DNA of 64,000 bases. Source: Eledone cirrhosa. Taxonomy: Eukaryota. Both the position numbers and the translations under genes were made by a program. The notes beneath the pieces were generated by a model that searched no databases, was not told the DNA's origin, and saw nothing but the letters and a program-made list of their open reading frames with translations. Shown here piece after piece: positions 1 through 64,000 of this stretch (position 1 is the first letter of the stretch; each line of letters starts with the position of its first letter). The stretch lies in contig OZ024742.1 in assembly GCA_964016885.1 (NCBI GenBank), forward strand, positions 109,988,001 to 110,052,000. Direction: 5' to 3'.

Positions 1-1181
1 GATTAAAGAAAATCTTTTGCCCTTATATAAATCATTTAACATTGCACTAAGGATTAGATTAGTGGCATCGGTGTTTAATTTTATAATATTTTACATAATG
101 TTTTACTTGAAAGTAGGGTAGTTAATAACCGTTTAAAATGTCTAACTGGACGAAGATGAATGAATTTAATCAGTCTTGCTACTTACGGACAAAATATCAA
201 TATTGCACAACGAAAATGACCGAGTGGATAAAAATACTGGATTATCAGAGCAGGAGGTTTCAATGAATTTTTAATGATTTCTTTTGCCTAACTCACACAC
301 ACACATACATCTATCTATCTATATATATATATAATGCAAACATAATCTATTAATGTACCTTGTGTTTAACCCTAAGCTTGGAGGGATTCGATAAAAATAG
401 ACCTAAGTTTTTCATTAGTAACCTGATATTTGGAGCATTAATTAACAAAAAGTTCTTAAAGGTTCTGTTTTAGGATCGAAGGAAGAAATGGACTTGGTCG
501 GTTTCGATGCTGAGTGTTCCAGTTCGATCAACAGAACAGTCTGCTTCTAAAATTAACGTATAAGGGAGATAGTGCATGACAAGGGCCATTCCTTTGAATT
601 ACAGGTAGAGTTCGTCAGACGGATTCCTCAAACAGTTTCTGTCTCTCCGATATCACTCACAAGACATAGGGCGACCCGAGGCTATGATAGAAGATACCAT
701 GCAATGTGATCGAAGCTGGGATCCAGTGATTACAAACTTAACCATTCGGTCATGTCGCGTCCTCTATTTTTTATTTTATTTTAGGATAGAAACAAACGAT
801 TTTTATCAAGGATATATTTCATGCATTTAGGCAACGAAGTACTGAATGCGAACAAGCTACATTGCAATTTTCACTAGCAACAAATATATAAATGGCGTTT
901 TAACTGTCCATACTCGAAAAACATGGGAGAGATATAAATGTTTCACACTACGAAATTGTTTTATTAGGAGAATCATTGGCCAGCCCTCTTCGTTTTAGGT
1001 CTAGGCAATGTAAACAATGACTTCGACAGTTTCCGTGCCGGAAGTTGCTTATTTTTGTCTATATATATATATAAGTAGAAGGGATATTTAATTTGTTGGA
1101 AATTCAACAAATATAAATGTTTATAACTGATTCAGATGGCATATATATATATGATGATATTAAATAAATGGAAACTATATT

Positions 1182-1243
1182 TATTCTATTAGATATATTT
1201 CAAGGGTACCAAAAACTTTGGTATGCTTTCATCAGATAAAATA
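1182..1243 (-). ncRNA. Type I hammerhead ribozyme motif
   Basis: Minus strand reads tattttat-CTGATGA-aagcataccaaagtttttggtaccctt-GAA-ATATATCT-A-atagaata. This gives an 8-bp stem I, the intact core, a stem II hairpin, a near-palindromic stem III and a CUA cleavage triplet. Confidence 0.7.
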
Positions 1244-1411
1244 CAAAGTGTGCTTTATAAATTTTGACATAGCCAAGGAAACATACCTTATCAGTTGAAT
1301 TTTCCTTGGATAATTCAACTGATAAGGTATGTTTCCTTGGATTTTCCAAGGAAAATTCAACTGATAAGGTATGTTTCCTTGGCTATGTCAAAATTTATAA
1401 AACACACTTTG

Positions 1412-1473
1412 TATTTTATCTGATGAAAGCGCACCAAAGTTTTTGGTACCCTTGAAATATATATACTAGAATA
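1412..1473 (+). ncRNA. Type I hammerhead ribozyme motif
   Basis: tattttat-CTGATGA(1420-1426)-aagcgcaccaaagtttttggtaccctt-GAAA(1454-1457), palindromic stem III ATATATAT, AUA triplet, then ctagaata (first stem I pair mismatched). AATAAA overlaps the end of stem I. Confidence 0.65.
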
Positions 1474-2158
1474 AATATAGTTTCCATTTATTTAATATCA
1501 TTGTGTATATATATATATATATAATTGAGGTGTATATGGATGCATATGTTTATGTATGATAAGCATATATGTCCCACTATGAGTGTTTTAAGCTGTGATC
1601 ATGTCACAGCTATCTCAGTGTAAGAACGCTATACACTTGTTTCAGGATTGTTAACATCATTAGGGACGTTTATTTGCATACATTGAGAGCTTGACTGGCT
1701 AGGATTAATTTGCAGTAGCTCTAAAAATAGTAACCAAATTTTCCTCAAATCAGACACTACTGCCATTTTACGAAAGGAATAGATACTTCAGATAACTGGC
1801 TGTTGAACTAATACAATGTGATTCAAAATAAGTGTATATGGAAATATATGTATGGACCTGTAACTTCTAGTGTAATTGTAGGGGTGTAGTAACATAGTGT
1901 CTTTGTTTTTTTTTTAAATTGCTAGAAATCATTTGCTCTCCGATTTCTTGCAGAGAAGGAATAGGGATTAAGAAAGAGATATTGAGGAAGAAGCAATCTT
2001 CCAAGTGGACTGGTAATTTATCGACCTTGAAAGGATGGGAAAAAAAGTTGACCTCGATGGGATTGGAACTCAGGGCACATTGTGCTGGAGTGAATATTAC
2101 AAAGCATTTTATCTGATGTTCTAATGACTATACCAATTTGTCACCCATGGAAACATAT

Positions 2159-2301
2159 ACCATAAGTTTGTATAATAAATATACCTAAGTCTTGCTGTGG
2201 GTATTTCAAGTTGTGATAATGTTAAATAAACCATAAGTTTGTATAATAAATATACCTAAGTCTTGCTGTGGGTATTTCAAGTTGTGATAATGTTAAATAA
2301 A
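2159..2301. repeat. Perfect ~71-bp direct tandem duplication
   Basis: accataagtttgtataataaatatacc...gataatgttaaataa occurs twice back to back. Confidence 0.9.
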
Positions 2302-5099
2302 CATCACTAATGATGGATAAAGATCCTGAAATATTAGTGTTTGGCATTCACATGGTTACTGATAATTGACATGATCATGGATTAAAATATTCAGCAAGAT
2401 TGTATGTTTATTACACACACACACACACTTTATAAGCTTCGAATTTGGATAATGTAATCATAAATGTTAGTAAACTGACTGGATAGTCACAGCTGGAATG
2501 CCTTTGATCCCTGCTCGACTAGGGATGGCATGGGATTAAATAACGATGTTCAGTTGTCATTTAGTGTATTGGAGTATACAATTTTTAACCTTTCATTATA
2601 TATTATTAATGAAAGAAGCTCATGATTTTCAGATAATTTTTTAAATAATCCAGACTTCAGATGGGTTTAGTAATATAATTAACTTTTTCATTAAGTTCAT
2701 GTTTTGAAAACTTCAAGATATCGTTAAACCAAGTGAAGGAACCTAAGTGATTCAACCTTGTATGAAGCCAGCTAAACCTACATAGGTGTGAGCTGTAAAT
2801 TTCAACCTCATTAACGATGGTTGCTTGATAAAATGCACCCAGTACATTCTGTAAAAGGTTGATTTTAGGAAAGGTATCCAGCCATAGAAACGATGCCAAA
2901 AATGGAACATATGAGTGTGTTTCTCCAAAGGTAGTACTGACCGGGAGCATGGCAGCCTGTCCAACCCATGAATCTTTGGAAAGTGAATATAAAATAACAC
3001 CAAAGCAATCAGGACAGTCATGTGTTCTCTTCTGAGAAATAACATGATTTATTTGCCCAAATTAAAAGAGGCCCTTAACTCCTAGGAAATCATTGAGTTG
3101 CTGGCTGGCTTTCCCTCTTCAGGTCAAAACACAGCTGATTTTTTTTTTTTTTTCCCAGACAAAGATATAAAGGAAGAATTGATCCCACTACTAGGCTGGT
3201 ACATTATTTATAATCTTGAAAAGGATGAAAAGCAAAGTTGATCTTCATGTAATTTTAACTGAAAATTGTCATTTTAATTTGCCCCTCTCTACCCAATGAT
3301 TGTTGTCTGATCTCCAACTATTTTATTGTGCACCCAGTTGTTTTTAGCTGTGTAAGCACTATCATATTAAAAAACAGCCCTGTGTCTAGGAAGGTAATCT
3401 CTCTAAAGCAACAATCTTTTAATCTGATTCAGATTAAAAGATTGATTGTTGCTTGTAAATTGTTAAATTTAGAGAGATTGCTTTCCTGGACACAGGGCTG
3501 TTTTTTAATATGGTGGCACTTTGAGTTAAAAACAACTGGGTGCACAAAAAAGGGTTGGAGATCTGACACAATATAGGATAAAGAGGACTCAGTTTTACTG
3601 ATCACATGACAATTTCTTTAGTACTAGTGCTATGATAAAATGCACTGGATACACTCTATCAAGTTGTAGGGCTAGTGCCATGATAAAATACACCAGTATA
3701 CCCTGTGAAATGTTTGTTAATGGGAAGGGCTTGCGGCCATATAAACCATGTCAAAATGGAACATAGGAGCAAGATGTCATCTGTCCTGTTATATTCCCAG
3801 TATTTGACTTGTCCAATTCATACCATGGACATAAAATGATGATACTCTGTAAAGAGGTTGGTAGTGATTGTGACGATGATCATCATTTTGATATATGTGG
3901 GTTGGTGTCAGGATAAAATATACTGCAACGTGTCATATAAATGCAACTTTTGGCACAGTTATTTTCTTCTAAGAATTACATTCCGTCAAAGTTGGTTCAA
4001 TGCCAGACTGGAATGATTTTTCTTTTATTTTATGTGTGTGTTAATAGTTGAGTGCTAAGAATTTAAAATGTTGGCTTATGTAGTATGAACTGTGTACTGA
4101 TTATGACAGGAACTCTTTTCTTTGCAAAATCTCTCAAGATTTCTATAGCTATTGTTTATTAACCTCTTAACATCCTATAGTGATTTAGCAGGAAATATCT
4201 AAAAACAGGTTTCTTAATTCAACTGTTACCAGCAGATTGTTGTGAATATTTGCAATAACGGTAATGACTTGACTTTTTAATTTGTTGCAGTCATAATGTT
4301 TATACTTTTCAAGAATGCTTAGTTAATGTGATGCATGGCGTTAAGAGTTAACCATTTATGAAGGTCATGGGTTCAATTCCTGAATTGTGGCTCATGTTCT
4401 TGGGCAAGACATTTCATTTCACATTGGTTTTCATGATAGGATTTGGGTTCTCATTAAAACACCTGAGAAACCTATCAAATGCAACCTTGGGAGGCCAGCA
4501 AAACATACAGGTGCGAGCTGTAAATTTTATATTCTATTAACCAGAATGTAAGTGCAATATGGAGGCATGTTGTTTAGAGGTTAGGGTATTGGACTCGGGA
4601 TCATAAGGTCATCTGTTCCATTCTTAGACTGGGTGACACAGTATATTTTTGAGTAAGACAGGCCTGACTGTTTCATTTTTTTTTTATCAACCAGGATGTT
4701 TGTAAGCAAGACATTGCCTCTTACCCATCTGTGACAATGTTTCCAAACCATACCAGTATGGAAAACAAAAGGGATATTAAATGATGATAGTTTATTTATT
4801 ATTAATTTCCCAGAATGGTTTAATTTATCTTTTGGAGTGGGAGCAGTTTTAGTGTTGAAAGATTTTCAAGTAAGATCAAGTTGGTGTAATTTTTAAGTAC
4901 ATCAGCAAGGAGAGATGTATGACAATGACTGCTTATATTGTTCATTTTCTGTTAGCCTGTGTATCTATATTTTACATTATGTACATCATATAGTGTTTCT
5001 ACATATGAAGCACAGCTATTTCTTTGGTATTAATTTTGCCTTTGTTACTTACTATGACTTAGGTCTTTACCTAAAAACATTACATTAAAATTTTATGCT

Positions 5100-5309
5100 C
5101 TAACCCTTTAGCATTTACATTACTCAATATTTGTATTTTCATGGTAAATACTTTATTTCACATAATTATCTCGCATAATATGGAATCTATGAGATTTTGA
5201 TATATATTTTGGGTACACTACCTTAACATCAGTATGAGCAGCTGGTTACAGCCAGTTTGAACAGAAAGAGGTAAGAGAATTATGGCCGGTTTAAATGCTA
5301 AAGGGTTAA
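5100..5309. mobile_element. MITE with TTAA-type ends (piggyBac-like non-autonomous element)
   Basis: Termini are taaccctttagcattta ... taaatgctaaagggttaa. A related copy lies at 28800-28963. Confidence 0.65.
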
Positions 5310-5964
5310 ACACCAGCTTAATAACAAGAATGTTATATTACTAAATCCCTCCAAATTCTTGAGTGTTTACAAAATTAATTTAAATTCACGTCATTAGAAA
5401 TATAGTAATGAAAGGGTTAAACAAAAATAACTAATGAATGCCTTATATTTTAAAGGTTTATCAAGAATTTAACCCTTATATCAAATTGCCTAAAACACCT
5501 GGTTCTACAATACAAAAATCTTGCATCATAATTTTGTGTGAGAACCCTTAAATTATGCTCCAAACTCCAGCTTTATATTCAGAAAGTTATTTTACTAAAT
5601 CTCTTTAAATTCTCTATATTCAGGAACCATTGGCTGTTTTTCATTTAAAAAAAATTGTAATTAAAATGTTACATTTTGCTTTGAGTTATTAACCTTGACT
5701 GAATTTAACTGTTTGTGTATTATGAAAATTGGTTTTTATGTACAAAATTTCTACCTTGTTAATATAATTATAAGTTAGAAGGTTATATATTTGTATTTTA
5801 ATTACCTCAGCCTGATACCAGCTGCATTGTGTTAGTGTGTTATTGTTCTATTCTTACAGATTCTTCAGAATTAAAAATAAAAACTAACAATTATATTTGC
5901 TGATATAGCAACACTTAAAACTGAATAAATTTTGGGAGATTTTGCTGTAATAGGAATGCTGATT

Positions 5965-8740
5965 TTCATCATCATACTTTTATGTCTGTTTTTGCATGGG
6001 CTGGACATAACTTTTCTAGCACAGCTTTCCCCCACTTGTTGAACTCCTTCTCCATCGCTAGAAGGTTCACTATTTTCATATCAGCTTTCATCATTTCTGC
6101 TCAGGTCTTCCTTCCACTAGAATCTCCTGGTTCTTCACCCAACAATCATCATTGTTTTTTGTCTCTTCCATGCTTAATATGTTGAACAGGTCCTTTTCAG
6201 CTCTATTGCAGCTTCAATCTGCTGGAATTTCCTGGCACTACTTCACCCATCGATCATCATCCATGGACATCATGTCTGTATCAATGCAGTCTTCTTTCCT
6301 ACACACCTCTTTGGATTCCTCTTAAACCCAGTTTCTCCTTCAGTTCATCCAAGATCTGCCTTTCTCTGCAATTTATATTGCACACCCTAGCTGCTTCATT
6401 TCTCTCTAGTCTACGCATCTCTTCTACAGTCACTGCCATGTAGCATTGTACATTGCGCACATGCGTCATACAGTGCTTTTGTACATATGGAGAAACCTTG
6501 TCAACAATGGGAGTAGCTCTTGAAACATTTTCCATCCTATCCTTATTCTAGCTATTATGCTGTCAGACCACCCTCCTCAACTGCTGATTAAGTCACTTAG
6601 ATAGCAGAAGCTATCAACCACTTCTATGGACTCTTCCTGTGACTTAGAGGGATTATATCACCTCCACCCTTTAATTACTCCTGTGCATCTTCTACATACA
6701 AAGTCTTCCTTTCCTGTTAGTCTACCTCTTATTCCACTACATCTCTTGTGTATCCAAGATTTATATTTTGTACACTGTATGGAGTTTATGCCTACTACAT
6801 TTTTACATATGGAGCTGGACCACTTCTCTGAAGGGATCAATCAGTCTTATCTTCTTTCCTACTCATTAGCACTTTAGTTTTGACTAAGTTTACCCTGACA
6901 TTTTCATTCCAAATTTTGTTCCCATAGTCAGGATTTATTTTCTATTCTTTTTATGGATTTGGTGATCAGGACCAAATCATCTGCACAGAAAAGTTCCCAT
7001 GGATAGCCAGTTTTAAACACCTGTTATCGCCTGGGGAATTTTAATGAACAGCAGTGGGCTATGAACCAAACCTTGAACTCTTACCTGTACCTTGAATTTC
7101 TCACTAAACTCACATCCTACTTTCACTTTACTGACAACTCTGTACATAGCTTTCACAAGCCATTTTTTTTTATTACACATAATTTCCTTAAGGACCACCG
7201 GATAATAGATTGAGGTACTCTGTCAAAAAGGCCTTTTCTAGATCAACAAAAGCTAAATATAGTGACTTATTTTTGGCTAGGAAAAACTCTTGCTTGTAGT
7301 CGTGTCACTAAGAGGGCATCTGTAGTACTTTTCCCAGACATGGAAACCAAACTGCATCTTGTCTAATTTGACTCTTTCCCTAATTAGTTGTGCTATAACT
7401 CTTTCCGTCACTTTCATAACTAGGTCCATTAGTTTTATTACTCTGTAGTTGCTCCTTTCTAGAGCATCACGTTTGCCCTTGTAACAATTTATGATTGTAC
7501 TGATGCGCCAGTCATAGGGAATGACTGTCATGTTTTAGCTGATTGACTATGTGGGTTACTGGTTTGACTCCTGCTTCTCTCGATGCTTTCAGCATCTCAT
7601 TAACTATCTCTGACGGTCCAGCAGCTTTACCATTCTTCATCTCTTTGATTGCTTCTTTGTCAACTTCAATAGCTGGTCCTTCTGTTGGGTAATTTGGGGG
7701 TAGTTTCTTTTCTTCCTATTTATTCTCTACATTCATCAATCTCTCATAGTAACATTTCCAGGCCTCAGTGGTGCTAAGTGCACCAGCGTCATTTCTAACA
7801 TTTTTTTCCAACATTTCGATTTACACTAACACACTGCATTGTAATGCAATGCAAGACATTGGCAAACTTTTTTTCAGCCTTTCTCTGTGCTGTACCTGTT
7901 GTCTAGCTTCTCTCTTAGCTACTGAGTACTGGTCTCTGCTACCCCTATTTTTCCAGTCATTCCATGCCTCTCGCTTGGCTTTAATGGCTCTATCCACTGT
8001 GCTATTTCACCACCTAGACACACTCTGTCTTGCTGGTGCTTTTCTCTAGCCACAAGTCTTGTCAGTAGTTTGCAAAAGGTTGTCACATAGGAATTTCCAG
8101 TTGCCCTCTACATTATATGTACTTAGCTTTTCACTCCTCTCATCTACTGCATCCTGTAGGGCCTTTCTAAACCCAAATTTAACTGAAAGGTCCTTTAACT
8201 TCTAAACCCCTCCGTAGCCATATATTTTCCTGCTTATCTTGTGTTTATTTTGACGTCACTAATAACTACTTGTTGGGCGGTGCATTCTTCCCCAGGAAAG
8301 GCCTTAATGTTTATTACAGTCCATTTATCTTGTCTTATGAGTTAGTAATCAATTTGGCTTGTGTTCACTTGATTCATCTGAAATCAGGTTGCTGGTTGGT
8401 TTCCTGAAATTTATGTTGCAAATGGTTAGTTTATTTGCGCTACAGAATTCTAGGAGCCTCAATCCCTCTTCATTTCTTGAGCCATAACCATAGCTGCCAT
8501 GAACTCCACAGAATCCGTCCTGGTACTATCCCACATGTTCATTGAAGTCACCTGCCAGGATGATGTCTCTTTCATCAGTACGTGAAGTTGTCTGTAAAAG
8601 TTCCTCATAGAACCAGTCATTTTGGTCTTTACTTTAATCCTGTCTGTGGAGCATAGGTAGATGTAATTGTCACCATTCTGTTTCCTCCAGCTATTCTAAG
8701 CTTGATGATTCTGTTACTCTAACTACTTCTATCACCTTCA
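5965..8740 (-). mobile_element. Decayed RTE-clade LINE (APE endonuclease, RT, C-terminal region, (GAT)n tail)
   Basis: ORF fragments PYDWRISTIINCYKGKRDALERSNYR, MQFGF, SIQCTKYKSWIHKRCSGI and RRLERNEA, with many stops and frameshifts. Confidence 0.9.
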
Positions 8741-9414
8741 TCATGCATATGTATCACATGCCCATATGCTTTCCATGCCAGCATGGATTGTCATGATCTA
8801 AGAGTAGATGGTTCAGAGAACCACATTTTGGTATGGTTTCTATGACTGGATGCTCTTCAAACTACATTGTACAGAGTGTACTAAGTGTAACTTATGGCAT
8901 TAGCATTGTCATTTTACAGAGTGTACTGAGTTTATTCTATTGTGGCACCAACACTGTCACTTTACAGAATGTAACATGTGTATTCTAGCATGGTATCAGC
9001 TCAACTATTTTATACAAACAAAATAATGATAATGCTGAAACCTAACTCGTGTCCTATCTTTTGTTTAATTAACACTAGATATTAAATTTAATCCTGTAAG
9101 CTATGACAAATGGTGGTACAAGCAGAATATGTATAAATATGTATGTAGGTAAGATTCTAATGTAAATCGGGAAGTGACCACTGTCAAAAAAGGTACTCAA
9201 TACGTTTGAGTATAGGTATATTCATTTTATTATAGAAATGACTTATACAGGACTAGAACTGTTTCATTCATAAGAAATCATCAGGAAAGTCAAATAATTG
9301 TCAGCTTTGGTATTTATAGCTTCCTTGGAATGGGTGATTTAAAGGGGTAGTAAGGTTGATAGTGGGGAGATTGATAAAGGTGTAGATGGTGCGGGAATGG
9401 AAGAGGAATATATA

Positions 9415-10250
9415 TATTATTGTTCTCACATCTGTTTTTCCACGCTTGCATGGGTTGGATGGGTCCTTTTCGGCACAGCATCTCTACACATGCCACATTC
9501 CTTTGTCATCTCTGTGATTCTCAATGATTTAAGATCAGCTCTCACCACCTCTGCCCAAGTCTTCCTTGCTCTACCTCTACTACGGCTTCCTTCCACTGGC
9601 ACTTCGCCTAGTGATCATTATCCATGTGCATCACATGTTGGTACTGATGCAGTCTCCGCTCTTGCACACCACTTCTGATTCCTCTCATACCCAGTTTCTC
9701 TCTTATTCTATCCAAGGTCAGCCGTTCTCACATTTACATTGCACAACCAACAACGCATTTCTCTCCAGCCAATGCAAGTCCTCTGCAGTCACTGCTCATG
9801 TTTCACTACCATGCAGCTTCGTACACGGGTGTCGTATATTTGTCCTTTTGTATGTAGGGAAAAAACCCTTTGTCAACAGTGGAAGTAGCTCTCTAAACTT
9901 CTTCCGTTCTATCCTTATTCTGGCTATTATGCTCTCAGAGCACCCTCCTCTGCTACTAATTAGGTCACCTAGATAACAAGCTATCAACCACTTCTATGGA
10001 TCCTTCCTGTGATTGAAAAAGGTTTATGTCCTTGATGCTATTCCCCTCAATTACTCCTGCACATCTTCTATGTACAAAATTTCCTCTTCCTGTTAGTCTG
10101 TTATCCCACTACATCTCTTGTGTACCCAGGATTTACATTGTGTACATCATATAGAGTTTATGCCTACTCCTTTTATACATATTGAGCAGGGCCACTTCCC
10201 TGAGGGAATCAGGGTCCTATTTTCTTTCCTACTTACTAGCACTTTTTGTT
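9415..10250 (-). mobile_element. 5'-truncated RTE LINE fragment
   Basis: CYLGDLISSRGGCSESIIARIR...FRELLPLL fragment and the family 3' tail (acccatgcaagcgtggaaaa). Confidence 0.85.
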
Positions 10251-11248
10251 GTGGTGCCAAAATGACCACGTAACAGTATGGGTGGGGGGAGGTACTTAGG
10301 GATTGGAAAAGTAGATTTAGGGTGGGGCAACTATCTGGTGAAAGATGGGGTGTAGGACTTGGATGAAGTGTGGAGTGTTAGGATCATCATCATCGTTTAA
10401 CATCCATCTTCCACGCTAGCATGGGTTTAGACGTATGTACATGTGACCTGATTTGTTTTTAGTTACTACATGGTTTAGTTTGTCAGGCTACAAGTTCAAA
10501 TCACACTAAGATCAACTTTGCCTTTCAGTATTGGGGTTAATTCTTTTTTTCTCTCTATGTTTTGACCCAGAGACGGATGGGCTCCATCAGGGTTTAAATG
10601 CTCAAGTGTGTCAGGATGGTGCCCCTACAAATCCTTCAGGAGTTAATGGTCCTTTACATTTTATATTTACATGGTTTAGCTTTGATCTAAGAAATGTTAT
10701 TTTGTTAATCTAGATCTATATCATTAACCCTTTAAACAGCATTTTATTTAATGTTCTGTTTACTAAGTTATATTTTTTGCCTTTGCAAAGTAGTTTTTAG
10801 CCAGGGTATCGAGCTGTTGAAACGCCTGAATGTATGTAAGCGAGGTGTGGTCTTAACTCAAATGAGAGAACAGTTCTTCCAATGAAATATTGGTTCGTGA
10901 CAACCTGTCCAACCAATGCCAGCATGCAAAAACAGATGTTAAATGGTAATGATAATGATTTTAAAGATGATAGCGAGTTTTTTAAGGCCATTTTTCCTAC
11001 TCAAGCAGAAGTTAGCCTTGTGAGCACAATGATACATTTCATACTCATTATGGCGTTCTTCTTAAGTGTTTTTATGGCCAGATGCTTTTCCTGGCACCAA
11101 CTCTTTTTGTCTCCTCTTACATCTCGCAGAGATATGGTGTTCCAATTCTAAACCCGGTATACATAGCATTGTAATTAAAGAACCAAATCTAATTGTTTCT
11201 TGCAATTATTATTGACAGTTGCAGTTTTATTTAAGATATTTTGCAAAA

Positions 11249-12064
11249 TATGAGCTACACTCGAGGTTTTGAGACTTATCAGAGACATTTATTGAACTCA
11301 GATCAACACAAAACTCTAGTCTCCCTCAAAGTAGGATCCTCCAACTTCAATGCACTTGTAGTCCTTCAAAGTAAAGGTGTCCAAAGAGGGATGTAGATGA
11401 TGCCCTTGCTGTTGAAGAACGGGATCTCTTGGTCTTTGGATCATAACAGGAGACCCAGGTTTCGTCACAGGTTACCAGAAACTCAAGGACATTTGGATTT
11501 GAAGCGATCCACTCAACTGTCTCCCTGTTATCATCAACGCACTTCTACCTTTTATCTTCATTAAGCACCCTGAGAACAAACTTTGCACCTGTTTAGATAG
11601 TGTGCAATGCCCTCAGCCACTTCAAATTGTTTGGCAATCATCAGAAGTGATGCACGATAGTCCTCGTCCAGAAATTTTCAATTTTGTCAACCACCTTTGG
11701 CGTCTTGATGTCACTCTCCCTGCCACACTTCTTGTTGTCCCTCACTTGCTCCCTACTTTCCTGGAACCTCTCATGAAAATTAGTCCGTAAGCAGTTTTGA
11801 CCTTTTCATAGGTTTCTGCAGTGTTTTTGCCAAGCTTGATACAAAACTTTATTGCATATTGTGAAACCAGTCAGCTGTGACAAGACATGTATGACTGGTA
11901 GTGTTTCAAATGCTGTAGTGGCCCGAACCTTCAACCTGAAAAAAAAGATTTGGTATATATTAGCTTATTATAACTATCAAGGATGTTTTAGAGCAACAAT
12001 TACATAAGTCAATTAAAAGTGCCTGAAAAGAAAAAATCTTAAAACTTCTTGAGTGGGCTTCATA
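11249..12064 (-). mobile_element. Internally deleted mariner transposon relic
   Basis: Minus-strand translation gives QYAIKFCIKLGKNTAETYEKVKTAYG and VTCDETWVSCYDPKTK. Degenerate TIRs tatgagctacactcgaggttttgagactt / aaatcttaaaacttcttgagtgggcttcata have TA ends. Confidence 0.8.
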
Positions 12065-12230
12065 TTTCAATATAATACTCTATTCATTTTTTTCCATCCC
12101 CAGGAAGTATATCCACAATTTTAATCTGCTATAATATAGTTAATATGCATTGTGCGGCATAACATTCACTTAATCCTACTACACACTCCTTAAGCTTTAT
12201 TTTTAATTATATATGTTTCTTATTTTGTAG

Positions 12231-12341
12231 GTTAAAAATGTCATAGAACATCAGGAAGAAGCTAAACTAAAGGCAAAATACCCAAATTTGCAAATCAAAG
12301 GAGGTGGGTCTGCCTTGTTGCAGAAACGTTTACAGAGAGGA
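12231..12341 (+). CDS. ENSA: Alpha-endosulfine/ARPP19 family protein, internal coding exon (VKNVIEHQEEAKLKAKYPNLQIKGGGSALLQKRLQRG)
   Basis: ttttgtag| acceptor and |gttagt donor. EEAKLKAKYP and LQKRLQ.G are endosulfine signature motifs. Joins the next exon in phase 0. The upstream start exon was not identified. Confidence 0.93.
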
Positions 12342-12507
12342 GTTAGTATTTTTTATCTTTTGTTTTATCTTGCATTGGGAAATTCATGTGTGAATCCTTG
12401 TTTTTGTTGATTATATATTTTTTATTTTAACTTTTTTTGTGACTGTCATTCTATTTCAATTAATTAATTATGAATTTTGAGGGATTTACAATTCATTCAT
12501 TATTAAG

Positions 12508-13595
12508 ACTAGCTGATGTACCCAGCTTTGCCCGAGTAAACAGATAAGACAAGACAGGTAAAAGAGAAAATGACTGTATTGATGTTTGTCTGGTTACAGT
12601 ATGAGGCAAGTCCGTGGTGTCTGTGTGATACAAAAAACAGTAAAAAAAAATCTTCTAGATATACCAGATTCTTCGTTGTACCATTTGTGCATAGTCTATG
12701 AACAATTTTAGGTGCTCCCACCTAGAATAGTGACCACTAGGAGATGGCTCATCTTCTGCCTGACTGTAAAACGTGTATCATTGCATAGACGTGGTTGTTC
12801 CACGTTTCTCAAAAGGATGATGGAAGTTCCAATCTTTTATATTATATGTAGATATAGATATAGATAATATAAAAGATGATGCTCAGCCAGTTCGTCTTCA
12901 ACCATCGCAGCATGCCGTCACTGCTTGGCTCCAGTGTTTCGTTGGCGTTGTTCAGCCAGCTCCTCTTCATTCATGGCGGCACGTCTTCGCCTCTGAAGTT
13001 CGGCGTCCGATGGCGCTGTACGGCCAGTTTTTCTTCATTCCTGGCTGCACGCCGTCGCCGCTGTAGTTCAGTTTGATAAAATTGAATTGCTTTTATTTCG
13101 AGCAATTGTCAAAAATTGACACAATAATAAATATAAAAGATGTCTGTCAATGTAAAAAAAGGTCCTTATTTACTCCCTTCACAATTCTGTGTATATTAGA
13201 CTGACAAACAGGCACACACAGACAGATAAACTGCGTGGCGATTCTGGAACGCCCCACGTACACACACATACACGCATGGAAACGCACACATGCATGCAAA
13301 CTTACATACGCACCCCTGCACTTACAGTTTTTGCTTTCTGTGGATCGCTGCACGCACGCACACACATAAACATACACGCACGTACTTACACACGCACACA
13401 TGGTAATAGTTACAGCGTTCACTTTGCCTCTCTGTTTCTTACTCTCCCCTCTCATTCCCTCATTGGCATTATGCGTATTAATTTAAATTTGGCGTCGTTG
13501 AGGTGGGCGGAGTCGTTTGAAACCTATGAACCAACAATGATAATTGAGAATTATGATACACGGAATACTGACGTTGTTCAAATTAATATATAGAT
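12508..13595. mobile_element. Helitron/Helentron-like non-autonomous relic(s)
   Basis: Begins actagctgatgtacccagctttgcccg, with ends ttttatattatatgtagat (~12853) and aattaatatatagat (~13594). It holds an internal (CA)-rich tract, and minus-strand 12876-13075 encodes ELQRRRRAAMNEEELAEQRQR-type repeats. Confidence 0.55.
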
Positions 13596-14254
13596 AACAT
13601 GATTCTTGTATAAAATTGTGGGAGGATTTTAAATAAGAACTTTTTAAAATGGGTGGTTTTCATAGAACCAGAGTTGGTTTTGGCTGGATTGGTATTAAAA
13701 TGGTTATTTTTATTTATTAAATTTTTTATTTTCTTTCATTATGAAAAGCTGCCACAATTCATTTATAAACTATAAAATATTTGAATCGAGTCGTGAATCT
13801 GATGTATGCTGGATAACTGTGGTAACCATTACAGATGTGTGGTTCAAGTCCTGTAACTGCCTCTAACCATTTTTTATTATCTCCATGAGTAATTTACCTA
13901 ACTTCAACTATATTATAGTTAACTCTTAACTGCCTGTATCACATAAAACTGCACTAGCAAGACATTCTTGGAAAGTACAAAACAGCATTTGGTCTGCATA
14001 ACACTAAAAATTGGTATTTACTCTAAGTTGTGAATTTTCACAATTTGTCCACAAAATTCTATAACACATTTGAATTAAGACTTGTTTTTTTGTATTTTTG
14101 TTACAGGATGTTAAGAGTAAATATATGAATTGAGGTTTGCTTTTCATAAAAGCAAATATATTTCAAATTTTCGGGCTCACCCAACTTCTTTGTAAACAAG
14201 TTTATGTTTATATATATATATATATATATATTTATAGATACATACACACACACA

Positions 14255-14797
14255 CTAGCATAGAACTCGTCAAAAATGACAGGATTTATAATAAAAGTAT
14301 GAATTGAATATTTCTTTGATTACTACATTCTATGGAAAAATATTTGAATCCTTCTCCTTATCATTCCACCCATTGCCATATTTAATTTTACATTCATTTA
14401 AATCAATTACAGTAATTTTCTTAAGTCATTATCAAACATATATCTACTTTGTTCTCTCTATGTATCTATCTTCAGACAACTATTGGGATTTGTTCATTGT
14501 TGTTGTTATTGTTGTACTTGTCTGAAGATAGACATATTGGTAAATATACATAAATATGTAGGTTAGTATATAGGCAGTTAGATAGACAGATGAAAAAGAG
14601 AGAGATATTGAGACAGACAGATAGTTGTTGTTTTTATTGTCTGAAGTTTGATTAACCCATAGGCAAATAGCTACAGATAGCAGCTGTTAAACTCCTAACA
14701 ATCTAGGTGGATATGTCATGTGGACTCTGTGTGAGAGAAGTTTGCTGGAAGATAGCAAAACAAATTCTCAAATTACTTTCCAATTTTATTATAAAGA
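14255..14797. mobile_element. Helentron-associated (HINE-like) non-autonomous element
   Basis: Starts actagcatagaactcgtcaaaaatgacagg (small hairpin), has internal GATA/GACA repeats and ends ttttattataaagat. Confidence 0.5.
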
Positions 14798-15046
14798 TAT
14801 ATCAATATCTTTGATATATTTTTAATTACTTAGTTGATATTAACTCTAATTGATTTGTTCGATTATTGCCACTACATGACTAAATCTGTATGAAATTTAT
14901 GGCATGTGGTTACACTACCATGGATGGACAAAGCATTTTGTGGTTGTGTAATTTTGTAAATCTTAATATAAAAATATATTTATATTTACAAAGTTATCTG
15001 GAATATTGAGTTGGAGGCACAGGTGTATTAGAATTCACAGAATTAT

Positions 15047-15187
15047 GGGAAGAACTCAATGCAAGGAAGCTGTTAAAATACAATGGCGCCAAAATGATGA
15101 TTTCTATACTTTGAAGTAAATTTTACCCAATGACGTCATTGATGTCATTTTGGTGTTTTAACAGCTTCCTTGCGTTGAGTTCTTCCC
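15047..15187. mobile_element. ~140-bp MITE-like inverted repeat
   Basis: gggaagaactcaatgcaaggaagctgttaaaa ... ttttaacagcttccttgcgttgagttcttccc; ~32-bp arms with 1 mismatch. Confidence 0.75.
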
Positions 15188-15204
15188 CTGTTATTCTGCT
15201 AGTT

Positions 15205-15572
15205 CATCATTTTACGTCCGCTTTTCGCTGCTTGCAAGAGTGGGACGGGAACTGATTCTGGTTTGATTTCTACAGCTGGATGCTCTTCCTAACACCAACC
15301 TCATTTACAGTGAGTGCTGGGTGCTTTTTTTCCGTGGTGCCTACACGACCACTTTACAGTGTGGGCTGGGTGCTTTTTTGCCATGGCACCTCCACGACCA
15401 CTTTGAAGTGGAATGATAGTGACCCCAATCCCTATCATCTCATTTCTACAGCTGAGTAAACTGGAGCAATGTAAAATAAAGTGTCTTGCTCAAGAAAACA
15501 CATCACCCAGTCTGAGAATTGAACTCACAACCTTTCGATTGCAAGGCCAATGCTCTAACCACTAAGCCTCCA
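15205..15572 (-). mobile_element. tRNA-derived CORE-type SINE with RTE-derived tail
   Basis: Minus strand has A box ggcttagtggttagagc, B box gagttcaattc, CORE-like cttgagcaagacacttt...tccagtttactcagctgtagaaatgag and a tail shared with the RTE copies. Confidence 0.8.
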
Positions 15573-15652
15573 ATGTATTTATATTTCTTTATAAACTTAT
15601 CAATTTAAAATATTTGTTTGTTATTGTTACAAATCATTTTTTTTTTTTTCAG

Positions 15653-15916
15653 TTTAAATACTTTGACTCTGGGGACTATAACATGGCTAAAGCCAAACAG
15701 AACAACCCATCGGCTCCATTGCCAGCACTAGAGAAACGCTATTTCCAAGATTCGTTTGGAGAGCCCATACCGAAACCTCTCAAACCAGAAAACCTCCCTC
15801 CAAAGAAACCTCACTGTCAGACGAGCAAACTGGCCGGTGATACAGCTGCAGCAGCGGCGGCGGCGGCAGCAGCAACTGCTGCTAGCACAGCCTCCTCTTC
15901 CCCATCTCCTTTATGA
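15653..15916 (+). CDS. ENSA: Alpha-endosulfine/ARPP19 family protein, last coding exon (FKYFDSGDYNMAKAK...SKLAGDTAAAAAAAAAATAASTASSSPSPL*)
   Basis: Poly-T...cag| acceptor, invariant Greatwall/MASTL site KYFDSGDY, SKLAG motif and TGA at 15914-15916. Confidence 0.95.
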   Translation, partial: FKYFDSGDYNMAKAKQNNPSAPLPALEKRYFQDSFGEPIPKPLKPENLPPKKPHCQTSKLAGDTAAAAAAAAAATAASTASSSPSPL

Positions 15917-17033
15917 TCAGACATTAAATACTTTGCTGGCTTTTCTTTTTTCTTTTCTTTTGGCTGCCTCCTTTTTTTTCCCCTTCCCACCAACCCAGCC
16001 CATCCCACCTCTTTTTATTTTTTATATTTTTTTTTATTATAATTGTTTATGTGAGAACAGTAAATCGGCAGAGTCGTTGTTAGAATGTCGGAGTGGATAG
16101 AATGCTTTGCAATATATTCATTCTGGTCGTCTGCTGCGCTTCAGAATTTCAAATCCTGCCGAGGTCAACTCTGCCTCTCATCTTTTTGGATCGATAAAGC
16201 TCTAGCCCAGTACTGGGGTCGATTCTCTATCTCTATATATGTATATATATGTGTGTATATATATACGTATATATGTATGTGTGTGTGTATATATATATAG
16301 ATATATATATACATAATGTATGCTTTTTCCTGAATATTTGTTGTCTTCTGTATAAGGTTCCCACGTTGTCTATGCTTCCTGTTCAAAGTCCTTTCAAAAT
16401 TGAACTATTAATTGCCACTCTGAGACAACAAACTTATTTTGTGTATTGAGTGTTGATTGGGCTAACTGAGATATATCGACTCGTGTTGCCTTCCTGAATC
16501 TATGACTTCAATAAATTCCAAATATCAGGGATAATGGATGATTGATGATTATGTATGTGTGTGTGTAAATTTCTCTCTGTTCTTCTGGAAGAAATCGGCT
16601 GTGTTCCAACTTGGAGAGGGATGAGCTCCACCAGGTTTAAAATGCCTAAGACACTCTATTCCATTTGTCACAGCGGTGCTCCTATGACTCCATCAGGATT
16701 TAAGTACTGCACGATGTGTGTGTATATGTGTCTTTCTCTCTCTCTTTTTTTTTTTTCCAGTTGAACAGCAGTCATGATACTCACTCCTCCACTCTGTCTT
16801 CTTCGCATTATTGGACACATGCTTTCATTTTTGAAAGAAAAAAAACAAACACTAATGCAATTGCAAATTATATCTTGTTCCCTCCTTCTCTTTTGTTGTT
16901 GTTGTTGTCACATTGCATATGTAACCACAAAAAATAGCAGTCATTATAAAAAAAATTTTTTACTGCAGCAGCAACAATACATGTTAGGAATCACCAAGTT
17001 GTTGTTGGAGATTTTGCAAAAAAAAAAGGTTTA

Positions 17034-17039
17034 AATAAA
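17034..17039 (+). promoter_or_regulatory. Candidate polyadenylation signal of the endosulfine gene (alternative at 19610-19615)
   Basis: AATAAA lies downstream of a low-complexity 3'UTR-like region. Usage cannot be proven from sequence. Confidence 0.35.
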
Positions 17040-20000
17040 ATGAGTGAAATCACTTTCAATGCCATGGCCATCCAGTGAGTGAATTATGATAATAATAATG
17101 AATTTTAATTTAGGCATAAGGCCAGCAATTTGGGCAGAGAGGGGTAAGTGGATTATGTTGACTGGGATTTCTTTTTATTGACATCTGGAAGGATGAAAGG
17201 CAAAGTTGATCCTGGATTGGATTTGAACTCAATGTAAAGAGCTGTATCTAAATGCCGAAAGCATTTTGTCTGATACTCTTATTCTTTTTATCCACTGCCC
17301 TAATAATAATTGTTTCTACTTTTGGCAAAGGTGAGCAATTTGAGGGGAAAGGGAAAGTTGATTAAACCAACCCCAGTGCATTACTAGTACTTTAATTTAT
17401 GACCCCATAAGGAATAAAAGCAAAGCTAACCTAAGTAGGATTTGAACTCCAAATGTAAAGGCATAAATAAATGCCATAAAGCATTTTGTCTGGTGCGCTA
17501 ACAATTCTGCCAATCCACCTTTAATAATTATGGTTTCTTTGTTAGCCATATGGGCAAGTGCGTAGAATACAGTAACCATTTTAATCATAGATGTTACAAT
17601 TCATGTAGAGGTTGAACAAACCAATTTATATAAAACGAGGGTAGGAGTAAGGATGTTACACAAAAAAGAAACCATAACAATTTGGTAAAACATGAAATAA
17701 GAAGTATTACAAAGCCCAAGAGGTGAAGCATGAATGGTATTTAAGTTTACCCCCCCCCCCCCTCCCATGCAGGTGATAAACCACTAGTTAAGTTGTGACA
17801 TTTCTGCTCATCCACTTTGCATTGCACACTTCTCAGAATCACTGAAACTTCCCATAAGCATTTTTTTTTTTTTTAGTTATTTGTTCCAGCCCTTTACCTT
17901 CTGAGTTCAAATCCAGCTGAGGTTGATTTAATCAAACCCTCTCTTTCTACTCCAAAATGCTGATCTTGTACTTAAATTAGAAACTGGAATTTGTCAGAAA
18001 TGCTACAGCGTTGGCCAAAATGCATTTTGTGGTATTTCTTCTGGCTCTTTACTTTCTGATTTCAAATTCCACCAAAGTCAATTTTGCATTTCATCCGTCT
18101 GGATCAATAAAGTACCAGCCCAGTCAAGTATTGGCAAGGGATGGGGTGTTGATGTAATCAGCTTATTTCCAATCCCTCTCCATCTGCCTAAGAAATTTCT
18201 GACCTTGTGCCTAAATTAGGAACCATTCATAAATATCTATTTTTATTCAGTATATTCTTTCTCTTTTAAATGTTTTAGAATTTCTACCAGTAGTACTTAC
18301 TGTAAAGGAATGTGGCCACATGGTTAGGGTGTTGGATTTACAATCATAAGGTCATGGGTCTGATTTGTATTCTTGAGCAAGATGCTTCATTTCATGTTGC
18401 TTTTAATGATAGGATTGGGGTCCCTATCATTAACACTCAAGAAACCTATGAGATGCACCCTCATAGGCGGCAAACTAACCATATATTAGTGTGAGCTGTA
18501 AAAACATGGCTGGGGGCCCCTATAATTAAAATTCCCAAGAAACCTATGAGATGTAATCTTATAAAGGGGACTAGCTAAACTTACATTGTAACATTTCCTT
18601 TTCTTTCTTTTTTTTTTTTTTTAGAACTTACCGATTTCCAATTCTTTTTGTAACAATCTGATGGTGGGGTTTTGTCAATTTTTTTACATTGTTTTTTTTT
18701 TTTTTCATTAAAAATTTTTTTAAGTTGTAAATTTTGTCTTTTTACATTGCTTTGTTGCCCCTGTTCAGTTTCTAATGGATATGGAACTGGCTTAATTCAT
18801 GCAGGACGGACACTGTAAAGTGGTTGACATTAGAAAAGGCAACCTGCTATAGAAACCATGTCAATATGGAAGATGTGAGCAAGACTCGGTCATCTGACCT
18901 GTCTAATTCTTCTGTTCTGCACTTATTGATATTAAAACTGACATTTGTCGTTCCTGTTGACTTTCTTTTCTTGGTTTTTTAACCATTAGTGTTGATTTCT
19001 AGCTAGCTTATCTCTCTCTCCCCCATATATATATATACATACATATATATATACATACTCACACACACACACACACACACACTTGATTCCTTGATTAAAA
19101 GTTTAAAGCGTGGTATTTTCTTGTGTGTGTGTGTGTGTGTGTGTGTGTTCATGTATGGAGACTGGGAAGACCACAGATCAGGTTAGTACATGATGCATGT
19201 TTAGATACATAATTGGTATAGAAATTCAGAAAAATTCCAATGGAAGACTATGTTTCAACTGGGCAAGCAAGCCAGCCAGTCACACAGGAGCCCTCTGTTG
19301 TGATTTTTCTCAATTTCCCTCTCTCTCTATATATATATATATTTGTGTATATGGATAGTGCGCTTTGAAGGCTGGCCAGGCAAAATTATTGGCTAATGGA
19401 GATGTTTATTATTTCCTGTTTTTTTTTTTTTTTTTTGTTTTTCTTTCCTCTTCAGTATTCTAACTCCATCTCCTGTCATCTACTTTAGAGTTAGAAAGCT
19501 GGAAAGACTAAATAATTAATTGTTGCATGATAGATAAGAATACTTGGCATATTCTTAATGTTTACAATTGCTAATGCAATTATGTTATATCACTTGTTGG
19601 CATCAGTTGAATAAAAAAAGACAAAAAAAATCTATATGTATATAAATATATATATAAATATGATTTAATGTTTTTCTCACTTTAGCCATTTGATTCTTGG
19701 CTGTCTTGATTAAAAACTTTTTTAAATTAATTCCAATGTTTTATTCATTTTTCTGTGTGTGTGTGTATACTAAAGCTCCCTGCTTCAACATTATTGGTGG
19801 TGTCATAAATACAGGTTCAAAAAAAGCACTAGATGATGCTATGACGGGAAGGAGGAGATAGGTACCTAAACATAGGACAATCTATGATACATATAAGTCA
19901 GTTGGTGATAGTAAGTGCATCCACTTGTAGAAGCCATGCCAAAAAGGGTTAAGGGGCTTCTGTAGTTGTTGTGGACTTATGCCCAGTGCACACTATTAGT

Positions 20001-20414
20001 GCAGTAATGTAAGTGGGATGAAGTCTTGGCCCATCTGAGGCTCCAATTAAATACTGGCTTAGTTTGCAATGGCCTGTCCAACTTTTGCTAGCAGGGAAAA
20101 TGGATATTAAATGATGTATGTATATCATTTTACGTCTGCTGGTCCCCACATGCATGGGTTGGATGGGTCCTTCTCAGTACAGCATCTTTCCATTTGTCAC
20201 GTACATATGTACAAAGATCTACTTTATGAATATGTTTTGTATTCTTTTACAAAACCCACCTCGCAAACTTCATCACAATATGTGGAGCGACGTACTGACT
20301 TATTCTCTTCTTTTTTTCTCCCTCACACTTGTAGAGATATTCAATCTGTCTGCGACAATGGTGGACTTCAAATCTTAAAGCTAAGACCATGGTTTTTATA
20401 TTACTATCTCACTC

Positions 20415-23245
20415 TCATATTAATAACCTCTCAGCTATGTTTCACCTCTAGCAACTATCAAGGTAAACATCTCAGGACTGCCACCCTCAATGTTGGTAAC
20501 CTCAAAGGTAAATCAGGTGGAACTGTTGGAGAGTAGATGTATGCTGTGAACAAGAAGTGAAATGGGTGCCTCAGCGAGACAAGCAACTTAGATATAAACT
20601 CTACTAGATAGATGAAGGCATCCTACTAGGTGAGAAATGGATAGGTAGAGTAAGTGACAGAATCATCAAGCTTTGATTAACTGTAGGAAATAGACTGATG
20701 ACAATCACATCTACCTATGCTCTACAGGCAGGACTGGGTAAAGAACAAAAAGATAGGTTCTATGAGGAACTTTTACAGACAACAGGTGTTGATGAAAGAC
20801 ATGTGGGACAGTACCAGGATGGATTCAATGGAGTTTGTGGCGGCTATGATTATGGCTCAAAGACTCTTGGATTTCTGTGATGCAAATGAACTAACCATCT
20901 GCACCACAAATTTCAGGAAACCAGCCAACCACCTGATTTCTTATCAATCAGTTGAACAATTGATTACTTGTTAGAAAAGATAAACAGACTAAAAAATACT
21001 AAGGCTGTCCCTGTGGAAGAATGCACAAATTAGTTATTAGCGACATCAAAATAAACAAAAGACAAAAGGACACGCAGGAAAATATGGAGATGGAGGGTGT
21101 GGAAGCTAAATATAAGTTTAGAAAGGTCCTACAGAATGTATTTGATGAGGGGGACGACAAACTAGATACATATGTAGAGGACAACCAGAAATTCTGATGC
21201 GACAACCTTTTGTGAACTACCGGTGAGACTTGCGGCTGGAGTAAAGTGCCAGACAGTCAGAGGTTGACCTGGTGGTGGAACAGCACAGTAGATGCAGCCA
21301 TTAAAGCCAAGAGACAGGTATGGAAAGACTGGAAAAATAGAGACCGGTACCAAGTAGCTAAGAATAAAGTTAGGTGATAGATATACACAGCTTGGAGAGA
21401 GGCTGAAGAAAGTAAATTTGTCAATGTCTTGAGACGTGGGGATCAGAAGTGTTCTGTATTGCAAGGCAGTGTATTAGTGTGAATCAAGATTTGGGAGAAA
21501 GATGTGTTAGAAATGACACTGATGCCCAAAAGAAAGAGGCCAGGAAATGTTACTGAGATATTAATGAATGGGAGGAAGAGAAACTATCCCCAACATACTT
21601 AAAAGAAAGACCAGTTATTGAAGTTGATAATTTTAAGGTCAAAGATGCAATTAAGGAAATGTAGATTGGTAAAGCTGTAATACATGATGGAGTCATACCC
21701 AATGACCGGTGCAGCAGTACAATTAGAAATTATTACAAGGGCAAAGGTGATGCTCTAGAAAGGAGCAACTATAGAGGAATAAAACTAATGGATCAAGTTA
21801 TGGAAGTGCCGGAAAGAGTTATAACATAGCTAATTAGGGAAAGTGTCAAAATAGATAAGATACGGTTTGGTTTCGTGCCTGGGAAAATTACTACAGATGC
21901 TTTCTTAGTAAAGCAACTATAAGAGAAGTTTCTAGCCAATTATAAACCACTATATTTAGCTTTTGTGGATCTAGAAAAGGCCTTTGACAGAGTACCTCGA
22001 TCTACATCTGGTGGTCCTTAAGGAAATTAGGTGTAGAAGAATGGCTTGGGAGAGCAGTGCAAGCTATGTACAGAGGAGTTGTCAGTAAAGTGAGAGTAGG
22101 AAATGAGTTTAGCAAGGAATTCGAGGAACAGGTAGAAATTCATTACGGTTCAGTTGTTAGCCCATTGCTGTTCATCATAGTTCTTCAGGCCATAACAGAG
22201 AATTTTCAATCGAGCTGCCATGGGAACTTCTCTATGCAGATGATTTGGTCCTTATAGCTGAAACCAAAAAAGAGCTACAAAAATAAATTTTGATTATGGA
22301 ATCAAAAGGTCTGAGAGTAAACTTAGCCAAACTGAATTGCTGGTGAGTAGGAGAGAAGATAAGACCCAGATTCAGCCAGGGAAGTGACCTGCTCAATATG
22401 CAGAAAAGGAGTAGGCATAAACTCCATACAATGTACACAATGTAAGTCAAGTCTTGGATACACAAAAAATGTAGTGGGATAACAAGTAGACTAATAGGAA
22501 GGAAGAACTTTTCTTGTAGAAGATGCACAGGATAAATCGAGAGGAAGAGTGCTGATGATATAAACCTTTTCTAGTCACAAGGATCCATAGACGTGGTCGA
22601 TAGCTTCTGCTATCTAGGTGACCTAATTAGCAGCAGAAGAGAGTGTGCCAAGAGTATAAGGGCTAGAATAAGTTTAGAGAACTACATCCACTGCTCACAA
22701 CAAAAGGTTTCTTCCTACATCCAAAAAGAAGGCTGTATGACGCCTGTGTGGTGCACAATGCAGTATGTTATTGAAACATGGGCTGTGACTGCAGAGGACA
22801 TGTGTAGACTGGAGAGAAATGAAGCAACCATATTTTGTTGGATGTGTAATGTAAATGTGAGATAAAGGCAGCTGGATTTAAGGGGAATCTGAGATGGTGT
22901 GCAGGAGAGAAGACTGCATTGGTATGGACATTAAACTAAATGTCTGGGGACCTGCATAGTCAATCAGGTAATACAGGACAGTGATACCCAATGACTGGCA
23001 CAGCAGTATATGCATTAATTGATACAAGGGAATTGGTGATACCCAAGAATAAAATAATGGAATAAGTTATGAAAGAGACAGGAAGAATTCTAGCACAGCT
23101 AATTACAGAGAGTCAAATTAGATGAGATGCAGCTTGGTTTTAAGATGTTCCCAGCTAAGAGTAAGCTTTTACATTTAGCTTTTGTTGAGAAGTCCTTTAA
23201 AAGGGGACCACAAGCATGGAAAATAGATGTAAGACAGTGATGATT
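20415..23245 (+). mobile_element. Decayed near-full-length RTE LINE
   Basis: LRTATLNVGNLKGK endonuclease start, FYEELLQTT, SVVSPLLFIIVLQAIT, FCYLGDLISS and RLERNEA. Confidence 0.9.
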
Positions 23246-24164
23246 ATCTATATATATACAATTCTTTTCTGTCATTTAAATCTGAATGATAGGAATGTTT
23301 GGAAATTATGTTGTAAAAAATCTGTCCTTAGTAATTTGAGCAAAAGTAAACTGCATTGCTTCAAATGTTCATCATTTATCCAGTTTGCTTTTTGTTTTCA
23401 CTCCAAATTGAAAAGGAATAGTCCAGCCAATAAGTATTACATTTTCCCATTAGTTTGTTTACTTAAAGATATTTTTTTAGTTCAAATTTCCAATACTCTT
23501 TTATATACAAGAGTTAACTGAAGCTGCGTATCTAAATAAATACACAATGTATTCTTTTACTGGTTTCATTTAGGTTACTGCCTCGATTTAGTCAATCATA
23601 TCAACTCCCAGTACTTATTCACTTAGGTATGGAACATAAGCAAACAGGCACAGACACACAATGGGTTTCTACAGATTGCATTTACCAAATTTTATTCACA
23701 AGACTATAATAGAAAACATTTACTTAAATTGCCACAGTGGAAGTGAATCTGAAAACCAGGTTGCAAAGCAAACTCATGAACTACACAACCATGCTGTGTA
23801 AAATATATATATATTTCACAAATTTGATAATTAAAATTTAAAATTTCTTCAATTTATTAGAATGTATACACTCTTGGTATCTCTTCCTAAAGAGGAAATG
23901 CTAATGTGTGTCTAAATGTCAATTTAAATTGTCATTTACACCTTTTGAGTAAACTATGTAAGACGAGCCCTTCATCAGCATTCAGTTGTTCAACTGAACA
24001 CTCGACTTGAAATTAACTCCCTTGCTTCTGTGACATTAAGCAGTTTATTCGTGTTCACATTTCAGTCATTCTGTAAAACCAGCTGAACAATGACGTTATA
24101 TTACTAAATCCCTACAAATTCTTGATTTTCAAAATTATTTAAAAATCAAGAATTTGTAGGGATA

Positions 24165-25490
24165 CCACATTGTCCTTTGCACAGGAGACCAAGGGATATG
24201 TTCAAGCCTTAGGTAGAGGGGCCTGCAACCTGTCTCAGAAAGCATGAGATGGAAGCACAACGTTTACATATACCAAGACCCCAGAGAGGTGCAAACCATG
24301 ACAATTGGTAACTGGAATGTTACAACCCTTTGAGGCAAGGAGCAGGTCAAAATGCTGCTGGCTAGATATAGTTGGGGTTTCCTCATCAAAGATCCTTCTT
24401 TGATGAAATGTTAGATGTAGTTAAGATTACATCAAATGAGATTCAATACACAAGTTGGCAGTGACCACCCGACATGGAAAGGATTGACTGGAAGGAACAG
24501 CTATCCCAATCTAAATATGAATGGAGGCCTTATTAGACTTCTGTTCTAGTAATTGACTTTCTATTATGAACATCTTCCAGCACAAAGATATCCATAGATA
24601 CTGGTTTTGTTATTGTCTCTAATCTCCTTGATTCTGTGCTGGATGCTTGTCTTAAGAGGGGCTGAGCTGTCAACTGATCACCATCTAGTTATCTGCAGCT
24701 TAAGACTACCCAAAGCCAAGGGAGCCCACAAAACTTGCAGATAAGGAAGTCAGGAACAGGCTTTTGGATACTATTGCATCCAAATTCAGAAAACTCCCTG
24801 AGGACGTTGACATGGTAGTTTCTGCTTCAGCTGAATGAAGCTTGGTGTGGCAGAACCACCAGAGATGCCATCCGAGCAAAGGTGACTTACAAAGCTTGGT
24901 TTGGAAATAAGTCCTCTTTCTAGCACTTGCAGTAAAAGAGTCCAAAGATAAGCCATGGGAAGACATTGGGATTAAGCTGGAATCCGATTTCAGATCAGCA
25001 AATAGTGTTCTAGACTATCCGCAGACTTTGTAATAAGTCTTCCTCCATGCCTTCTATCAAGGAAGCACCTGGTAATCTCTTCCCTTCAGAGTGGTGTATC
25101 CTCTAGAGGTGGTGAGAATACTTAGCTGATATAAACCTGGTCACAACAGCATCTTCTGATGTACACAAAGAGCATCTGGGACCAATATCTAACGTCTCAG
25201 TGGCAGAGATCACAAGAACAATTAGAGCTGAAATATGGCAAGGTTACTGAGGAGAATGAAATTCAGTCCAAGATGTTAAAAGCCTTAAATAGAGAGTCTC
25301 TGGCTGACTTGTGGGACCTGGATCTCTGGAAAGGCACCTAAACAATGACAATTGAGTGTGATAATCCTAAGGGAGACAAGAAAGATTTCTTCCATTATAG
25401 AAAGATCTTTGTTAAGCCTCACTGGTAAAGTCTATGCTAAGTGTCTGACAAAGAGATGTAGGGATATTGTCAAGTCCATGGTAACAAAGA
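24165..25490 (+). mobile_element. Decayed RTE-like LINE of a second family (endonuclease to RT N-terminus)
   Basis: ggtaactggaatgttacaacc (GNWNVTT), gagctgtcaactgatcaccatcta (ELSTDHHL) and NEIQSKMLKAL...SLTGKVYAK remnants. Confidence 0.65.
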
Positions 25491-27303
25491 TTATTCTTGA
25501 CAATGATTCAACCAAGCCTCGACCCAGTTAGTTTCAGAAAATTTACGCAGATTATCATCTACCGTCGCCTCACAGAGCTCCATCTGAAGACATTCTGGTT
25601 GAACAAGTATGTTGTTCATAGACATTGTGTGAAGAGAATCCACAAAAATTGGGATATTTAAAGCCAAAAGATCTCCGAAACGATTATTGAAGTTTTTGTG
25701 AAGGAAAGATAGATGCTCGATTATAGATTTGTGCACAACACAACAGTTTTTAAGCTCTCGAACTGCGAAAAGTTATGATCTTCAATTTGAATTTTCCATA
25801 AAACGAGCTTTTTCATGAAAGCCCTTATCAAGTTTTTGGCACGTACAACGTTGATGTTCTGCTTTTGCAAAGAAAGGTTGAGATCATTTAGTTTTTGTAA
25901 GATCTCATGTAAGTACAAAATTGCGGGTTTTTTCTCAGAAAGTGATGGTGTCATAATTGGATCAGTCTGTTGAAGAAATTCTATGACTTTATCGAAGACT
26001 GCAACAAAACATCCAAGGCAGCTTCTCATTGATAGCCAGCATATATCTGTCAAATACAACAGACGGTTGAACGTTTCATCTTTACAAGCTTCTCTTGATC
26101 TTGTTGACTGCGGAAACAATTGTGTTAAGGATTTCAGAAAAGGTATAACTTCCGATTTTTTTTGCTATTAAATTTTCTCGGTGGAGTACTCAATGAGTTG
26201 TGAAGATGTGATTAAATTCTCTCCATCTTGCAACAAAAGCCTGGGATTTTCCAACCATAGAGGCTGCTCCATCAGTGCATATTGATATGATGTGGGGATC
26301 AATGTCATTTTTGTGAGAAAATCCATGACTGCATTGTAGATCATCTCTCCAGTGTTTTTCAGTACAGTTGTCATAAAAAGTAGGTTTTCACAAACTGTGG
26401 TCCCTTTTACATAGCGAGCAAAACACATTGGTTGTCAAAAGTGCTGTCATCCACCGTCAACGAAAATCTGCAGTGTCGCAATTCTTCTACAACTGTAGAT
26501 TTGACATCTTCAGCCATTTCAGAAATGCGGGAAGATACCGTGCTGTTGGAAAGTGGAATAGTTGCTAAAACTGAGGCAGCGTTCGACACATTAGCAACTT
26601 CTATATCCTTAAGGGCCTAATCAGGTCTTCGCCAATGGTATGTGGGCGACCCTGTTTTGCTATCATGAGCGAAATGTTGTAGGACGCTTGCAGACCAGAA
26701 CTGTTGTTAGCATGGGATAGGAAAATTTTCAGTGATGCAGATGACGCTTTTTTTTTTGCGAAGATATTCTTAGGCTTGCCATATAAATCGAGATGGACTT
26801 GTTTTTGATGATACAATAATTTTGAAGGTTTCATTGAGTCATTAGTTAATATTTTTGAGCAGATGATACACTATGGTAATGAAGGATCTTCTGCGCTGGA
26901 TAAAAAACCATATCTGATATAATCAGAGGTATAACGTCTACAAAATCGTTTTTCCGATTCAGTGAACGAAGAATTTAGAGAACGTTTTTCCATATCACTG
27001 ACAACAATTAGACTAACACTTGCATAAAAATGTACGTACCTGGAGAGATATGTTATGTTAGGTAAGCCGTAAGAACTGCTGTTTCGCTAGTAATCCTCAA
27101 TTCAAAAGTCAGGTAGAAAAGACGCTATTTGTTGTGCTTTTATGCGCGCTAACGCCTGTACCTGTCTGGTACGCATCCGTGTAGGATTGGATAGCTAATC
27201 GTCCAATAGGAAAGGCGTGCTCTCACAGGTGCGAGGAGGCATGTTTCGTTTGTGTGTACGGAAGAATTTAAATTTTTCAGGTGGTCCACATTGAGAACCC
27301 CTG
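25491..27303 (-). mobile_element. Buster/Charlie-type hAT transposon relic (ZBED8/SCAND3-like transposase pseudogene)
   Basis: TIR CAGGGGTTCTCAA at 27303-27291. ATG at ~26993 begins MEKRS...CRRYTSDYIRYGF...CIICSKILTNDSMKPSKL (BED finger), followed by IAKQGRPHTIGEDLI, IPLSNSTVSSRI, FSLTVDDST and RLLYLTDICWLS. Frameshifted, and the far end is missing. Confidence 0.9.
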
Positions 27304-28057
27304 TTGTAGATTGACATTATCTACTCGAGATGTGCAATTCAGTTTAACAGCCAATATCTACACTTGTTAAGAGACTATAAAATACTGGAAAAATTCCTGA
27401 CAAATACTGCAACAGAAAATTTTAATTTAAATTCGTGCAAAAAGTTATACCCACACCTAAGTAGATAACAGAGCTACAAAGGTCACCACATTTGCTATCT
27501 ATCCAGCTAGGGTTAATTTTCCTACAATGTCTCTAAACCATTTATTTCTAATGAAACATGCTCTATTTCAATTACAGTAATCTAACACATGGTTATTAAA
27601 AATATTAAAGAATTTAAATAAGAACACTGTAGCATTTACATTACTCTATATATACTATTGTATTTTCATGGTAAACACTATCTCACATAATATTGAATGA
27701 GATTTTGATATTTATTGATGAACAGAAAGAGGTGTGAGAGCTCTGGCCAGTTTAAACAAATGTTCTAGTTCACTGAACTAGTTTTGGCCAGGTTGGTATC
27801 AAACTGCCTTTGATTTTATGATACAAATCTAGAGTTTAATTTTATCTGAAAACTTTCCACCAGAAATTCATAAGAACAGCAGCTTGCCATTACAAGTTAT
27901 ATGACTAAATCTCCACAAATTCTTTATTAAAATGATTTAAAAACTAAAGACAGTGCCCTTCATTAAAAATATGGCAACAAAGGAGTTGTTTCAAGATTTA
28001 AAAAAATAAAGCCAAACAAAATCTAGAGTATTATATATTTATTTAATTGTAATTACA

Positions 28058-28138
28058 TTAAGTTCTTGGCCCATTTCTGAAGCCTCCCATCGATGGAATA
28101 GGTTGTGTTACTTGCAGACCCTCCAAATTACCAAAGTC
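28058..28138 (-). CDS. RPS17: 40S ribosomal protein S17 (eS17), exon 5 (DFGNLEGLQVTQPIPSMGGFRNGPRT*)
   Basis: tag| acceptor, phase 0, TAA at 28060-28058 and AATAAA at 28043-28038. Confidence 0.93.
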   Translation of the reverse strand, partial: DFGNLEGLQVTQPIPSMGGFRNGPRT

Positions 28139-28799
28139 CTACAAGGAGAAAGAAAACCATTAGTTAATGCTATAACAGAATTTATTGAAAACAGAAAAAA
28201 GCTAGATAAAAAAAAATAAATAAAAAATTCTCAACTCCCAACATTTATTATAATTTGACCAAGTATACACAGCCACATATCAATTATTGTGCCTCTCCAA
28301 CACTTTCAAAAATATTTACAGCTACTAAAATCATGTTCCCAATATATGTATGAACATGGAGTGTGACATGAAGCACGTGATTTTAAAACCAGACAGAATG
28401 CACCCACATGTCTAGGTCTGAACAAACAGAGATATAAGAAACAATTCCAGTACTAGAAGCAATTTCGTTTTAGCAACTATGAAAAGCAAAGCTGATCCTG
28501 GTGGATTTTGAATTCAATGTGGAATGCCAGAATGAATACCACAAAGCATCCTATCCAGCTGAGAACAGGTTTGTTGGATACCTAACAAAACTTATAGGAC
28601 CCCCCCCCCCCCTTCATATTTTCAACAAATCTGACCTCCAAATCCATTTAAAAAAAAGAAAACGGAGAGGACACCCAATAATTTAAAGCAAACCCAACAA
28701 ATTGGTGCAGCAGATTTTCTTCATTTCCCTTGAAGACCTAAATATATGCCAGATACCGAGTATATATTTTGACCGAATACCCAACCCTCGTACCAACTG

Positions 28800-28963
28800 T
28801 TAACCCTTTAGCATTTAAACTGGCTGCTCATACTGACATTAAGACATTGTTCTCCATATAAATATCAAAACCCGAAGATTCAATATTCATTATCATGTGA
28901 GATAAAGCCTTTACTGCAAAAATACAACAGTAAATACAGAGTAATGTAAATGCTAAAGGTTTA
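28800..28963. mobile_element. TTAA-type MITE in RPS17 intron 4
   Basis: ttaaccctttagcattta ... taaatgctaaaggtttaa; same family as 5100-5309. Confidence 0.65.
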
Positions 28964-29625
28964 AATCTCTCCAAAATCTTTTCACACCAACATAATTTTC
29001 AGAGTGGTCAACACAGGACTATAAATAGAGCCAGCTTTATTATATATTTGAATGAGAGGAACAAGTGTGGCTTTGATCTAACATTTGTTGTGAGGCATGG
29101 AGTATACAGATATATATATAAACCCCAACAGTATTAAAAGCAAGAAGAATTACTAAAGAAAACCCAGGTAATGAAAAACGAAGACGCGTAACAAAATTTG
29201 CCCTAAAATAAAAAAAAATAAAAAAAGACCCATCCCCAATGGATTTGACAGCAAGATTCATTGAAAAAATCTTGCGAAATGGACGGTGTTTTGTAAATCT
29301 ATTCAAAATATTGGACCTCTATTGGCTCAATGTTGAGCATTCCAGTTATTTGATCAACTCTAGCTAGCTTGGAAATTAACGCGCCAGTAACTGCACACTC
29401 ACAAGTGTAACTATAAAACTGACTAAGCCGGCCATTTGAAATACAGACAGAATCCAATCTTCCAAACAGTTTCTGTCTCCTCAATTTCACACAGAAGGCT
29501 TGTGTTGACCTGAGACAGACCAACATGCTGGCTACTGCACTATAACACTTTGCCCAAGATGTCAAAGGTGTGGAGCTGAAGCTGCAAGAAGACTTTAGAT
29601 TAGATAATAGTTATTTGAAACTCAC

Positions 29626-29694
29626 CAAAGCTTTTAACATTTCCTTTGTATCAGGATCAACTTCAATTATTCCATTCTGTTCAATAGCTGAGAC
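29626..29694 (-). CDS. RPS17: RPS17 exon 4 (VSAIEQNGIIEVDPDTKEMLKAL)
   Basis: AG/GT-flanked 69-nt exon with the conserved IIEVDPDTKEML motif. Confidence 0.96.
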
Positions 29695-30288
29695 CTAGTT
29701 TTAAAAATGAAATGAAAATATACATACTACTATTCTGTTCAACAAATAAGACAGTTGAGAAAAACAAAAACAACAGTTAACGATGCAGTAATAAAATTCC
29801 ATGAAAAACATCTGTAACCTTTATGTTACCATATTTCTAACAATTATTCTTAATATTTTGTACCACATAAAAGATTGAAGTCTTGTTTACTGCAAATTCT
29901 TACAATTTGTCCACTAAGATACTGTAAATAACAAAACCACTTTTAAATTTTTCTGCCAAATCACTGCAAGATGTTAAAAGTTGTTAATGAAGAATTTGAA
30001 GAGATTTACTAAAATTATTTAATTATTAAGATAGTATTTGTAACATGTCATAAGGTTAGGTTTCAATTACAAACCTTTAAAAAGGGTGGTTTCGTTTCAT
30101 AATAGAGACGGTTTGGCACAGGTTGAAAGACTGCCAGTGATTTCCAAATAATCAAGAATTTTGAGGGATTTAGTAACATAACTTTCACATTATCAAGCCG
30201 GTGAATTGAGATTTTTTAAAAACAAATCAAAACAGTTCTGTATCATAGAACTAGGGCTGGTTTAGTATGAAAAAGGCTGAATAATTCA

Positions 30289-30408
<120 letters not shown>

Positions 30409-31214
30409 TCAACCATAAGTTATATATTACACCAAATTTACGCTAAGGTTTCCCTTTTAATTGCTATTTTCTATCCATTGAAACCACCAGCAACCCCCAA
30501 AACTACGTTGTAATTAAAGTTTCTGTAACTTCACAAACAACGCCGCTAATTAGTAGAAATGTGATAATTATTGCAGGTGTTAACAGCCCTAAATCTTATC
30601 TTCATAAGATATTAAGAAACAGCCTTGCACTTATGTAAACACCCATCAAGTTCTAGTTAGGGACCTACGGACCAAAGACAGTTTTATAGTTAATTCATTA
30701 AGATACTGATAGGAAAATCCAAGGTACTAATTAGTTTAAAACCCCAATCCAAATATTTTGTAATAACTTCTATTAACCACCAAAATAAAAGAGAAAAATA
30801 GTGACGGACGGTATGAAGTAGCGAGTAAAAGTTTATTCTCATCATTAACAGAATTCATGTGGAACAATATATAAACCCATGAATAATGTAGCCTTGCAAG
30901 CAGGGAAAAGCGGACGTAAAATGATGATGAAAGTCCAATGTTGTACACTGGAGATCCGTCAATGTGTTCCTAGCTTTTTAATTAACGCTCGCAGCACAAA
31001 ATTGCCCCATGAATTACAGATACAACCCATTTTTAATAGCGGAGTGGACTTGAACAACATGAATTAGTGTATTTTCCAAGATAAACAACGCACCGTCAAG
31101 TATCGAACTTACGACCATGTGCGGAACATTATATAAGGCACAACCATCATCATCATCATCATCATCATTTTACGTCTGCTTTTCCCTGCTTGCAAGGGTG
31201 GGACATTCACTATT

Positions 31215-31320
31215 CACTTCCCTGACACTTGTATATTATTCTATGTACTAAATACGCACCTTTGATGAGTTGTAGTGCACCTGAGCACTGTACACAATAA
31301 TTTCATTATTATTATAATTA
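31215..31320 (+). mobile_element. Short 3'-end fragment of the CR1-like LINE
   Basis: Matches 36143-36233 (gagttgtagtgcacctgagcact...cacaataatttcatt) and has an (ATT)n tail. Confidence 0.8.
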
Positions 31321-31766
31321 TAAACGAGTAGGTCAAGATTAAAAAAGACTTGTACATATGTATATATTTCCCTCTCGATATATATACCACTATTTGAGAT
31401 TAGTACGCCATACTTTAAATAAATAGTAGGGAAAGACAGAAACTCTATGTATTGTTTATACATACATATCACAAGAGTTTAGCGTAAGGGTGTTAAACAA
31501 ATTCCTTGAGTCAATATTCAGATATAGACATGAATTAATAATGTAGCAAGGTTTTTCAACATTTTTATTTTACACTTGTTTTTCCGCTTATTCTTGTAGA
31601 GATGGCGTGTTAGAAACTCTTGCCAAAAGTTGAAACAATTATTAATAATATACGAACTCAGATACAAATAATAGAAACTAGAAAGTGGTTATTAAAATCA
31701 TTTAACATACAATTCTAGTAATTTTTGGCTCATTTCAAAATAATTTTTGTTAAATGTTAAACTCAC

Positions 31767-31918
31767 CCAGCAATTTTGTTGCGAAGGGTCTTGCTAGGTA
31801 TAATTGCAATTTCGTCACAAATCTTTTTGTTTGTATGAAAATCTAGCGTCATCCGAGTGTAATATTTCTCGATAATTACACGTGCGGCTTTTTTCACGGT
31901 CTTGGTTCGTACAGCACC
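31767..31918 (-). CDS. RPS17: RPS17 exon 2 ([51 protein letters not shown])
   Basis: 152-nt exon with cag| acceptor and |gtgagt donor. Confidence 0.98.
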
Positions 31919-32107
31919 CTGAAAGATAGGAAACACATTTGTTGATATATTTGTTACAATTATTATAGTGATAGACTTGAATATGATAAAATTAACATAT
32001 ACATTAAATAGAGCAATTAATAAGCTTCATTTTAAGAACATCGATGGAAGAAGTAACATTATCAATAATATAGGTATTAAGCGATTTTATTTTAGAGTAG
32101 TACTTAC

Positions 32108-32110
32108 CAT
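32108..32110 (-). CDS. RPS17: RPS17 exon 1 coding part (ATG only)
   Basis: aatcATG|gtaagt. An ATG-only first coding exon is typical of RP genes, and it completes a 411-nt CDS. Confidence 0.9.
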
Positions 32111-32134
32111 GATTGCCTATTGCTCAGGAAATAT

Positions 32135-32230
32135 GGAAAGGCCGGATGTAAGTTTTATTACCCAGAATTCGATTGTTTAAATCAAGGGGAAGTAATTATT
32201 ACAACATCCGACAATTAAATCCGGAAGCAG
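32135..32230 (-). promoter_or_regulatory. RPS17 core promoter: polypyrimidine TCT/5'TOP-like initiator with ETS-like sites
   Basis: Minus strand reads ggCCTTTCCatatttcctgag about 30 nt before the ATG. ccggatgt (32142) and ccggaagc (32221) are ETS/GABP-like motifs. Confidence 0.65.
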
Positions 32231-33066
32231 CATGGTTGGTAACAGTATATTTACGAGATTTGTTTACTACTTAATTTAGAACTGTGTAGATAAACGACGT
32301 TAAAACTATATTTATACGCTTTCATTTCACTATATAAAATATTTCAATGCAATGCCTAAGTTACCAGATATAAAGTCACATTTGGTAACACAAAAGTTAT
32401 TGACATCTTACCTACGTACAACGTTTATTACAACACTAAAAAAATGTTTTGCATATAAATTTTAAACTTTTTATGGAAATTATTATTCACACTTAAACTA
32501 ACGGGGTCGATAAAATAAAGCACCAGCAACGCAGTGGAGTCGATGTAATCGACTTTCCGTTTCCCTTCAAATTGCTGGCCTTGTGCGAAATGTAGAAACA
32601 ATTATACTTATTGTTAGTGTGGGATAAAATACTTTGCGGCATTTAGCTGAGTTAAAATTCCTCTTTCCAATCGATTTATCATAAATCATTTATTATTTTG
32701 TGGAGTTTCAAGTCATTATGTCTAAACGTTTCTGTCGCAAAACAAGACAGTTAAACAACTTGAACGCAGGGGCCTGAACATTTAATGGGGAGTTTTGTGT
32801 GTTATTTATGGTTGCAAAAAAAAAAAAAAATTGGGGTCTCCTGGCTATATAGCCTAATTAGCTTAATCTGCTACTAGAATGTACGGGTTTCTGTAAACAA
32901 GTTTGTCTCCTTGTCAGAAGGGGCTTTGCTTTCGTTTAGATATGTGAAGACTTGTTATCAGTCCGTAAATATGTTCTTGCGAAAATCAGGTCAACAACAG
33001 ATGTTAAAACTCTACTTGTCCAAAGTTCATTAAGCTGTTTATTTGTTTTGTGTGAAAAATTTCACC

Positions 33067-33075
33067 ATGTACAGG
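33067..33075 (+). CDS. AMACR: Candidate AMACR start exon (MYR)
   Basis: ttcaccATGTACAGG|gtaaga has a good Kozak context, a strong donor, an upstream in-frame TAA and a phase 0 fit to the 40349 exon. Confidence 0.55.
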
Positions 33076-34264
33076 GTAAGAAAATATATCTATACACTTC
33101 GTCTTTACATAACGATATATATATATATATATATATATAAGGCTATTTCTTGAGTATTTGTTGTTATTTCCTGTCCGAACTCCCACCCGTTGTTTATGCC
33201 TTCTGTTCAAAACCCTTTCAATATCGAATTAATTGTCACTCTGAAACAATGAATTAATTTCGTTTATAATGAATGGTAATCGACTCGTGATTCTTTCGCG
33301 CTACTATAACTTCAACAAATCCCATTTATAAAAGATTTTAGCAATTGACTTTTTAGCTGGAGAACGGAGGGTGTGGCCTCCTAGGAGTTTCTCAACATTT
33401 TTTTTTTTTCGCATGCTATCATCTAATATGACCTCCAAACCAGTCGGAAACGACTAGATTTGTCAGTTTAAGAGGCCCAGAAAAAAATCGGGAAAAGATA
33501 ATTATTTCCAACTAAATGCGAGGGTCCTTCCACCCACCCTTTTCTACAAATCTAGTCATTTCCAACTGGTTTCGAGATCCTATGCGTAACAATAACGAAA
33601 CCCATAATAGTTATTAATATCAAGACGACAAACAACAGTTTGCGGCAGTGTTGTTACGTGGTCTCTCTCTCACATCATCAGTAATAATCGTTTCTACTTT
33701 TGGCACAAGGCCAGCAATTATTTCAGTGCATTATTGGTACTTTATTTTATCGACCCCGTAATGATGAAAGTTAACCTCGGCAGGATTTGAACTCAGAACG
33801 TAAAGGGTCGTAACTCTGCTGCAAAGTATGACGCACTAGAGATGACCGAGGAAGGAAGGGGTGATGGCAAACTCCAGAAAATAGCGTCTGTGTGTGTATG
33901 TATAGCGAATTGGCTACACACATTGTGAGCCTCGCCATCACCCGAGGCAACGCTGCTAGTGTGCTGACTTGCCTCAAAAATCATTAGAGAGGTTGCCCGG
34001 TACTCCTCGCGACGCTGCTGGTGTGGGCTCGGTTGTTCACCCCTTCCTTTACATTTTCTTTAATATTACAACAATAAAAGAATATATCCTTCTGAAAGAA
34101 TTGCGAGCAATTTATAATGTTATCTAAGCATTTGTAATGTTATTTATGTATATATTTAAAACATATTTGTTATGTTATTCTACACACATTGTTATGTGAG
34201 TGTATATGTGTTTGTGTAAATTATATTTAAATATATTTGTGTGTGTTTATTTAGAAATATACTT

Positions 34265-36233
34265 AGACAAACTTCTACTGAGTACAAACTTCACAAATCA
34301 GACATTAATAGGAAGAGGCGAAATAGATCGTCCAACCACCTCAAACAGGTGACAAAAAAGGCAGTGCTTCAATTTGAGCAGCGCATAGCAACCAGCCCTG
34401 ACAGTAAGGTGTTCTGGAAGTATGTTCACTGAAAGCAGAGGCCTCACTCTCCAGTTGGTCCTCTTCGCAATCCCCACACAAGCCAGGTTACTGACGACCC
34501 CAAGGAATGCGCAGAGCTCATTGCTGAATGCTATGCAGGCATTTTCACCACTGAAGACCAGAGTGTACCATATCCACCACCTATGACACCGGACTCTATT
34601 ACAACCATGGAATTTACACCTGCAATGCTGCGACGTCACCTAAAAAATAAACGCAACCATGCCTCTCCTGGTCTTGATGGTGTTACGTACCTGCTTCTTA
34701 AACGTGGTGGGTACTTCCTTCTACACCAGTTATCACGCTTCTTCCAATTCTGTCTGAACAACAGTGCTACTCCAGAACAGTGGAAAACTGCCAGTGTCAT
34801 TCCTCTGTTCAAAAAGGGTGACCGCACATCACCTGTGAACTATCGTCCAGTCAGTCTTACTAGTTGCATCGCCAAACTGATGGAATCCTGTGTCAGAGAA
34901 ACACTTTGGAACTTCTGGAGCTCTCACAGTCTTATCCGGCCCTCACAATTTGGATTTATCCCCAACTCCAGCTGCTGTGATCAACTTATAGAGTTTCTTG
35001 AGGACATCACCCGGATCACTGATGGCGGCTCATGGGTGGATGTTGTTTACCTTGACTTTGCGAAGGCCTTCAATTCTGTGCCACACAAAAGGCTTATGGC
35101 AAAACTCTCTGCAATGGGTGTGAAGGATGATCTTTTTAACTGGTTGAAGTTCTTCATTCTCAGTCAAAGAGAGGTAGTCACGGTTCTGGGACAGCATTCC
35201 TCACCATATGAGATGTCATCTGGTGTACCTCAGGGATCTGTTCTTGGCCCCCTTTTGTTTGTGGCATATATTAATGACATAGATGCCAACTTAAGGAATG
35301 CCACAGTACTAAAGTACGCAGACGACATCAAGCTGTACCTTGAGATAAAAAGGACAGATCCTGAACACTATAGATCTTGCTTGCAGTCTGACCTGGACAC
35401 AATGCAACAGTGGATCTCAGACTGACAACTCAAGCTAGCTGTGGACAAGTGCACCACCATGCATTTTGGGAGTAAAAACCCAGCGTCCACATACTCCCTC
35501 CACAGCACTAATATCAAGAAGTCTTCCTGTGAACGTGACCTGGGCATTACGGTCAGCAGCGATTTGCGTTGGACGAGGCACGTCTCTAAAATTGTCAAGA
35601 GGGCCGAGGGTGTTTTAGCATCACTCAGCAAGACCTTTGTCAGCCGCTCTCCAGATATCTATTTAAGGCTGTATACAGCTATGGTGCGACCACACTTGGA
35701 ATTTGCATCACCAGTCTGGAACCCCTATCTTGCTCAGGACATTGACCGCCTGGAAACTGTTCAGGGACGTGCAACCAAGCGAATACCCTCCATCAGGTAT
35801 CTACCATACTCTGAGCGCCTTGCTTCCCTGGGCATGGATTCATTGAAGCTCCGACGCCTGACAACTGACTTGGTAAACACCCACAAAATTGTTAGCCATG
35901 TTGCCAACAACAACCCTGAGTACCTTTTCGATTTCCATGTGTCTAATACACGTGGACATGCCCACAAAGTAAGAAAACAGCACAGTTCCCATGACTTTCG
36001 GAAACATTTTTTCACGCTCAGAGTTGCTGAAGCATGGAACAAACTACCTGCATCAGTTGTTAGCTGTCGAGACACTGCATCCTTTAAGGCCTCCATGCTT
36101 CCCGAGATCCGCCAACAGAACAGCTAACACATACACACATGTACTTCCCTGACATTTGTGTATTATTCTATGTACTATATTGACGAGTTGTAGTGCACCT
36201 GAGCACTTTACACAATAATTTCATCATCATTAT
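34265..36233 (+). mobile_element. 5'-truncated, young CR1-clade LINE (RT and C-terminal region)
   Basis: One reading frame 34241-36127 broken only by TGA at 34430 and 35423. Motifs NYRPVSLTS, VYLDFAKAF, GVPQGSVLGP, YADD, ERDLGI, VRPHLEFASPVWNP and FFTLRV..WN.LP; short 3' repeat tail. Confidence 0.93.
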
Positions 36234-36629
36234 ACAATAGAATTACAAACACACAGGAATCTACACACATATGTATATATATAGACACACTTAGAAAAAA
36301 TAATTATTACATACACATCTATGTGATGACTGAGGAAGGAGGGGGTGGGAAACTAGTAGTCCAGCGTTCTAAGATTCGTTACAGCTGTGTGTTTGTATCA
36401 CTTGTGTAAATGAGCGCAAAGGAACCAACCAACATCTCTTTTTTATATTATGTATACACCTTACAATTAGCTGTCTTTTATGACGGTATGGGACCAGCAA
36501 GTATGTATAGAGATATTAATACATGTAACCACTTTCTTTAAAGTATGGCATACTAAGTTGAATAATTGTCTTACTAATGTTTAATTATTGACTTCCTATC
36601 CACACATACACACACATTATGCAGGTAAA

Positions 36630-36905
36630 GCGACTGCCCTTTATGTACTGAGTTCAAATCCTGCTGAGGTTAGCTTTGCTTTTCATCCTTATGGGGTCAA
36701 TAAAATAAAGCACCAGTAAGCATTGGGGTCGATTTAATCGACTTTCCCCTTCCCTTCAAATTGCTGGCCTTGTGCCTAAAGTAGAAACAATTATTCGCTG
36801 AGGTTGGCTTTGCCTTTCATCTTTACGGGGTCGATAAAATAAAAGCATCAGTAATACACTGAGGTAATGCTGGCCTTGTGCCAAAAGTAGAATCAATTAT
36901 TATTA
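36630..36905 (+). mobile_element. tRNA-derived SINE fragments (partial tandem)
   Basis: gagttcaaatcc B box, gctttcatccttacggggtcgataaaataaa-type central domain and gctggccttgtgcc..agtagaaacaattatt tail. Further copies lie near 16060-16230, 17100-17530, 32500-32610 and 33690-33835. Confidence 0.8.
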
Positions 36906-37069
36906 TAGGGATTCTTTGCCACACGGCTAAATTTGTACCAGGTTGATGGCATTTATTATCAAAATGTATAAGCTTAGCTATCACGCAAAGGGTCTCTGTT
37001 TTCTTTAAGTATAGAGTACTGAGTTAAATAATTGTCTCACTGGTCTTGTTACAGAAAGTGTTATTGTAC

Positions 37070-38660
37070 CCCAGATGCCCTCTTCCTTGTGAGGCAACTG
37101 CAGGAGAGGTACCTCACTAAAAGCAAACTCCTCTACTTGGCATTTATTGACCTGGAGAAAGCTTTTGACAAGGTGCCTCATTCTGTAATCTGGTGGGCAT
37201 TTAGGAAACTAAGAATAGAAGAGTGGCTTGTGAGGGGAATACAAGCCATGTGCTGAGGTGCTGTCAGCAAGGTTAAAACTAATAATTGTTTCTACTTTTG
37301 GCACAAGGCTAGCAATTATCAAGGATGAAAGGCAAAGTTAACCTCTGCGAGATTTGAACTCAGATCATAAAGGGCCGTAACTCGTTCTAAGTTTCAATAG
37401 ATTTTACTATCTGCCAGTTGCAACTCCCAACAGAAGTCGACAGAATTTAAACTGAAAAACAACAGAAGTAGATGAGAGACCAATTCATTTACAATTCTAC
37501 CCATCCACTGCTCATGATACTCTTGTACATTTTTATTGATTCCGAAAGGAAGAAAAATGACTATAATAAGGAGTTTAGTGTGCAAGTTGGGGTCCTTAGT
37601 CCTCTCCTGTTTTTTTATCATCAAGAGTTTAAAACAGGATGCCCTTGGGAACTCTTGTAGCTGAATCTATGACAGAACTAGAGGACAAATTTCTGACCTA
37701 GAAGCACAACCTGGAATCAAAAGGTCTGAAAGTCAACTTGACAAAGACTAAAGTCCTAGTTAGCAGAAAGGAAAACAAAACCCAGGCTCCTTTAGGAAAG
37801 GGGTGGGTAGAAATTCCATTCTCTGTCCCAAATGCAAGCTATGGGTACACAAGAGATGGGGTGGTATCCAAGGTAAGTTAGCTAAGAATGTAGGTTTTAC
37901 ATATGGCTTGGAAGGTTCTGTGAAAGCAGTTGACAGCTTCTGTTCCCTGGGAGACCAAATTAGCAGTGGAGTACAGTAGCCAGTGTGAGGACAGGATGGA
38001 AACGTTCAGAGAACTACTACCGCTGCTAGCTACAAAAGGTTTTCCCCTCAAAATGAAGGGCAGATAGTATGATGTGTGTATAAACAAGCAGCAGTGTTGC
38101 ATGGTAGTGATACCTGGGTACAGTGCAGACGACCACATCTGATCTGACTAGCATGGAGAAATGGACATTAAACGGTGATGATGATATATATATATCATCA
38201 TCACCGTTTAATGTATGTTAGCCAGAGTAAGAATAGGCTGGAAGAAATTTAGCAAACCTGTTAACACCAAAGTGCTTCCCTCAGAGTGAAGGGTAGACTA
38301 TGATGACAGTGTGAACTGCACTGCTACATGGCAGCGGGACATGGACCATGACTGCAGAAGACCTGCAGAGGCTAGAAAGAAATTAAGCAAGTATGCTCTG
38401 ATGGATGTGTAGTGTCAGTGTGCATGAATAATGTATCATAAGCAAGCTGAGAGAAAAACTTGACTTAAGATGAATTGTATGTAGTGTACAAAGAGATGAC
38501 TGCATTGGCATGGACATGTGATTCAGAGAAATTTCAGTTAATGGTAATTGTAGGAGAGGCAAACTCAACAAGACACAAGATAAGGCTGTGAAGACCAATC
38601 TTAAGCTGAGTTTCACAAAGGATCACGAGAATTGGCAACATGCTGTTCTGGTGAAGATCC
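37070..38660 (+). mobile_element. Fragmented RTE LINE, interrupted by a SINE at ~37280-37390
   Basis: DALFLVRQLQERYL...LYLAFIDLEKAFDKVPHSVIWWA and GCPWELL. Confidence 0.85.
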
Positions 38661-39284
38661 ACCTACTAGCATAAAATATGACCTGACCCATCCACATGCT
38701 TTTCTTTTCACTATCATTCCTTAGTAGTTATTCTTTATCCTATTCATGCTTTCCCTCCACTATCAGTTCTGAGTATTATGCTCACCATTGCTGTACACAA
38801 CATTTACTCTATCCAGGATCCTCTCCACCCCTCTTAAATCTTAACACCTACACTCTATCAAAGATCTCAATGCTACTCAGGATCACCTTCACCCCAAAAA
38901 TCCTAATATACCAGTCGTAACACCCCTCTCAGTAGCTGCTATATCTCACAGTATCTTTCTCACTACTGGAGACCTCCCCTTCCCTCTACTCACTATCCTG
39001 TCAAACCTCACCACTCCACCACACTTGTCATACACCCATAACATCATACTTATCATCCTTCTTAACCCCCCCCCCCTACCCTATAGATCAGGGAGGGCTC
39101 TTAAGTTGAGTTAATGATCAACAATCTTCCTTGTGCTGGTGCCATGAAAAATGCACCCAGTACACCCTGTAAGGTAGTTGGTAATAGGAATGACATTCAG
39201 CTGTAGAAAACTTGCCAAATAACAATTGTGTCAAAAACATGACAACATTCCTACACACACACACACACACATATATAAAGCGGT

Positions 39285-40000
39285 CTTGCTCAAAATGTAG
39301 AAAAAGGAATAGGTATAAACTCTATACAATGTACATATAATTCTTGGGTACACAATAGGTGTAGTGGGATAGCAGGCAGACTAACTGATGTACAGAAACA
39401 GTTGGTAGTAAAAGCATCATTGATATAAGCCTTTTCCAACTCCAGGGAGCGCCATAGAAGTGGTTGATAGCTTCTGCTACCTAGATCTAATTTGCAGTGT
39501 AGGAAGTTGCTCTGAAAGCATAGTAACTAGAGTAAGAACAGGATGGAAGAAGTTTAGGGAGCTACTACTTCTGTTGACAACAAAAGGTTTCTGCCTATGA
39601 ATGAAAGGCCAGCTGTATGATGCCTGTATGTCATGTGTGAATGCGAGAAAGAAACAAAGCAAGCATGATCTGTTGGATGTGCAGAGTTAGTGCATGAACA
39701 ATGAAGGATGGATTAGCTGAAAGAAAACTGGGTATAAGAGGAATCAGATGTAGTGTGTACTAGAGAAAACTGTACTGGTGTGGTCTTGTGATTCATATGA
39801 TAATGATTGTTGGGTGAAGAAATCTCAGTGGAAGGAAGCTACAGTAGAGGAAGACCTTAGTGGAAGTGGTGAGAGCTGATCTCAAATTGCTGAAGTTTAC
39901 AGAAGAGATGACAAAGAATCGCATGAAATGGAAGTTCTAGAAAAGACCTGTCCAACTCATGTAAACATGGAAAAGTGGACATAAAATGTTGATGATCATA
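39285..40000 (+). mobile_element. RTE LINE 3' fragment
   Basis: Homologous to the other RTE C-terminal regions and ends in the family tail. Confidence 0.8.
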
Positions 40001-40348
40001 CACATACACACACATATGTATACTCATACATACCATCATCATCATACACACTTTTTCCCTGCTAGCAAGGGTTAGATGGGTCGTCACAAACCTAATCAAT
40101 GTTTAATCATGTCCACTAGTCTCTCAGATGGGCCAAGACCTTATCTTACTCTATAGAGCATGTTGCATATTTTATCATGGCACCAGCACAGTTGTCATGT
40201 CTTTGACACTACTGAAATATCCTCTCTAACTTTTGTTTGGCAAAGTTTCTACAGTTAAGTTTATTTACTTACAGGTTTTTCCTACATCATCATATATCAT
40301 TTCTTCATACATTATATATCTTCTTATTGAGTCTCTCTCTATTTTTAG

Positions 40349-40459
40349 AGACTACCTCTGAAAGGATTGACAGTTATAGAGTTTGCTGGTTTGGCACCTG
40401 CACCATTCTGTGGTATGATTTTGGCTGATTTTGGAGCCAGAGTTATTAGAATAGACCGT
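40349..40459 (+). CDS. AMACR: Alpha-methylacyl-CoA racemase exon ([37 protein letters not shown])
   Basis: tttttag| acceptor and |gtaagt donor; CaiB/BaiF family III CoA-transferase N-terminal motif. Confidence 0.95.
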
Positions 40460-40519
40460 GTAAGTAAATGTTTCTATATTTTCTTTGCTTATTTTTACAT
40501 ACTTTTGGCTTTACACAAC

Positions 40520-41368
40520 ATCATCATCATCATCAACGTTTAACGTCCGTGTTCCACGCTTGCATGGGTTTGGACGGGGGTAGTCCCACTTGAGGCAAGA
40601 GTGATTGTCTTGCTCGCATAGGACTGTCTGGCAGGTTTTCTACAGTTGGATGCCCTTCCTAACACCAACCACATTTACAGTGTGGGTCTGGGAGGTTTTT
40701 ACCGTGTTGCCTACACGGCCACATTACAGCGTGGACTGTGTGTTTTTTTGTCGTGACACCTACACGATCTCATTTGTTTCGGCCTCGATGGCGCGGCACC
40801 AACATAACTTTACATAGAACGGGGTGGTGTGGATAGGGTGGGGGTGGTGGTGGTGAGACGGAGTGTATTTTGTTAGAGATGCCTACTGGCTGGAGTAGGT
40901 TTTACTATATATTTAGGTAAGGCGGGTCTTCTCTGTTACTGAGTACCGCCAAAGGTCTCGGTCCAGTGACATTGTCTTGGAGAGGTGTAAGTGTGTGATG
41001 TCGGAGTTTATCAGCTCGTCCCAGGTTTTTCTAGGTCTGCCTATTCCGTGACTACCGTCTATCTTTATTGCCCTGCACTTTGTTATACAGCTGTCGACTT
41101 TCATGCGCATCACGTGTCCATACCAACGTAGCCTTCTCTCGAGTAAACAACATCTGATCCCTCTTATTTCTAATTTTTTCCTTAGTTCGTTTATGCTTTG
41201 CCGTTCACGTATATTACTGTTACACATCCAGCGGAGCATGCAAGCTTCGTTCCTCTCTAGTCTGCGTATATCCTCTGCACACAATGCCCAGGTTTCACTG
41301 CCATGCAGCATTGCTGTTCGTATGCAGGCATCGTACAACCTGCCTTTCATTTTTAGGGAGAACATCAA
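40520..41368 (-). mobile_element. Young 5'-truncated RTE LINE (intact C-terminal ORF, 3'UTR, (GAT)n tail)
   Basis: ORF 40913-41368 has KGRLYDACIRTAMLHGSETW...RLRWYGHVMR...GRPRKTW. Confidence 0.92.
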
Positions 41369-41746
41369 TGCTACAGAAATGCCCAGTGGACATTGGTGAA
41401 GTTCTTCATAAAATGCACAATGGTGCTTGTGATTAGAAGCTAATTTGAAACCTCAAGACTTTTGTTGGGAAAAGTGAACATTGGCACAAGCATGGCTGTA
41501 TAGGTAGGTGGTGACATGGCTGAGTGGTTAAAAAGTTTATTTTGCAAACAAGTGGTTTCAGGCTAAGTCCCTCTATGTGGAACGTCGGCCAGGTGTCATC
41601 CACTATAGCCTTATTAGTGGAATTTGGTAGACAGAAACTGTGGAGGGCTGTTATGTATATATATATATAGGAACTCTATACCCACTCTATTTCTGATACA
41701 TAGAGTACTCCGCTGATTTGTGGTCTCCTTGGTCTCAGCACCGCAG

Positions 41747-41785
<39 letters not shown>

Positions 41786-42667
41786 TTGTGTGTGTCCATG
41801 TTTGTGTTTACATTTTCTGCATTAGTTACTCAACAAAAAGAGATCAGTAAAATAAGTACCAGACTTGATAAAAATAAGTACTGGGAACAATGTAATGACT
41901 GAATCCCTTCAAGGCATTTCCCCAGCATGGTCACTTTCAAAATGACAGATCATTTAAAGAATAAAATAAATATGTGTGAGCGAGGCACTATTTTGCAGCA
42001 CCCACAGAATGGTTGGAATAGAACTAAATACTACTAGAAACTGGTCTGTTGATTAATGTTAGCAGGGAAAGAAATGTTGGAATTGTTTTAATTCTTAGCA
42101 TCCTTCAATGATTTGGTTGCAAGAGACTACATACTGTGGAAAGGTCTCTTAGCCTGCACTCAACGATATAACCTTTTCCACAACAGAACACACTGAGACA
42201 ATATTGGTGTCATGAGAGAAAACCAGTAGACTCTGTAATGTGGTTGGTGATCAAACAGAGACCATGTAAAGTAGAGAAATATCTTCAGTCTGGCCAAGCA
42301 TATGACAACCTCTCTAGTGCTGGTGCCACAATGAAATGCACCCAGTACATTCAGCAAAGTGGCAGTGCTGTTGCTATGATAAAATTCCCCTTAGTGCACT
42401 CTGTAAATTTGTAGTGCTGGTGCAATGATAAAATGCACCCAGTACAGCTTGTAAGGTTGTTAGTGATAGGAAGGGCATAGAAACCATGCTAAATATGAAA
42501 TATATGAAGAAGATGAGGTCTCCTTGACATGTCTAGTCACAGAACATAAGAACCTGTGAAACACATGCTAGCATGTAAAGTGAACATAAAATAATGATGA
42601 TCATGATATCTAAATATCGGTTTGTTAATTCAAATGTTTTTTTAATATCTTTCACACTTCTTTTCAG

Positions 42668-42806
42668 CCTTCACCACAATTTGCAGAACCCATGTTAGCC
42701 CGAGGGAAAGAGTCCATATGTATTGATGTAAAGAAACCCAATGGAATCGAGATAATAAAAAAAATATGTCAGTCATCAGATATAATTATTGAACCCTTCA
42801 GAAAAG
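42668..42806 (+). CDS. AMACR: AMACR exon (PSPQFAEPMLARGKESICIDVKKPNGIEIIKKICQSSDIIIEPFRK-G)
   Basis: ttttcag| acceptor and |gtagtt donor; RGK.SI..D.K and D.IIEPFR.G motifs; 139 nt, ending phase 1. Confidence 0.95.
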
Positions 42807-43247
42807 GTAGTTTTTTAAAAATATATTCAGAACCAAAAAGGGCTGTGAATTGGCAGTCATTAGGACATTGGATTAAATGCCTCAGTATTTGATCCGGTTC
42901 ACTGGTATCTAAGTTTAAATCCCACAAAGATCAACTTTGCTTTCACCCTTTTGAGGTCAATAAATAATGTACCAGTTCTGCAGTGGGTTATGTTTCCCTC
43001 TGGAAGAAATTGGCTATGTTTTGATCTGGGGAAAGATAGTCCCCACCAGGTTTAAATGCTGTGTCGGGTGGCCATATCTACTATATGGAACTAACATATT
43101 TCTTCATCATTATCCTTGTCATTGACATTTTACATTCATGTTTCATGCTGGCATGGATTGGCTGGGTTGTCATGGTCCAAAATGAAACAGGTTCGATGAC
43201 CAGATCTTGCACATACATTCCATATTTTACATGAATAAGCAACACTA

Positions 43248-43878
43248 TTTTTTAGCATAGGGCGGTGAATTGGCAGTATCGGTAGAGGGTTGGACGCCAT
43301 GCTTTCTAGCATAGTTACATCCCTTTACAGTCTGAGTTCAAATCCCTCCGAGGTTAACTTCGCCTTTCATCCTTACGGAGTCGATAAAATAAAGTACCAG
43401 TAATGTACTGGGTAATTGCTGGCCTTGTGCCTAAAGTAGAAACAATTATTTTTTAGCATAGGATTTGGCAGTATCAGTAGAGGGTTGGACGCCATGCTTT
43501 CTAGCATAGTTACGTCCCTTTACGGTTTGAGTTCAAATCCTATTGAGGTTAACTTTGCCTTTCATCCTTACGGGGTCGATAAAATAAAGTACCAGTAATG
43601 TACTGGGTAATTGCTGGCCTTGTGCCAAAAGTAGAAACAATTATTTTTTAGCATAGGGTGGTGTATTGGCAGTATCGGTAGAGGGTTGGACGCCATTTTT
43701 TGCAGCATAGAGTTACGACCCTATACGGTCTGAGTTCAAATCATGCCAAGGTTAATTTTGCCTTTCATCCTTATGGGGTTGATAAAATAAAGTACCAGTA
43801 AGCATTGGAGTTGATTTAATCAACTTTCCTCTTCTCTTCAAATTGCTGGCCTTGTGCCTAAATCAGAAACCATTATTT
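43248..43878 (+). mobile_element. Head-to-tail trimer of a tRNA-derived SINE
   Basis: Three ~200-bp units, each with tggcagtatcggtagag A box, gagttcaaatc B box, central domain and tail. Confidence 0.9.
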
Positions 43879-44489
43879 TGACATGACATTAATGTATATA
43901 ATCTTATAGAATGTTTTCACAACTGATTAAACACCTTAAGTAAACCCCATTATCATAAGCAGTTTATAGTTTTCTGTTATATTTTCTGCTTCAGTACATC
44001 AGTATAACCTAAGTCAAGTTCAGCTTCTACATATGCCAGCGTATTTTGTTATTTACCCTCTGAACTGTGTAGAATATTTGTTAACAAAATAAATTGTCTA
44101 CCTATTGCAAATAATTTTGAAAAATATTGAACTTGGATGAACTGAGGGAGAAATTGCATGTAAGAGGAATCTGATGTGGTGTGCAAGAAAGAAGACTGTG
44201 TTGGTTCGGACATGTGATGGACATGGATGATGATCGCTGGAAATCCCAGTGGAAGGAAGCTACAGTAGAGGTAGAAAGACCTGGGCAGAAGTGGTGAGAG
44301 CTGATCTCAAGTTGCTGAGACTTACAAAGGAGATGATGAAGGAGTGTGGTGTGTGGAGAGATGCTGTGCTGAAAAGGACCCTTCCAACCCATGCATAAAA
44401 ATGTTGATGTTGGTGATGATGATTAGAAAGAATTTAGTAAAGTATCTAACTTCTTCATTATTCGGCTTTAGAAATGAGAGGTTTCAATA

Positions 44490-44970
44490 TACAGGATGAC
44501 TCAAAAACAACTGGCCCCAAGAACGTTTTTTATCCCTATATATTCATTTTCTAACAGATCAACCATAAATTTCAGGACATGGCAGATACAACGTCTGAGA
44601 AGACAAGACTTCATTGGGAATTCCAGCACTTGATTTTCTATATGAAACATTACTATAAAAGTGGCTCATACAAGCATGTTCTGGAGCAATTCATGCATTT
44701 TTTAGAATGGACAAATCTCCCTCCAAAGCCAATATATAAAACTTGTTGAAAAAGTTTGAGATCTATGGGACAGTTGAGAACCTCAATACAATGTCTGATG
44801 ACCTAGGAAGCATACACAAGAAGTTATTGACATAATCCAAGAGTTTGTTGAACAGAGCCAAAAACGATTGCTGTGCAGGAGAAGCCAATCCTTGGGTCTC
44901 TCTACAGAAACTTGCAGAAGGGTTATTTTGGATCATAGAATCAGAGACAGTCTTGAGCAAGTTGGCGATA
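44490..44970 (+). mobile_element. Tc1/mariner-superfamily relic (DUF4817-type N-terminus)
   Basis: TA-caggatgactcaaa TIR-like start, with remnants YYKSGSYKHVLEQF and NLLKKFEIYGTVENL. Confidence 0.55.
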
Positions 44971-46095
44971 AAATAGTTCAGGCTTTTATTTGCTAATATA
45001 TAAATACAATAGTTTCAAATAGAGATATTCTATGGAAATACCTTACCGTTCTTACTATTTAAATTATTTTCTTTTCAAATAGGTTCATACAAACTACAAA
45101 TATTATGGAACTCTATTCAATAAATTATTTTGATTTTGTTTGATATAATAAATGGTTAATTTTTCATAGAAAATGGAATAGAAATTTTCAACAGCTGGCA
45201 CTTTATTGTTGTCTTTGTGGTTAGAGAATTTGGCTCCTGATTGTAAGGTTGTGAGTTTGATTGCTGGCAGTGTGTTGTGTTTTCAAGTAAGACAATTTAT
45301 TTCATGTTACTCCAGTCCACTTAACTGGAAAAAAATAAGTTGTATTTGTAATTCAAATGCTGAATGTCCCTAAGAATTATGTTAAAGGTATACGTTTGTG
45401 GAATACTCAGCCACATCATCATCATCATACGTCCGCTTTTCCCTGCTTGCAAGGGTTAATTTGATGAGCAGGCTGTTCTATTGTTAAAAAGACTGATACT
45501 ATAAGTATTTGAATTAACAAACTTGGTTTTAGATATTTTATGCTAAATCATTACAGGATGTTAGGAGTTAAAGAAAGGATTGAAATATTGTTCAGTTATG
45601 TCAAGGACATCACAAGTTCTCAAGTGCTGGGGCCATAATAAAACATACCGAGTACACTCTGTAAAGTGGTTGGTTTTAAGAAGGGAATCCAATCATAGAA
45701 AAGCTGCCAAACATAGGGTTGTAAGGAATCTTCAGTTTTGTCAAGGACAACAACATCTCTATTGTTGGTGCCATGATAAAATGCACTCATTACACTCTGT
45801 AAAGTGTAGGAACATATGTCAATAAGATGTGGCACACCAGCTTGTTAGTTGTGTGCTGACTTGGTCTGTGATCATCCATCCAACCTATACAAGTAGGGAA
45901 AAGTGAGCATTAAATGATATTTCTGCCCACTTCTTTCCACCTCCAGGGGTACTTTACCCAATATATTCAACTATTATTTATAGTTATTTGCATTGTGACC
46001 ACTTCCTAAAAAAGCTAACATATTTTCATATTTCGCCTATGCTTTGCAAATTAACCAAATGATATATTTTTCTCATATATTATTTTGTTTTCTAG

Positions 46096-46239
46096 GTGTC
46101 ATGGAAAGAAATGGTTTAGGACCAAATACTTTATTGAAAATTAATTCACGGTTGATTTATGCCAGACTTACTGGTTTTGGACAGACTGGAGTTATGTCCA
46201 AAAGGGTCGGACATGATATCAACTTTCTGGCTATGTCAG
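46096..46239 (+). CDS. AMACR: AMACR exon (VMERNGLGPNTLLKINSRLIYARLTGFGQTGVMSKRVGHDINFLAMS-G)
   Basis: 144 nt with canonical sites; holds the catalytic His motif GHDIN. Confidence 0.97.
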
Positions 46240-46384
46240 GTACTGTTACATTTTCATTTTGGCTTTGTTTTTATTCTATGTGTGTGTTTGTATATATGAC
46301 TGAGTGTCAAATTTATTTATCTCCAATACACGAAGAATCATAAAGCTGCGGGATCGTCAGAGGTAGTTGCTGAGATGCTAAAAG

Positions 46385-47120
46385 CATTGTGAGATCAGTG
46401 AAAGCCATGTATAGAGGAGCTGTTAGTAAAATGAGAGTAGGAAGTGAGTTTGAAGAATTCAAAGTACAGGTTCAAATTCATCAAGGTTCGGTTCTTAGCT
46501 CACTGTTGTTCATCATAGTTCTCCAGGAGGAGAACAGAGGAGTTTGAAAGGGTTGCCCATGGGAACTTCTCTATGTAGATGGTCTGGTCCTTATAGCTGA
46601 ATCCATAAAACAACTAGAAAATAAGTTCCGACAATGGAAACAGAATTTGGAATCAAAAGGTCTGAGAGTAAACTTGGCCAAAACTAAAGTGCCAATAAGT
46701 AGGAAAAAAGGTAGGACCCTGATTCCTTCATTGAAGTGGCCCTACTCAATATGAAGAAAGGGAATACACAAGGTAAATCTTGGATACACAAGAGATGGAG
46801 TGGTATAACGGGTAGACTAACAAGAAGGGAAGACTTTGTATGTAGATGCACAGGATTAACAGAAGGGAAGAGTAGACTGCATTGGTATAGACACGTGATG
46901 CGCATAGATGAAGAAGTGCCAGGAAATCACTGTGGAAGGAAGCTGCGGTAGAGGTAGACCAAGGAAGACCTGGGCAGAGGTGGTGAGACCTGATCTCAAA
47001 TTGCTGAAACTCACAGAGGAGATAATGAAGGAATGTGACATTTGGAGAGATGCTGTGCTGAAAAGGACTCTTCCAACCTATGTAATTGCGGAAAAACAGG
47101 TGGAAAAATGACGATGACAT
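46385..47120 (+). mobile_element. Deleted RTE LINE fragment
   Basis: QGSVLSSLLFII, SWIHKRWSGI and GRPRKTW remnants, plus the tail. Confidence 0.85.
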
Positions 47121-47222
47121 AACTGGTACTTTATTTTTAGATATTTCAAAGAAAAATATTTAATAAAAAATAATTCATTATGTATTAAAATTTGAATAGG
47201 TTTATATCTGTTGTTTTTCCAG

Positions 47223-47405
47223 GTGTATTATCTAAATTGGGTCGTGCAGGACAAAATCCACATGCACCTATTAACCTCCTGGCTGACTTTGCTGGTGGGA
47301 GTCTGATGACAGTGATAGGGATTCTGGTAGCTCTTCACTACCGCACACAGACAGGTGTAGGACAGGTGGTTGATAATAGCATGACAGCAGGAGCTGCATA
47401 CCTTG
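47223..47405 (+). CDS. AMACR: AMACR exon ([61 protein letters not shown])
   Basis: 183 nt with ccag| acceptor and |gtaagt donor; catalytic Asp motif NLLADFAGG. Confidence 0.97.
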
Positions 47406-47482
47406 GTAAGTAACATTACTCTGCTCACTACATTGCATGTCATAGGAGGGATTGTAACTTTCTTTCTTAGCAAAGAGTGAAG

Positions 47483-47895
47483 TAGTAGTACTTGTGCCAC
47501 AATAAAATGTATCCTGTACACTCTGTAAAGTGGAAGTGCATGTGCCTCAATAAAATGTACCTTGTACATTCTGTAAAGTGTTAATGCTGGTGTTATGATA
47601 AAATACATCCAGTACACCTGGTAAATTGATAGTACTGGTTCCACAATAAAATACACCCAATACACTCTGTAAAGTGGTAGTGTTGGTTCCACAATAAAAT
47701 ACACCCAATACACTCTGTAAAGTGGTAGTGTTGGTTCCACAATAAAATGCTCCTAGTACACTCTCTATAAAGTGGTAGTGCTGTTTTCACAATAAAATAC
47801 ACCCAGTACACTCTGTAAAGTAGTAGTGCTGGTTCCACAATAAAATGCTCCTAGTACACTCTTTGTAAAGTGGTAGTGTTGGTGCTACAATAAAA
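47483..47895. repeat. Minisatellite of ~48-bp units (about 8-9 copies)
   Basis: Unit ~gttccacaataaaatacacccagtacactctgtaaagtggtagtgctg. Confidence 0.9.
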
Positions 47896-48779
47896 TTTTA
47901 TTTTTATTTGATTTATTATATTACCATGGATTGGATAGGTTTTCAAATTTGAATGCTAGAGGTCTCCTTATCACGAGTGTAATTTTTACTTATTACAATT
48001 TCTTGGTTTACTAGATTAGCCCTTCTAATACCAAACCACCTGAAATTGCTTCTGATTCTATGAGACAAGACTTCTTATTTATAAGTGTTTATATTTATCT
48101 AACACCTTTCTATCATAATTTTATTTAAGATTTATACCTTTAAGATATATTCCAAACACCAGATAAATAAGGAAAAAGTTATTTTACTATATTTCTCCAA
48201 ATTCTTGATTATTTGAAAATCATAAGCAGTGTCCTTCATTCGAAATACAGTAACGAAATGGTTAAGCATATGAAGCATTGATCTTAGCGTTTTATGTTCT
48301 TGGATATTTCGTTCTTCATTATGACGCCACACAGTTTTATCAAAATCAAATTTATAAATATTTCATTTCATTTTCTCTGGCAGTATTGGAATAGACAACA
48401 GTTCACTAATGAAGTCACATAAGAGCAAAACATTTGTAATTGTCACGAAACAACAAATATCCGACATACTTTCTGCTGCATTGTTCATATACTATTTTAA
48501 TTATCTTTTCATAGTTGCCTCCCTTGCTTTGTAGACAAAAAATTATTACATTAATGATCGTTTCTCTTCATCAAGAATACATTTTAAATTAATTAAAATT
48601 TCTTGATTCACTAGTTTATGCATGTTAACACTTGCCTTACTGCTGCGTATATCACTAAGTATTTTCTTCTAATCCTTTTCTTCTTATCCTTTTCTTCTTT
48701 TGTTAAGTATATATATATATACTCACACACAAGCACAAACATGTCTATGGTGTACATGTGGTATGCACATGTTACATTT

Positions 48780-50825
48780 GCTTTTCTCTGCTGGCATGAG
48801 TTGGACAGGTTTTTTTCTAGCAAAGCATTCCTCCATTCATTGCAGTTCTTTGTCATCTCAGTGAGCTTCAATAATTTGAGATCAGCTCTCAAAACCTTCC
48901 ACCAGGTCTTCTTTGGTCTCTCTCTACTGCAGCTTCCTTCCACTAGGATTTCTTGGCACCTTTTTTGTCGAACAATCATCATTCATATGCATCACATGAT
49001 CATACCAGCACAGTCTTATCTCCTATGTACTACATCTAATTTTTCTTATACACAACTTTTCTCTCAACTCATCCATGCTTCATTGTTTACTCACATTAAC
49101 ATTATATATCCATCAAAGCATGCTAGCTTCATTTCTCTCCTGCCTTTACATATCCTCCGCATTTACTCTCCACGTTTCACTACCATGCAACATCACACAT
49201 TGCATGCAGGCATCATACAGCTGGAACATTTTGTCAACAGAGGTAGTAATTCCATGATCTTTTTCCATCCTAATTCTAGCTACTATGCTCGAGAGCAACC
49301 TCATTCACTGCTAATTAAATCATCAGGGTAGAAGAAGCTATCAATCACTTCTCTAGATTCTTCATGGGATTGTAAAATGTTTCTTTCAATGATGCATTTG
49401 CTACCAAATATCCCTGAATATCTGCTACATATGAAGTCTATCTTTTGTGTTGGTCTATCTGCTATCCCATTACGCTGACATCATCATCCTTTAACGTCTG
49501 CTTACCTTGCTACCAAGAGTTGGACAGGTCTTCACAAACCGAGTCAGTGCTGAAGCTGGCCTACTGACCTCTCAGACATTCCTGGGGTCCGCATCCTGTT
49601 TACATACTGCCAAATGCATTTTATTGAGGTAGCAGCACTAGATAAAATGTCACAACAGAAGGGTCTTCTGACCCTCTGTTTGACAAGCTTTCTATTACCA
49701 ACCACTTTACATGGTGTTCCAAGTGCATTTTCATGGCACCAACACAAGAAAAGTTGTTGGTCATTGTCCCAACTGAAGAACCCTTTCTGCTCTCTTGAGG
49801 TTGGGGAGGGGAAGAGAAGGAAGATATGAAGTTATGGGTGTATGGCAAATGTGATATGATTTGAGAGGGTGATAAGTAGAGGAAAGCAGTGACCTTTGGT
49901 AGAAGAGGGGAAAGCAGAGATAGTGGTGGGGGGCATGGATGGTCAGGAACTGGGAGAAAGAGTAGTGATGGCAAGAATAGCTAAGGAGTGGTTGCAGAAG
50001 GAGTGCGCAGAGTAGCTACTAGGGTGGGATAGTGAGGGTATCTAGGGGGTGTAGAGGGTGTATTAGCTAAGGAATAATACTGGAAGGGGTGGGAGTGTGT
50101 AGGGACTAATGGAAGGGGTGGTGACACAGATGGTTCAGGTTACATTGTATACTGCTGACTAGGTCTTTACATAGCGCCAGCTATCGCAGTCCTTTATCAT
50201 CTTTGTTGCGAGGTTTAGTTTCTTAAGGTCGGTCTTCACTACTTCATCTCAAATCTTCAATGAATCCTAGCCACTGGGATTTCTTAGCATTTTTTTTAGG
50301 CAGCTGTCATTTTCCATACCAACACAGTCTTCTCACTTGCACACTACATCCAATTCCTCTTGTACAAAGTTTTTTTCTTACTTATACTATGTTATTCATG
50401 CTCACTAACATTACACATCCATTGGAACATACTAGCTTCATTTCTTTATAGACTTCTCAGGTCTTCTGCAGTCACGGCATATGTTTCCCTACTATGTAGC
50501 ATTGCAGTTTGCATGCAGGCATCATACAGTCTACCCTTCAATTTGAGAGAGTAGCTCTATGTTGTCAGCAAAGGTACCAGCTCCCTAAACTTCTTCCAGC
50601 CTGTCTTTATCTTGGCTATCAAACTTTCAGAGTGTCCTTCCCCACTACGAATTAGGTTACCTAGATAACAAAAAACTTTCAACGATTTTTAAGGAACCTC
50701 CCTGGCAATTGAGAGTATATATTTCACATGTGCTGTTTGTGTTTACTTCTCCTGTGCATCTGCCGCATGCTAAGTCTATTTTTTTCCTTTAGCTTGTCTA
50801 CAATCGCTCTACATCTCTTGTGTAT
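48780..50825 (-). mobile_element. Two RTE LINE 3' fragments (48780-49475 and 50165-50825) with UTR-like sequence between them
   Basis: CQEILVEGSCSRERPKKTW...DLKLLKLTE, plus reverse-strand FRELVPLL and YGSET-type remnants. Confidence 0.8.
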
Positions 50826-51160
50826 TTAAATGAAGGTACATGTCCTAGTGGTTAGGGTGTTTCACTGACAATCATCTAGCTGTGGGTTTGATTTCTGAAC
50901 AGAGCTGCACATTATGTTCTTGAGCAAGACACAATATCATCATCAAAATTTTATGTCCTGTATGAGTCAGTTTTTAGTCTAGACGGGTTTGCGTACCACA
51001 TTTTACTCATATGTTCCATCTTTCACATTGCTTTTTATTATATGACTGAAGCCTCCATCATTAAAACACTTATGAAATACAACTGTAAGCTGTAAATTTC
51101 ATTTAATTTTTTTTTCCAATCAATATTGTGAAAATATATATATTGGTTTTTTAATTCTAG

Positions 51161-51328
51161 GTAGCTTTTTATGGAATTCTAAGAATCTACCAGGATTGTG
51201 GGGCAAACCCAGAGGAAAAAATCTCTTAGATGGTGGTGTTCCATTCTATGATACTTATGAAACATCAGATGGAAAATATATGGCAGTTGGGGCTCTGGAG
51301 CCAAATTTTTATTCAAAGTTTCTTGAAG
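51161..51328 (+). CDS. AMACR: AMACR exon ([55 protein letters not shown]-)
   Basis: 168 nt with ctag| acceptor and |gtaaga donor; RG.NLLDGG.PFY..Y.T.DG.YMAVGA.EP motif. Confidence 0.97.
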
Positions 51329-52116
51329 GTAAGATAAAATGAATGATGAAATTTAATCATATTTCACAGTGTATAATGTGCACTCATAGTTTGAAGGCAT
51401 ATGGACTGGTGGTTAAAGTGTTAGACTCACAATCATAAAGTCATGGGTCTGATTCCTGAACTAAGTGGTGCATTGAGAAAGATATTTTATTTCCTGTTAC
51501 TCAGTGGTACGGTACCATAGTTGCCAGTGCTTGATGGTGAATCTATTTTAAATGCTCAGAGTGGGGAATTCTGTAGTCAACAAGTCGAAGTGGGCAAGTC
51601 TATTTTAGATGTTCCGAGTGGAAACTTAAATATCTTTGGATATTTCAAATTAAAAGGAAAGGAGCCAATTGTCAGATCAGTCCAAGGAAACTATATTTCC
51701 ATTTGGCTGATACGGCATCCTGGTTGCAACTCCTGACAGCAGGAGCAATGAAGGTAGTCGGCATTGACATTAGAAATTACATGCTGATCCATGAACTAGG
51801 AGTAAGGAATTGGTGTTTAGTGCTAAACTGTTTCAATAGAAATGTAGGTCTGAAGGGCGTTGATACATAGTGTTGTGTTGGTTATGCCAACGTTATAATC
51901 ATTAAAACTACCCCCTGCTTACTGTGAAAACTTTTCTCCCTCTTCTCATACATCTACACATATAAAATTTATAGCTTTTTTTGTTTTTATTTTGAAATAA
52001 ATTGGCTTACTTTATTCCTTGTCTTTTATAGCTTCAAATTTGGTTAAGTTTTTTAAAGAAAATAAATATTGTTTTCAGATTTTAATAAGATTTTTTTCTT
52101 TATTTATTTTAACAAG

Positions 52117-52520
52117 TTTTTGAACTCAATCCAAAGGATTACTCACAGTATAGTGGCCATACACACCTCCGAAATATCCTTAAAGAAAAATTTCTGACTC
52201 AAACACAGAAATATTGGACACATCAATTTGGATCAGTGGATGCCTGTTGTACGCCAGTGTTGAGCCTAGAAGATGCTGCTGTTGATTCCCATAATCAAGC
52301 AAATAAGACATTTATAGCTGACTCTAGAGGCAACTTCACACCTTCACCAGCACCTCTTTTATCTGAGTCACCAGCAAGCACACATGTTGAAAAGGACCCT
52401 GTGATTGGTGAGCACACATGTAAGATTTTGAAAGAGTTGGAGTTTACAGAAAAGGAAATCGGTTCCTTTCTTTCAACTGAAACCGTTGTACAGAACTTTC
52501 AATTCAATTCTAAACTCTAA
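52117..52520 (+). CDS. AMACR: AMACR last exon ending ...FQFNSKL* (PTS1)
   Basis: In-frame acceptor aacaag| at 52116; W...F...DAC.TPVL and P.PAP.LS..PA motifs; TAA at 52518-52520. The total CDS is ~1158 nt. Confidence 0.92.
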
Positions 52521-53494
52521 TTCTCTAACATTTTATGAATAGATTCAAAATCTTCTGAAAGAGAAACATTTAAATTGTATTCATCAAGAATTTCCTTTAT
52601 GTTGTGCACATTAGGCTAGATGCTACTTCATTTATGAATGTACAATGATGATGTTGATGATGATAATGCTGCACTGTTAAATATTTTCCTATTTCTCCCT
52701 ACCCTACAACATATTTGACCCCTGTTTAGACAGCTTGTTGCTCTCCAAACATTGTTGATACTTCAAAAACAAAGAATTAACATTTTGTTATACTGTAATT
52801 ATTAAAAAACATAAAATACATTATTGTTAGTACTCTCCTTTCATCATTATATTTCTAATGAAATAAATAGTATTTCAATTAATATTTTTGATACCAAACC
52901 ACATAAAAACCACCCTTTGGTTTTGTTTTAAAGTGTTCATAGTTATCTAAAATCCCTCCATTATAATTTTAGAGTAGGAGTTTTATTTTGTTACCTGATT
53001 TAACCACCTCACTTATCCCTTAGGAGCCTTTAAAGGAGTAGTCTATAGCAAGTATTTGGACTAGTTTATTAGTTTGAGGATACTTTCCTTCTCTACATTA
53101 CCCTTCCTCTCGCTTAAGAGGCTGTGTAAAATGGAACCATAAGCATTGCCCTTCTTCCTGACAAAAAGCACCCAGTCTACTCTGTATGGTGGCAGGATTG
53201 GTGTCACAACAACAAAAAGCACCCAGTCCACTGTGTAAGGTGGTCAAGCTGGAGCCACTACAAAAAGCACCCTGCCCATAACTATAAAGAACCCAGTCCA
53301 TCCTATAAAGTGGTAGAGGTGCTGCCATGAAAAAAAGCTCCGAGTACACACTAATGTGGTTGGAAGGGAGTCCAACAGTATAAAACCAAGTCAAAAACAG
53401 ATCTGTATGATCAAGGCGCAGTCATCTGTCCTGGATAACCTCATAACAACCCATCTATCCCATGCTAACATGGAAAAGAGATGTTATTTATTTC

Positions 53495-54225
53495 ATCATC
53501 ATCATCGTTTAACGTCCATCTTCCACGCTTGCATGGGTTTGGACGGGAATTTTCCCACTTGAGGCAAGATTGGTTGTCTTGCTCGTATAGGACTGTCTGG
53601 CGAGTTTTCTACGGCTGGATGCCCTTCCTAACACCAACCACGTTTACAGTGTGGACTGGGAGGTTTTTACCGTGTTACCTACACGGCCACATTACAGCGT
53701 GGACTGGGTGTTTTTTTTTGTCGTGACAGCTACACGACCTCATTTGTTTACACCTCTCCAAGACACTGTCACTGGACCGAGATCTTTGGCGCTACGCAGT
53801 AATACAGAAGACCCGCCTTGCCTAAGTACAAAGCGAAACCTAGTCAGTAGGCACCTCTTAACCAAAATACACCCCCGTCCCACAACCTCTACCCCCACCC
53901 CCATCTACACCACCCCTTTCGATGTAAAGTTATGTTGGTACCACAACATCCAGTCCTAAATAAATGAGGTCGTGTAGGTGTCATGACAAAAAAAACACAG
54001 TCCACGCTGTAATGTGGCCGTGTAGGTAACACGGTAAAAACCTCCCAGTCTACACTGTAAACGTGGTTGGTGTTAGGAAGGGCATCCAGCCGTAGAAAAC
54101 CCGCCAGACAGTCCTATACGAGCAAGACAACCAATCTTGCCTCAAGTGGGACAGCTCCAGTCCAAACCCATGCTAGCGTGGAAGATGGACGTTAAACAAT
54201 GATGATGATGATGATGATGATGATG
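53495..54225. mobile_element. Two RTE 3' ends fused 5'-to-5' (inverted pair)
   Basis: 53495-53750 is the reverse complement of ~53960-54225, and the (GAT)n tails point outward. Confidence 0.9.
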
Positions 54226-54650
54226 ATTGTTGGTGTAGAAGCGATCGCCACCATATTTACGTTTGAAGAGATGTTTGTGGTTTAATTTAAGGGCCACTGC
54301 AGCACTAGAACTCTGCTAACCAGTAACCCAAACTGACACTTGATCTTATAAGATGCAGGGTGATTTTCTGAGACAGTTTTTTGAAAAAAAATGTCTTATA
54401 AGCCATCAAATATGGTTATATGTACATATATGAGTATGTGTATAGAAATATATATATATCTATCTCTATATATATATATGAAAGACGGCTGGGCTCTTGC
54501 CATTTCAACAGCTAGTTTCAGACTAAATGCCAAAGGCTGTCTCACTAGGAGGTATTGTTTATCCAATAGTAAAGAATTTTTCAGGAAAGTATCTCATTTG
54601 TTGAGGGAGTGGTTGTGTGTATAGATATCTGACTTAGTGATTGTTTATAT

Positions 54651-56336
54651 CACAGGTTCTCAACCCCTTTTGTCCCTCAAAATCACGAAACATCCCCCTA
54701 CCCTATTTTTCCATTTTTCAATATACTATTTATTTTGATATCAGTAGATTACTAAAAAATTGATTAACAATATTCCAAAAATACCATTGCAGGCAGCTGA
54801 GAGTATAAATACATTCCTTGAAAGGAAATATATAAATTTCAAAAATAGAAACATAAATGTTCTTTTTTATGAATAAGGACCAGTTGAATTTGTTATATTC
54901 CCACCAGGCGTTACCAGCTATTTTGAACATTTATACAAGAGCAACTCTGTCTATCCCAAGAGTGCTCTTATCTGGAAGAAAGTGGCAATTATATCATTTC
55001 AAAGCTTTCGAATTTTCCCTTTAATGAAACGGACAGAATAAATGTTGATATCTAACTTGTTGTCCCCTCTGCTTTGTGAGCTTAGAGACCACGGAAGAGG
55101 GTTTTCATGACCACACGGGAGGGTATATTCATTAGTAAATGGTAAAATATATACAACAAATAAGTAAGTGAATTGTAGTAGATGGTTTCCAGTCCAGTCA
55201 GACTGCAACTACAAATAAAAACATTGTTAGTTTGCTTTGTAACAATAGCATATCCAAGTTTTCGGATAAATCAACTTACTTTAACCTGACCTCATTTCAA
55301 TGGGACCCTTGAGCTTCATGGAGTCTAGCTAACTCTTTAACGTCAGGCTGAATTTTCGTAAGATGTAGCCATAGATCTCCACATGTAATTACATTGTAGC
55401 GGTTGCTAGCCTTACTGTGCAGTCTGGAAACAGCACCAAACCTCCTCTCGACTAAGTATGAGCTTGGAAAAGGCAGAACAAATCTCTTAGCCTCTGCATG
55501 TAGGTGTGGAAATCGACGCAGAATTTCCTCTTGCATCCCAAAAAGGGGTTCACCTATTTTGGGAAATCTAATTTTGATCATGTCATCTGTTTGAAGATCA
55601 ATGAATTCTTCCTGAAATTTATCGTCCAAATCATCGACATTAGCTATGAAGGGATCTGCTATCCACATTGGGATGTCCATCGGCAAAAGGTCGACAAACC
55701 GTTCTCTCATGTTGTCTTGTAACGCACGGAAGTGAGTGGTATAAATTTGGAGTTGATCATCGCTTACAATATTTTGAACATTAGCGACACTAGGAAAATT
55801 ATAGAATTCCCGTCAACAAAGATTCCTTTCGATGAGATTCAACTTGGCCAGGAATGTTTTACAGCATTCCTTGCTTTAAGCAAGGTGATCTTCCCCTGCA
55901 AAGCCAAAATGATGCTATTGCATTTGTCGAAGATGTCGGTGAGGTAGGTGCAGTCTTGCCTCACATCGAGGGTGTTTTTGTACAGTTCTGTGTTGCGTCC
56001 TTGCAAAAACTCAATGATAGAGTCGAAGAGTTCAAAGAAGTGAGTAAGGCACTTGCTCTTTGAAAGCCACCTCATTTCAGTATGAAGGAGCAACTTGACA
56101 AATTCTTCGTCATTATTGCCAGAAAATTCGTTCATTCAGGGAATGCCATTTGATAAAATTGATAACATCAATGGCCACCTGCAAGGACTTGCTCAACGGC
56201 TTGCTGAGTTTCTTCGCAGCCAAGTGTTGTCGATGATTGACACAATGAAGAGCAAATACATATAGATTTTCTCTCTTTAGAAGAGTGACAGAACCCTTAT
56301 GTTGGCCGACCATTGCTCTAGCGTCGTCCGTAGCAC
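54651..56336 (-). mobile_element. Second Buster/Charlie-type hAT relic (transposase C-terminal half)
   Basis: LHCVNHRQHLAAKKLS, LLLHTEMRWLSK and FPSSYLVERRF...HEAQGSH*; TIR-like cacaggttctcaacc at 54651. Confidence 0.9.
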
Positions 56337-56345
56337 ATGATACAA

Positions 56346-56505
56346 TGTGTGTTGTATGTGGTCCTAGATGTATGTATTACCTGCCTGTGTGTTGTATGTG
56401 GTCCTAGAAGTATGTATTACCTGCTTATGTATTGCATGTGGTCCCAGCTGTATGTATTACCTGGTTGTGTGTTGTATGTGGTCCTAGATGTGTGTGCTAC
56501 CCATT
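56346..56505. repeat. Four tandem 40-bp units
   Basis: tgtgtgttgtatgtggtcctagatgtatgtattacctgcc x4, directly abutting the truncated hAT. Confidence 0.9.
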
Positions 56506-56599
56506 TCTGTGTTTTTTCTTTTCTTTTTTTTTATTTGTAAAATACAATAGGGAATAAAATAGATCTACATAGTGTTAACTTGTTACGGTTGAGTCAATA

Positions 56600-58200
56600 A
56601 TTTCAGGCATGAAATACATTGTTATTGGTGAAGGAAAGATAAGATTCTAACTGGCTGCGCTCAAAGTGTCCTTGACCCAGTTGACTGGGTTTTTCCATTT
56701 TTAGGATCTCAATTGCCGGTTAATGCAGTCAGACCATAGTTATGCTGTCTGCATGCTCATTCAAATGCATTCACACTGGCTGTCTCAAAGACATACAAAT
56801 ATGGCTTATAAAACTTACCAAAGTAAAGAGCCTTCTAGCACCCCCCAAAGCTCTAAACGCCCCCACTAACGCCCCCCCCCCCCCCCCCCCCCCCCGGAGT
56901 TCCGATTTCTTGCTCCTGATTTTCAAACCAATCTTTATATCTCCTTTCTTATGAAAAATTGTTTGGCAGCACTTTGAAGGTCTTCTTTCAAGTTATCCCA
57001 AGACACCTCACAATCTGGGATTTATTCACTGAGGAACCTTTCAAATTTATCTTTTTTTCAGTATTCAGGTAGGTGTTAGGCTTGCAGGGAAGATTGGGTT
57101 CCTTCTTTGTTTTGTTTATCCCAATGCTGCACTTGCAGATCAGGAGTTTGTGGTTGGTGAAATAATCAGTACGAGGATCAATTTTAGTGGTGTTGATGAA
57201 TTTCCTGCCCACTGGATCAGCAAGGACGTAATCTAGCTGATGCCAGTGTTTGGAGTGTGGATGCTGCCAAGTGTTCTTGAGACAATTCTTTAGTTGGTAC
57301 ATTGTACCCTCAATTGAGAATTGAAAATGTGTGCAAAATTCTAACAACAGTCAGCCAGTAGAGTTCACTCCATGTTTGCCAACTACTGATAGCCATGACT
57401 TACAATCTTTCCAACATGAGCATTGAAGTCACCAAGAACAACAATGGCATACCCCCTTGCTTTGACAATGCATTCGCCAAGTTGTTCATAGAATCAACCC
57501 TTCTCAACCACTGACTATTGCATTGTGGGTCCATAGACACTGATAAATGTGAGATAGGAGTTGTTCTTCAGTTGAATGTAAGTAGTCATGAGTCTGTCAG
57601 AAATTCCTATTTCTGACACTCATGACTACTTGATTGATGTGACCAAATTTATTAGAAACAGTAAATCCAACCCCAGCTGCTTTGTCATCATTTCCGCTAC
57701 AAAAAATAGTTTGATGTTGCCAGAGCCTGGACACTGTGCCTCACTCAAGGTGCAAATGTCAATACCTGCCTTTTCTATCTTATTGCAGATAATAGCTGTA
57801 GCCCTTTCAGGCTTGATAGAATTTGTATCATTGTTAGTAGTCCAAACATTCCAAGCTGCTCTGTTATTGATTGAAATTGAATTTTCATTGGTTACCCCGA
57901 AAGCAGTAGAACTATATGGACTTTGCTAATTTTCCACCACTATCATATAAACATGGTACATCGGTTACCTCTAATGCAGTAGCATTAGAAGAAGATTCAG
58001 TGTTACTCATCTCATAAAGAGTAGGCTGTGCTAAGTTGTAGGTACTATTTTCCCATAAGCTGGGGTAGGGATTGAAAGCCAGGCATATCTACACAGTGAT
58101 GGGCCAAATACCTTCTGTGAGGTCCCTACTTCTTAGTCAGAGCCTCATTTGTTGTATTAGCCTCATGGGAAATTCATTCCAAAGGTGACGAAGCATGACA
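56600..58200 (-). mobile_element. Decayed RTE/BovB-like LINE, endonuclease region
   Basis: AAWNVWT, VLGDFNAHVG, TWQHPHSKHWHQLDYV and TNHKLL remnants. Confidence 0.75.
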
Positions 58201-58999
58201 AATATGGTCCAAATGTACAGTACATATACATGCATGCAAACAGACATGAAAAGATATATATATAAACATGAAAAAAAAAACACTTAAAAGTTGAAAAATA
58301 AGAATGAAGATAAACTATCAAAAGATGATCACTAGAAGAAAAAATATGGAAAATTTATAGGTTAAAAAAATGTTAAAAAGATATAAAGAATAAAAAATCA
58401 AAGATTTAAAATGTATATATAGATAGAAGACACACACAATTTGGATGAACGTGACTCTGCTGAGTTCCTCCACCCTTTGCTGGGTCTTGTATTTCATCTC
58501 ACAGGGTGTCCAAATATCACCTGATATCAAGCTTGGTGAGGGTGTGGGTTTAGTCACCAATGACCTGACCATGCGACAGGTTGTGCTGGGTTCCATGCTA
58601 CCAGTAGTACATGAGAGAAGGTTCCTTTTTAGACCCAGTCTTCACAACAAGAAAGATGAACAGACCTTTTCAACACTTAATTGCAAATTAGAAAATTTTT
58701 TATTCTTTTTAATTCTTTTAAATTCTTTTTAATTGTAATATTCAACATTTGATAAATTGGTTCACACTGATACATCAAAACTGGTTATCATCATCATCAT
58801 CATCATCTTCGTTTAACGTCCATTTTCCACGCTAGCATATATTTTATATACATTATAAAACTCCTTTTTTTAAAAAGAATTGTTCCTCTCATTTTTTCAA
58901 TAATGCCACTTTGATGAATCAAAGAAGAAAAAAACAAAAACAGATCCTTAAATTTATTTTTCGTGCTATTTCCAATTCTACCTTTTCTCTCTCTATATC

Positions 59000-59030
<31 letters not shown>

Positions 59031-59056
59031 CTATATATATGATATATATAGATATG

Positions 59057-59092
<36 letters not shown>

Positions 59093-59101
59093 ATATGTAT
59101 G

Positions 59102-59140
<39 letters not shown>

Positions 59141-59144
59141 ATAT

Positions 59145-60945
59145 GAGGGATCAGATGCTGTTTACTTGAGAGAAGATTACGTTGGTATGGTCACATGATG
59201 CGCATGAAAGACGACAGCTGCATAAAAAAATGCAGGACGATAAAAATAGACGGTAGCCACGGAGTAGGCAGACCCAGAAAAACCTGGGACGACTTGATAA
59301 ATTCCGACCTCACACACTTACACCTCTCCAAGACAATGTCACTGGACCGAGATCTTTGGCGCTACACAGTCTTACAGAAGACCCGCCTTGCCTAAGTACA
59401 AACCGAAACTTACAGTCAGTAGGCACCTCTAGCAAAATACCCCCCCCTCGTCCCACTACCCCCACCCCATCCACACCAGCCCCTTAAATGTGAAGTTATG
59501 TTGGTACCACAACATCGAGTCCGAAACAAATGAGGTCGTGTAGGTGTCACGACAAAAAAAAAAAAGCACACAGTCCAGCTGTAATGTGGCCGTGTAGGTA
59601 ACACGGTAAAAACAGTCCACACTGTAAACGTGGTTGGTGTTAGGAAGGGCATCCAGCCGTAGAAAACCCGCCAGACAGTCCTATACGAGCAGGACAACAA
59701 AACTTGCTTCAAGTGGGAAACCTCCCGTCCAAACCCATGCAAGCGTGGAAGATGGACGTTAAACGATGATGATGATGATGTATATATATATGTATGGAAG
59801 CAGAGACTAGAAAGAAAGGGTCTCAAAGTCAACCTGACAAAGACTAAGGTCCTTGTAAGTAGACGAGAAAACAGAACCCAGATGCTCTCAGGGTAATGGC
59901 CTTGCTCAGTATATAGGAAAGGTGTAGGTAGGAACTCCATCTTCTGCCCCAAATGCAAACAATGAGAACACAAGAGATGTAGTGGGATCTCAGGAAGCTT
60001 AACTAAGAATGTAGGCTTCACATGTAGCAGCTGTGCTGGGGAAGCATGCAACAAACAGCCACAGGAAACAAGCACCACCAAACTCTGGGAGGGCTCTGTA
60101 GAAACAGTAGACAGCTTCTGCTACCTAGGTGACTGAATTAGCAGTGGAGGTGGGTATTCGGAAAGTACAATAACTAGGGTAAGAACGGGATAGAAGAAGT
60201 TCAGGGAGCTATTGTTACTGCTAGCTGCAAAAGGCTTTTCCCTCAAAATGAAGGGCAGACTGTATGATGCGTGTATACGAACAGCAATGTTACATGGTAG
60301 TGAGACCTAGGCGCTGTCTGTAGAAGACTTGCGTAGATTAGAAAGAAACAAAGCCTGCATGCTCCGATGGATGTGTAATAGTAATATACGAGAACAGCAA
60401 AGCATAAACGAATTGAGAGAGAGACTGAGCATAAGAGGAATCAAATGCTGTGTGCAGGAGAGGAGGTTGCATTGGTATGGATATGTGATGCGTATGAAGG
60501 ATGACAGCTGCATAAAAAGGTGCAGAGCACTAGAAGTCGATGGAAACCGCGGAGTGGGGAGACCCAAGAAGACCTGGGATGAGGTGATAAAAGCCGGCCT
60601 TACCCAATTACACCTCTCAAAGGCGATGACACATGACCGTGACCTCTGGCGTCACGCAGTAATACAGAAGACCCGACCCCCCACAGGTACAAGCTGAAGC
60701 ATATAGACAATATGCCCCCACCCCCTCCCTCTGCAAAGTGGTCGTGGAGGTGCTACAGCAAAAAAGCACCCAGCCTACACTGTAAAGTGGACGTGTAGGC
60801 GCCACGGAAAAAAGCACCCAGCACTCACTGTAAATGAGGTTGGTGTTAGGAAGACATGGTCAGCCGACAGGCAACTGCCCACAACAGGACAACCCGTCTA
60901 ACCCATGCTAGCGTGGAAGAACGGGCGTAAAACGGTGATGATGAA
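59145..60945 (+). mobile_element. Two tandem 5'-truncated RTE copies (59145-59780 and 59790-60945)
   Basis: ORFs 59195-59395 and 60329-60697 (RLHWYGYVMR...GRPKKTW), each followed by a 3'UTR and a (GAT)n tail. Confidence 0.9.
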
Positions 60946-60954
60946 ATCATCATC

Positions 60955-61079
60955 ATCATCATTTCATTTTACGTCCACTTTTCCCTGCTTGATATATATA
61001 TCATCTCATTTCTACAGCTGAGTAAACTGGAGCAATGTGAAATAAAGTGTCTTGCTCAAGGACACAACACATCACCCGG

Positions 61080-61135
<56 letters not shown>

Positions 61136-61430
61136 TTATTTTGCAATCGAAAGGTTGTGAGTTCAATTCTCAGACCGGGTGATGTGTTGTGTCCTTGAGC
61201 AAGACACTTTATTTCACATTGCTCCAGTTTACTCAGCTGTAGAAATGAGATGATAGGGACTGAGGTCCCTATCATTCCACTGCAAAGTGGTCGTGGAGGT
61301 GCCACGGCAAAAAAAAGCACCCAGCACTCACTGTAAATGAGGTTGGTGTTAGGAAGGGCATCCAGCTGTAGAAATCAAGCCAGAATCAGTCCCGTCCCAC
61401 CCTTGCAAGCAGGGAAAAGTGGATGTAAAA
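60955..61430. mobile_element. CORE-type SINE (+, 61140-61430) preceded by inverted partial copies and a (TA)n tract
   Basis: 61001-61081 is the exact reverse complement of 61173-61253. Confidence 0.85.
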
Positions 61431-61467
61431 AAAAAAAATATGTATATATATATATGTATTTATATAT

Positions 61468-61501
<34 letters not shown>

Positions 61502-61548
61502 ACACAATGATATTAACTAAATGGAAACTATATTTATAAAACTATATT

Positions 61549-61609
61549 TATTCTATTTTATATATTTCAAGAGTACCAAAACTTTGGTACGCTCTCATCA
61601 GATAAAATA
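61549..61609 (-). ncRNA. Hammerhead ribozyme motif, probably impaired
   Basis: CTGATGA, stem II and GAAA are intact, but GAAATATATAAAATAG lacks the U of the NUH triplet seen in the sister arm. Confidence 0.5.
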
Positions 61610-61731
61610 CAAAGTTTGTTTTATAAATATTGACATATCCAGGAAGAAGATCTTAACGGGTCAAGTTTTTCCTGGATAGGCCAGGAAAAACTTGAACCAT
61701 TAAGATCTTCTTATTTATAAAACAAACTTTG

Positions 61732-61792
61732 TATTTTATCTGATGAGAGCGTACCAAAGTTTTGGTACCCTTGAAATATATATAATAGAATA
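61732..61792 (+). ncRNA. Type I hammerhead ribozyme motif (best preserved)
   Basis: tattttat-CTGATGA(61740-61746)-gagc gtaccaa agtt ttggtac cctt-GAAA(61773-61776), stem III ATATATAT, AUA cleavage site after 61784, and atagaata completing an 8-bp stem I. Confidence 0.78.
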
Positions 61793-61964
61793 AATATGGT
61801 TTTATAAATATAGTTTCCATTTAGTTAATATAATTGAATATTATAATATTATACTCCAGAAAACCCGTCGAGTGCTCCAAATCATGCTAGCGTGGAAGAT
61901 GGACGTTAAACGAAGATGATGATGATGATTTGTTGAATTACCAACAAATTAAATATCCCTTTTG

Positions 61965-62007
<43 letters not shown>

Positions 62008-62479
62008 TCCGAATAAATTGGTGCGGAGTAGAGAAGCCCCCTTAGTCCAGTAAGACGACTTCCCTAGTGCTGGTGGCATGAATAAAAGCACCCAGTCTAT
62101 GCTGTAAAATGGAGGTAATGGTAGTACCATTCAGCTATTAAAAACCATGCAAAATTATGGAGTGGAGAGGGCCCCTGAGTCCAGTAAGACAACCTCTCTA
62201 GTGCTGGTGGCACGAATAAAAGCCCCACTCCATGCTGTAAAGTGATGCTGGTGTTAGGAAGGGCATCCAACCAGCGTATTAATGCCAAAACAATTATGAG
62301 CACAACAACAAATGTATATCGCAATAACTGCGTGAACAGCAATGCCACTAGCTATGTTAGGGCTACGGACGGTAGTGGGGTGGCTAGTGTGGCCATGTGC
62401 GAGAACCCCCCAACCGGCATCAAGCAATTGCACAACATGATTATAAATAATTTTTCTTTGCAAAAAAGGAAGAAATTTC

Positions 62480-63030
62480 AATGAAAGACGTCGTATCTCA
62501 GGGTTGCCACACTTAATGTTGGCACCCCGACAGGTACATCTGGTGAAACAGTGGAGATGCTAGAGAAAAGACGTGGATGTGTGCTGCGTGCAAGAGGTGA
62601 GATGGAGAGGTGCCTCAGCAAGACTAATCGCAGGCAAACATCTTAGTTATAAGCTTTTCTGGGTAGGTAATGATGATGGGTTAGGTGGGGTAGGCCTTTT
62701 ATTGGCTGAGAGGTGGATCAATAAGACAACAGAGGTAGTAATAGAATAATTAAGATTAGATTAGTTGTAGGCAAGAGACTGCTGACAATCATCTCTACCT
62801 ATTCTCCCCAGGTGGGCCTAGGTAAAGAAGAAAAGAAATGCTTTTACGAGCAACTTTTAGAAACAACCACAATGACAGAGGACAGAGACATAGTTATACT
62901 AGCAGGGGACTTCAATGGTCATGTAGGACAGCTTCAGGATGGATACACTGGGGTACATGGTGATCATAGTTATGGCTCAAGAAATGAAGAAAGAGTAAGA
63001 CTTCTTGAATTTTGTAATGCAAGTGAATTT
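62480..63030 (+). mobile_element. RTE LINE 5' part (endonuclease)
   Basis: LRVATLNVGT, CCVQEVRWRG and ILAGDFNGHVG...RLLEFCNA. Confidence 0.88.
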
Positions 63031-63430
63031 GTAGCGAAATCTGTCCACACCCTGTCCCCTGGGTGACATTTAACGGTCAAATTCTGGGTTACCTCCTTTT
63101 TGGCGTAAACAAGTTGATGCGTGGGTGATCCCTCGAGATAGGGGACAGAGGAAGCGACAACAGATATAAATAGCCTGTCTTAGATCAGGCAAAAGGCAGT
63201 TTGGAGCAGTTCTTGAGAGAATAAAGATGTAAAACATTCGCTTTCTACAGACCCCTTGAGGTCTACAGACTTCTACAGACCTTTACTCTCTCTCTCGACT
63301 GGTCTTCCAGGCTCTCACCTTCTCTGGCCACAGACTATTTCACCATGACTACCATTCTGATGACCGTAATACCATATGATAATTTTCCCTTTCGAAAATT
63401 TCACTGATAGAGAATTTGTCCTTACACCGA
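63030..63430 (+). mobile_element. Possible LTR fragment inserted into the RTE
   Basis: Starts TGTAGCGAA exactly where RTE homology stops, and contains tataaata, aataaa and ttcgctttctaca. The right boundary is uncertain. Confidence 0.35.
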
Positions 63431-63459
63431 GGAAGTCGCTTGACAAGCTGAAGACCACA

Positions 63460-64000
63460 GACAAGCATAACAGCCATTGAAACCAAGGACTTGTGTGCTG
63501 GAGCATTGTCCTGATGAATCAAGACCCCTTTCATCAATTTTCCTGGGTGTTTGCTCTTTTGTAACTGCCTCAGCAAGTTAGCATAGAACTCTCCATTGAT
63601 GGTGTGGCTCTTTTGAAGATAGTCAATAAACACTATGCTTTTTTCATCCCCCAAAACTGAGGCCATCACCTTCCCTGCAGATGAAACTGGCCTTCTTTGG
63701 AGCAGGTGAGGAGCAGTGTTTCCACTGCATGAATTGTCGCTTTATCTCTGGCTCAAAGTGTTGAAGACAACACTCATCCTGGGTTAGGAAACGTTTGAGG
63801 AAACTAGCTGGATCTGCCTTAAACGATGTCAGATTTTCCTACGATGTGATCAGCCTTGTGTGCTTTTCATTAGGTGTCTGAAGACGTGGCCCCCACAAAG
63901 CAGAAACCTTAGTCATGCCAAGTTCATTGTGCAGAATATTCCCAATTCTCTCACGTGACATGCTAATAACATTGGCTATTTGATTTATAATCAATCGCCT
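63460..64000 (-). mobile_element. Mariner transposase pseudogene fragment
   Basis: KVMASVLGDEKSIVFIDYLQKSHTINGEFYANLL...HQDNAPAHKS; it runs off the window end. Confidence 0.9.

What the first reader, a model, noticed from the sequence alone, without database searches (positions are those of the whole stretch)
61500..61836. Second palindrome carries the best-formed hammerhead, and its differences from copy 1 are mirrored in both arms
Seen: 61732-61792 has a full 8-bp stem I, an intact core, a self-complementary ATATATAT stem III and an AUA site. Features specific to copy 2 appear in both of its arms and in neither arm of copy 1. These are a ~14-bp aaactatatttat duplication, gagc instead of aagc in stem II, and a very different inner arm (ccaggaagaagatcttaacgggtcaag versus ccaaggaaacataccttatcagttgaa). 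The ribozyme region is more conserved between copies than the inner arm. Inference: each palindrome was generated from one template variant at insertion, or homogenised by intra-hairpin repair, and the ribozyme was under selection in the active family.
Basis: partly seen in the sequence, partly recalled or inferred. Interest (0 to 1): 0.75.

Follow-up and report, generated by a model that had tools for sequence, protein, structure and literature searches.

The report
Back-to-back Penelope retrotransposon ends with hammerhead
This DNA palindrome is one of over a thousand back-to-back stumps of a Penelope-type jumping gene carrying a predicted self-cutting RNA motif; most of its 'mirrored' traits are simply subfamily traits, and both halves were likely copied from one capped RNA onto the two ends of a single DNA cut.

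Summary
The palindrome and hammerhead are real. The right arm (61732-61792) is the only intact type I hammerhead of the four arms, but it is just the unmutated subfamily sequence (39 exact copies among fetched loci). The element is the 3' end (pLTR) of a Hydra-clade Penelope-like retrotransposon: long copies run into an RT plus GIY-YIG ORF. At least 1,009 head-to-head palindromes occur genome-wide. The three 'mirrored' traits are subfamily traits; the 14-bp 'duplication' is the family norm, which copy 1 lost. Only one rare base is privately mirrored. Arms cluster by locus, not by side. 83 of 88 arm 3' ends fall at two sites, 86 of 96 palindromes carry the tail on one arm, 42 of 88 5' ends sit at one A, and an extra G often precedes it (30 of 72 junctions versus 0 of 33 long copies). 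Best reading: both target strands prime reverse transcription of one capped, uncleaved RNA. Stem II covaries across subfamilies, but inserted copies decay neutrally. Later arm-to-arm conversion may explain private mirrored variants. The scan reported the same architecture before on other DNA of this genome. Known kind, new family.

The parts
61437..61504 (.). (TA)n-rich target, left flank (itself at the end of a SINE-like repeat)
   Evidence: sequence
61505..61679 (-). left arm, tail-less, element positions +2 to +176 (+1 = A of the ACTATCC start site)
61549..61609 (-). left hammerhead, U16.1 changed to A at 61558, predicted inactive
61630..61679 (-).
   Evidence: fold z -3.4 for 61630-61678
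61680..61680 (.). single unmatched base at the head-to-head junction
   Evidence: sequence
61681..61836 (+). right arm, +6 to +176, with a 15-nt deletion after 61711
61732..61792 (+). intact type I hammerhead with short palindromic stem III; predicted cut after 61784
61712..61810 (+). predicted distal extension of helix I, 61712-61723 pairing with 61799-61810; its 3' strand lies in the '14-bp duplication'
   Evidence: folds
61824..61824 (+). the one rare variant mirrored in both arms (T>G; partner at 61517)
61837..61965 (+). PLE tail (+177 to +268), on this arm only, with an 8-nt duplication at its start
61884..61929 (+). later insertion of the 3' end of an unrelated SINE-like repeat, replacing about 16 nt of tail
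   Evidence: 98% match to 58793-58838 and other window copies
61966..62007 (.). (TA)n target, right flank
   Evidence: sequence
1068..1514 (.). copy 1: same architecture, another subfamily; tail on the left arm, 14-nt deletion in both arms, extra hairpin fragment at the junction

Best explanation
The palindrome is a pair of short 3'-end (pLTR) copies of a Hydra-clade Penelope-like retrotransposon joined head to head in a (TA)n tract, and it was likely made in one insertion event in which both cut target strands primed reverse transcription of the same capped, uncleaved RNA. Shown: family membership, two fixed 3' ends (+176 and +268), tail on one arm, 5' ends piling up at +1, arms alike within a locus, hammerhead structure conserved between subfamilies. 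Inferred: the enzyme nicks both strands; one end primes at the tail end and the other about 90 nt upstream, each through short TA-like homology; both cDNAs run to the RNA's 5' end, where the cap is often copied as an extra G; the two cDNA ends are joined by microhomology. Short palindromes would come from priming in the upstream pLTR of the transcript, long copies from the downstream pLTR. After insertion the hammerheads decay neutrally, and occasional arm-to-arm conversion probably adds some private mirrored variants.
For: Long copies run from the same arm through about 1.1 kb of UTR into a GIY-YIG and RT ORF on the same strand; tandem copies show pLTR, tail, then the ORF start. Hydra motifs present: DKT, CxCX5C, CxxC/CxH, RWR, (TA)n target (against PMC8557442 section 11). 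83 of 88 segments from 51 loci chosen without regard to architecture end at +170-186 or +257-268, and 42 of 88 begin at -5 to +17. Tail on exactly one arm in 86 of 96 short palindromes. Either arm can be the longer one, so neither is a simple copy of the other. G before +1 in 30 of 72 junctions versus 0 of 33 long copies, and in 14 of 17 blunt junctions. Within-locus distance 0.047 vs 0.13-0.14 across loci; nearest foreign arm shares tail state in 68 of 142. Mirrored rare variants are as frequent in arms over 600 bp apart (10 per 2,106 sites) as in tight palindromes (76 per 17,255). In vitro, an anole PLE cuts and extends both strands, starts at two internal sites bounding the tail, and does not need hammerhead cleavage (PMC11167929).
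Against: No RNA was seen; the start site and cap are inferred from DNA junctions. In 19 of the G junctions the G could also be read from the opposite arm. Three multi-variant mirrored haplotypes have no parent or sibling in the assembly, mirrored variants have a neutral spectrum and hit the catalytic core, and mirrored and unshared counts are weakly anticorrelated (rho -0.19, p 0.03); all fit later conversion. Some loci differ between arms at common polymorphisms, and 4 of 96 have a tail on both arms. One RNA cannot be told from two RNAs of one source locus. Copy 2's own arms are not nearest neighbours (61 and 46 other arms closer, partly through its 15-nt deletion). Some long-spaced pairs may be unrelated neighbours.
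Confidence: 0.7

Rival explanations
1. Arms were homogenised after insertion by hairpin or template-switch repair, and this is the main source of within-locus similarity.
For: Private mirrored haplotypes without parents; neutral spectrum including core hits; weak negative correlation; loci with mirrored tails and flanks such as L013. Homogenisation of inverted-repeat arms is described in PMC8604942 (abstract start only).
Against: Most rare variants are not mirrored (72 mirrored vs 367 unshared), too little to turn unrelated subfamilies into matched arms (73 of 78 same cluster vs 34.5 by permutation). The mirrored rate does not fall with spacers over 600 bp. It does not explain the fixed ends or one-sided tail. 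As a partial contributor to private variants I put it near 0.45.
Confidence: 0.15
2. Fold-back self-priming: one cDNA (or an antisense template, as proposed in PMC3846280) snaps back at the 5' stem-loop and copies itself.
For: A stem-loop sits at the junction in most subfamilies (z below -1.6 in 11 of 13); this route would mirror RT errors and need no parent.
Against: The stem-loop appears twice, once per arm, rather than once at the centre. The tail-less arm is often much longer than the tailed arm, and the tailed arm has sequence the other lacks. The extra G points to a capped sense RNA.
Confidence: 0.1
3. Two separate RNAs from one active source, perhaps held together through the self-complementary stem III, each template one arm.
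For: ATATATAT can pair with itself (-3.2 kcal/mol) and minimal PLE hammerheads are proposed to work as dimers (PMC4209133); a few loci are discordant at common polymorphisms.
Against: Concordance is high at those sites and rare variants are mirrored; dimer formation is untested. This is a variant of the best explanation, not an alternative family assignment.
Confidence: 0.2
4. The palindrome itself is the mobile unit (MITE-like or retrozyme-like) and is copied whole.
For: Over 1,000 palindromes of similar size.
Against: Junctions differ from locus to locus; arms do not cluster by side or tail state; the same arms continue into the PLE ORF in long copies; no tandem monomer arrays of this unit were seen in the fetched loci.
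Confidence: 0.02

Closest known systems
Hydra clade of C-terminal EN+ Penelope-like elements (Craig et al. 2021, PMC8557442)
   Same: RT then GIY-YIG; DKT, CxCX5C linker, CxxC/CxH, RW(K/R); hammerhead near the 3' end; (TA)n target; inverted 5'-truncated copy at the 5' end; one-sided tail.
   Different: A different family from Hydra-1_Obim, whose listed hammerhead sequence is unrelated. About 1.1 kb of UTR precedes the pLTR, and the tail is about 92 nt rather than 30-40.
Poseidon PAc of the green anole (Frangieh et al. 2024, PMC11167929)
   Same: Two initiation sites bounding the tail, AT-rich target, copies that read through an uncleaved hammerhead.
   Different: Other clade; here hammerhead and tail lie upstream of the ATG (about 58 nt after the tail), not inside the ORF; no biochemistry here.
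Minimal PLE hammerheads (Cervera and de la Pena 2014, PMC4209133)
   Same: Type I, long stem II, short palindromic stem III; pairs on opposite strands 100-700 bp apart are mentioned there.
   Different: 8-bp stem I plus a predicted 12-bp distal helix; A-U or G-U rather than G-C at the base of stem II in the main subfamilies; invariant C-C mismatch in stem II.
Adineta vaga Penelope elements (Arkhipova et al. 2013, PMC3846280)
   Same: Head-to-head inverted pLTRs, a palindrome at the pLTR 5' end, a TCACT initiator-like word.
   Different: That paper favours self-priming on an antisense template; the junctions here fit double priming on a capped sense RNA better.
Animal non-LTR retrozymes (bioRxiv 10.64898/2026.07.22.740005; PMC7229834 listing only)
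   Same: Short non-coding units with a type I hammerhead, related to pLTRs.
   Different: Retrozymes are tandem arrays; these are inverted pairs of truncated autonomous-element ends.

Membership tests
Penelope-like elements, EN+ | single ORF with RT and C-terminal GIY-YIG endonuclease linked to this end | tested here: met
   637-aa frame in L178 with YRDD and YVG/FKxRxxNH motifs, upstream of a copy-1-type arm; copy-2-type arms linked in L061, L062, L064. Pfam itself gave only a weak RVT_1 hit and none for L178; the best homologue carries GIY-YIG.
Penelope-like elements, EN+ | partial tandem (pLTR-ORF-pLTR) and inverted 5'-truncated copies | tested here: met
   L317, L319, L326, L335 tandem; inverted partners in most of 40 long loci
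Penelope-like elements, EN+ | tail on one end only | tested here: met
   95 of 110 pairs; 86 of 96 short palindromes
Hydra clade | DKT, CxCX5C linker, CxxC and CxH around the EN E and N, RWK | tested here: met
   KSDKTNN, CNCRIKSNC, CKLC/CHLC, SCRH; RWR in place of RWK, as in homologue P0002, while other homologues have RWK
Hydra clade | insertion into (TA)n | tested here: met
   flanks of both window copies and most loci
Hydra clade | placement in an RT tree with named Hydra elements | not tested
   no named Hydra proteins were fetched
Type I hammerhead ribozyme | CUGANGA / GAAA core, three stems, NUH site | tested here: met
Type I hammerhead ribozyme | match to an Rfam hammerhead model | tested here: not met
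   no hit at gathering score or E up to 10
Type I hammerhead ribozyme | self-cleavage | not testable with these tools
   copies rarely start (2 of 88) and never end (0 of 88) at the cut site
Non-LTR retrozyme | tandem monomers each with a hammerhead | tested here: not met
   inverted pairs and ORF-linked copies instead

The most novel reading that the evidence does not exclude
The private variants mirrored in both arms (about 0.4% per site, no parent found in 3 of 3 haplotype searches, independent of spacer length, not A-to-I) arose in the RNA or cDNA intermediate just before insertion. That would mean Penelope mobilisation includes a highly mutagenic copying step, such as the RNA-to-RNA step speculated on in PMC4209133, and that each palindrome records both the capped start of the RNA and the errors of that step.
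Probability: 0.12. Interest if true: 0.75.

Novelty: new member of a known kind. Interest (0 to 1): 0.38.

Why it matters
How Penelope-like elements build their inverted ends, and which RNA strand they copy, is stated as open in PMC8557442 and PMC3846280. A family with over a thousand two-armed stumps gives a large natural record: two priming sites, a sharp 5' stop with an extra G, and matched arms. It predicts a specific start site and a double-primed product that can be tested with an existing in vitro system. The locus itself is an ordinary dead copy, and the architecture, clade and hammerhead are known.

Tried and rejected
Rfam: no hammerhead match; miRNA-like hits only reflect the hairpin. 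Unconstrained folds do not give the hammerhead conformation; a core-open fold of the right arm costs 0.7 kcal/mol, and a transcript through both arms folds into one long duplex. RNAalifold found no consensus structure for the 5' stem-loop in 13 gappy sequences, so its conservation rests on single folds. A-to-I editing as the source of mirrored variants: rejected for this sample, 6 A>G vs 13 T>C. Selection on the core among mirrored variants: not found (Fisher p 0.63 and 0.67). A parent for copy 2's T>G: 24 exact hits genome-wide, the other 22 scattered over subfamilies, none as a second exact pair. 3' splice site at the polypyrimidine tract before +1: rejected, the AG is not kept across subfamilies. 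RNA runs: no RNA holder listed. Laying four contig sets was uninformative for this locus because family members swamp it. Target-site duplication: not readable in (TA)n.

Full report
Observation. The window holds two related palindromes, at 1141-1514 and 61500-61841. In the second, the right arm carries a complete type I hammerhead at 61732-61792: an 8-bp stem I with one G-U pair, CUGAUGA, a stem II with a C-C mismatch, GAAA, ATATATAT and an AUA site, so the predicted cut follows 61784. The other three arms each have a damaging change. Rfam does not recognise the motif.

The traits are subfamily traits. The genome is 3.0 Gb; an earlier AI note calls it octopus, which I did not test. A 29-mer with the GAG stem II has 1,268 exact hits. 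The 30 best loci for the right arm carry copy 2's inner arm and the 14-nt repeat, apart from small deletions in single arms (part's output was cut). The 61-nt hammerhead occurs unchanged 39 times among the fetched loci. Only 11 of 437 arms lack the repeat; two are copy 1's, the other nine are single arms at nine loci. So copy 1 lost 14 nt in both arms, and copy 2 gained nothing. The repeat holds the 3' strand of a predicted 12-bp extension of helix I. Copy 2 has one rare mirrored base (61824 / 61517); the 31-mer holding it has 24 hits genome-wide and forms a two-arm pair only here.

What the element is. Long copies continue upstream through about 1.1 kb of AT-rich sequence into a GIY-YIG endonuclease and RT frame on the same strand. 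L178 holds a 637-aa frame between an inverted arm and a tailed pLTR, with 885 homologues among 7,991 scored candidates. The motifs match the Hydra clade as defined in PMC8557442 section 11: DKT, CxCX5C, CxxC and CxH, RWR for RWK, and (TA)n targets. That paper's supplement lists an octopus Hydra element with a different hammerhead. Tandem copies give the unit order: start site, stem-loop, hammerhead, tail, ATG about 58 nt later, ORF, UTR.

Architecture. An exact two-anchor pattern finds 1,009 head-to-head palindromes with a 112-140 nt gap, a lower bound. In 51 loci picked by a hammerhead or tail word rather than by shape, 83 of 88 segments end at one of two sites (+170-186, 44; +257-268, 39) and 42 of 88 begin at -5 to +17; 2 begin and none end at the ribozyme cut. 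About 21 of 30 tail-anchored loci show an inverted partner, counted by eye. The tail is on exactly one arm in 86 of 96 short palindromes, on both in 4, on neither in 6. Copy 2 fits: left arm +2 to +176, right arm +6 to +268, with a 15-nt deletion and a later SINE-like insertion in the tail. Both priming points are followed in the element by short TA-rich words that resemble the target. Either arm may be the long one.

The 5' stop. In long copies the base before the A of ACTATCC is T or C (33 of 33; six loci were assigned to this class by hand). In junction copies it is G in 32 of 74 rows, or 30 of 72 after counting one apparently triplicated insertion once; among blunt junctions 14 of 17. G makes up 17-19% of the opposing strand; the binomial p against 25% is 1e-6 for the blunt set and 1e-3 overall. 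From recalled knowledge, reverse transcriptases add a base opposite the mRNA cap, so I read +1 as a capped start. In 19 cases the G can also be read from the other arm, where it would act as one base of microhomology. D. virilis Penelope has an internal promoter with an initiator (PMC2377424, passages), and A. vaga pLTRs have a TCACT word (PMC3846280, passages and Discussion). No RNA was available.

Do arms cluster by locus? Yes. Among 78 palindromes with both arms aligned, within-locus distance is 0.047 against 0.132-0.141 across loci; 73 of 78 pairs share a cluster (34.5 by permutation); the nearest foreign arm has the same tail state in 68 of 142 cases. Within three subfamilies sampled with anchors outside the hammerhead (36, 34 and 35 loci), shared substitutions are 25, 24 and 37 against permutation means of 2.7, 4.8 and 3.7. 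The partner is the strict nearest neighbour in only 49 of 156 arms, and not for copy 2.

Template or repair? For origin at insertion: rare mirrored variants are as dense in 21 pairs over 600 bp apart (10 per 2,106 sites) as in 160 tight pairs (76 per 17,255); five pairs at 200-600 bp had none in 473 sites; Fisher p 0.86. A few of the long pairs may be unrelated neighbours. For later conversion: three multi-variant haplotypes occur only in their own two arms, the mirrored spectrum resembles the unshared one and includes core hits, and the two counts are weakly anticorrelated in 133 pairs. I conclude that one template sets the match and that conversion probably adds some private variants; the source of these is unresolved.

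Selection on the ribozyme. Across 14 natural copies chosen to represent clusters (three from the two window subfamilies), the core is invariant, 96.9% of cells pair, and 5 of 6 stem II pairs change on both sides; 0 of 500 shuffles reach the number of such cells, 39 of 500 the number of pairs. Related sequences can beat such shuffles, but slid controls fall to 39-59% paired. Inserted copies decay evenly: the core is 10.2% of sites and takes 36 of 367 unshared rare changes. Flanks are as conserved as the hammerhead, and the variable inner arm still folds into a stem-loop in most subfamilies (no consensus by RNAalifold). In its locus the intact hammerhead would be trapped in the arm-to-arm duplex if both arms were transcribed.

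Comparison. Inverted truncated copies and one-sided tails are standard for PLEs (PMC8557442, passages, section 11 and supplement part 2 of 59). Hammerheads with palindromic stem III and opposite-strand pairs are in PMC4209133 (parts 1-2 of 4). Two-strand extension, two internal starts and dispensable cleavage are in PMC11167929 (parts 1-2 of 4). Retrozymes (bioRxiv 10.64898/2026.07.22.740005, parts 1-2 of 5) are tandem and do not fit. Searches listed no paper on this family or on an extra G at PLE junctions; one search showed 12 of 159 papers. The unread supplement parts and repeat libraries may already hold the family. Five earlier notes of this scan describe the same architecture in other families of this genome; a look-up by this sequence found nothing.

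Verdict. Real, well formed, and explained as a stump of a known class. New member of a known kind; interest 0.38, for the testable mechanism rather than the locus.

Noticed in passing
window 1313-1345: Copy 1's junction holds a third, partial copy of the 5' stem-loop; similar re-primed fragments occur at junctions of L024, L137, L173.
   Followed up: no
window 61884-61929: A 46-nt 3' end of an abundant SINE-like repeat ending in (GAT)n has inserted into the PLE tail with a deletion of about 16 nt.
   Followed up: partly
L013:1312-1780, L071, L323: Tail on both arms, in L013 with mirrored flanking bases and nearly identical arms: candidates for whole-arm fold-back repair or assembly artefact.
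   Followed up: partly
L063:4840-5060: A long internal palindrome inside the UTR of a near full-length copy, suggesting a fold-back during copying.
   Followed up: no
L274:43-1537, L262:1022-1537, L331:521-976: Clusters of nested arms, some restarting near the hammerhead core or cut site; the family often inserts into its own (TA)n flanks.
   Followed up: no
alignment A2: An invariant C-C mismatch three pairs into stem II is kept in all 14 representative hammerheads while the pairs around it covary.
   Followed up: partly
window 53493-54211 and 59613-59786; 40895-41362 and 59141-60675: Inverted copies of SINE-like and RTE-like LINE repeats; unrelated to the hammerhead family.
   Followed up: no
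L177:1-2594: A second, GC-rich Penelope-like ORF of another clade (DKG motif) lies beside a copy of this family.
   Followed up: no
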